IMG/VR virus record: IMGVR_UViG_3300045988_150048
Source: a virus
Direction: 5' to 3' (one strand)
Length of the DNA stretch: 37,699 nt
Made by a program: the position numbers and the translations under genes. Positions 1 through 37,699 of the stretch are shown here, piece by piece. Numbering within the stretch: the stretch's first letter is position 1; every line of letters begins with the position of its first letter. Below the pieces are notes generated by a model that was given only the letters and a program-made list of their open reading frames with translations, had not been told where the DNA came from and made no database searches.

Positions 1-55
1 GACAGCAGTTGCCACTATAGGTACTGCGGTAGCTATGGGAGATGTAAATTGGGTA
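1..55. repeat. Terminal overlap copy 1 (identical to 37645..37699)
   Basis: Exact 55-nt identity read directly: gacagcagttgccactataggtactgcggtagctatgggagatgtaaattgggta. Confidence 0.97.
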
Positions 56-148
56 ATGGTTGCGTCAGCGGCGGCATTAGCAGGCGTACTGTCGTTGCTG
101 ACATCAGTTGCGACGGGATTGCCGGAAGTGAATAACGAAAAGGAGTGA
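1..148 (+). CDS. Holin, r1t-type, 3' portion (continues from 37592..37699 across the circular junction); stop TGA at 146-148
   Basis: Frame 2 reads ..TAVATIGTAVAMGDVNWVMVASAAALAGVLSLLTSVATGLPEVNNEKE*. Joined product is 66 aa with two hydrophobic helices and the motif RAIKTIAQT typical of r1t-family holins. It sits directly upstream of the amidase. Confidence 0.8.
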   Translation, partial: TAVATIGTAVAMGDVNWVMVASAAALAGVLSLLTSVATGLPEVNNEKE

Positions 149-154
149 TGATTT

Positions 155-967
155 ATGCGAATTGGTATAAACTGCGGACACACTGTAAGTGGCACAGTCG
201 GTTGCGGTGCAGTCGGGTACATAGATGAAAGCGTAGAGGCTCGCAAAGTCGGATACGTTCTCGAAAATTTGTTAAAATGTGCAGGTCATACGGTGTATGA
301 CTGCACCAACGACCATGCTGCTACGGTTGTAGAAAACCTAAGTAATATTGTAAATATGGCAAATGCACAGCCACTTGACTTGTTTGTATCAATTCACTTT
401 AACAGTGGCGGTGGGCAAGGCACAGAGGTATGGACTTACGGTGGTAAAAAGTTTGATGAGGCAACAAATACTTGTAAGGCGATAAGTGAATTAGGTTTTA
501 AAAACAGAGGTATTAAAGACGGCTCTAAGTTGTATGTGGTACATCGCAGTGACGCAAAAGCTATGCTTGTTGAAGTGTGTTTTGTAGATACAGAGGACGC
601 AGAAAAATACAAAAAAATCGGTGCGGCAGAGTTCGCAAAAGCAATTTTCAAAGGAATAACAGGGCAGGAAACAGAAAGCGAGGATTTAACAATGTCACAA
701 TATACAGAATTGAAATCATTAATCGAAAAACAGGCGGCGGAAATTGCCGAATTAAAAGACGTAAATAAACAGTTGGTAAACGTAGTACAAACTACTATGA
801 TTTACGACTACAACGATAATAATATGCCGCCTTGGGCAAGACCAGCAGTCCAATCCGCAATGGATTGCGGAGCGGTACAGGGTGATGAGAACGGCAGATT
901 AGGTTTATCCTACAAAGATTTACGTGCCATTGTACGTGAATATCGTTGCGGACTGTACAATAAATAG
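155..967 (+). CDS. Endolysin: N-acetylmuramoyl-L-alanine amidase (Amidase_3) with a C-terminal coiled-coil plus SLH-like wall-binding module
   Basis: Motifs GINCGHT..G..E, DLFVSIHFNS and MLVEVCFVD match the Amidase_3 pattern. RBS aaggag lies upstream. The C-terminal YDYNDNNMPPWARPAVQSAMDCGAVQG motif is shared with ORF 28585..29415. Confidence 0.9.
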   Translation: MRIGINCGHTVSGTVGCGAVGYIDESVEARKVGYVLENLLKCAGHTVYDCTNDHAATVVENLSNIVNMANAQPLDLFVSIHFNSGGGQGTEVWTYGGKKFDEATNTCKAISELGFKNRGIKDGSKLYVVHRSDAKAMLVEVCFVDTEDAEKYKKIGAAEFAKAIFKGITGQETESEDLTMSQYTELKSLIEKQAAEIAELKDVNKQLVNVVQTTMIYDYNDNNMPPWARPAVQSAMDCGAVQGDENGRLGLSYKDLRAIVREYRCGLYNK

Positions 968-980
968 GACATATAAAAAT

Positions 981-1006
981 AGGTGGCTACGTGCCACCTA
1001 TTTTTT
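981..1006. terminator. Bidirectional rho-independent terminator between convergent genes
   Basis: Stem aggtggc/gccacct with a 5-nt loop, flanked by an A-run upstream and a T-run downstream. Confidence 0.8.
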
Positions 1007-1184
1007 ATTTTAAATTATAGTCGTGTTTTAATACTTTCAAAATCAGGTCTTCCGCCCAAATAGGCGGTTGAGCCTTTCCTGTTTCCCAATTTTGCAGAGT
1101 TCTAACAGGGATACTATAAATCACTTCCATATCCTTTTGTGTCAGTCCGGCTGCAAGTCGGGCTTGCTTAATCTTGCTATCCAT
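1005..1184 (-). CDS. Small XRE-type HTH DNA-binding protein (59 aa), last gene of a three-gene operon; Aca-like or antitoxin-like
   Basis: MDSKIKQARLAAGLTQKDM..IPVRTLQNWETGKAQPP is an HTH_3-like motif. RBS GGAG lies 8 nt upstream of ATG 1184. The ORF-track start at 1220 is a likely over-extension. Confidence 0.75.
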   Translation of the reverse strand: MDSKIKQARLAAGLTQKDMEVIYSIPVRTLQNWETGKAQPPIWAEDLILKVLKHDYNLK

Positions 1185-1189
1185 TTTTA

Positions 1190-1477
1190 TCACTCCTTTT
1201 TTGAGTGATACCCTGTCCAAAATGACATCCTCATATTTGTAGGAACAGGGGTATGCATCATTTCGTCCATTTCATCAACACTTAAACTGTCCATCATATC
1301 CCCGATTTCTGTATTTAATTCCTCTGAAATATATGGCATAGTTCTTTTAATCATTGTTGTAATGCTCCGCATTGGGAACATGTCACATTGGTTTTTAAAA
1401 GGGTCATTAAACCCTTTTAACTGGGTTAATTGGGCATAAACACTGCCCATAGCTTGTAAATTTTCACTTGTGTACAT
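1190..1477 (-). CDS. Hypothetical protein, 95 aa, Met-rich and acidic at the C-terminus
   Basis: ORF with RBS aaggaag. Its stop lies 5 nt from the start of the next gene. I recognise no motif. Confidence 0.6.
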   Translation of the reverse strand: MYTSENLQAMGSVYAQLTQLKGFNDPFKNQCDMFPMRSITTMIKRTMPYISEELNTEIGDMMDSLSVDEMDEMMHTPVPTNMRMSFWTGYHSKKE

Positions 1478-1502
1478 TTTTCTTCAACTTCCTTTCTTTA
1501 TT

Positions 1503-1525
1503 CCCCTGTCACTGAATGACAGGGG
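1503..1525 (-). other. Intercistronic 9-bp GC-rich hairpin (cccctgtca/tgacagggg)
   Basis: Perfect 9-bp stem with a 5-nt loop between genes 1538..1825 and 1190..1477. No U-tract follows on the minus strand, so it is more likely an RNA processing or stability element than a strong terminator. Confidence 0.45.
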
Positions 1526-1537
1526 ATATGTTGTTAA

Positions 1538-1825
1538 TTAATCTTCATCAACGTCTTTAGCTGTAAAATCAAAATAGTATTTTATCTTGACATCATTTTC
1601 GTTATATATACTTATATCATCTCTTGTCCACTCAATATATTCGCCTTTCTCAATGTTTTCTTTCATAACATCTGTAAGATAATTTATAGCAATAATTATT
1701 GCATCTTCGGGTGTTTCGGCTTCGATGTAGTCACCGACAAAATCGTAAGAGATGTTTTCCCAAGGCTCTTCGCCTGCACATTGTGCCTCGTTACCTACTC
1801 TGTTTTCAACTTGAAATCGTTTCAT
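1538..1825 (-). CDS. Hypothetical strongly acidic protein, 95 aa, first gene of the operon
   Basis: RBS AGGAGG lies 7 nt upstream. About 27 D/E against about 9 K/R by eye. No recognisable enzymatic motif. Confidence 0.65.
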   Translation of the reverse strand: MKRFQVENRVGNEAQCAGEEPWENISYDFVGDYIEAETPEDAIIIAINYLTDVMKENIEKGEYIEWTRDDISIYNENDVKIKYYFDFTAKDVDED

Positions 1826-1891
1826 TGTTTTGTCCTCCTAAATATTATTAAATATGTTCATTATTGAGGCTTTCCCTCATTTCTTGTCTAT

Positions 1892-1920
1892 ATTATAACA
1901 CCAAATTGGTGGGTTGTCAA
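1892..1920 (-). promoter_or_regulatory. Consensus sigma-A promoter for the minus-strand operon, with an embedded palindromic operator
   Basis: On the minus strand: TTGACA (1920..1915), a 17-nt spacer, then TGtTATAAT (-10 at 1897..1892). An A/T-tract UP-like region lies at 1921..1965. Confidence 0.8.
1899..1911. promoter_or_regulatory. 13-bp perfect palindrome CACCAA-A-TTGGTG inside the promoter spacer (candidate operator)
   Basis: Read directly. It sits between the -35 and -10 elements of the consensus promoter. Confidence 0.6.
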
Positions 1921-2014
1921 TAGCTTTTTCAAAAAAATTTAAAAAATTTTTTATTTTTTTTCATAAATAGCAATGTAATTATGCACAAAAATTTAATTAT
2001 ATTTTGGTATAAAA

Positions 2015-2031
2015 TATATAGTCGTATCTAT
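2015..2031 (+). repeat. 17-bp direct repeat copy 1 (TATATAGTCGTATCTAT), abutting TATAAT at 2032..2037
   Basis: Exact 17-mer present three times: 2015, 2258 and 2324. Confidence 0.9.
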
Positions 2032-2071
2032 TATAATGTGATATACTAAAATAAAAAAAGGAGTGGATATA

Positions 2072-2254
2072 ATGGCATATTCAGAGGCAAAGAAAAAAGC
2101 AACAATAAAATATCAAAAAAAAACATATGATAGAATTGAATTAAAAGTAAAGAAAGGTGAAAAAGAAAAGATAAAAGCAAGAGCAGCAGAGCTGGGAATT
2201 AGCGTAAATACGTATATGATAGAATTGATAAAAAAAGATTTGGAAGAGATATGA
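2072..2254 (+). CDS. Ribbon-helix-helix (Arc/CopG-like) DNA-binding protein, 60 aa
   Basis: MAYSEAKKKATIKYQKKTYDRIELKVKKGEKEKIKARAAELGISVNTYM matches the RHH beta-strand/helix pattern. RBS aaggag lies upstream of ATG 2072. Confidence 0.7.
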   Translation: MAYSEAKKKATIKYQKKTYDRIELKVKKGEKEKIKARAAELGISVNTYMIELIKKDLEEI

Positions 2255-2257
2255 ATA

Positions 2258-2274
2258 TATATAGTCGTATCTAT
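2258..2274 (+). repeat. 17-bp direct repeat copy 2
   Basis: Exact copy, 4 nt after the RHH stop codon. Confidence 0.9.
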
Positions 2275-2319
2275 ACAAAGTGTACAGATTTACGGTTGTA
2301 TATTTGTAAATAATGCCTA

Positions 2320-2348
2320 TTGATATATAGTCGTATCTATATTATAAT
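2320..2348 (+). promoter_or_regulatory. Sigma-A promoter for the small gene 2408..2554
   Basis: TTGATA, 17 nt, TATAAT. The spacer is occupied by repeat copy 3. Confidence 0.65.
2324..2340 (+). repeat. 17-bp direct repeat copy 3, filling a promoter spacer
   Basis: Exact copy lying between TTGATA (2320..2325) and TATAAT (2343..2348). Confidence 0.9.
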
Positions 2349-2407
2349 ATAATCAAGAGGTGAGGGAAACCAAACCCAAGACGGCAAGTGTCAGAAAGGA
2401 GTACAAA

Positions 2408-2554
2408 ATGCAAGAGATTATGACAGACAAGCAAATCGAAATCATTCTCAATCTTGTAGCTGACAAATTTTCAGCCTGCAAGGATATGGCGGAAGTCAAG
2501 AAAGCCATATCAGAAGTAAGAGAAATGGCGAAAAAAGAAAAGCCTGCCGAGTAA
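2408..2554 (+). CDS. Hypothetical small helical protein, 48 aa
   Basis: RBS aaaggag lies 7 nt before ATG 2408 (MQEIMTDKQIEIILNLV..) and a strong terminator follows. The ORF-track start at 2360 is a probable over-extension. Confidence 0.55.
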   Translation: MQEIMTDKQIEIILNLVADKFSACKDMAEVKKAISEVREMAKKEKPAE

Positions 2555-2579
2555 GCAGACTTAACAAAAAAACATCTAT

Positions 2580-2614
2580 GAACAGTGGAACTTGCCTCCA
2601 CTGTTCTTTTTTTT
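2580..2614 (+). terminator. Rho-independent terminator
   Basis: 10-bp stem gaacagtgga/tccactgttc, 7-nt loop, T8 run. Confidence 0.85.
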
Positions 2615-2731
2615 ATTATAGCATAAAAATCAGAAATTGCAATAGTTTTTATCAACTGTTTTGGTAGGGGCAATATTAAACATCTGTATTAACCGAGGTT
2701 GAATGATATGCCGAAATGGGCAAAATAAAAA

Positions 2732-4156
2732 TCAGACGAAGTTCCAATAGATATAAATATCATCATCATCTACTTCAATTCTGTTGATTAATGATGTTAT
2801 AACTTTAACTTTTTCCGTAAATTCTCCGTTGTCTAAGATGTTGGATATACCGGATAATCTTTTCTTTGCATCTTCGGCTGAAATTAATGGTTTGTGTTCG
2901 TTAATCGCATTCATTTCTGATTCTATACGTTTTTTGTCGGTATTTAGTGCAGTGATTTTCTTTGCCACAAAGTCAATATCAATTCCGTCTATGCTATACA
3001 AATCAGTTAGCTTATTCATTTGTTTTTCTATTTCTTTGATTCTTTTTTTATAGAATTCTTTTTTTTCTGTGATGTTATTGTTTGATTGGTTTAGTTTAAT
3101 AATATTATCAACTTCGGCTGGATTTGCCACTAATGCTTTTATTTCATCAATTACTGCTTTATCCAATACGTCCATAGTCCATATTTTATTTTTACAACTT
3201 TTATCTCGGACCATATTTTTATATGAACTACGACTATAACATTGATATTTATTATAATAATATACTTTGCTGCCCTTTTCGTATCGGCGAACTCTTTTAA
3301 AATATCTTGCACCGCATTTTTTGCACCATAGAATACCTGCGAGCAAAGATGTTCTGTTAAATGCATTACGATAATGGGGATTATTTTCGGCTCTTATTTT
3401 CAATTTGGTCTGTACCTTATCAAATACTTCTTGAGATATAATTGCTTCGTGTTGCCCCTTGTACAGCTCGTCACGGCAATGTGTCCATCCGGCATAAAGA
3501 GGATTTGTCAACATCTTTCTGATTCGGTGATCATACTTGAATTTCTCTGAAAATACTGATAATTTAGCCGCTATTCCCATCATAGTCATATCATCTTCCA
3601 AAAATAGACGATATGCTTCCTTTATCAATTCGGCTTCTTCTTTGTTTATTATAAGTTGACCGTCAATATAATCATACCCTGTTGGTGCTCCGCCTCCGTG
3701 ATGTAGTCCTTCCTTTGCTCTTGCATCTTTTCCCATTATGGAACGTTCTCTGAATTGTTCACGTTCCAACTGTGCAAATACTGATAATATACCAATCATA
3801 GCACGTCCGAAGGGTGTTGATGTATCAAAATTTTCTGTTATAGATGCAAAATTGACATTATTTTTTATAAATACATCTTCGATTAAAAAAAGTGTATCTT
3901 TTTGTGAACGGCTTAGGCGGTCTAATTTATAGACTAATACCATATCTATTTTACCGTCAGCAACATCTGATATTAATTGTTGCATTCCGGGGCGGTCAGT
4001 ATTTGCACCGGAAAAGCCTGCGTCAGTATATGTTTTATATAAAATCCAACCTTTAGCGGCACAATAATTTTTTAGACGTTCTACTTGCTCGCCGATCGAA
4101 TAACCCTCTCGTGCTTGCTCTTGGGTAGAAACTCTTGAATATATTCCGACTTTCAT
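2732..4156 (-). CDS. int: Large serine recombinase (phage integrase)
   Basis: N-terminal resolvase motif MKVGIYSRVSTQEQ..GYSI..Q. Also a recombinase domain, a Cys-rich zinc-ribbon (CKKCGARY..YQCYSRS..C) and a C-terminal coiled coil. 474 aa. Confidence 0.92.
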   Translation of the reverse strand: MKVGIYSRVSTQEQAREGYSIGEQVERLKNYCAAKGWILYKTYTDAGFSGANTDRPGMQQLISDVADGKIDMVLVYKLDRLSRSQKDTLFLIEDVFIKNNVNFASITENFDTSTPFGRAMIGILSVFAQLEREQFRERSIMGKDARAKEGLHHGGGAPTGYDYIDGQLIINKEEAELIKEAYRLFLEDDMTMMGIAAKLSVFSEKFKYDHRIRKMLTNPLYAGWTHCRDELYKGQHEAIISQEVFDKVQTKLKIRAENNPHYRNAFNRTSLLAGILWCKKCGARYFKRVRRYEKGSKVYYYNKYQCYSRSSYKNMVRDKSCKNKIWTMDVLDKAVIDEIKALVANPAEVDNIIKLNQSNNNITEKKEFYKKRIKEIEKQMNKLTDLYSIDGIDIDFVAKKITALNTDKKRIESEMNAINEHKPLISAEDAKKRLSGISNILDNGEFTEKVKVITSLINRIEVDDDDIYIYWNFV

Positions 4157-4170
4157 AAAAGCATCACTCC

Positions 4171-4566
4171 CTAAATATTGCCCTTTACTCTATGTATTCT
4201 TATTGTATTTTTTATAAAATCTTCCGTGACATTGAAATATTCAGCTAACTGCCATATTTCAGTATATCCCATTTCAAATGCTGCCAATAGTTTGTCCGCC
4301 GGAATCAATTCTTGTACTGCCCAGCGTGTTGCTTTTTCTTCCATACGCTGTCGTGTTTCATATTTTGAATCAATTTTGTAAAATGAACCTGTTTCGTGGT
4401 GCCCTAATTCATGTGAATACGCATCTATCAATTCAGGCATTGTATGAATCATTAACGGATTTAATGCAATAGCACCGGGTATGGACAATGCTTTAATTGC
4501 TCGCATTGAAAAAAAATCGACGTCTATATTATGTTGTATTGCATATTGATTGAGTTGATTTAGCAT
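4171..4566 (-). CDS. ImmA/IrrE-family zinc metalloprotease (anti-repressor protease)
   Basis: HEXXH motif (SHELGHHETG). Sits in the repressor operon upstream of int, as in immR-immA-int arrangements. Confidence 0.8.
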   Translation of the reverse strand: MLNQLNQYAIQHNIDVDFFSMRAIKALSIPGAIALNPLMIHTMPELIDAYSHELGHHETGSFYKIDSKYETRQRMEEKATRWAVQELIPADKLLAAFEMGYTEIWQLAEYFNVTEDFIKNTIRIHRVKGNI

Positions 4567-4588
4567 TATTTGTCCTCCGATTTGATGC

Positions 4589-5707
4589 TTATTTCAAATT
4601 TAAAAATTTAACAAATTCATTAATTTCATTTACTTTATATCCTTTTTCATGCCAATATCGTACACGATTATTATTTTTATTTAAACTACCGGCTATAATT
4701 GCATATTTTGCATTTTTAGCAGCTGATTTATAACATTTGCCACCGTTTTCAATGCACTTCTTTTCGATGATACCTCTGAAAGTATCAGATATGTTATCAT
4801 TGTCAATAGTTCCAGTGGTGTCTAAAAAACAACGGTAAGCATCATTTGTTAATTCATCATATTTAGGAATGACACAATCAATATAATAATTAAAAAAATC
4901 AAGGTATATTCTTGAACATATTAAGCAATCATTCAGTGCATCATGTGATGAAATGTGTATATTATAGTATTTTTTTATTGTGCTTAATTTATAATCGGGT
5001 AACGAAAGTATGTCTTTAGCATAATCAAGCGTGTCGTGCACGTTATTACGCAAAATATTCATTCCCGTACAATTTAATGCGGTTTGCAAAAATTTCATAT
5101 CAAAAGCTGAATTATGTGCCACTAAATCATAATCACCAACAAATTCAACGAATTGTGGCAATACCACTGATATGTCCGGAGCAGATGCAACGGTTGATGC
5201 GTAGATATGATTAACTTTAGATGCACTTTTTGAAATTGGAACATTAGGTTTGACATATGTAGAAAAACGTGCTGTTTCTACTCCATCTATGTATTTGATT
5301 GCACCTATCTGTATTATCTCATCATATGAAGCGTCAAGTCCTGTTGTTTCTAAATCGAAAACTACAAACGTATTGATACACTCTTCGGGTGTATTATAAA
5401 AATTGATTACTTCCTTCTTGACGTTTTTTATACCTGGGTTAGGTTGTTTGACCGTCACCTCCGAGGGTGGTGAAAACGTACCCGTTTCAAGTTGTTCTGC
5501 GATATTGCGTTGTTTTTTTGCAACACAAAACAAAAAAATGGAGAATATAATTCCAAGGAGTCCTGCAAAAGGTATAACTAAGCATAATAATAAACTAAGC
5601 AAACATAATAATATGCTTAAAATTAAAGTAATAATCGAAAATGATTTTATGGTGGTTGGTGGATATTCCCATATTTTTTTTGTAAATAAATTTTTTTCAT
5701 TTTTCAT
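4589..5707 (-). CDS. Membrane-anchored DEDDh 3'-5' exonuclease (DnaQ/epsilon-like) with a C-terminal BRCT-like domain
   Basis: N-terminal hydrophobic segment of about 45 aa, consistent with two TM helices. Exo I FDLETTGL, Exo II HNSAFDMKFL, Exo III HDALNDC. The C-terminal AKYAIIAG..KGYKV..EFVKFL resembles BRCT. Confidence 0.8.
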   Translation of the reverse strand: MKNEKNLFTKKIWEYPPTTIKSFSIITLILSILLCLLSLLLCLVIPFAGLLGIIFSIFLFCVAKKQRNIAEQLETGTFSPPSEVTVKQPNPGIKNVKKEVINFYNTPEECINTFVVFDLETTGLDASYDEIIQIGAIKYIDGVETARFSTYVKPNVPISKSASKVNHIYASTVASAPDISVVLPQFVEFVGDYDLVAHNSAFDMKFLQTALNCTGMNILRNNVHDTLDYAKDILSLPDYKLSTIKKYYNIHISSHDALNDCLICSRIYLDFFNYYIDCVIPKYDELTNDAYRCFLDTTGTIDNDNISDTFRGIIEKKCIENGGKCYKSAAKNAKYAIIAGSLNKNNNRVRYWHEKGYKVNEINEFVKFLNLK

Positions 5708-5778
5708 TAGTGCATTTCCCCCTTTTTTATATATTCCTTTGTGTTGCAGTTCGGTAAATCAAAACAAGCAGTTTAATA

Positions 5779-6102
5779 TTATTCTTGTCGTTGTGATTTT
5801 TTAAATTTAACATATGACAGAATGTCCTGTTTTTCGTCATCTGTTAAATCGTGTATCTCACCGTATAATGCGAATTCAATTCCACTTAACTGTTCGTCTA
5901 AAGTATTTGCTTTTTTTTCTTCCCCAACTAAAAAATCAACAGTTACATCAAAATAATTAGCCAATTTTTTTATAATGTCAATACTGGGTTCACTATCTCC
6001 ACGTTCATATTTAACATATGTTGTTCTGTCTACGCCAAGATACTTTGCTACATCCTTTTGATATACACCTTTTTTTGTTCGCAATTCCCTAAGGATATTC
6101 AT
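5779..6102 (-). CDS. CI-like XRE-family repressor
   Basis: MNILRELRTKKGVYQKDVAKYLGVDRTTYVKYERG is an HTH_3 motif. RBS GAGGTG precedes ATG 6102. It is divergent from the Cro-like gene across an operator region. Confidence 0.88.
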   Translation of the reverse strand: MNILRELRTKKGVYQKDVAKYLGVDRTTYVKYERGDSEPSIDIIKKLANYFDVTVDFLVGEEKKANTLDEQLSGIEFALYGEIHDLTDDEKQDILSYVKFKKSQRQE

Positions 6103-6120
6103 GATAATCACCTCAAAAAC

Positions 6121-6149
6121 ATTATATGTGAAAAAACTTCACATAGCAA
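6121..6149 (-). promoter_or_regulatory. Leftward (repressor operon) promoter
   Basis: On the minus strand: TTGCTA (6149..6144), 17 nt, TATAAT (6126..6121). Operator O1 fills the spacer. Confidence 0.7.
6128..6142. promoter_or_regulatory. Operator O1 (gtgaaaaaacttcac; GTGA-N7-TCAC)
   Basis: One of four 15-bp inverted-repeat sites in the switch region. Confidence 0.75.
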
Positions 6150-6155
6150 GATAAA

Positions 6156-6170
6156 GTGAAGAAAATTCAC
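6156..6170. promoter_or_regulatory. Operator O2 (gtgaagaaaattcac)
   Basis: Same GTGA-N7-TCAC architecture, located between the two promoters. Confidence 0.75.
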
Positions 6171-6188
6171 CTATTTTTCGAAAAAGTC

Positions 6189-6217
6189 TTGACAAGTGAG
6201 AAAACTTCACTTATAAT
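6189..6217 (+). promoter_or_regulatory. Rightward early (lytic) promoter
   Basis: TTGACA (6189..6194), 17 nt, TATAAT (6212..6217). Operator O3 fills the spacer. Confidence 0.85.
6196..6210. promoter_or_regulatory. Operator O3 (gtgagaaaacttcac)
   Basis: GTGA-N7-TCAC within the spacer of the rightward promoter. Confidence 0.75.
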
Positions 6218-6228
6218 ATAAATCACAA

Positions 6229-6243
6229 GTGAAGGAACATCAC
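6229..6243. promoter_or_regulatory. Operator O4 (gtgaaggaacatcac)
   Basis: GTGA-N7-TCAC just downstream of the rightward -10 element, in the cro leader. Confidence 0.65.
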
Positions 6244-6261
6244 TTTAGGGAGGTGAGAAGA

Positions 6262-6441
6262 ATGAACAATTTAAAAATGTTACGAGAAAAAGCAAATTTG
6301 ACACAAGAAAGTCTTGCAAAGTTAATCAATGTCGATAGGTCAACCATCGCGAAGTGGGAAACAGGCGAAGCATCGCCAAGAAGTGATAAGTTGCCGACAC
6401 TTGCGAATGTATTGAATTGTACAATAGACGACTTATTTTAA
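6262..6441 (+). CDS. Cro-like XRE-family HTH regulator, 59 aa
   Basis: MNNLKMLREKANLTQESLAKLINVDRSTIAKWETG. RBS gggaggtg lies upstream of ATG 6262. The ORF-track GTG start at 6229 overlaps operator O4 and is unlikely. Confidence 0.85.
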   Translation: MNNLKMLREKANLTQESLAKLINVDRSTIAKWETGEASPRSDKLPTLANVLNCTIDDLF

Positions 6442-6450
6442 AAATAATCT

Positions 6451-6486
6451 GCTGGCATATGCCAGCCACTCTGTTTTTGTTTTTTG
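6451..6486 (+). terminator. Putative terminator directly after the cro-like gene
   Basis: 16-nt perfect palindrome gctggcatatgccagc followed 7 nt later by tttttgtttttt. The gap between stem and U-run lowers confidence. Confidence 0.5.
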
Positions 6487-6708
6487 TATCTGTTTGGGTT
6501 TCCATTTAGCAAACAGTGACTCCTTTCTTGTGGCAGAGTGGTTTACATATGTCAGCAGTAAAAAAATCACAGGTTGAGGTGAGCCACTCACTCCATATGA
6601 ATGTAGAAATATATAAAATTTTAGAAATCTGTTTCAAAATATCACCTTCAATAATGTTTTGACCGGAGGGTGGCTCTCTTGAACCTGTGACGGAAAGGGG
6701 AAATAAAA

Positions 6709-6771
6709 ATGATAACAATCGGTTGGGCGTGTATCGTCATTGGTTGCAGTTTGGTGGCGTATTGCAAATGA
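6709..6771 (+). CDS. Candidate 20-aa hydrophobic micro-ORF (MITIGWACIVIGCSLVAYCK)
   Basis: RBS ggaaagggg lies about 9 nt upstream. Its stop overlaps the next ATG (ATGA), suggesting coupling. Too short for statistical support. Confidence 0.3.
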   Translation: MITIGWACIVIGCSLVAYCK

Positions 6772-6995
6772 AAGCTGTAACATTCAAATACGATGCCATT
6801 TTCAAAAAAAATATGAGTTTTACAATGCAAATTTCAGATGAACTGTATGACGCATTGAAAATTCAAGACAAAATGCAGGATTTTCGTGTCAGTGAAATCA
6901 TGGACGATATTTCGTCCATGCTATCAATAGTTGCCGAATTGCAGAGTTTTGGTGCAATTAAAGGCGGTTATAGTATTGATTTTAATGACAATTAA
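6768..6995 (+). CDS. Hypothetical protein, 75 aa
   Basis: ORF in the early operon. ATG 6768 overlaps the stop of the micro-ORF. The ORF-track start at 6687 lacks an RBS. Confidence 0.45.
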   Translation: MKAVTFKYDAIFKKNMSFTMQISDELYDALKIQDKMQDFRVSEIMDDISSMLSIVAELQSFGAIKGGYSIDFNDN

Positions 6996-7132
6996 AAAAA
7001 TTACCGCCATTTGCTTATGAAAAGGTAGAAAAACGGTGAAAAATAAGGACTTAAATAATGAGAGGACAAAAAAAGCACCTTTCAGAATAGGACAAAATAC
7101 ATAATTCATAAATATGGAACGAGGTGATAAAA

Positions 7133-7291
7133 ATGAAAATACATCATATATTAGCGAACGGAAAAGAAGTTGAAAGTGTGGCAGGAAAAGTTATCAATGT
7201 GTCGGAATTTCCTATGTTGTCTTCTGTTTTTCGTTCGGTAAATCAACGAATTCAAGAACAGGCAACCGAAAACGAAGAAAAAGGAGCGTAA
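7133..7291 (+). CDS. Hypothetical small protein, 52 aa (below the ORF-track cutoff)
   Basis: RBS gaggtga lies 6 nt before ATG. MKIHHILANGKEVESVAGKVINVSEF.. fills the gap upstream of ssb. Confidence 0.5.
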   Translation: MKIHHILANGKEVESVAGKVINVSEFPMLSSVFRSVNQRIQEQATENEEKGA

Positions 7292-7328
7292 TGCTCCTAC
7301 GGTTGGACAAGCAAAGGAGGACAGAAAA

Positions 7329-7658
7329 ATGAACAAAGTAATGCTGATAGGTCGTATTTGTAACGATTTAAAAAAGAAGTACATAGGTGACAGTACCGTT
7401 GTTCAAGTGTCTTTGGCAGTGCAAAGACGTTTCAAAAATTCTAAAAATGAGTATGATACAGATTTCGTTCAATGCGAATTGTGGGGACACAATGCGGATT
7501 TTCTTGAAAAAAACTTTTCAAAGGGCGATATGGTCGCATTTGAAGGTGCAATCAGAAACAACAACTACGAAAAAGATGGTGTTAAGCACTATTCAAACAA
7601 AATAGTTGTAGAATCAGTGTATTTCACCGGAAGTACATTGATGAAGAAAAAACAATAA
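7329..7658 (+). CDS. ssb: Single-stranded DNA-binding protein (OB fold only; no acidic C-terminal tip)
   Basis: MNKVMLIGRICNDLKKKY....VQVSLAVQRRFKN...DTDFVQCELWG..ADFL.K.FSKGDMVAFEGAIRNNNYEKDG is the canonical SSB pattern. It ends ..LMKKKQ. Confidence 0.88.
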   Translation: MNKVMLIGRICNDLKKKYIGDSTVVQVSLAVQRRFKNSKNEYDTDFVQCELWGHNADFLEKNFSKGDMVAFEGAIRNNNYEKDGVKHYSNKIVVESVYFTGSTLMKKKQ

Positions 7659-7675
7659 TTGTGCAATTTGACTTA

Positions 7676-7705
7676 AATAAACCCTGCGGAAAGGTAGGGT
7701 TTATT
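7676..7705 (+). other. 10-bp hairpin after ssb (aataaaccct/agggtttatt)
   Basis: Perfect 10-bp stem with a 10-nt loop. No U-run follows, so terminator function is uncertain. Confidence 0.35.
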
Positions 7706-7755
7706 CGAGTACGCTTGAAAAAACGTACGGTGTACAAAGGAAAGGAGGAATTTTT

Positions 7756-8475
7756 GTGGAAGATTACGAAAATTCAAAACCGAATTATTATGCTGTCATT
7801 CCGGCAATAGTAAGATATGACAATGATGTGATGGACAAAGCAAAAATATTATATGGCGAACTTTCAGCATTATCAAACAAAAAAGGATATTGTTTTGCAA
7901 CCAACAAATATTTTGCCGATTTGTATAGTATAAGTGACCGACAGGTCAGAACACTTTTAAAAAGTTTGGCAGATAAAGGATACATAATTGTGGACAACGA
8001 ATCACAGCCACGAAAAATTTATACATTTGAGAGTATATTAGAGCAGAAACTTCTTTCTGCCCCCCCGGAAGAAAACTTCCGCCATAATAATACAAGTAAT
8101 AATAATAAAAAAAATAACACTCCGTCCCCGGAGTTGGTGTCTGAGTTCAAAGCGTGGTATTCAAAATATCCTAACCAACGAAATGAGCAACAGACCATGA
8201 GAAACTACATCAGCACCAGAAACAAATATTCAGCCGAACAACTGATGTCAGCACTGGATAATTACCTCGCAGACATAGAAAAAAACAACACAGACAAACG
8301 CTATATAAAATACTCAACAAACTTTGTCGGTAGAGAACAAGCGTTTGTCGATTACTTAAACACACCGGCACAGCCGGTTTCGACTGAGGAAACTGATGAT
8401 AGTTACATCGCCACAATCGAAGCGGAAGACCCTGAGTATGCCGCACGACTCCGAAGGAGGGATAACGATGTATGA
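7756..8475 (+). CDS. Replication initiator / replisome organizer (N-terminal winged-helix, C-terminal DnaD-like domain)
   Basis: YYAVIPAIVRYD..AKILYGELSALSNKKGYCFATNKYFADLYSISDRQVRTLLKSLADKGYI, and C-terminal F.AWYSKYPNQ.. typical of phage organizer/DnaD-like domains. GTG start with RBS aaggagga. Overlaps the dnaB start. Confidence 0.7.
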   Translation: MEDYENSKPNYYAVIPAIVRYDNDVMDKAKILYGELSALSNKKGYCFATNKYFADLYSISDRQVRTLLKSLADKGYIIVDNESQPRKIYTFESILEQKLLSAPPEENFRHNNTSNNNKKNNTPSPELVSEFKAWYSKYPNQRNEQQTMRNYISTRNKYSAEQLMSALDNYLADIEKNNTDKRYIKYSTNFVGREQAFVDYLNTPAQPVSTEETDDSYIATIEAEDPEYAARLRRRDNDV

Positions 8476-9889
8476 ACAACAACAAATTCCTGCCAACTAT
8501 GAGGCGGAGCAGGCAGTCGTTGGTGCATTAATCATTGGTGGCAATGTGGATGAATTAACCACCGAAGTCAACCTAACACCCAATGATTTTTATTTCAGTG
8601 ATTGCAAATTGGTGTACAAATGCATTTTGTACCTAAACGACAAAAACGACAAAATCGACATAGTGACGGTAGATAGTACATTAAAAACCGCCAAAGAATA
8701 CAAGGGAATTGAATTTCTGAAGGGTGCGATCAGCAACAACCCAACGAAACATAATTTAATTTACTATGGTAAAATCGTAAAAGAATATGCGAAACGTCGT
8801 TGGTACATAGATATGTCAAATAAAATATTGACTATGGCAGGCAATACAACATTGCCAATAGAAAAAATATCCGACAAAGTGGAATATATGCTGGCAACGG
8901 AGAGTGATTCTATCAATGTCAATACCGCAGACGATTTGATAATGCAGACGTATGACACCATTGCAAAAGCAAGTGAAAACAAAGGTAGTATTCCGGGACA
9001 GGCAACAGGATTTGATAACATAGATTTGAAAATGGGCGGTATAGACGGATTGGCTGTTTTAGGTGCCAGACCGGGTATGGGAAAAACCGCATTTGCGTTA
9101 AATGTTGCTGAACATATAGTTTACAACGAATTAAAACCGGTAGTATTTTTTTCGTTGGAAATGGGTGCACAACAGTTAATGCTCCGATTGGTATCATCAA
9201 TGACACGCATTAAATATTCTGCTTTGCGATATGGGGAATTGGAAGATGATGATTGGACAAAACTCGCCAGTTTCATGAACCAATCAGAAAAAACAAAAAA
9301 ATTGTTAATCTGTGATGAACCCAAGATGACAGTGCGAAAAATTCGTTCGGTTTGCCGTAGGTTAAAAAAACAATATGGCTCTTTGGGGGCGGTGATTGTT
9401 GACTATTTGCAATTAATTGAAATGCCAAACAATAAAAACTGCACAAAGACACAAGCAGTCGGTGATGTTAGCCGAGAGCTGAAAATCTTAACGAAAGAAT
9501 TAGGTTGTCCGATAATTGCTCTTTCGCAGCTGAATAGAGCAAATGAGCAACGGTCGGACAAAAGACCGACACTTGCCGATCTTCGTGACAGCGGAGCTAT
9601 TGAACAGGATGCCGACAGTGTAATGTTCATCCATAACGAAGACGCATATAGAAAAGACAAATCACAACCACCAACAGGCAAAGTTGAGATATTGTTACCG
9701 AAATCAAGGTTTTCGCAAACAGGAACAATGTTTTTAAAATTCCAACCGGAATACATGAAATTTTCAAATTGGAATGTGAAAAAAGACCCATTTAATCGTA
9801 GTAAAAATTCGGCGGCAGTGTGGGACAAACCGGACGAAAATGATAAAGAAAACGCAAAAACTGGCGAAGCTGAAAAAGAGGAAAAATGA
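8468..9889 (+). CDS. dnaB: Replicative DNA helicase, DnaB family
   Basis: N-terminal PANYEAEQAVVGALI, Walker A GARPGMGKTAF, Walker B VIVDYLQL, plus SQLNR and DSGAIEQDAD motifs. ATG 8468 with RBS ggaggg. Confidence 0.93.
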   Translation: MYEQQQIPANYEAEQAVVGALIIGGNVDELTTEVNLTPNDFYFSDCKLVYKCILYLNDKNDKIDIVTVDSTLKTAKEYKGIEFLKGAISNNPTKHNLIYYGKIVKEYAKRRWYIDMSNKILTMAGNTTLPIEKISDKVEYMLATESDSINVNTADDLIMQTYDTIAKASENKGSIPGQATGFDNIDLKMGGIDGLAVLGARPGMGKTAFALNVAEHIVYNELKPVVFFSLEMGAQQLMLRLVSSMTRIKYSALRYGELEDDDWTKLASFMNQSEKTKKLLICDEPKMTVRKIRSVCRRLKKQYGSLGAVIVDYLQLIEMPNNKNCTKTQAVGDVSRELKILTKELGCPIIALSQLNRANEQRSDKRPTLADLRDSGAIEQDADSVMFIHNEDAYRKDKSQPPTGKVEILLPKSRFSQTGTMFLKFQPEYMKFSNWNVKKDPFNRSKNSAAVWDKPDENDKENAKTGEAEKEEK

Positions 9890-9980
9890 CAAAGTGAAAG
9901 CTGATGAAATTTCAGAAAAATAACCAGATTTTAATGGTTATAAAATCGAAAAAAAACATAATTGATTTTATAATCAAAAA

Positions 9981-10011
9981 AACGGCTTAGGACATCAGAT
10001 TTTAAGCCGTT
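9981..10011. other. 9-bp hairpin (aacggctta/taagccgtt) in the AT-rich dnaB-dnaN intergenic region
   Basis: Stem read directly. An A-run precedes it and only a weak T-run follows, so it has terminator shape mainly for the minus direction. Confidence 0.4.
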
Positions 10012-10111
10012 TCTACGAAAATATAATCACTATTTTTATTTGAATATTAGCCATAGAATAAAAGATAAAAAAATCGAATCAAAATTTATTGCGAAGAAAG
10101 GAGTAGCAAAA

Positions 10112-11203
10112 ATGAAGTTCAGAACATTCAAATATAACATCATTAGGGCAATCAAAGTTATAAATCATGCTGTCAATGCAGAAACAATGAAGATGTTGGG
10201 CGGTATTCTGATAGATGCCAATGCACCGAATATGGTGGAATTGACAGCATATTCAAATGACATAAAAATCAAATATTATGTTCGTGCAGACGTTGAGCAG
10301 AAAGGGACGGTTGTATGTAACCCAAAGTATTTGATGAACATTTCAAAAGGTGAAAATATGGAGGTTATAATATCAACCGACAAAGACAATGTCATTGAAA
10401 TGAAAATCGGAACATACAAGCAGAAATGGCAAGGAACAGTTGCGGAAAATTATCCGAAAATATCAATGCCGGAATGCAATGATGAGTTGATGTTAGAACA
10501 GGAACGGTTTAGAGAAATTTTAACTAAAACTGTGCCGTTTGCAGCACCGACAGTCGGATACAGACCGCAGTATAACGGTGTGTTATTTGACATGAAAAAC
10601 GAAATATTGCACAATGTTTCAACTGACGGTAAACGAATGGCACATATAACTACACCTGTTGGTACATATGGAAATATGTCGTTTGTAATAACGCTTCCTG
10701 CGGCAAAGGAACTGTGTCATATTGAAAGTGAAAATCCACTGTTGCGTATTATTGTTGATAATACAAATATGCGGTTGTTGTTAGATTACAGTGAATTTAT
10801 AGTTGTCGCCAGTACATTTAATGAAAATGGTTATGTCAAATATGACAATATGATGAATCGTGAATCGGATATAACTGCAACGGTAAAACGTGCAGAGTTT
10901 ATGCAGATGATTGAACGCGGTAAATTCGTTTCGGAACAGGGTAAAACAAAAGTTCCGGTAACGTTGGAATTGAAGGATGATGTTTTGAAATGCAATGGCA
11001 GAAATCTTCGCTGCCAGCTAAAAGATGAAATAGATGCCGATATAGCCGGCAATATTAAAATCGGTTTCAATGCTGATTTTTTAATGGATATGATAAAAAC
11101 AATACGGTCCGACAATGTTGTTTTGGAATTGAAATCACAGAAAGACGCATTGATAATAAAAGACGGTGATACAGAATTATTGTTGTTGCCGGTGATAGTG
11201 TGA
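10112..11203 (+). CDS. dnaN: DNA polymerase III beta subunit-like sliding clamp
   Basis: MKFRTFKYNIIRAIKVINHAV......MLGGILIDAN...VELTAYSNDIKIKYYV.A.VEQKGTVVCNPKYL matches the DnaN N-terminal pattern. About 363 aa, the size of a three-domain clamp. RBS aaaggag lies before ATG 10112. Confidence 0.8.
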   Translation: MKFRTFKYNIIRAIKVINHAVNAETMKMLGGILIDANAPNMVELTAYSNDIKIKYYVRADVEQKGTVVCNPKYLMNISKGENMEVIISTDKDNVIEMKIGTYKQKWQGTVAENYPKISMPECNDELMLEQERFREILTKTVPFAAPTVGYRPQYNGVLFDMKNEILHNVSTDGKRMAHITTPVGTYGNMSFVITLPAAKELCHIESENPLLRIIVDNTNMRLLLDYSEFIVVASTFNENGYVKYDNMMNRESDITATVKRAEFMQMIERGKFVSEQGKTKVPVTLELKDDVLKCNGRNLRCQLKDEIDADIAGNIKIGFNADFLMDMIKTIRSDNVVLELKSQKDALIIKDGDTELLLLPVIV

Positions 11204-11217
11204 AAGGGGACAGTAAA

Positions 11218-11544
11218 ATGCGAAAACGATATTGTAGTATGTGTGGTCGTTTGATGGACGAACACATTGACGAAAACACAGGAAAACCGTTCGATATTCA
11301 GTTATGTTCCGGTGTATGTATAGGTGCTGCATGGCGAAATGTTACGGAATCAATTAAAAATGGTGTACGACCACAATGGACGGCAGCAGTAGTACGCAGA
11401 AAAAGTAAAGCATTTGAGTATCATAATCAGATAGTAAACTTGTTAAATAAAAAATTTACGCAAAAAAAAATTGCCGAGGCATTAGGAATATCTCATGGTA
11501 CAGTTCATTCATCGTTGAAACAATACGGAAGGGAGTTTATTTAA
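11218..11544 (+). CDS. Putative Zn-ribbon plus HTH DNA-binding protein
   Basis: CSMCG..(20)..CSGVC cysteine pairs. C-terminal FTQKKIAEALGISHGTVHSSLKQ is a sigma-r4/resolvase-like HTH. Confidence 0.6.
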   Translation: MRKRYCSMCGRLMDEHIDENTGKPFDIQLCSGVCIGAAWRNVTESIKNGVRPQWTAAVVRRKSKAFEYHNQIVNLLNKKFTQKKIAEALGISHGTVHSSLKQYGREFI

Positions 11545-11545
11545 G

Positions 11546-12334
11546 ATGATAGGAAGAAGAATAAAAGAATTAAGAATAAAAAACGGATTGACGCAACAAG
11601 AATTGGCAAAAATTTTAAATGTGTCAAGTATGTCTATTTCGTTTTATGAAAATGAGCAAAGAAAACCGGATAGCGAGTTTATTATTGCGTGTTCGAGGTT
11701 TTTTGATGTTTCAACTGATTATTTGTTAGGAAAAACGTATAAAAGGAGAATACCGAGAGAAGAAAGGATTGGAGTATTCAGCAAAAGATTGAAACGTGTA
11801 AGAGAATTAAAAGGTATATCACAAAGACAAGCAGCAGAAGATTTAAACATAAGTCCACAAAATCTATCGTATTACGAAAACGGTCGTGACGCTGGATACG
11901 ATTTACTTATCCGTATGGCTCGATACTATGATGTTACAGTTGAGTATTTAATCGGTGTGTCACCTGTCATGCAACGAGAAAATATAGATGTCAATAAAGA
12001 ATTGGGATTAAATGATAAGTCAATTTGTTTATTGCGACAACGTGACAAATTCGGAGGGCATAGTATCGCAACTAATGTTGTAAACAATATTATGGGGACA
12101 AAATATTTCCGAAAGCTTGTTGCTATATTGACCGAAGAAAATGAATGTAAAAACAAAGATACACCAGAGCAAAAAGAACTAAGAAACCAAATAGCAAAAG
12201 TATATGGTGAGATTTTTTTTACCAGAAAGCGTGACTGGGAAATAGAACAATGTATAAATGGTATTACAAGAGAACTAAGAGAACAATATGAAGTTTATCC
12301 GGTAGATGATTGTGAAAGGTCAATGGAGGAATAA
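11546..12334 (+). CDS. Tandem XRE-HTH protein (two HTH_3 domains plus a C-terminal domain of about 110 aa)
   Basis: IKELRIKNGLTQQELAKILNVSSMSISFYENEQRKP and LKRVRELKGISQRQAAEDLNISPQNLSYYENGR. Confidence 0.8.
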   Translation: MIGRRIKELRIKNGLTQQELAKILNVSSMSISFYENEQRKPDSEFIIACSRFFDVSTDYLLGKTYKRRIPREERIGVFSKRLKRVRELKGISQRQAAEDLNISPQNLSYYENGRDAGYDLLIRMARYYDVTVEYLIGVSPVMQRENIDVNKELGLNDKSICLLRQRDKFGGHSIATNVVNNIMGTKYFRKLVAILTEENECKNKDTPEQKELRNQIAKVYGEIFFTRKRDWEIEQCINGITRELREQYEVYPVDDCERSMEE

Positions 12335-12337
12335 AAT

Positions 12338-12628
12338 TTGAAAAAGCATAAAATAAATATATCCAAGATGATTTTCAAATCGTGGGACAAGCACACTGAA
12401 ACATGGTGTCGGATAGCATTTATGCTGATGATACCATCAGCACTGAGTAGAGTGTTTGCAACAATATGTATTATATTCGGCTTTGTGCTATTAGCAATAA
12501 TCAGAAAAGGATATGAAGAATATTGGCATTTAGATGATGCAGATAAAGAAAAATATCATGAACTTATGGCTTTGCTGATGGCACTTAATAATGATGATTT
12601 TTGGGGAGGACAAGAAGATGAAAAATAA
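12338..12628 (+). CDS. Hypothetical membrane protein, 96 aa (TTG start)
   Basis: RBS GGAGGA lies 7 nt before TTG. Contains two hydrophobic segments. Confidence 0.5.
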   Translation: MKKHKINISKMIFKSWDKHTETWCRIAFMLMIPSALSRVFATICIIFGFVLLAIIRKGYEEYWHLDDADKEKYHELMALLMALNNDDFWGGQEDEK

Positions 12629-12869
12629 AAATAAAAATTTTATTACACCACCAATGAAAACACCTACGGGTGAAACGAAAAAGACAGTAGCCAAACGCAA
12701 AGATAGTTGGTTTGAGACAAAATTGAAAAACGGTGAACTTCTGTCTTTCAACTACCGTTGCAATATTGTCGAACATGTAGCGGATTTAGTTATATTAAAA
12801 GAATATAATCAGGGAAACAAAAAAGTATTAGCAATTATTCCAAAAGATAATATACTTTATATTTATTAA
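12618..12869 (+). CDS. Hypothetical basic protein, 83 aa
   Basis: RBS ggagga lies before ATG 12618 and overlaps the end of the previous gene. Confidence 0.5.
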   Translation: MKNKNKNFITPPMKTPTGETKKTVAKRKDSWFETKLKNGELLSFNYRCNIVEHVADLVILKEYNQGNKKVLAIIPKDNILYIY

Positions 12870-12885
12870 TGCAGGAGGAACAGTA

Positions 12886-13443
12886 ATGAAAGTAGAGTTG
12901 AAAATGAACGATAAAAGCGTTCAAGCTGAAATATCGGAAGGACAGCTGAAAGAGTTGGGACTGGTTGAGCAGTTAAAAAAGTTGGGATTGCTTGAGGATA
13001 AACCTAAAACTGGGTATGAGAGGGTTAAAAAAGATGAAATGTATTATGTAATTAATACAAAAGACGATAGTATGATAAATGTTAAAGAGTTTAAAGACGA
13101 AACGGATGAGCAATATTATAACATAGGCAATTATTACAATGATAAGATAATTGCCGAGAACAATGCTCGTGCAGACAGATTGCTCCGTCAGCTAAGACAG
13201 TGGCAGGCACAAAATGACAAGGCTATTTCTATATCTGATTGGAAAAATGAAAATATTTTTAAATATCATATAGAGTACGATTGTTTTAATGATTTTCCTT
13301 TCGTGGTTTATACTACTCGTTTTCGAACCCCAAATACTATATACTTTACATCGGGGGAAAAAGCCGAGGGAGCTATCGAAGTATTCAAAGATGAGTTAAA
13401 GTGGTACTACACCAAATATCAGCAGCGATTAGACGAAGAATAA
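12886..13443 (+). CDS. Hypothetical protein, 185 aa
   Basis: RBS aggagga. Coding-like composition. I recognise no motif. Confidence 0.65.
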   Translation: MKVELKMNDKSVQAEISEGQLKELGLVEQLKKLGLLEDKPKTGYERVKKDEMYYVINTKDDSMINVKEFKDETDEQYYNIGNYYNDKIIAENNARADRLLRQLRQWQAQNDKAISISDWKNENIFKYHIEYDCFNDFPFVVYTTRFRTPNTIYFTSGEKAEGAIEVFKDELKWYYTKYQQRLDEE

Positions 13444-13464
13444 GCAAAACGGGGGAGTGAAAGC

Positions 13465-13809
13465 ATGACGACAAAAGAATGGTTACAGAGAGGAATTGAG
13501 ATTGAAGAAGAAATTGCTGATTTGCAGGCGGTTAATCCGGTTGCATTTTTGGACGAAATAAATGTAGCGGTTTATGAACAAAACATCAAAAACAGAATTG
13601 GCGAATTGTACAAAATAAAAAATGAAATTCTTCAAACCGTGAATCAGGTCGAAAGTGCTACACTCCGAAGACTGTTAATTAAGAGGTATATTCAAAATTT
13701 AACGTGGGAAAAGATTGCAGAACAGCTAAACTATTCATACAAACACGTTGTACATATTCTTCACCCCAAGGCACTGTCTGCAATCAAAAGAGTTTTAGAA
13801 AAAGATTAA
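13465..13809 (+). CDS. Putative late-gene transcriptional activator (sigma-70 region-4-like HTH; ArpU/RinA/DUF1492-like)
   Basis: C-terminal TLRRLLIKRYIQNLTWEKIAEQLNYSYKHVVHILHPKALSAIKRV resembles sigma region 4. It is the last early gene before the packaging operon. Confidence 0.55.
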   Translation: MTTKEWLQRGIEIEEEIADLQAVNPVAFLDEINVAVYEQNIKNRIGELYKIKNEILQTVNQVESATLRRLLIKRYIQNLTWEKIAEQLNYSYKHVVHILHPKALSAIKRVLEKD

Positions 13810-13834
13810 GCCGGATTTTATTCCGGCTTTTTTT
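13809..13834 (+). terminator. Rho-independent terminator ending the early operon
   Basis: Stem agccgga/tccggct followed by a T7 run. Confidence 0.85.
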
Positions 13835-13899
13835 GTATGCGGAATTTTATAAAAATCCATAAAAACGTCATTATGTAATAGAATGTAACATTGATCCTG

Positions 13900-14040
13900 T
13901 GGTAGTATATGAATCGAAGGGTGAACTGCCGTGAGGCAGTGGGAAAAAATATCTCAAAGCAAAAGAGGGGAATAGAGATATTAAGATAGGCATAGACACG
14001 CTTGAAGTATTCAGCGTACCATGTTTATGCTGATTATACG
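13900..14040 (+). promoter_or_regulatory. Structured non-coding leader or candidate small RNA (extended -10 TGgTAGTAT at 13900..13908 and three hairpins)
   Basis: Hairpins: actgcc-GTGA-ggcagt (13925..13940), atatctc..gagatat (13949..13981), and an imperfect cgcttgaa..ttcagcg. No RBS-preceded ORF. Confidence 0.4.
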
Positions 14041-14076
14041 GAATGTATATGTTAATGCATATACATTCTGTTTTTT
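14041..14076 (+). terminator. Strong rho-independent terminator immediately upstream of the methyltransferase gene
   Basis: Perfect 11-bp stem gaatgtatatg/catatacattc, 6-nt loop, then tgtttttt. Confidence 0.8.
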
Positions 14077-14103
14077 ATTTTGGATAAAGAAAGGGACATA
14101 ATT

Positions 14104-15645
14104 ATGGAGCTATTGCAATTAGTTGAAAAATTCAAGAACGTTTTCAGCATAGAAAAAATTGAAGATGTTGTTGATGAATTAAAATCAACATTGTTAAATG
14201 CGGAAAAGTGTCGAAAGCTATGCGAAGATTGGATTTTAATATGTCCCGATTTAACAATAGATTATATGCAAATGATATTTCAATATTATTTTGCCGACCG
14301 CAAGGAAAAAATGCAAGACTACACACCGAAAAGCCTTGCGGTAGCGGTTGCAGAGTTATCAAAAACCAAAGATGAAAAAATTTGTTTAGATTTGTGTGCG
14401 GGAAGTGGAGCATTGACAATCCAAAAATGGAACGAGAATAACGATTTAAAATTTATATGCAAAGAATATGATAGTCGTGTTATTCCGTTTTTATTGTTTA
14501 ATTTGGCAATTAGAAATATTGACGCCGAAGTTATCCATTGTGATGTATTGTCAGATGAAAATTTCAAAACATACAGGACGCAAAAGGGTGATAGATTTGC
14601 AACGGTTAAAGAAGTAGATAAGAGTGAATTTAAAGCTGATTGTTGTATATCAAATCCGCCGTACAATATGAAATGGGAACAGCCGGTATTTGCACAATTA
14701 CAGAATAGATTTTCACAGTGCGAAGTACCGCCGGAAAGTAATGCGAATTATGCGTTTATATTGACTGCGTTAGATGAAATTAATGGCAAGGCAAGTTTTA
14801 TATTGCCGAATGGCGTGTTAAGCACTGACAATCAAAAGGAAAAGCAAATAAGACAGTATTTAGTCGAAATGAATTTCATAGAAAGTATAATTGTATGTCC
14901 AGATAAAATGTTTGAAGTTACGTCAATACCAACGTGTATTATAACATTTAACAAAAATAAAAAACATTCAACGATAGAAATGATTGACCTGCGACAGAGG
15001 TATGAAACGGAACAACGAATGCAAAACGGACAGTTTGGCGGCAAAAGTCACACTAACAGGACATACGCAAAAGAGGTCAAGATTATATCCGAAAGTCAGA
15101 TACAAGATGTATTAATACAAATTGAACAGTACGGAAATATAGCGGGTTACTGCAAGGCAGTAAGCATTGAAGAAATAAAAAACAATAATTATGTATTGGT
15201 GCCAAGCCGATACATAGAGTTTGAGAATATAGAAAATGCACATAGACCGTACAACGAAATAGTTGCGGATATTAACAGAATTATAACTGAAAAAAATACT
15301 TGTAAACTAACAATAAACGAAACAATCGCCAAGTCTTTAGGATTTGACATTGAACTGTTCAAGCAGGACAACGGTACAAATAATGATTTCTCAAAATTGA
15401 CAGAAAAAATATGTGGTGAAAAGATTGTAAAAAATGATTATTTCAAAACAACAAAAAATAAAAATGAAATAACATTTTCAAATAACAGCAAAGAAAATAT
15501 TTCAAGCATTCTTATGATGATATTTAACACGTGGAAACAACACATATATTATCTAAATTTTGAAGAAAACAGATATTTAGCAGAACTTCGGGACGCACTG
15601 TTGCCGGAGCTGATGAGTGGCAAGATTGATGTAAGCAATATATAA
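14104..15645 (+). CDS. Orphan gamma-class N6-adenine DNA methyltransferase with an HsdS-like C-terminal extension
   Basis: Motif I DLCAGSGAL. Motif IV ISNPPYNMKW. NNNYVLVPSRY is the HsdM/type IIG C-terminal signature. The terminal LRDALLPELMSGKIDV resembles the conserved HsdS helix. No nuclease partner is present in the genome. Confidence 0.85.
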   Translation: MELLQLVEKFKNVFSIEKIEDVVDELKSTLLNAEKCRKLCEDWILICPDLTIDYMQMIFQYYFADRKEKMQDYTPKSLAVAVAELSKTKDEKICLDLCAGSGALTIQKWNENNDLKFICKEYDSRVIPFLLFNLAIRNIDAEVIHCDVLSDENFKTYRTQKGDRFATVKEVDKSEFKADCCISNPPYNMKWEQPVFAQLQNRFSQCEVPPESNANYAFILTALDEINGKASFILPNGVLSTDNQKEKQIRQYLVEMNFIESIIVCPDKMFEVTSIPTCIITFNKNKKHSTIEMIDLRQRYETEQRMQNGQFGGKSHTNRTYAKEVKIISESQIQDVLIQIEQYGNIAGYCKAVSIEEIKNNNYVLVPSRYIEFENIENAHRPYNEIVADINRIITEKNTCKLTINETIAKSLGFDIELFKQDNGTNNDFSKLTEKICGEKIVKNDYFKTTKNKNEITFSNNSKENISSILMMIFNTWKQHIYYLNFEENRYLAELRDALLPELMSGKIDVSNI

Positions 15646-15665
15646 ACGGTAGAAAGGATAAAACT

Positions 15666-15833
15666 ATGCTTGAAAAAATAAAAAAATATTTGCGAAAAAA
15701 GAAGTTTGAATATAAACGCAGAAAATTCTGCACTGAATGGAACAGACGAAACAGAAAATGGCGTGAATGTCGTCACAAACGTAAAATGTTTGAAAGAGAT
15801 CTGCGTAGGTGGCTAAGAGAATACGAAGGGTGA
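15666..15833 (+). CDS. Hypothetical highly basic small protein, 55 aa (below the ORF-track cutoff)
   Basis: RBS gaaagga. MLEKIKKYLRKKKFEYKRRKFCTEWNRRNRKWRECRHKRKMFERDLRRWLREYEG. Tightly packed between the methyltransferase and the recombinase. Confidence 0.5.
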   Translation: MLEKIKKYLRKKKFEYKRRKFCTEWNRRNRKWRECRHKRKMFERDLRRWLREYEG

Positions 15834-15837
15834 TTGT

Positions 15838-16386
15838 ATGAATACGGTTGAACCAATTCGTGATAAACGTGATGTATACGCAATCAAAAAATATCTGCGT
15901 CAAAAGGATATTAAATATTACATTATGTTCATTACAGGTATTTCATTAGGATTGCGTATTAATGAAATTTTGAAAATGACAGTAGGTGACGTTAAGGGGC
16001 GTAATACTGCAACGTTCCGGCAGAGCAAGACCGGAAAGGAAATCACGGTTGCATATAACGATGAGCTGTTGAGAGAATATAAAACCTACTGCGAACACCG
16101 TACACCGGAAGAGGCATTAATACCAAATCCAAACAATGAATACAAACCGATAACACGTGACATGGCTTACAAGGTTTTGCGTGAAGCAGCGGACCATGTA
16201 GGTATCAGATACAAAGTCGGCACACACACATTACGGAAGACGTGTGGCTACCACTATTACAGACAAACACACGATATAGTTACACTGCAAATATGGTTTA
16301 ATCACCGTAATGCCAGTGATACATTGCGGTATATTGGCGTTACAAAAGACAGTGTATTAACTGCTATGAAAAACTTTAAAATTTAA
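15838..16386 (+). CDS. Short tyrosine recombinase (catalytic domain only, 182 aa)
   Basis: GLRINEIL (Arg I), HTLRKT (His-x-x-Arg), NHRN (His/Trp position) and LRYIGV (Tyr nucleophile). Confidence 0.8.
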   Translation: MNTVEPIRDKRDVYAIKKYLRQKDIKYYIMFITGISLGLRINEILKMTVGDVKGRNTATFRQSKTGKEITVAYNDELLREYKTYCEHRTPEEALIPNPNNEYKPITRDMAYKVLREAADHVGIRYKVGTHTLRKTCGYHYYRQTHDIVTLQIWFNHRNASDTLRYIGVTKDSVLTAMKNFKI

Positions 16387-16517
16387 TTTTGTTATACATA
16401 AATGTTCAACGTATAATGAAACCCCGGTTTTTTGTGTGCATTTATTAGTAGGAACTGAACTGATTCAATTATACACAATAACAGGTTATGTATAATAGAC
16501 CGAAAGGACGAATGACA

Positions 16518-16874
16518 ATGGCACAGGCTGCACTACACGTATGTAACAAATGCGGATGTCACCGACTGACACACGACACATATTGTGAATTACATCAACA
16601 TTTGAAACGACAATATGACGACCACAGGGAATCGGCGAGCAAGCGAGGATATAACGGACGTTGGCGAAAAGCAAGCAAGACATATCTATTGTCACATCCG
16701 TTTTGTATTCGCTGTCTGCAACAGGGAAGATACGAGAAAGCCACAGTTGTAGACCACATCACACCGCACAAGGGAAATCAACAGCTGTTCTGGGACAGGA
16801 ACAACTGGCAACCACTGTGCAAGCAATGCCATGACCGTAAGACAGCGACAGAAGACGGCGGTTTTGGTAGATAA
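16518..16874 (+). CDS. HNH endonuclease (packaging-associated)
   Basis: VDHITPHKGN...FWDRNNWQPLCKQCHDRKT is an HNH motif. Sits immediately upstream of terS/terL. Start is uncertain (ATG 16488, 16512 or 16518); 16518 has the best RBS spacing. Confidence 0.88.
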   Translation: MAQAALHVCNKCGCHRLTHDTYCELHQHLKRQYDDHRESASKRGYNGRWRKASKTYLLSHPFCIRCLQQGRYEKATVVDHITPHKGNQQLFWDRNNWQPLCKQCHDRKTATEDGGFGR

Positions 16875-17012
16875 TATTAAAAAATTTTTTCTTTCGTGAA
16901 GATTTTTTTTCACGGGAGGGGGTATCAAAATTGTTTTTGCGAATATGCGGTAGACCGTTGCCATATATAGAGAGACACGCACGCAAGTTTTCGAGAGGGG
17001 GTTAAACCGAAA
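16875..17012 (+). other. Candidate cos / packaging-initiation region
   Basis: Intergenic region between HNH and terS. Contains the hairpin cgtgaa..ttcacg plus G-runs gggaggggg and gagaggggg. Position follows the HNH-terminase cos-phage paradigm. Confidence 0.4.
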
Positions 17013-17522
17013 ATGGGAGCAAGAGGACCAACGAAAAAACCGGCAGAGCTGGAGGAACTACACGGCAATCCCGGACATAGAAAAACTGAAAACAGATTGC
17101 AATTTTCAAAACCGGAAAAAGTTCCGTCACCGCCGGTGTTCCTAAATAAAATTGCAAAAAAAGAGTGGAAACGATTAGCACCGATTGTATTCAATGCCGG
17201 AATGCTGACGGATGCAGATGTAGGAACATTTGCCGCATACTGCGATTCATATGCACAGTGGGTATTAGCTGAAAAGGCGATACAGGCAAAACAACCGGAC
17301 AAAAATTCTCCTGCACCGCTGACGTTTATCACCGCCAAAGGGTATGAACAACAAATACCTGAAATCAGCATTTCAAACACTGCAAAAAAACAAATGCTGA
17401 CGTTCGCCAAAGAGTTCGGATTGACACCGTCATCAAGAGCCGGAATGACAAACCCGGTAGAAACCGAGGACAAAAAAGCAAGTATTATGGAATTCATCAG
17501 CAAGAAGAACAGGAGTGCGTAA
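17013..17522 (+). CDS. terS: Terminase small subunit, P27 family
   Basis: MGARGPTKKPAELEELHGNPGHRK.. and ..FGLTPSSR are typical of P27-family small terminases. Confidence 0.88.
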   Translation: MGARGPTKKPAELEELHGNPGHRKTENRLQFSKPEKVPSPPVFLNKIAKKEWKRLAPIVFNAGMLTDADVGTFAAYCDSYAQWVLAEKAIQAKQPDKNSPAPLTFITAKGYEQQIPEISISNTAKKQMLTFAKEFGLTPSSRAGMTNPVETEDKKASIMEFISKKNRSA

Positions 17523-17525
17523 ACT

Positions 17526-19226
17526 ATGGATTCGGTAACATCATATGCGAAAAAAGTCGTAGCTGGCAAGATTATTGCAGGTGATTCGGTAAAAAAAGCG
17601 TGCAAGCGACATCTGAAAGATTTAAAAAAATCTAAAAGAAAAGATTATCCGTACTACTTTGATGCAGAGCAAGCAGAATATTGTTTTGCATTCGCTGAAA
17701 ATTACTGCCGACACAGCAAAGGAAAGTGGGCAGGCAAGCCACTGATATTAGAAGATTGGCAGAGATTTGTTGTAGGTTCTATATTCGGGTGGAAGCGTAA
17801 AGATGATGATACACGCCGATTCAGATATTTTTACATTCAGGTGGCACGAAAAAACGGAAAATCTACGTTGATGGCGTTCATCGGACTATATGTTATTGTT
17901 TGTGACGGTGAAAACGGTGCTGAAATTTATTCGGCAGCAACCAAAAAGGACCAAGCACGAATTATATTTGACGAGGCAAAGAATATGATTGGGAAGTCAC
18001 CGGAGCTACGAACTATATTGACAACGTACCGGAACAACATCACTTTTGATGCACAATTATCAAAATTTGAACCGCTATCGTCAGACAGTGAAACTTTGGA
18101 CGGTTTAAATGTGCATTTGGGATTGATTGATGAGTTGCACGCACACAAAACAGGTGATGTGTACAATATTTTGGACAGTGCGACAGGTGCAAGAACACAG
18201 CCATTAATCGGAACAGGAACGACCGCAGGCAGAAATCCAAACTGTTTTTGTAAAGAATTATATGACTATTACAAAAATATTTTGAATGAAACTGTTGAAA
18301 ATGAGAATATTTTCATTTACATAGCAGAATTAGACGAAGATGACGATTGGACAGATCCGCAAAACTGGATAAAAGCCAATCCGAATATAAATGTCAGCGT
18401 CAACCTAAACGATATGAAAAGTGTTTATACTGCATCTAAAAATATTCCGTCAAAATTGAATGAGTTCAAGTGTAAAAAACTGAATATGTGGGTTACTGAT
18501 ACCGCTTCATGGGCAAATATGGAGCAGTACAATAAACCACCGACTTTGAAAATCACCAAAGAAGATTTAATCGGTAAAAAGTGTTATGCCGCAGGCGATT
18601 TGGCGGTCCGTAACGACTTGGCAAGTGTCGTTTTTGAATTTCCTTTGAGTGACAGATATTTTGCAGCTTTGCACCACAGTTTTATACCGGAAGACAAGAT
18701 TTTTGATAATTCACAGAAACATCACATTGATTATCAACGGTATATTGATATGGGATATATAACGGCAACACCCGGTAATGCGGTTGATTTTGACTATATC
18801 GAAGATTATATCCTGCGAATGCGTGATAAGTATGACATTTTGGAAGTCTGCTTGGACCCGTGGAACGCAACGCAGTTGGAATCGCACCTAATTGACGAGG
18901 GTATGAAAGTTGTTGAGGTCCGACAAGGATTTAAAACATTATCAGAGCCGACCAAAGAATTGGGGATAACGATTGAAGAACGCAAATTAATACACTTTGA
19001 CGATCCGATATTGAAGTGGGCGGTTGGAAATACAGTAGTTACGTTTGATGAAAACGGTAATGTTAGACCGAATAAGGCGAAGAGTATCAATAAAATTGAT
19101 CCTGCAATGGCACTGATAATAGCACACACCAGAGCATATACACATGAATTGAATTATGTTGATGTCAACGCAATAGCAGCGGCACAACTGGCAGAATATG
19201 AAGAAATGTTGAGAGGTCAGATATAA
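17526..19226 (+). CDS. terL: Terminase large subunit
   Basis: 566 aa. Walker A-like ARKNGKST and DELH (Walker B). A C-terminal nuclease domain is assumed from length only. Position between terS and portal. Confidence 0.92.
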   Translation: MDSVTSYAKKVVAGKIIAGDSVKKACKRHLKDLKKSKRKDYPYYFDAEQAEYCFAFAENYCRHSKGKWAGKPLILEDWQRFVVGSIFGWKRKDDDTRRFRYFYIQVARKNGKSTLMAFIGLYVIVCDGENGAEIYSAATKKDQARIIFDEAKNMIGKSPELRTILTTYRNNITFDAQLSKFEPLSSDSETLDGLNVHLGLIDELHAHKTGDVYNILDSATGARTQPLIGTGTTAGRNPNCFCKELYDYYKNILNETVENENIFIYIAELDEDDDWTDPQNWIKANPNINVSVNLNDMKSVYTASKNIPSKLNEFKCKKLNMWVTDTASWANMEQYNKPPTLKITKEDLIGKKCYAAGDLAVRNDLASVVFEFPLSDRYFAALHHSFIPEDKIFDNSQKHHIDYQRYIDMGYITATPGNAVDFDYIEDYILRMRDKYDILEVCLDPWNATQLESHLIDEGMKVVEVRQGFKTLSEPTKELGITIEERKLIHFDDPILKWAVGNTVVTFDENGNVRPNKAKSINKIDPAMALIIAHTRAYTHELNYVDVNAIAAAQLAEYEEMLRGQI

Positions 19227-20479
19227 TGAAATTTTTTAACAGAATAAAATCGGCATTTTATGCACTGACACATGATACAACGACAATATCATTGTTAGAT
19301 GAACGATTTTGGACGCAGTACGGCAGTATACGGAACAGCAAACTGTCGGAAGTGACATATTTCACCTGTCTAAAAACGTTATCTGAGGCGGTTGCAAAAC
19401 TGCCGTTAAAGATGTATCAGGAAACAACGAAAGGTGTCAGCAAGGCAAAAAATTCAGCATTATACAATGTGCTGAAAGTACGACCGAATAAGAATATGAC
19501 TGCAACGACGTTTTGGGCAACAGTTGTAACGGTGATGTATCATTACGGAAATTGTTATGTATATATCGCACGGAACAAAGAGCCTGAGTTGTTAATATTG
19601 GATAACCGATATATGACTGTCTATGATGACAATGCAAAGTTAATAGATGATAACGGCGGAGTTTGGTATATATATTCCGAACCGGTAACCGGAAAGGTAT
19701 ATAAATTCAGCACTGATGAAATATTGCATTTTAAAACATATATGACGTTTGACGGCATTATGGGATTGGCGGTTAAGGATGTGCTGGCACTGACGATTGA
19801 CGGAGCAATGGACAGTCAAAAATTTATCAAGAATTTATATGAAACAGGTTTGACAGGTAAAGTTGCTGTTGAATATACGGCAGATTTGAATGAGGATTTG
19901 CGAAAGAAATTAATAAGCACTATTGAAACGGCAGCATCGGCGAACAGTGCATTAACGTTTATTCCGATTCCTGCCGGAATGAAGTTAAATCCGTTAAATT
20001 TGAAATTGACAGACGCACAGTTTTTGGAATTGAAAAAGTATACGGCATTACAGATTGCCGGAGCATTCGGTATAAAACCAAATCAATTAAATGATTATGA
20101 GAAATCAAGCTATGCAAACAGTGAAGCACAGCAACAAGCATTTTTGACCGACACAATGTTGGTTATTCTAAAGGGTTTGGAAGAAGAATTGGCAAGTAAA
20201 TTGCTTACATCGGAAGAACTTCAACAAGGATATTTTTTCAAATTCAATGTTGATGTCGTGCTACGAGCGACATTTTCACAAAGAATGGAAGGTTATGCGA
20301 AAGCCAGACAGAACGGCTGGTTATCCGCTAATGATATACGCAGTAAGGAAGATATGCCACATATTCCTGAAGAAGATGGCGGTAACGCATACCTAATCAA
20401 CGGTAATATGATACCGTTAAAAGTTGCTATGGAAGGAGGAAGTCAAAATGCCAAGACACAGGAACAAGAAACAGAATAG
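19226..20479 (+). CDS. Portal protein (HK97 family)
   Basis: 417 aa, directly after terL with an ATG overlapping its stop. Followed by the protease and capsid genes. Confidence 0.88.
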   Translation: MKFFNRIKSAFYALTHDTTTISLLDERFWTQYGSIRNSKLSEVTYFTCLKTLSEAVAKLPLKMYQETTKGVSKAKNSALYNVLKVRPNKNMTATTFWATVVTVMYHYGNCYVYIARNKEPELLILDNRYMTVYDDNAKLIDDNGGVWYIYSEPVTGKVYKFSTDEILHFKTYMTFDGIMGLAVKDVLALTIDGAMDSQKFIKNLYETGLTGKVAVEYTADLNEDLRKKLISTIETAASANSALTFIPIPAGMKLNPLNLKLTDAQFLELKKYTALQIAGAFGIKPNQLNDYEKSSYANSEAQQQAFLTDTMLVILKGLEEELASKLLTSEELQQGYFFKFNVDVVLRATFSQRMEGYAKARQNGWLSANDIRSKEDMPHIPEEDGGNAYLINGNMIPLKVAMEGGSQNAKTQEQETE

Positions 20480-21293
20480 TTTCAAGTGTTATATCCGAAA
20501 TCAGACCGATGATTCAGCCGATATTTATTTTTACGGCGATATTGTCGGGAATGACGGGGATAAATGGTGGGGAAATGATGATAAATGCCCATCTGACGTA
20601 GCCACACTGTTGAAAGAATGTGAAAATGTCAGTCAGCTGAATATCTATGTAAATAGTAATGGCGGTGATGTATTTGCCGGTAATGCTATTTATAATATGC
20701 TGAAACGGCATAAGGCACATAAAACAGTGTATGTTGACGGTTTGGCAGCGTCTATTGCGTCAGTCATTGTTATGGCAGGTGATGAAATCATTATGCCGGC
20801 AAATTCCTATTTGATGATTCACAAAGCGTGGACGTATGCAATGGGAAATGCCAACGATTTGCGTGAAACAGCGGACAGATTGGAAAACATCGAACAAACG
20901 ATTGTCGATACATACATGGAAAATGTCGCTGAAAATATCACCGAAGATGACATCAAACAGAAAATGTCTGATGAAACGTGGTTGTCGGCAAAGGATGCGG
21001 CGGAATTATTCCCACGAATACAGGAAGATGAAAACATAGATGTGGCAGCGTGTATTTCGTCTATAACCTACAACAATATTCCTAAAAATGTCGTTGTCAA
21101 AAATGATGACGAAGATGATGAGGAAGAAGATCCGAAACCGAAAAAGACGGATGAAGATGATGAGGAAGAAGATCCGAACCCCAAAAAGACGGACGAGGAA
21201 GAACAGAAAGAAAAAAACAGCAACGAATTGGATATGTTAGACAATTTCGTATTTATGGAAGGAGCAATAGAAAATGAACAAGAAGATGCGTGA
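20448..21293 (+). CDS. ClpP-type (S14) prohead protease with an acidic repeat tail
   Basis: IYVNSNGGDVFAGNAIYNMLK...VYVDGLAASIASVI.MAGDEIIMP.NSYLMIHKAW is the ClpP fold pattern. RBS ggaaggagga lies before ATG 20448. Confidence 0.88.
   Translation: MPRHRNKKQNSFKCYIRNQTDDSADIYFYGDIVGNDGDKWWGNDDKCPSDVATLLKECENVSQLNIYVNSNGGDVFAGNAIYNMLKRHKAHKTVYVDGLAASIASVIVMAGDEIIMPANSYLMIHKAWTYAMGNANDLRETADRLENIEQTIVDTYMENVAENITEDDIKQKMSDETWLSAKDAAELFPRIQEDENIDVAACISSITYNNIPKNVVVKNDDEDDEEEDPKPKKTDEDDEEEDPNPKKTDEEEQKEKNSNELDMLDNFVFMEGAIENEQEDA
21111..21194 (+). repeat. 2 x 42-bp tandem repeat encoding EDDEEEDP(K/N)PKKTD
   Basis: 21111..21152 versus 21153..21194 are near-identical (3 mismatches by eye), within the protease 3' end. 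Confidence 0.85.
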
Positions 21294-22407
21294 ATTACTA
21301 GCAAAAATTAAAGAGAAAAATTCACAAGCAAGAAATTTTCAAAATGAAGGTAAGTTTGCTGAGGCAAAGCAACTAATTGACGAAATCAAGGATTTGCAAA
21401 CATCATACGAAAATGAAAAAGCATTATTTGAAATGGAAAGGGACAACGTACCAGAAGAACCAAAGAACAAAACAACAGCAAACGGTTTTTCTGTTATGGC
21501 AAAGATTGCACTAAGAAAAAAATTGACCGAAGCGGAAAATGCATTGGTTACAGGCACAAACGGTACAGACGGTGAGAATTTCCTAATTCCTGAAGATGTT
21601 GATACAACAATCAGAGAATTAAGAAAGACATATATGTCAGCAAAAGATTTGGTAACAGTAGTACCGACATCATCATTAACCGGTAGTTTCGTATTTGAAA
21701 AGGGTGTTCCGACAGGTTTGGCAGATTTTGAAGATGGCGATACAATCACAGAAGGCACTAAACCATCATTTGAACAGAAAAAATTCCAAGTTACACACAA
21801 AGGTAAGGTTTTCCCTATTTCAAATATACTATTGGAATCGGAAAAGGCTGGTTTGACATCATACCTAAATAACTGGTTTGTTAAAAATTCAATCATCAGT
21901 GAAAATACAGACATTTTCACAGCATTGCAAAACGGTAAAACGGCAAAGGCAATAAAGGGATTAGATGAATTGAAATCATCAATCAACAAAGATTTGGACC
22001 CATCCGCCCGAATCGGTGCAGTTATTGTCACAAACCAAACAGGATTTGACATTATGGACAGTGAAAAGGACGCAGTCGGCAGACCAATTTTAAAGGAAGA
22101 CTATGTAACACCGACACAAAAGTTGTTCCAAGGACTACCTGTAATTGTGTTCCCAGATGCACAACTGCCAAACACCAAAGCAGGACAAGCACCGATTTTC
22201 TACGGAAATCTTAAAGCCGGTTGTTATTTCATTGATAGGAAAGGTTATCAGTTTGCAGTATCAACTGAATATCAATTCGGTGCAAATATGACAACTATGC
22301 GTGTGATCGAAAGCTATGACGTCATTCAGGCAGATAGTTCTACATACATCTACGGAACAATAACGGCAGCGGAAGGCAAGGCTGTAACGACAAAAGCAGC
22401 TGCGTAA
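21274..22407 (+). CDS. Major capsid protein (HK97 fold) with an N-terminal coiled-coil delta/scaffold domain
   Basis: 377 aa following the protease. The N-terminal region of about 100 aa is helical (MRELLAKIKEKNSQARNF..). Confidence 0.88.
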   Translation: MNKKMRELLAKIKEKNSQARNFQNEGKFAEAKQLIDEIKDLQTSYENEKALFEMERDNVPEEPKNKTTANGFSVMAKIALRKKLTEAENALVTGTNGTDGENFLIPEDVDTTIRELRKTYMSAKDLVTVVPTSSLTGSFVFEKGVPTGLADFEDGDTITEGTKPSFEQKKFQVTHKGKVFPISNILLESEKAGLTSYLNNWFVKNSIISENTDIFTALQNGKTAKAIKGLDELKSSINKDLDPSARIGAVIVTNQTGFDIMDSEKDAVGRPILKEDYVTPTQKLFQGLPVIVFPDAQLPNTKAGQAPIFYGNLKAGCYFIDRKGYQFAVSTEYQFGANMTTMRVIESYDVIQADSSTYIYGTITAAEGKAVTTKAAA

Positions 22408-22426
22408 TGAATGGGAGGGGTGAAGA

Positions 22427-22720
22427 ATGTCCCTAACATTGGAAGAAGTAAAGAATTTTCTGCGATTAGATACATCCGATGATGATACATTGTTGGAAAT
22501 ATACATATCAACGGCGGAAGAATACGTCAAATCAGCATGTGGTAGGCAGGTAGATTTGGACAATCCAAAAGCACATACCGTAATGCTGATGTTGGTGGGC
22601 GACTATTACGAAAACCGTAGTCCATACGGACAGACAAAGTATAGTCAGAATGTTTCAACTATGCTAATGCAGTTACAGTTGGAAACGCCACAAGATACTG
22701 GTGATGAGGTGAAAGAATAA
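22427..22720 (+). CDS. Head-tail connector (gp6-like)
   Basis: LTLEEVKNFLRLD..DDDTLLEIYISTAEEYV is typical of gp6-like connectors. Confidence 0.75.
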   Translation: MSLTLEEVKNFLRLDTSDDDTLLEIYISTAEEYVKSACGRQVDLDNPKAHTVMLMLVGDYYENRSPYGQTKYSQNVSTMLMQLQLETPQDTGDEVKE

Positions 22721-23163
22721 TGGATTTTGCAAAGCTAAGGCACAAAGTTGTATTTTTAAAGCCGTCAACATCAGAAATAAACGAACAGTCAGAGCAAGTT
22801 ATCGGGTGGTTTCCGTTCCACCCGGTGACAAAGACTGCAAGTGATGATGTATATTCTACGCAAGACGGCGAAATCTGTTTTAAAAGCGGAGTTTTAAGCG
22901 GTTTAAATAATGTGTTTGCCAATTACGGTGTTCGTGCATATGTTTCGCCTGCAACAGGTAGGGAATATGATGAATCGCAGAAAATTAGAGCAGAAACAAC
23001 ATACAACGTGGTAACACGTTATTTTAACGGCATTGAAAGTAATATGAAAATTCTGTACGGTGCAAAGGTATTTGACATAGTATCCGTATTGGATATAAAT
23101 GAGAGTCACAGGGAATTAAAAATCGTATGTTCAGAGGTGGACAGGTATGGCAAGAGCGAATAA
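22720..23163 (+). CDS. Head closure / head-tail adaptor protein
   Basis: Position, and the C-terminal pattern ..YNVVTRYFNGI..NMKILYGAKVFDIVSVLD..ESHRELKIVC typical of the Phage_H_T_join family. Confidence 0.7.
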   Translation: MDFAKLRHKVVFLKPSTSEINEQSEQVIGWFPFHPVTKTASDDVYSTQDGEICFKSGVLSGLNNVFANYGVRAYVSPATGREYDESQKIRAETTYNVVTRYFNGIESNMKILYGAKVFDIVSVLDINESHRELKIVCSEVDRYGKSE

Positions 23164-23620
23164 AGATGTATTCGGTTTTGATGAATTGGAAAAATCGTTC
23201 AAACGTTTTGAAAAAAACTATCCGGACAAAGCAGATGCACTTTTAATGGCACAGGGACAAGCAGTCAATAGAAAGACAAAATCGCTTTCGCCCGTAAAGA
23301 CAAAAAAACTCCGCAATTCGTGGCGATTAAAGAAAGTCAAACTATACAAGGGTGGAACAGTTCGAGTTGTGCGAATACAATCAGGAGCACCACATGCACA
23401 TTTAGTTGAATATGGACACGAAATATATCGAGGTGGAAAGACACGAGTACGAGGGAAAAAATTAAACCGAGTAGAGTTAGCAGCAAGAGGAGTTAAATTT
23501 CTTGGTCGAGTTGAAGGTAAACTTGTACTTTATACAGCAATGAATGAAGCCAAAAATAGATTTGACCGTGAGGCAGACAAGATGTTAGATAGATTAGTGG
23601 AGGAATTTGATAATGATTAA
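23147..23620 (+). CDS. HK97 gp10-family tail-connector protein
   Basis: KTKSLSPVKTKKLRNSWR and APHAHLVEYGH motifs. Confidence 0.75.
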   Translation: MARANKDVFGFDELEKSFKRFEKNYPDKADALLMAQGQAVNRKTKSLSPVKTKKLRNSWRLKKVKLYKGGTVRVVRIQSGAPHAHLVEYGHEIYRGGKTRVRGKKLNRVELAARGVKFLGRVEGKLVLYTAMNEAKNRFDREADKMLDRLVEEFDND

Positions 23621-24032
23621 ATCACCAGATATACGCAGATTTATAGCTGAAAAAATGAAGAAATCGGGGTTTAACGTAATAGCTTCGGAAATTCAAGAGG
23701 GTTATCCTAAACCGGCAGTATTTGTCTATGTGTATCCAGCGTCGATAACAAAATCCGGAGGATATTTGGAGGATGACGTTTATAGTGTAAACATTCAGTA
23801 TATTCCAAAATCTGAAATAGCACAAGAATGTGCCGAGGCGGCGGAAAAGATTCGTGAAACATTGATGTATAGCACGATCGACATACAGGACAGACATTTA
23901 ACAATGGAAACAATAGAAATGGTCATTGAGGACGAGCAATTAAGCGTGTCGTTTGAGATTCCGATAACACAGTCCATTGATGAATGTGACGATTATGACA
24001 ATGCAGAAACCATAGAAATGAGAGGTATATAA
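23613..24032 (+). CDS. Tail completion/terminator-like protein
   Basis: Position immediately upstream of the sheath gene. GGAGGA lies 8 nt before ATG 23613. Confidence 0.6.
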   Translation: MIKSPDIRRFIAEKMKKSGFNVIASEIQEGYPKPAVFVYVYPASITKSGGYLEDDVYSVNIQYIPKSEIAQECAEAAEKIRETLMYSTIDIQDRHLTMETIEMVIEDEQLSVSFEIPITQSIDECDDYDNAETIEMRGI

Positions 24033-24033
24033 C

Positions 24034-25083
24034 ATGGGATTATCAACAATAAATGTAGAATTTAAAGCAGCAGCACAAACCGCTGTAAAACGCAGTGCAA
24101 ACGGTACAGTTGCACTGATTTTGAAGGATGAAACCAAGGAAGATACCACATACGTTTACAGCAATGAGACGGAAGTGGTTAAGAGCCATTGGACATCAGA
24201 CAATCTAAATTACATAAATATGGCGTTTAAAGGTTCACCCAAAAAGGTGATTATCGAAAGAATTGCCGCAGAAGGAAGTCTTGACGATGCCTTGAAGCGT
24301 TTGGCAAATAAAAAGTGGAATTATCTTGCCGTTCCGTCATTACAGGACGGTGAAGTTAAGACTGTGGCAGATTGGATTATTGCACAGCGAACGGCAAAGA
24401 AACCGTTTAAGGCAGTATTACCGCATTCTGTATCAAATAACATCGGTATCATTAATTTTGATACAGATGATATAAAAATCGGCAGTAAGACCTATACGAC
24501 CGCTGAATTTTGCGTATATATTGCCAGTATTATTGCCGGAACTGCACTGAATGAGAGTGTAACAGGCAAAGTCATTTCAGAAATCAACAGTATTACAGAG
24601 AGTTTAACCCCCGATGCAGATGTTGATGCCGGAAAGTTAATTTTAATCAACGATGGTGAGCAGGTCGAAATTGCACGAGGTGTGAATTCATTGACAACGG
24701 TCGGAACGAATCAGACAGAGGATATGAAGTCAATCAAGATAGTTGAAGGAATGGATCTGATTGCAGAAGACATTAGAACAACATTCAAAGAAAACTATAT
24801 CGGTAGAAGTAACAGTATTGAAAACAAAGAACTGTTTATCGCCGCAGTGAATCAATATTTTGAAACACTGACAAAGGAAGGTGTGCTATATGACGGTTAT
24901 GAACATTATGCAGAAATCGACATAGACGCACAAAGAGAGTATTTGGCAAGCAAAAGTGTTGACGTTGCAAATATGAGTGATGTTGCAATCAAACAAGCCA
25001 ATACAGGCACATTTATGTTTATGGCGGCACATATTCAAATGCAAAACGCGGCGGAAGATTTGAAATTCGTTGTAAACATGTAA
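24034..25083 (+). CDS. Tail sheath protein (XkdK-like)
   Basis: 349 aa directly upstream of the tube gene. Called from synteny with the PBSX-like cluster. Confidence 0.75.
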   Translation: MGLSTINVEFKAAAQTAVKRSANGTVALILKDETKEDTTYVYSNETEVVKSHWTSDNLNYINMAFKGSPKKVIIERIAAEGSLDDALKRLANKKWNYLAVPSLQDGEVKTVADWIIAQRTAKKPFKAVLPHSVSNNIGIINFDTDDIKIGSKTYTTAEFCVYIASIIAGTALNESVTGKVISEINSITESLTPDADVDAGKLILINDGEQVEIARGVNSLTTVGTNQTEDMKSIKIVEGMDLIAEDIRTTFKENYIGRSNSIENKELFIAAVNQYFETLTKEGVLYDGYEHYAEIDIDAQREYLASKSVDVANMSDVAIKQANTGTFMFMAAHIQMQNAAEDLKFVVNM

Positions 25084-25101
25084 TCGAGGAGGTAGACATA
25101 T

Positions 25102-25554
25102 ATGAGTAGAAAAATTTCAGCACCTAACATTATTTCCGGTACACACGGCAAGGTATGGTGGGACGATTCGGCTGTCTATGAAATTTCAAGTTTTGAGGCA
25201 ACACTAGATCCAGATAGAGAAGACGTCACATTCTCCGGCGATATGATTAAAGACAGCAAGCTGATGAGTGTATCAGGTACATACACAATGAAAGTACGAA
25301 AAGTATTTTCAAGAGGTAAAAAGTTTGCCGAGGCATTTATGCAAGGAAAAGACCCACGTTTTACACTAATCAGCCAATTAAAAGACCCGGACGCATATGG
25401 GGGCGGATACGAAAAGGTACAACTAACTAACTGTTGGCTTGAAAGTGTTCCACTAACAGGTGGTGAAAACGGTAAGATAGTTGAGGAAGAATACAAGGGT
25501 GGTTTTACAGGATTGAAATTCCTTGAAAGCATTGAACCGATAGAACAGGATTAA
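25102..25554 (+). CDS. Tail tube protein (XkdM-like)
   Basis: 150 aa. GTHGKVWWDD..VYEISSFEATL...EDVTFSGDM pattern, plus position. Confidence 0.75.
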   Translation: MSRKISAPNIISGTHGKVWWDDSAVYEISSFEATLDPDREDVTFSGDMIKDSKLMSVSGTYTMKVRKVFSRGKKFAEAFMQGKDPRFTLISQLKDPDAYGGGYEKVQLTNCWLESVPLTGGENGKIVEEEYKGGFTGLKFLESIEPIEQD

Positions 25555-25575
25555 ACATTTTAGGAGGATATAAAA

Positions 25576-25977
25576 ATGACAGGACAAGAAAAACATACAA
25601 GATTGACGTTGGACGAAATGATAAGACGTTCAGAGCAAGTAAAGGAAGCAAAGAGCAAAAATAAAACAAAGGAATTGTACGTTGAAAGCCTTGACGGTAC
25701 AATCACAATAACAAAACCAACAAGAAATCAAGTAAATGACGCAATGAATATGGATGCGTCTTCAGGCGAATCGGATGCATATCTGGTGTATGAATGTGTG
25801 ACAGAACCGCCACTGAAAAACAAACAACTGCAACAGGCATATGGCTGCCAAGATCCATTAGATATTCTTGACAAAATATTTGAACCGGGCGAGGTAGTGA
25901 ATATCTCAAAAGCTGCATTAAGTTTTGCAGGTTATGTTGACGATAGCGTTAAGGCGGTTGAAGAACTAAAAAACTAA
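25576..25977 (+). CDS. Tail assembly chaperone (XkdN-like), zero-frame product
   Basis: Sits between tube and tape measure. LYVESLDGTITITKP...YLVYECVTEPPLKN pattern. Confidence 0.75.
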   Translation: MTGQEKHTRLTLDEMIRRSEQVKEAKSKNKTKELYVESLDGTITITKPTRNQVNDAMNMDASSGESDAYLVYECVTEPPLKNKQLQQAYGCQDPLDILDKIFEPGEVVNISKAALSFAGYVDDSVKAVEELKN

Positions 25978-26147
25978 TTGAACGCAACGGTGATTTTGAG
26001 TTAATACATTACTACGTCCAACGTGGTTTTGATTGGGACAGAATTGCCGGAGCTACGGGAAATGAAAAGGCATTTTTAAGAGCCAGTATGATAAAAGCAT
26101 ACGAAGAAGAAGCTGAAAAGATAAAAGCAATGACAGGAGGCGGTTGA
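25576..26147 (+). CDS. Tail assembly chaperone, -1 frameshift-extended product (G/GT-like)
   Basis: The -1 frame continues ..KKLIERNGDFELIHYYVQRGFDWDRIAGATGNEKAFLRASMIKAYEEEAEKIKAMTGGG* and ends 1 nt before the tape-measure GTG start. Confidence 0.6.
25968..25974 (+). promoter_or_regulatory. -1 programmed ribosomal frameshift slippery heptamer A_AAA_AAC
   Basis: The heptamer lies in the X_XXY_YYZ register of the chaperone frame, one codon before its stop. The -1 frame is open from 25962 to 26147. Confidence 0.65.
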
Positions 26148-26148
26148 T

Positions 26149-28569
26149 GTGGCAAAAAGTAGAAACATAGGAGCGACACTGTCGTTGAAATCCGGAAACT
26201 TCTTCGCAAATATGAAGAAAGCCCAAAATGAAAGCAATAATCTGCGTAGTACATTGAACAACACAAGCAAAAAAATTTCTGAATTAGGAGATAAAGCAAA
26301 AGTTGTTGGCAGTGCCGTTGGTAAACTAGGCAAAGGGTTAGCTATTGCCGGAACGGCAGCCGCTACCGCAGTAGGAACAATGGTAGCAAAATCAGTCAGT
26401 TCATTTGCTGATTATGAACAGCTGACAGGTGGTGTCGATACATTGTTCAAAGACAGTTCATCAGCAGTACAGAAATATGCAAATGATGCATACAAAACCG
26501 CAGGTTTGTCAGCTAATAGCTATATGGAAACAGTTACAAATTTTTCGGCATCACTGATTTCCAGTTTAAATGGCGATACAGCAAAGGCGGCGGATTATGC
26601 AAATTCAGCGTTGGTGGATATGGCTGATAATGCAAATAAGATGGGCACGAATATGACAGACATTCAAAATGCCTATCAAGGTTTTGCAAAGCAAAATTAC
26701 ACCATGCTTGACAACTTGAAGTTAGGTTACGGTGGCACACAAGCTGAAATGAAACGACTGCTTAGCGATGCACAGAAACTTACCGGGCAGAAGTATGATA
26801 TTTCATCATTTGCCGATATTACACAGGCTATTCATGCAATCCAAACGCAAATGGACATAACGGGAACAACGGCAAAAGAGGCAAGCACGACAATAAGCGG
26901 ATCGTGGGGGTCACTGAAAGCGGCGTTTGAAAATACTCTTGTCGGTTTGACAACAGGCGGAGAAATGTTTGATCAGAGTTTGGATGCACTGGTTGATTCG
27001 GCTAAGACGTTCGGGCAGAATGTTATACCGGCAATAACGGGTGCGTTAAGTGGCGTAGGTTCGTTAATTGAGAGCTTAGCTCCTGTCATTGTAGCAGAAC
27101 TTCCGTCAATGGTATCCGATATACTTCCACACCTTGTTTCAGCCGCAAAGAGTTTGGTTACCGGTTTAATCAGCCAATTACCTGCATTGGGAAAGGCTGT
27201 TTTAGATGCAATACCATCAATTTTTGACGGTATGACAGATGTAATCGGTGAAAGTTCTGTAGGAAAATTAAAAGGGTCGTTTGAGGGACTGAAAAATACC
27301 ATAACTGATACATTTTCAAACATTGGACCAATGCTTAAAGATTTCTGCGAGGGCGGTATATCAACATTCTGTGACGCATTATCTACGGCTATGGATTTAG
27401 CCAGCGGAGCTATATCGGTAATTGAGGCATTATCTCCGGTAATAGGAGCAGTTGCAGGGGCGATAATCACGTACAAAGGTGCAGTTATGTTGTGGAATGC
27501 AGCAGAAACGGCTAAAAATGTTGTTATGGGTATTTCAACAGCCGCACAATGGGCGTTAAATGTAGCTATGACAGCAAATCCGATTGGTATTGTCATTGTG
27601 GCTATCGGTGCATTGGTAGGGGCGTTTGTTGTATTGTGGAATAAGTCCGAAGGATTCCGAAATTTTTGGATCAACCTATGGGAAAAAGTTAAAGCGATTG
27701 TTACAAGTGCATGGGAAGGAATAAAAGCCGGATTTGAAAAGATAAAAAACGGAATATCAGCAGTCAAAGAAAAAGTGTCGACAATGTGGAACGGAGTCAA
27801 AGAAAAAACGTCAGAATTATGGGGCGGTGTAAAAAATGCTGTATCGGAAAAACTGAACAACATAAAAAGTGCATATGACGCACACGGCGGAGGACTGAAA
27901 GGTGCTACATTTGCGGCAATAGAGGGTGTCAAGGAATACTACAGGACAGGCTATGACGCAATTAATCAATTAACAGGCGGTAAGCTCGGCGAGGTTGTCA
28001 ATGCAGTTGGCGAGAAGATGGAAGTCGTAAAAAGTAAATTCGGTGAAGCATTTGGCAATGTGAAAAACACCGTAATGACTATTTTTGAAAACATCAAAAA
28101 CGGCATTGTTGAAAAGATTACGGCGGCAGTTGACACAGTTAAAAATGTGTTCACTAAAATTTCTGATACTGTATCATCTGTATGGGACAAAATAAAAAGC
28201 CTGCTGAAAGCACCAAAGATTGTGCAGACAGGAACTGTTACGGTGATGGGGGTTGATACACCTATTCCAAAATTCGGATTGGATTGGAACGCCAAGGGCG
28301 GTATTATGACACGTCCAACTGCATTTGGATTTGCAAACGGCAAGATTCAAATGGGTGGCGAAGCAGGGGCTGAGGCGATACTTCCGCTTTCGGCATTTTG
28401 GCGAAATTTGCAGGCATACACCGAAAACAGTCAAAAGAAAAGTCAAGGAAACAATGATATTAATATAAACGTCACCATTAATGCAGGAAATGCGAATGAA
28501 GAAGAAATGGCGGCACGATTTATAAATATAGTTGTACCTGAAATAAAACGACAGTATGCAATTTTATAA
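26149..28569 (+). CDS. Tail tape measure protein
   Basis: 806 aa, Ala/Gly-rich and helical, with central hydrophobic segments. GTG start with GGAGG 8 nt upstream. Confidence 0.9.
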   Translation: MAKSRNIGATLSLKSGNFFANMKKAQNESNNLRSTLNNTSKKISELGDKAKVVGSAVGKLGKGLAIAGTAAATAVGTMVAKSVSSFADYEQLTGGVDTLFKDSSSAVQKYANDAYKTAGLSANSYMETVTNFSASLISSLNGDTAKAADYANSALVDMADNANKMGTNMTDIQNAYQGFAKQNYTMLDNLKLGYGGTQAEMKRLLSDAQKLTGQKYDISSFADITQAIHAIQTQMDITGTTAKEASTTISGSWGSLKAAFENTLVGLTTGGEMFDQSLDALVDSAKTFGQNVIPAITGALSGVGSLIESLAPVIVAELPSMVSDILPHLVSAAKSLVTGLISQLPALGKAVLDAIPSIFDGMTDVIGESSVGKLKGSFEGLKNTITDTFSNIGPMLKDFCEGGISTFCDALSTAMDLASGAISVIEALSPVIGAVAGAIITYKGAVMLWNAAETAKNVVMGISTAAQWALNVAMTANPIGIVIVAIGALVGAFVVLWNKSEGFRNFWINLWEKVKAIVTSAWEGIKAGFEKIKNGISAVKEKVSTMWNGVKEKTSELWGGVKNAVSEKLNNIKSAYDAHGGGLKGATFAAIEGVKEYYRTGYDAINQLTGGKLGEVVNAVGEKMEVVKSKFGEAFGNVKNTVMTIFENIKNGIVEKITAAVDTVKNVFTKISDTVSSVWDKIKSLLKAPKIVQTGTVTVMGVDTPIPKFGLDWNAKGGIMTRPTAFGFANGKIQMGGEAGAEAILPLSAFWRNLQAYTENSQKKSQGNNDININVTINAGNANEEEMAARFINIVVPEIKRQYAIL

Positions 28570-28584
28570 AAGGAGTGAGGGAAA

Positions 28585-29415
28585 ATGTTAGATTTTTACC
28601 TAAGCGTAAATAACAGCGAGGAGGTAGTGCATATTCCTGTCACTCCTCCCTCTTTTTCTGTGACAAATTCACAGTCAACAGAAACATTTGAATCAGCCGG
28701 ATATGGCTGGATTAAAATTATAGGAAATACCGAATTGCGAGGTGTTTCATGGGACGGAATATTTCCTGTCCATGACTATCCGTTCAGACGTGATGCGTCA
28801 ATGGACGGTCAAGAATACTACGAAAAATTAAAATCGTGGCAAAAACGAAAATTGCCTGTTCGTTTAGTGATTACATCAACTGGTTTTGCAAACATCAGCA
28901 TAAATATGGCTGTAGCCATAGAAAAATTAGATTTTGATGTTGGCACAACTGGCGATTTGGATTATTCGATTGAATTGGGCGAAGTAGAGCTGTTAAATGA
29001 TACGGAGGATACAAATATGGCACAGTTAGATGATTTGGCGGCAAGAATGGACGCAGTCGAAAAACGGTTGGATTCATTGGAAAATGAAAAAATCTATAAC
29101 TATATGGATGATAATATGCCTGATTGGGCGAAACCTACGATCCAAAAATTAATGGATAGGGGTTATTTGAACGGCACCGGTGATAATGAACTGGGATTGA
29201 CTATGGACATTATCAGAATGTGCGTGATGATAGATAATGCAAACGGTTTTGAGGGTTATACCGTTGACAGTATTCCTGATTGGGCTGCACCAACGATTGA
29301 AAAAATCAAGAAAAAGGGTTATTTGTCCGGTATTGATGATGACGATTTGGGACTGACAAAGAATATGATTCGCATATTAGTTATTTTAGACAAAGCCGGA
29401 GCATTTGGTGATTAA
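28585..29415 (+). CDS. XkdP-like baseplate/tail protein carrying two SLH-like repeats in place of LysM
   Basis: N-terminal VVHIPVTPPSFSV...IFPV pattern. C-terminal coiled coil plus two copies of (M/I)PDWA(K/A)PTI(Q/E)K..(D/K)(R/K)GYL(N/S)G...(N/D)(E/D)LGLT. Confidence 0.7.
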   Translation: MLDFYLSVNNSEEVVHIPVTPPSFSVTNSQSTETFESAGYGWIKIIGNTELRGVSWDGIFPVHDYPFRRDASMDGQEYYEKLKSWQKRKLPVRLVITSTGFANISINMAVAIEKLDFDVGTTGDLDYSIELGEVELLNDTEDTNMAQLDDLAARMDAVEKRLDSLENEKIYNYMDDNMPDWAKPTIQKLMDRGYLNGTGDNELGLTMDIIRMCVMIDNANGFEGYTVDSIPDWAAPTIEKIKKKGYLSGIDDDDLGLTKNMIRILVILDKAGAFGD

Positions 29416-29417
29416 AT

Positions 29418-31391
29418 ATGGCAAGTGGACAGGATTTAGTTAAAATTGCACAGGCTGAAAACGGCACAAAGGAAAACGGAACGAATAACGTCAAATATAA
29501 TACATGGTTTTACGGACACGAAGTAGACGGAAGTAATTATCCTTGGTGTGCGGTATTTGTTTCGTGGTGTGCGGATAAAGCAGGTATTACAACAGACATA
29601 ATGCCTAAAACGGCAAGTGCCGGTTATTTTGCACATTATGCAAATCAGGGACATGGTGAGGTTTTCACCAATAAAAATCCCGAAGCAGGTGATTTGTTTT
29701 TAATAAATTACAATGGTTCGGATTGGGCAAATCATGTAGGTATAGTTGCATCGTGTGACGGTTCCAATATCACAACGATTGAAGGCAATTCATCCGATAT
29801 GGTTCGATCCAGAACGTTATCAATGTCCGGATTGACGTTTGTTCATTTTAATTTGGATAGCAGTAGCGGAATGACTGCCGCTTGGACGGCACGAGAAGTA
29901 CCGAATATCGGCAGGGATTTAGCCACAAAAGCATATATGGCATATCAGTTATACACTGATAAATCATCAGGCGGATATAGCTATTTATGGGGCAGTAATT
30001 CGACAACTGCAAATGGTGGACTACGAAAATACAAAGAATTCTATTGTGTAGCAATGGGTTCATACTACGGTCCGGACGGAACATTTATCAAAGTGGAATT
30101 TGATGATGGGAAGACGATTTATTGCGTAAAGGCTGACGAAAAAAAAGACAGTGAAACAGACAGCAAACATATGTATCACGACTATCCGTTTGATCGTAAT
30201 GTATTGGAATTCATTATTGACAGAACAGTTGTGCGAAATAATGATGAATTTACATCAGCATTAAATGCCGCCGATATAAACCGTTCAGCACGAATCAAGG
30301 CAATATGGACTTCGGACAGCGAACCAACCTACGGCGGTGCAGGAAGCACAACGGCAGAAAATGAAAAAGAATATCATTTTATTGATACAAACGAGAAAAT
30401 TTCCATACATCCGACAATATTCAAACAAACACCAATGCAGTGTGACCGCCATAATGGTGGTTTAACGGTGTTATGCAACGATATTGATATATCATCATAT
30501 GTGGGCGATATATCGTGGCAAAATACCAAGGATACGCTTGCAACGCTGTTTAATTTCAGCGTACCAAAGGCAGGTGATATGAAGTACATCAATATGTACA
30601 AACCGCAAGAGGGCGATATAATTCGTTATAGCGGCGGTACACAAGAAGATTTTAGGGGTGTAATTATCGAAGTTGATGACGGCGATAATTACGTTAATAA
30701 ATATGTTGCCGGTGATGTGGGACAGTATCTGAACAAAACCAGTGATACATATCAATTCACTGCAATGCGTGCTGACGACTGCATTAAAAAAATATGCGGT
30801 GATTTGTGTATTCCTATTGTGATGATACCGGAATTACCGTTATTGATTACGCAAATTTATGTGGACAAGGCGGTATCAGATGTTATTGCTGACATACTGA
30901 CACTATGTGGCGGTGTACATAATTTTGATTTTGTTCCTGACGGCATCAGAATTTATAATTGTGCGGATATGGTTGTAAATCCACAATTCAGAATATCGTC
31001 AAACACCGAATTGAAAGATTCGATAAAGTATATCGGAAACGTTGAGCATAAAACCAGCATCGAGGACAGAAAAACAAGCGTAAAGGTTATTTCAGATACA
31101 GATGTTTTAACAACGCTGAAAGATGAAAACAGCATTGCACAATTCGGTTTTTTGCAAGAAGTTATCAAAGTCGGTGAAAATGAAGACGCAAAGGAAGTGG
31201 CAAAAAACAAGTTGTCGGAGCTGAACAATACAAGCGAAACATATTCCGGTGAAATTATTGAAGAACTGAACAGCTATACCAGAGCCGGAAGTGTTATCGC
31301 TATCGGTGATGAAAAGTATTTGATAAATAGCAGTCAGCACAGTATAAAACAAGGTGTGCATTACAATAAATTAGATTTGGAGCGATTATGA
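29418..31391 (+). CDS. Baseplate hub / XkdQ-like protein with an N-terminal CHAP peptidoglycan hydrolase domain
   Basis: YPWCAVFVSWCADKAGI (catalytic Cys) and HVGIVASCDGSNITTIEGNSSD (His) match CHAP. 657 aa. Position is after XkdP-like. Confidence 0.8.
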   Translation: MASGQDLVKIAQAENGTKENGTNNVKYNTWFYGHEVDGSNYPWCAVFVSWCADKAGITTDIMPKTASAGYFAHYANQGHGEVFTNKNPEAGDLFLINYNGSDWANHVGIVASCDGSNITTIEGNSSDMVRSRTLSMSGLTFVHFNLDSSSGMTAAWTAREVPNIGRDLATKAYMAYQLYTDKSSGGYSYLWGSNSTTANGGLRKYKEFYCVAMGSYYGPDGTFIKVEFDDGKTIYCVKADEKKDSETDSKHMYHDYPFDRNVLEFIIDRTVVRNNDEFTSALNAADINRSARIKAIWTSDSEPTYGGAGSTTAENEKEYHFIDTNEKISIHPTIFKQTPMQCDRHNGGLTVLCNDIDISSYVGDISWQNTKDTLATLFNFSVPKAGDMKYINMYKPQEGDIIRYSGGTQEDFRGVIIEVDDGDNYVNKYVAGDVGQYLNKTSDTYQFTAMRADDCIKKICGDLCIPIVMIPELPLLITQIYVDKAVSDVIADILTLCGGVHNFDFVPDGIRIYNCADMVVNPQFRISSNTELKDSIKYIGNVEHKTSIEDRKTSVKVISDTDVLTTLKDENSIAQFGFLQEVIKVGENEDAKEVAKNKLSELNNTSETYSGEIIEELNSYTRAGSVIAIGDEKYLINSSQHSIKQGVHYNKLDLERL

Positions 31392-31392
31392 T

Positions 31393-31668
31393 ATGAATAA
31401 CGGATATACAGAATTAGCAAAAATGCTGAAGAATTTAAGCAAGGGTGAAACCTATGGTCCTGTATTCGGCAGAATAACGCAATTACCGGATTTAATCATA
31501 ACACGCAGTAACAATATACAACTGACAAAAAATCACGTTGTAAGCATTGTAAATCTGTATGAACGTGATGCCGAAGGAAGATATATTCACAACGGCAAGA
31601 AAGTTGTCCTGTTACCGTATAACAACGATAACAGTTATATTGTGTTGGGGGTGATACAAGATGGCTGA
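31393..31668 (+). CDS. XkdR-like small baseplate protein
   Basis: 91 aa, called from synteny. Confidence 0.6.
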   Translation: MNNGYTELAKMLKNLSKGETYGPVFGRITQLPDLIITRSNNIQLTKNHVVSIVNLYERDAEGRYIHNGKKVVLLPYNNDNSYIVLGVIQDG

Positions 31669-32044
31669 TTATGTTACGACAGAACCGGCATTTGATTTTG
31701 AACGTGGTGATTTTGTTATTATAAACGGTCGTCCGAAAATGGTTGTCGGTATGGATCGCCTACGAAGTTGGATAGGAAAAGTACTACGAACGCAAAAAGG
31801 ACGATACAAGATATATAACGGAACATCATACGGAACGAGAATTAAAGACACATTTGTAGGTAAAACATTCACGCATGACTATATGTTATCAGAAATTCAG
31901 CGAGAAATTACTGATAATTTAGAGAAAAACAAGGATATTGTCAGTGTGGACGGTTTTTCGGCAACAGTAGACGGAACGCATTTAACAGTTGAATTTACTG
32001 TTACAACAGTGTACGGAACAACGGACTTAAAGGAGGCACTATAA
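31661..32044 (+). CDS. XkdS-like / gp25-like baseplate wedge protein
   Basis: 127 aa, directly upstream of the baseplate J gene. Confidence 0.6.
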   Translation: MADYVTTEPAFDFERGDFVIINGRPKMVVGMDRLRSWIGKVLRTQKGRYKIYNGTSYGTRIKDTFVGKTFTHDYMLSEIQREITDNLEKNKDIVSVDGFSATVDGTHLTVEFTVTTVYGTTDLKEAL

Positions 32045-33069
32045 TGGCAGAAACAATAACATCTATAACGGAACGTCTTCTGGCAGAAGTGCCGGAACAA
32101 TACGATACAACCGAAGGTACATACACATATGACATTGAAAAATCTGTTGCAGTCGAATTTGACAACGCATACGACCAATTAGAAACGGTACGAAAACAAT
32201 CGCACGTTTCGACTGCAAGTGGCACATATTTAGAAAAATGCGTTGCACATTTTGGTTTGTATCGAAAATCGGCAACGTATGCAACAGGGAACATAACGGT
32301 CACAGGAACATCTGGTGCAGTGTTGCCTGTCGGTAGCAAAGTGGCAGCCGGAAATGTCATGTTTACGGTGAATGATACGGTGACAATAGGTGATGATGGA
32401 ACTGCATCAGCACCGGTCATATGTGATACAGCCGGAACACAGGGGAATGTTTTAGCCGGCTATATTAATCGTTTTCCGGTTACAATCAGTGGATTGCTAC
32501 GGGTTACGAACGAACACGCAACCACAGGTGGCAGCAATGACGAAACAGATACACAACTGCGTGAACGATATAATGAATATATATCCCGACCCGTCACAAG
32601 TGGTAACAAATATCAATATATATCGTGGGCAAAATCCGTTCCGGGAGTAGGTGACGCTAAGTGTATCCCGTTATGGAACGGACCGGGAACGGTCAAAGTT
32701 ATCATTGTTGATACAGAAAATCAAATAGCTCCTGCGGAACTGGTAAAAAAAGTCAAAGAATACATTGACGATTTAAAACCGGTCGGAGCGGATTTGACAG
32801 TCGGTACAGCGGAAGAAATTGCAATCAATGTTTCGTGCAAAATCGAAATGACGGGAAATGTCACAGAGAATATCAAAAAAAATATATCTGAATATTTGAC
32901 GGAAATTTCGTTTTCAAAGGGTTATGTATCCTATGCTAAAATAGGACAGGCTATTTTAAATACTGATGGTGTAATCGATTATACGAATTTGACAGTTAAT
33001 CAATCTACAAATAATGTCCCGATAACTGAAACACAGATTGCAGTGTTGGGGGTGTTGAAAATTGACTAA
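32044..33069 (+). CDS. Baseplate J-like protein (XkdT-like)
   Basis: 341 aa. ..GT.G.....I.RF pattern, ETD.QLRERY motif, and position. Confidence 0.8.
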   Translation: MAETITSITERLLAEVPEQYDTTEGTYTYDIEKSVAVEFDNAYDQLETVRKQSHVSTASGTYLEKCVAHFGLYRKSATYATGNITVTGTSGAVLPVGSKVAAGNVMFTVNDTVTIGDDGTASAPVICDTAGTQGNVLAGYINRFPVTISGLLRVTNEHATTGGSNDETDTQLRERYNEYISRPVTSGNKYQYISWAKSVPGVGDAKCIPLWNGPGTVKVIIVDTENQIAPAELVKKVKEYIDDLKPVGADLTVGTAEEIAINVSCKIEMTGNVTENIKKNISEYLTEISFSKGYVSYAKIGQAILNTDGVIDYTNLTVNQSTNNVPITETQIAVLGVLKID

Positions 33070-33760
33070 CATTGAAAATCTGTTGCCGAAATACTATAAA
33101 AATTCAAAATATATGCACGGATTATTACATCCATGTGATGTTGAATTTGATAGATTGTACGATAAATTGGATAGAACATTGAAAAATCTATTGGTTGATG
33201 ACGCTGATGAAACAGGCATTCACGATTTTGAAACAGATTTTTTAATACCGTTGTCTGATGATACGTTGGAATTACGGCGTAGTAAAATCAAAACAAAATT
33301 TTTACATACGGCAACGACAACGTTTGAAAATCTGCAAAATATAGTTCGTGCATATGATAACGGTGCGAGTATCAGTGAAGATAATCCCAATTACAGAATA
33401 AAAATTCAAAGTTGCAAACCGTTATTACTGCAAGAAATTTTAAACAGTGTCAATGAAATCATTCCTGCACATATTGCTACCACTATTGAATTAGATGAGC
33501 AACAGTCGCAGGAACAAAAAACTGCTGTTGTCTGTATATGTGCAGTGTCAAAAACCTATGAAACTGTTGGATTTGATAATAATGTGGCTGATGATGGAAT
33601 TATAAATTGTGCGAATTTTGAAAAATTCGCAGTGATTGACGGTTGTTCCGGTGAACAAATCCAAATGGCAAAATACCGTACATTTAAAGAAATGCAACAA
33701 ATTGATTATGAAACCGCGAAAAACAAAACGTATGCAGAGCTATTGTACAAGGAGGAGTAA
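33062..33760 (+). CDS. XkdU-like tail protein (DUF2313-like)
   Basis: LLPKYYKNSKYMHGLL N-terminal motif. TTG start overlaps the end of the baseplate J gene. Confidence 0.65.
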   Translation: MTNIENLLPKYYKNSKYMHGLLHPCDVEFDRLYDKLDRTLKNLLVDDADETGIHDFETDFLIPLSDDTLELRRSKIKTKFLHTATTTFENLQNIVRAYDNGASISEDNPNYRIKIQSCKPLLLQEILNSVNEIIPAHIATTIELDEQQSQEQKTAVVCICAVSKTYETVGFDNNVADDGIINCANFEKFAVIDGCSGEQIQMAKYRTFKEMQQIDYETAKNKTYAELLYKEE

Positions 33761-33762
33761 AT

Positions 33763-34818
33763 ATGGCAGAAGAAAAAAAGATTGAGGGTTTTTCAAATAT
33801 AAAATTTACGGCATCCGGTTTGCTGCTGGAAGCAAAATTGAAAACAGGTGTACCGCTGAAGATTACCCGTGCAGTTATCGGTACGGGGTATTTAGATGAC
33901 GGTGAAGACGTAGCAAATTTGACGGCACTGAAATCTGAAATTGAATCGCATCAAACCGGAGTAACGTCATCATCTGCAACAGTTGATATTACAAATGTGT
34001 CTGTTGTGGCAGCCGGAATGACTAATTTGCGATTAAAAATAAAAAACGGCGATACACCGTTTTATCTGCGTGAAATCGGTATAATGGCACAAGACCCTGA
34101 CTTGGGTGAAATTCTATATTTGTACACAAATTGCGGTAACGGCGCACAGGCATTCCCTGTGTTTGATGGTAGCAACCATGTGTACAGAACGATTGATTTT
34201 TTGAATATTATATCAAATGCGTCAGATATAAATGTGAATGTCACATTAAAAAATGAGGTTACTCGTGAAGATTTTGAAACACACCGAACTGTAACGGTAT
34301 TAGACCACCCAGACGGTAGCGTCACATCTGAAAAATTGGCTGATGATTGTGTTACCACAGAAAAATTGGCAAGTGATATTCGTAGAAAATTTACAGACAT
34401 AAATAGTAGCATTAATCAACTTAATTCGGCAATTAAGTTAATTAATACTGCTGTGTCAACTACCTATTTGAAATATTTCTTTAGTGCCCAAATGTCTGAT
34501 TGTGATGATATTACAGATTGGGATTGCGCATCATATCAAGAATATCAAACTAATGGGTATTCAAGCAGCAGTGTTCTAAAATTAACCGATAAATCTGTTG
34601 TATTACCGACAAAAAGTGAGAATCCTATATTTTTTGTTTCATATTGTACCGATAATGATGATGAAATAGAAATTGTACAAGAATTGCTGTATAGCAATGG
34701 CAATAATTATGTGCGTAGAAAACAGTTGTGGTATTACACATCGGGTGTAACTGCAAAACCTAAATGGACAGAATGGATGTCCGGTGGCGCAATTCGTATT
34801 TTGGAAGGTGATGTATAA
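33763..34818 (+). CDS. Tail fibre protein
   Basis: N-terminal FTASGLLLEAKLKTGVPLKITRAVIGTG resembles the N-terminal domain of P2 gpH-type fibres. Sits after the baseplate genes. Confidence 0.7.
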   Translation: MAEEKKIEGFSNIKFTASGLLLEAKLKTGVPLKITRAVIGTGYLDDGEDVANLTALKSEIESHQTGVTSSSATVDITNVSVVAAGMTNLRLKIKNGDTPFYLREIGIMAQDPDLGEILYLYTNCGNGAQAFPVFDGSNHVYRTIDFLNIISNASDINVNVTLKNEVTREDFETHRTVTVLDHPDGSVTSEKLADDCVTTEKLASDIRRKFTDINSSINQLNSAIKLINTAVSTTYLKYFFSAQMSDCDDITDWDCASYQEYQTNGYSSSSVLKLTDKSVVLPTKSENPIFFVSYCTDNDDEIEIVQELLYSNGNNYVRRKQLWYYTSGVTAKPKWTEWMSGGAIRILEGDV

Positions 34819-35063
34819 TGGCAACGACAACAGAAAAAGGATTTCAAATACCGGGATATGCAGACAAGGCAGACGTTCCCGGAATGGTAAAAGACAATGT
34901 AGAAACTGCGGAAGAACATCTGAAAGCTATTTCAAAATCAATGTCAGACATATCATCTAATATTAATTCATTAGACAGTACACTGCAAATAATGAATGCA
35001 CAGTTAGGCACAATGTCAGAGACTTTAGACGAAGTAAATGGCGTGACGGAGGAAACATCATGA
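34818..35063 (+). CDS. Small coiled-coil fibre-associated protein, 81 aa
   Basis: KGFQIPGYADKADVP N-terminal motif, common in Firmicutes phage fibre proteins. Translationally coupled on both sides. Confidence 0.55.
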   Translation: MATTTEKGFQIPGYADKADVPGMVKDNVETAEEHLKAISKSMSDISSNINSLDSTLQIMNAQLGTMSETLDEVNGVTEETS

Positions 35064-36184
35064 CGATTTGTGAAAAATTCAAATTAATGATGGCATCATT
35101 TGCGGATATTAAAGCGGCTATCATTGAAAAGGGTGTCACCGTTACAGGTGGATATTCGGAATATGCTAAAAATATACGCAAAATATATTCTGATGAAAAT
35201 TACACACCAGAATATCAATATCCTACCGAAAAACCGCCGATAATGCAGTATTTAATTAATCTGTATAATCGTATAACATTCTGCTATGCGGTTAAGCAGG
35301 AAATACGACAGGCAATTATAGACGGCGGCGTTGATGTTCCTGATGATACACCGTTTTCAGAATATGGTGATAAAATCCGTCAAATACAGCGTTTTGAGAT
35401 TACGACAAGTAATTTGTATTTGGGCGAATATAAGACTGAATGCAGAAGGCAATTAACTGCACAGGGCGGAAGTTCACCGTACTCTTGGGAACAAACTTGG
35501 GGTTCCAATATTCCGGGTATCACAATGACATCAGACGGAACTATATCAGGAACACCAATGCAAACAGGCGGCTATAATTGGGGTGTTCAAGTGACCGATA
35601 GCAACGGAAAAACACTGTCCAAAGATATTTTAATCAGTGTCAGACCTAAAACGTTGAATTTCAAGCAGACTGGAGAACGTTCATTTTTATATGACGGTCA
35701 ACCGCATACAATCACGGCAGAATGTATTAATGACAGTGATGTTGAATTTGAAATTTATTTCAACGATAACGGCAGTGATGTTTTGAGCATGACAAAATGC
35801 GGTTCAAACAGAGGATATGTACGAATTACATCGGCGGATAAGTCGTGTTACAGAATAGGTGAATGTGATTTGTATATGTCAATATCAGCGAATGCTGTTA
35901 ATGTAACATCAGATAAAATCCAATCGGTAAAATACGATGGACAGCCACATAGTTTCAATGTTGAATTGTCAAAACAATGTGACGTGAATGTGAAATATAA
36001 AACGTATTCTGCGAATGATGATACATTCAATGTGAACGAGGATGAATATACAACGGTTTCACCCACCGAGATTGGGAAATATCGTGTATATATATCGTCA
36101 TCATCATACGGATATATCATTCGTGACACATATGCAGGATACAATAAATATTTCGGCATATTGAATATTACGGAGGGACAGTGA
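35060..36184 (+). CDS. Putative adhesin / receptor-binding accessory protein with Ig-like (He_PIG-like) and MBG-like repeats
   Basis: LTAQGGSSPYSWEQTWGSNIPGITMTSDGTISGTP..GGYNWGVQVTDSNG, plus two YDGQPH(T/S) motifs. Confidence 0.6.
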   Translation: MTICEKFKLMMASFADIKAAIIEKGVTVTGGYSEYAKNIRKIYSDENYTPEYQYPTEKPPIMQYLINLYNRITFCYAVKQEIRQAIIDGGVDVPDDTPFSEYGDKIRQIQRFEITTSNLYLGEYKTECRRQLTAQGGSSPYSWEQTWGSNIPGITMTSDGTISGTPMQTGGYNWGVQVTDSNGKTLSKDILISVRPKTLNFKQTGERSFLYDGQPHTITAECINDSDVEFEIYFNDNGSDVLSMTKCGSNRGYVRITSADKSCYRIGECDLYMSISANAVNVTSDKIQSVKYDGQPHSFNVELSKQCDVNVKYKTYSANDDTFNVNEDEYTTVSPTEIGKYRVYISSSSYGYIIRDTYAGYNKYFGILNITEGQ

Positions 36185-36185
36185 A

Positions 36186-36605
36186 ATGAGCAGATATTTT
36201 AAATTTGTATGGGCTGGTATGTTCCTATGCCCTGCACCGATATATTGGGTGATGTTGGGATTGGTTATCATTATTTTTGCAATAGGATTAATTGCGAATA
36301 GAATGGTTGATGATCCGTATTGCGAAGCAGAACAACAGTATAAAATCACTGTCGGTTATATTATTGAAAACGGTAAATCAGTACCGTATAAAATATTTTA
36401 TACGGACGAGCAAACCAACAAACGCACAGAAATTCCGGCTAAAAATGTGACAATTCAGCATATTAGCGATAGCATTTATGAAATTTATGTCCGTATCAAA
36501 CGACAGGACGGTGACGGCTATGATTATGCCATAGCGAAATTGAAAAAATGTTCAGATACGGAGTATAGAACAGTCAAAGTTGAGGTCGGAAGGGAAGTGA
36601 TATAA
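36186..36605 (+). CDS. Hypothetical membrane-anchored protein, 139 aa
   Basis: N-terminal hydrophobic stretch FVWAGMFLCPAPIYWVMLGLVIIIFAIGLI. RBS ggaggga. Confidence 0.6.
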   Translation: MSRYFKFVWAGMFLCPAPIYWVMLGLVIIIFAIGLIANRMVDDPYCEAEQQYKITVGYIIENGKSVPYKIFYTDEQTNKRTEIPAKNVTIQHISDSIYEIYVRIKRQDGDGYDYAIAKLKKCSDTEYRTVKVEVGREVI

Positions 36606-36826
36606 TGCGTAAAGGCAGTACAATAGCGGCAGTGGTAAGTAGCATATTCCCGACAGTATTATTTATATTATTGGGTTTGAAAGCTGACTGCACCGCAGTG
36701 TATTTCGTTGGTTGCATTGCATTTTCAATTATTGATTTTATCAATATGTCTGCGGTTTGTGCCTACAAGGAACGACAGTTGAAATATAAAAACAGTGAGG
36801 TGCGGAAGAAATGCAAAAAATCATAA
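36605..36826 (+). CDS. Hypothetical two-TM membrane protein, 73 aa
   Basis: Two hydrophobic helices and a basic tail. ATG overlaps the previous stop. Confidence 0.55.
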   Translation: MRKGSTIAAVVSSIFPTVLFILLGLKADCTAVYFVGCIAFSIIDFINMSAVCAYKERQLKYKNSEVRKKCKKS

Positions 36827-37299
36827 ATAGACTGAAAAAAATGGGGTTATCGGCTACACAGATAATATTTAATCTGGTTACATCGGGATTGATATGCTGT
36901 ACTACGGTATCAGGACATAGTATGATGCCGACAGTGCATGATGGTGACAGGTTACTGTATAATCCATTTTTCAAAAATGTTGAACGTGGTGATGTTGTAG
37001 TTATTTCGCATGGTGGTGATATGTTGATTAAACGTGTTATTGCTATTGGCGGTGACCATTTGACGATTAGTACATATGGCAGTGTAGCGATAAATGGTGA
37101 ATGGCAGAACGAAACATACATAAATCCGCAGGAACAATCAGGCGAAAGCATTGACATTACAATCCCTGATAATGAATTGTGGGTAATGGGCGACAACAGG
37201 GGACACAGTTTAGATAGCCGTAATTTTGGTACTGTGAAAATGGGTGACGTGGCAGGAGTAGTGATAATACGGAAAAATGGAGGCAATGATGGAAAATGA
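36811..37299 (+). CDS. Type I signal peptidase (S26 family)
   Basis: N-terminal TM segment. Box B SGHSMMPT (Ser nucleophile), box D GDMLIKRVIAIGGD (Lys), box E GDNRGHSLDSR. Confidence 0.85.
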   Translation: MQKIINRLKKMGLSATQIIFNLVTSGLICCTTVSGHSMMPTVHDGDRLLYNPFFKNVERGDVVVISHGGDMLIKRVIAIGGDHLTISTYGSVAINGEWQNETYINPQEQSGESIDITIPDNELWVMGDNRGHSLDSRNFGTVKMGDVAGVVIIRKNGGNDGK

Positions 37300-37570
37300 G
37301 CAAAAAGAAATGTGGGAACGTCTGACGGCGGTGGAGCAGTCCACCAAATCGGCACACCACAGAATTGACACTCTGGACAAACTAACCGAGAGCGTCCACA
37401 TCATAGCTACGGAAACAAAGGCTATGCGTGAGGACGTGAATGACATCACGGAACGTGTAGACGAAATCGAAAAGAAACCTAACAAACGATATGAAACAGT
37501 AGTCGCCGCTATTATTACGGCGTTAGTAGGCGGTTTGATAGGTTATTTTGTTAAAATGTTAGGATTTTAG
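37289..37570 (+). CDS. xhlA: XhlA-like lysis-associated membrane protein
   Basis: Coiled-coil N-terminus plus a C-terminal TM segment (VVAAIITALVGGLIGYFV). Sits directly upstream of holin and amidase, as in PBSX xhlA-xhlB-xlyA. Start could be 37277, 37286 or 37289. Confidence 0.65.
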   Translation: MENEQKEMWERLTAVEQSTKSAHHRIDTLDKLTESVHIIATETKAMREDVNDITERVDEIEKKPNKRYETVVAAIITALVGGLIGYFVKMLGF

Positions 37571-37591
37571 TATTTTAGGAGGTACATAAAA

Positions 37592-37699
37592 ATGAAAGAT
37601 TGGTTTAAAGCGGCAGGAATAAGAGCAATCAAGACGATTGCACAGACAGCAGTTGCCACTATAGGTACTGCGGTAGCTATGGGAGATGTAAATTGGGTA
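37592..37699 (+). CDS. Holin, r1t-type, 5' portion (continues at 56..148 after the overlap)
   Basis: RBS aggagg lies 7 nt upstream. MKDWFKAAGIRAIKTIAQTAVATIGTAVAMGDVNWV runs off the window end in frame. Confidence 0.8.
   Translation, partial: MKDWFKAAGIRAIKTIAQTAVATIGTAVAMGDVNWV
37645..37699. repeat. Terminal overlap copy 2 (identical to 1..55)
   Basis: Exact 55-nt identity with the window start. It lies inside the holin ORF. Confidence 0.97.

What the first reader, a model, noticed from the sequence alone, without database searches (positions are those of the whole stretch)
1005..1965. acr-aca-like anti-defence operon candidate: consensus promoter with embedded palindrome, acidic 95-aa protein, Met-rich 95-aa protein, small HTH
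Downstream of the endolysin and on the opposite strand lies a compact three-gene operon.
- Its promoter is a perfect sigma-A consensus: TTGACA, 17 nt, TGtTATAAT, with an A/T-tract UP-like region at 1921-1965.
- The spacer contains a perfect 13-bp palindrome, CACCAA-A-TTGGTG.
- The first product is strongly acidic (about 27 D/E against 9 K/R) and has no enzymatic motif.
- The second product is Met-rich and has no motif I recognise.
- The last product is a 59-aa XRE-type HTH.

This combination is the published architecture of anti-CRISPR/anti-defence loci with an Aca autorepressor: a very strong promoter, a palindromic operator, small acidic proteins first, and an HTH last. In Listeria prophages such loci sit between the lysin gene and the prophage end, as this one does. 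A toxin-antitoxin or lysogenic-conversion role is the main alternative.
Basis: partly seen in the sequence, partly recalled or inferred. Interest (0 to 1): 0.72.

Follow-up and report, generated by a model that had tools for sequence, protein, structure and literature searches.

The report
Self-repressed phage cassette of candidate immunity blockers
A temperate gut-Clostridia phage carries, at its prophage end, a small gene cassette with a very strong promoter that its own last gene most likely switches off; its shuffled small acidic cargo proteins look like inhibitors of bacterial immunity, one of them possibly a decoy copy of a CRISPR complex subunit, but no function has been shown.

Summary
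A perfect sigma-A promoter (12/12 plus TG) holds a 13-bp palindrome in its spacer. It drives an acidic 95-aa protein (A), a Met-rich 95-aa protein (B) and a 59-aa HTH_3 protein (C), and ends at a terminator shared with the endolysin.

Related loci show a cassette family. In 38 distinct complete cassettes the UP tract, hexamers, leader and terminal HTH are conserved, while the cargo is shuffled. Three operator palindromes pair without exception with three HTH recognition helices, even where the same cargo sits in different shells. Autorepression by C is therefore well supported.

- A belongs to a family of about 90-aa proteins on mobile elements. Its model is confident but has no analogue among solved structures.
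- B was inserted into an ancestral A-C operon. In at least 17 other phage loci B directly follows an AcrVA2/FinQ-family gene.
- B's best structural matches are type I-C Cascade small subunits (Cas11c). Sequence support is weak (hhalign P about 0.015).

No cargo protein matches a validated anti-defence protein, toxin or defence system. A fixed toxin-antitoxin pair and an integrase-specific excision factor both look unlikely.

Verdict: an acr-aca-like autoregulated cassette, probably anti-defence. It is a new member of a known kind.

The parts
1921..1965 (-). A/T-rich UP-element-like tract upstream of -35. Its proximal part, TTTTTTTGAAAAAGC, is conserved across the cassette family.
1915..1920 (-). 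-35 hexamer TTGACA
   Evidence: 12/12 match, 17-nt spacer
1899..1911 (.). Operator candidate: a perfect 13-bp palindrome, CACCAA-A/T-TTGGTG, in the promoter spacer and overlapping the TG of the extended -10. This is class 1 of three operator classes.
   Evidence: Unique in the window. Same position and dyad symmetry in all related cassettes, co-varying with the HTH recognition helix.
1892..1900 (-). Extended -10, TGtTATAAT
1871..1889 (-). Conserved 5' leader AGACAAGAAATGAGGGAAA. It includes the 5' arm of a small hairpin (TGAGG 1875-1879 pairing with CCTCA 1865-1869; -6.7 kcal/mol).
   Evidence: Exact leader found in 16 viral and 43 metagenome stretches; 45 of the 59 carry the cassette promoter, the rest do not. 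Fold.
1538..1825 (-). Gene A: 95 aa, acidic (pI 4.07). It is the first cargo gene and belongs to a family of about 90-aa proteins on mobile elements. RBS AGGAGG at 1833-1838.
   Evidence: 56 distant relatives and a profile search. AF2 model pLDDT 93.2. No PDB analogue; only uncharacterised viral proteins in BFVD. Composition.
1502..1526 (-). Conserved GC-rich hairpin (11-bp stem in the predicted fold, -19 kcal/mol) after gene A, with no U-tract in the sense direction. Likely an mRNA 3'-stabiliser or processing/attenuation element that sets the ratio of A to downstream products (inferred).
   Evidence: conserved in L209, where it lies directly between A' and C'
1190..1477 (-). Gene B: 95 aa, 13 Met, all-helical. 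It is a passenger gene inserted between the hairpin and C. It is a candidate Cas11c-like decoy and elsewhere a partner of AcrVA2-family genes.
1005..1184 (-). Gene C: 59-aa single-domain HTH_3 protein (pI 9.1), the putative Aca-like autorepressor. Its recognition helix is PVRTLQNWE.
975..1005 (.). Bidirectional intrinsic terminator shared with the convergent endolysin gene (13-bp stem, -18.7 kcal/mol)
   Evidence: conserved in L209

Best explanation
This is a self-contained, negatively autoregulated accessory cassette of a temperate phage of uncultured gut Clostridia. It is built like an anti-CRISPR/Aca operon.

Proposed mechanism, all steps inferred unless marked:
1. On DNA entry, host sigma-A RNA polymerase fires the consensus promoter (UP tract, TTGACA, 17 nt, TGnTATAAT). 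This produces a burst of the small acidic cargo proteins A and B.
2. The last gene product, the 59-aa HTH protein C, accumulates and binds as a dimer to the 6+1+6 palindrome in the spacer, which overlaps the extended -10. This occludes the polymerase and throttles the operon.
3. Throttling limits antisense read-through into the convergent lysis genes and keeps expression low in the lysogen.
4. The hairpin after gene A probably raises the ratio of A to C.

The cargo most likely consists of stoichiometric protein inhibitors of host immunity.
- B is most plausibly a diverged homologue or mimic of the type I-C Cascade small subunit Cas11c. It would poison Cascade as a faulty subunit, as AcrIB4 does for type I-B.
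- A belongs to a rapidly diversifying family with a new fold. Its target is unknown.

Shown here: the sequence features, the modular cassette family, and the operator/HTH co-variation. Inferred: DNA binding by C, repression, and every cargo function.
For: Regulation:
- The promoter is 12/12 plus TG, and the operator is unique in the window.
- 38 distinct complete cassettes fall into three operator classes, each paired with one recognition helix and with no exception. The pairs are CACCAA-T-TTGGTG with VRTLQNWE, CCAYCCA-W-TGGGTGG with LGTLAHWEK, and ACGCCCA-A-TGGGCGT with LRTLSHWEN.
- The same cargo occurs inside different shells. The 83-aa and 94-aa A subtypes and p107 each occur with both class 2 and class 3. 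The matched operator and HTH flank a recombining interior, which argues for functional coupling rather than mere linkage.
- The L001-L004 variant of C is only 85% identical, yet it keeps the recognition helix and the operator.
- The half-site geometry (arms separated by 1 bp) and the gene order (two small genes, then a roughly 60-aa HTH) parallel acrIC7-acrIC6-aca10 (PMC9410881). Aca10 is the third-best PDB sequence match for C (E=0.024).

Cargo:
- All cargo proteins are small and acidic, pI 4.0-5.1.
- Cargo is shuffled: four A subtypes, a chimera, p107, B, p189 and p159.
- B sits within 14 nt downstream of an AcrVA2-family gene in at least 17 loci.
- That neighbour matches AcrVA2 structure 7CI1 at E=5e-7. 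The match includes the C-terminal RPHxRRGHWHxYW motif that carries the residues needed for AcrVA2 activity (10.1101/2022.11.29.518452).
- The Foldseek search of the B model against the PDB puts type I-C Cas11c or Cas8c C-termini at 8 of the top 11 ranks. These come from at least two organisms (probability up to 0.90, TM 0.46-0.65).
- A 14-sequence Cas11c HMM scores all 18 B-family members positive. Window B scores 5.7 bits, equalled by 13 of 5000 shuffles. The top two members exceed all 5000 shuffles.
- hhalign gives P=0.013-0.018. In its permissive mode it returns a full-length collinear alignment that matches invariant G, D, P, P and F-x-x-G-Y positions.
- Cas-derived Acrs have a precedent. 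AcrIB4 is homologous to the last 90 residues of Cas8b (10.1101/2023.06.24.545427) and is proposed to replace Cas11 (10.1101/2025.06.06.658234).

Location:
- The cassette lies between the lysin and the integrase, and abuts host genes in the integrated copy L001.
Against: - No cargo protein matches any validated anti-defence family, and no experiment exists.
- The Cas11c link is weak. Foldseek E-values are 0.16 or worse. The B model is only moderately confident: pLDDT 77.6 for the best model and 51-66 for the other four.
- hhalign probability is 3% or less. The reverse HMM search gives no signal. Pfam Cas_Csd1 does not hit B.
- The host's CRISPR type is unknown. Its best genome relatives are only 71% identical in one flanking protein.
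- The slot between lysin and att in temperate phages also hosts lysogenic-conversion and superinfection-exclusion genes.
- Relatives of A occur in varied contexts without a consistent HTH partner: a Rep3 plasmid-like contig and a phage replication region.
- Operator/HTH co-variation rests on only three classes, so the number of independent events is small.
Confidence: 0.55

Rival explanations
1. A lysogenic-conversion or host-modulation moron. The cassette is autoregulated as described, but A and B act on host physiology or on competing phages (for example superinfection exclusion or inhibition of a housekeeping protein) rather than on immune systems.
For: The slot between lysin and att at the prophage end is a classic site for such genes. 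The cassette is the terminal prophage module. No cargo protein has homology to a validated anti-defence protein. The A fold matches only uncharacterised viral proteins.
Against: The cargo proteins are cytoplasmic, small and acidic, with no membrane or secretion features visible in the sequence. Cargo turnover is fast, with unrelated first genes under the same shell, which is typical of arms-race genes. B is tightly linked to the AcrVA2 family and has Cas11c-like hits.
Confidence: 0.22
2. A type II toxin-antitoxin or abortive-infection module. C is an XRE-type antitoxin that also autoregulates, and A and/or B is a toxin.
For: C gives weak matches to MqsA and HigA antitoxin HTH domains. The order of cargo first and HTH last resembles HigBA. 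The operator lies in the promoter.
Against: One HTH class accompanies unrelated first genes (A subtypes or p107) and optional second genes (B, p189, p159), which does not fit a cognate neutralising pair. C is a bare 59-aa DNA-binding domain with no extra toxin-binding domain. A and B are acidic, whereas toxins are usually basic or neutral. There is no hit to a toxin family or a PADLOC model. B also occurs without any adjacent HTH in other phages.
Confidence: 0.07
3. A phage-internal control module, such as a recombination directionality factor for the neighbouring serine integrase or an anti-repressor, under its own repressor.
For: The cassette lies next to a large serine integrase, directly downstream of it in L209. 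RDFs of serine integrases are small and diverse.
Against: A near-identical A-B-C cassette (A and B 99%, C 85% identical, same operator) sits next to integrases that are only 24-26% identical, and next to host DNA in L001. Cargo type does not track integrase type. A consensus constitutive-type promoter is an odd choice for an excision factor. B occurs beside tyrosine integrases in another phage family.
Confidence: 0.06
4. B is not a Cas11 mimic. It is an accessory partner (adaptor or chaperone) of AcrVA2/FinQ-family effectors, or an unrelated helical inhibitor, and the Cas11c resemblance is a coincidence among helical bundles.
For: B is translationally coupled to AcrVA2-like genes in most loci. 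The Foldseek E-values are not significant. hhalign probability is 3% or less, and the reverse HMM search gives no signal.
Against: The window has B but no AcrVA2-like gene, and other loci pair B with an unrelated 188-aa protein. B can therefore stand alone. Out of 350,542 PDB chains the top hits converge on a single family. A pre-specified follow-up sequence test then gives p of about 0.003-0.02.
Confidence: 0.3

Closest known systems
acrIC7-acrIC6-aca10 operon of Pseudomonas citronellolis (Aca10, PDB 7XI5; PMC9410881)
   Same: Two small genes are followed by a roughly 60-aa single-domain HTH. The operator is a palindrome with half-sites separated by 1 bp, overlaps the promoter, and is inferred to block RNA polymerase. 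Aca10 is the third-best PDB sequence match for C (paper read).
   Different: Sequence similarity is only generic (E=0.024). The operator here is shorter (13-17 bp against 19-21 bp) and lies entirely in the spacer and -10 region. The cargo is unrelated to AcrIC6 or AcrIC7 as far as could be tested. The host is Gram-positive. Nothing has been tested experimentally.
Listeria prophage acr loci at the lysin-proximal prophage end
   Same: The position is the same: after the lysin, at the prophage end, on the opposite strand. Both have a strong promoter, an HTH autoregulator and shuffled small cargo.
   Different: In Listeria the HTH protein (AcrIIA1) comes first and is itself an Acr. Here the HTH comes last and is a bare DNA-binding domain. 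No sequence homology was found.
AcrIB4 (Listeria; homologue of the Cas8b C-terminus/Cas11b) and other viral cas-derived Acrs (10.1101/2023.06.24.545427; 10.1101/2025.06.06.658234)
   Same: B is an orphan protein of about 95 aa on a mobile element. It resembles the small-subunit portion of a Cas8 protein, and the proposed mechanism is subunit poisoning.
   Different: AcrIB4 is 38% identical to its Cas8b. B has no significant pairwise identity to any Cas8c, and its evidence is a fold match plus weak profile statistics. The subtype would be I-C rather than I-B. B's activity is untested.
AcrVA2/FinQ family (PDB 7CI1; 10.1101/2022.11.29.518452)
   Same: This family is the immediate upstream neighbour of B in at least 17 related phage loci. 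The neighbour keeps the functional C-terminal H/R motif.
   Different: The window itself has no AcrVA2-like gene. No small partner of AcrVA2 came up in what I read of the AcrVA2 preprint (term search only).
HigBA/MqsRA-type toxin-antitoxin operons with an XRE antitoxin
   Same: A small gene or genes precede a small HTH that autoregulates through a promoter palindrome. C gives weak HTH-level matches.
   Different: The cargo is interchangeable under one HTH class. No toxin homology was found. C has no toxin-binding extension.

Membership tests
acr-aca operon (anti-CRISPR locus with Aca autorepressor) | A small HTH gene is co-transcribed with small non-enzymatic genes from one promoter | tested here: met
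   One promoter, three tightly spaced ORFs and one terminator. The same layout appears in 38 distinct complete related cassettes.
acr-aca operon (anti-CRISPR locus with Aca autorepressor) | An inverted-repeat operator overlaps the promoter and is specific to the associated HTH | tested here: met
   The palindrome lies in the spacer and -10 region. Three operator classes partition perfectly with three recognition helices despite cargo exchange. This is sequence-level evidence only.
acr-aca operon (anti-CRISPR locus with Aca autorepressor) | The HTH protein binds the operator and represses transcription | not testable with these tools
   Needs EMSA or a reporter assay.
acr-aca operon (anti-CRISPR locus with Aca autorepressor) | At least one cargo gene is a validated Acr, a homologue of one, or shown to inhibit CRISPR-Cas | tested here: inconclusive
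   A has no match anywhere. B has no sequence match but is linked to AcrVA2-family genes elsewhere and has Cas11c-like fold hits. dbAPIS and Anti-DefenseFinder were not available.
acr-aca operon (anti-CRISPR locus with Aca autorepressor) | The HTH belongs to a named Aca family (Aca1-Aca13) | tested here: inconclusive
   Only solved Aca structures could be compared. Aca10 matched at E=0.024; Aca1 and Aca2 did not appear at E<=1. Aca HMMs were not available.
Cas11c / C-terminal small-subunit region of Cas8c (for protein B) | Significant sequence match to Cas_Csd1 or Cas11c profiles | tested here: not met
   No Pfam hit. hhalign probability 0.16% with 4 sequences and about 3% with 14 sequences, P=0.013-0.018. 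Window B scores 5.7 bits against the Cas11c HMM, equalled by 13 of 5000 shuffles. The reverse search gives no signal.
Cas11c / C-terminal small-subunit region of Cas8c (for protein B) | The same five-helix fold as Cas11c | tested here: inconclusive
   Cas11c or Cas8c chains take 8 of the top 11 Foldseek ranks against the PDB (probability up to 0.90, TM 0.46-0.65), but E>=0.16 and the model pLDDT is 77.6.
Cas11c / C-terminal small-subunit region of Cas8c (for protein B) | Encoded inside a type I-C cas operon | tested here: not met
   B is an orphan in phage accessory regions. If the fold assignment is right, this is what would make it an Acr candidate rather than a Cas protein.
Type II toxin-antitoxin system with XRE antitoxin | A fixed cognate toxin/antitoxin gene pair | tested here: not met
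   The same HTH class occurs with A subtypes or the unrelated p107, with or without B, p189 or p159.
Type II toxin-antitoxin system with XRE antitoxin | The partner protein is homologous to a known toxin family | tested here: not met
   No Pfam, NCBIfam, PADLOC or PDB hit for A or B.
Known anti-phage defence systems (PADLOC-DB) | A component protein matches a defence-system model | tested here: not met
   A, B, p189 and p188 give no hits. C gives only generic HTH matches with E>=2e-4.
AcrVA2/FinQ family | A roughly 320-340-aa protein with the C-terminal RPHxRRGHWHxYW motif | tested here: not met
   Present next to B in other loci but absent from the window (tblastn).

The most novel reading that the evidence does not exclude
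B is a highly diverged, phage-borne copy of the type I-C Cascade small subunit (Cas11c) that acts as a decoy subunit. That would make it the first Cas-derived anti-CRISPR against type I-C. It would also be a habitual partner of AcrVA2/FinQ-family proteins in gut Clostridia phages, pairing two unconventional Acr mechanisms in one locus. The A family (new fold, at least 56 representatives at 50% identity clustering) and the other cargo proteins (p107, p159, p189) would be further undescribed anti-defence families. All would be discoverable through a conserved promoter, leader and Aca-like shell that comes in three orthogonal operator/repressor specificities.
Probability: 0.3. Interest if true: 0.75.

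Novelty: new member of a known kind. Interest (0 to 1): 0.6.

Why it matters
Four things would follow if this reading is confirmed.
- The conserved 19-nt leader plus the HTH is a ready-made guilt-by-association anchor. It could be used to mine anti-defence genes in phages of uncultured gut Clostridia, where almost no Acrs are known.
- The three operator/repressor pairs would be a natural set of orthogonal, very compact (59-aa) repressor-promoter switches for Gram-positive hosts.
- B would extend the idea of viral Cas-derived decoy subunits from type I-B to type I-C. It would also show that such decoys can diverge beyond the reach of cas HMM searches.
- The tight coupling of B to AcrVA2/FinQ genes suggests a functional partnership that did not come up in what I read of the AcrVA2 preprint (term search only).

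If it is not confirmed, this is still a cleanly delimited, autoregulated moron cassette. That is useful for annotation but ordinary.

Tried and rejected
- DNA similarity of 900-2700 to 50,697 deposited phages gave no match.
- Pfam, PHROGs, NCBIfam and PADLOC scans of A, B and the other cargo proteins gave nothing above noise. A's DUF6894 hit (E=0.06) and single-member hits such as Tad8 (E=0.068) were dismissed as noise.
- Rfam on 900-2750 found no family.
- A PDB profile search with the B family found nothing at E<=10.
- The A model had no analogue in the PDB (TM<0.3). In BFVD it matched only uncharacterised proteins.
- B is absent from GTDB representative genomes.
- The HTH-based guilt-by-association scan in viral contigs gave only two weak relatives. 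The leader-DNA scan was far more productive.
- The A-family profile scan in viral contigs gave one locus, L209, which turned out to be the key comparison.
- The 'AcrVA2-like' label could not be reproduced with the local Pfam copy. It was verified instead against PDB 7CI1.
- The RDF or excisionase idea was rejected because the same cassette sits beside integrases only 24-26% identical.
- The TA idea was rejected because cargo is interchangeable.
- The first hhalign of B against 4 Cas11c sequences was negative. Enlarging the Cas11c set to 14 improved it only to P of about 0.015.
- Host identification reached only 'uncultured Oscillospiraceae/Clostridia' at 71% identity or less, so the host's CRISPR subtype could not be determined.
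- The exact att crossover could not be placed. Three different upstream contexts join the cassette within the A/T tract.
Full report
**1. What is in the sequence**

The window is a temperate-phage genome written in a circularly permuted form.
- A holin fragment and an Amidase_3 endolysin (155-967, +) are followed by the finding on the minus strand.
- Next come two small plus-strand genes (an RHH protein at 2063-2254 and a 48/64-aa ORF at 2360-2554).
- Then a large serine integrase (2732-4156, -), an ImmA-like M78 peptidase, an RNase_T-domain protein and an HTH repressor.
- After these come replication, packaging and tail genes.

- TTGACA lies at 1920-1915, with a 17-nt spacer and TGtTATAAT at 1900-1892. 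It is the only 12/12 site in 1-4500.
- The 13-bp palindrome at 1899-1911 is perfect and occurs once in the whole window.
- A (1538-1825) has 25 D+E against 9 K+R, pI 4.07. B (1190-1477) has 13 Met in 95 residues. C (1005-1184) has pI 9.1 and passes the Pfam HTH_3 threshold.
- The operon ends at a bidirectional terminator at 975-1005, -18.7 kcal/mol.
- Between A and B lies an 11-bp GC-rich hairpin of -19 kcal/mol (z = -4.5) with no U-tract.

**2. The cassette is one member of a modular family**

A near-identical cassette (A and B 99%, C 85%, same promoter and operator) occurs in other contigs.
- In L001 it is the last phage module before host genes (BioY, transaldolase, PP2C and others).
- In L004 it lies behind an integrase only 24% identical to the window's.

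A profile scan with relatives of A found L209.
- There a 53%-identical A' is followed directly by the same hairpin and a 54%-identical C', with no B.
- It again sits between a serine integrase (26% identical to the window's) and a lysin.
- The window and L209 share a 19-nt leader, AGACAAGAAATGAGGGAAA.

Scanning for that leader returned 16 viral and 43 metagenome stretches.
- 38 distinct complete cassettes share the A/T tract, both hexamers, the leader, a terminal 59-60-aa HTH and, in the window and L209 where it was read, the terminator.
- The cargo varies. There are four A subtypes (83, 93, 94 and 95 aa) and an A chimera of 112 aa.
- An unrelated acidic 107/108-aa protein replaces A in some loci.
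- Optional second genes are B, a 189-aa protein or a 159-aa protein.
- All cargo is acidic (pI 4.0-5.1) and unannotated.

B is therefore a passenger inserted between the hairpin and C of an ancestral A-C operon.

**3. Regulation**

The spacers fall into three palindrome classes, centred at the same or an adjacent spacer position.

| Class | Operator | Recognition helix | Distinct cassettes |
|---|---|---|---|
| 1 | CACCAA-T-TTGGTG | VRTLQNWE | 5 |
| 2 | CCAYCCA-W-TGGGTGG | LGTLAHWEK | 30 |
| 3 | ACGCCCA-A-TGGGCGT | LRTLSHWEN | 3 |

- There are no exceptions to this pairing.
- The same cargo types occur with class 2 and class 3 shells (83-aa A, 94-aa A, p107). Recombination therefore happens between promoter and HTH, yet the two stay matched.
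- The L001-L004 variant of C differs at 9 of 59 residues but keeps the recognition helix and the operator.
- L238 carries a class-3-like C-terminal tail on a class-2 helix with a class-2 operator.
- I take this as good comparative evidence that C binds the palindrome as a dimer.
- The site fills the spacer and overlaps the TG of the extended -10, so binding should exclude RNA polymerase. That is negative autoregulation of the kind shown for Aca1, Aca2 and Aca10 (PMC9410881).
- C's third-best PDB sequence match is Aca10 (E=0.024). The best is the uncharacterised Atu1735 (E=6e-5). HigA and MqsA matches are weaker.

**4. Protein A**

- The word-index search found only near-identical copies.
- The exhaustive HMMER search found 56 cluster representatives at 30-50% identity, nearly all 85-105 aa. 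A profile search added more.
- Their contexts are mobile elements of various kinds: a Rep3 plasmid-like contig, a phage replication region, and the accessory region of the phages that carry B.
- The AlphaFold model is confident (pLDDT 93.2). It shows a beta-hairpin, one long helix and a three-stranded sheet.
- It has no PDB analogue (best TM 0.29). In BFVD it resembles only uncharacterised small viral proteins (TM up to 0.59).
- Its function is unknown. Fast diversification, acidity and first position behind a burst promoter fit a stoichiometric inhibitor.

**5. Protein B**

- Relatives are 66-76% identical.
- In a different prophage family they sit beside a tyrosine integrase, 3-14 nt downstream of a 338-340-aa protein, or of an unrelated 188-aa protein.
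- The local Pfam copy did not reproduce the precomputed 'AcrVA2-like' label for the 338-340-aa neighbour.
- That protein does match the AcrVA2 structure 7CI1 at E=5e-7. The match runs through the C-terminal KRPHxRRGHWHxYW motif. This motif holds the residues whose mutation abolishes AcrVA2 activity.
- The window has no AcrVA2-like gene.

The B model is five helices, with pLDDT 77.6 for the best model and 51-66 for the other four.
- Foldseek against 350,542 PDB chains puts type I-C Cas11c or the Cas8c C-terminus at 8 of the top 11 ranks. These come from at least two organisms, with probability up to 0.90 and TM 0.46-0.65, but E>=0.16.

I then built Cas11c alignments to test this at sequence level.
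- Sequences came from two viral-contig Cas8c genes found through a I-C repeat scan, from PDB alignments and from ten plasmid cas8c genes.
- With 4 sequences hhalign was negative.
- With 14 sequences the Cas11c HMM scored all 18 B-family members positive. Window B scored 5.7 bits, equalled by 13 of 5000 shuffles. The two best members exceeded all 5000 shuffles.
- hhalign gave P=0.013-0.018. In permissive mode it produced a full-length collinear alignment pairing invariant positions of both families: G-x-[LV]-[FY]-A-x-L in helix 1, D, P, P, and F-x-x-G-Y at the C-terminus.
- The reverse HMM search gave nothing.

I rate 'B is Cas11c-like' at roughly 40%. There is a precedent. AcrIB4 is homologous to the last 90 residues of Cas8b and inhibits type I-B Cascade. 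It is proposed to replace Cas11.

**6. Rivals**

- A toxin-antitoxin pair is unlikely. Cargo is interchangeable under one HTH class, C has no extra domain, and there is no toxin homology.
- An integrase-specific excision factor is unlikely. The same cassette accompanies integrases only 24-26% identical.
- A non-immune lysogenic-conversion function cannot be excluded.

**7. Host**

- Flanking host genes in L001 are at most 71% identical to those of uncultured Oscillospiraceae, Hominilimicola and other Clostridia MAGs.
- B is absent from GTDB species representatives.
- The host's CRISPR subtype could not be determined.

**8. Verdict**

- The architecture-based reading (Aca-like autorepressed cassette with shuffled cargo) is well supported, at about 0.85.
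- An anti-defence function is the best but unproven reading, at about 0.55.
- The Cas11c-decoy reading of B is an attractive, testable minority case.

Noticed in passing
window 2011-2031, 2254-2274, 2320-2340 (+), with genes 2063-2254 (+) and 2360/2408-2554 (+): There are three direct copies of ATATATAGTCGTATCTAT. The first and third are each followed by TATTATAAT, and the third lies in the spacer of an 11/12 promoter at 2320-2348. They precede a 63-aa RHH/Arc-like protein (phrog_13890, E=4e-17) and a small ORF. This looks like a second, independent repressor-operator mini-module inserted between the integrase and the cassette. It is absent from L209, where the integrase directly abuts the cassette.
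   Followed up: partly
window 4589-5707 (-): A 372-aa protein with an RNase_T/DEDDh exonuclease domain (E=1e-29) sits inside the lysogeny module, between the ImmA-like M78 peptidase (4171-4566) and the HTH repressor (5779-6111). That is an unusual place for an exonuclease. It could be a prophage-expressed defence or anti-defence gene.
   Followed up: no
L013, L014, L015, L194-L197, L207 (e.g. L013:3629-5758): In the other phage family that carries B, the AcrVA2-like gene and B belong to a longer string of small genes next to a tyrosine integrase. The order is a 110-aa protein, AcrVA2-like, B, a very acidic 84-aa protein (pI 4.05) and a 42-aa ORF. A relative of A (31% identical) lies about 4.5 kb upstream in L013. 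This looks like an anti-defence island.
   Followed up: partly
L001-L004 versus window 1005-1184: C is only 85% identical between the window and L001-L004, while A and B are 99% identical and the promoter is the same. The cassette's 3' end is therefore mosaic. All nine substitutions lie outside the PVRTLQNWE recognition helix.
   Followed up: yes
L226 (metagenome contig ERZ839947 NODE-8572): A 112-aa first gene is a chimera. It joins the N-terminal two-thirds of the 93-aa A subtype to the C-terminal third of the 83-aa subtype. This is direct evidence of recombination within cargo genes.
   Followed up: no
L259 (gut metagenome OWOV01000529): This cassette has a degraded promoter (TTGATA ... TATATC), a broken class-2 palindrome (CCACTCA-T-TGGGTGG) and a divergent HTH (IRTIENWDS) behind a 243-aa relative of p159. 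It may be a decaying or re-wired copy.
   Followed up: no
window 155-967 versus L209:3058-3891: The two endolysins share the C-terminal roughly 90 residues (...SEDLTMSQY...RAIVREYRCGLYNK) but have different N-terminal catalytic regions. The window's is Amidase_3; the 277-aa L209 protein has an unrelated N-terminus. This indicates domain swapping next to the conserved cassette terminator.
   Followed up: no
L065:1175-7201 (IMGVR_UViG_3300025669_002088): A 125-kb viral contig carries cas3, cas5c, cas8c and cas7c next to a I-C-type repeat array, with only about 880 nt left for any adaptation genes. It appears to be a phage-borne type I-C interference module. It was found only as a by-product of collecting Cas11c sequences.
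   Followed up: no
L015:6571-7449: A Fic-domain gene is inserted in the lysogeny region of one B-carrying prophage, between the HTH genes.
   Followed up: no
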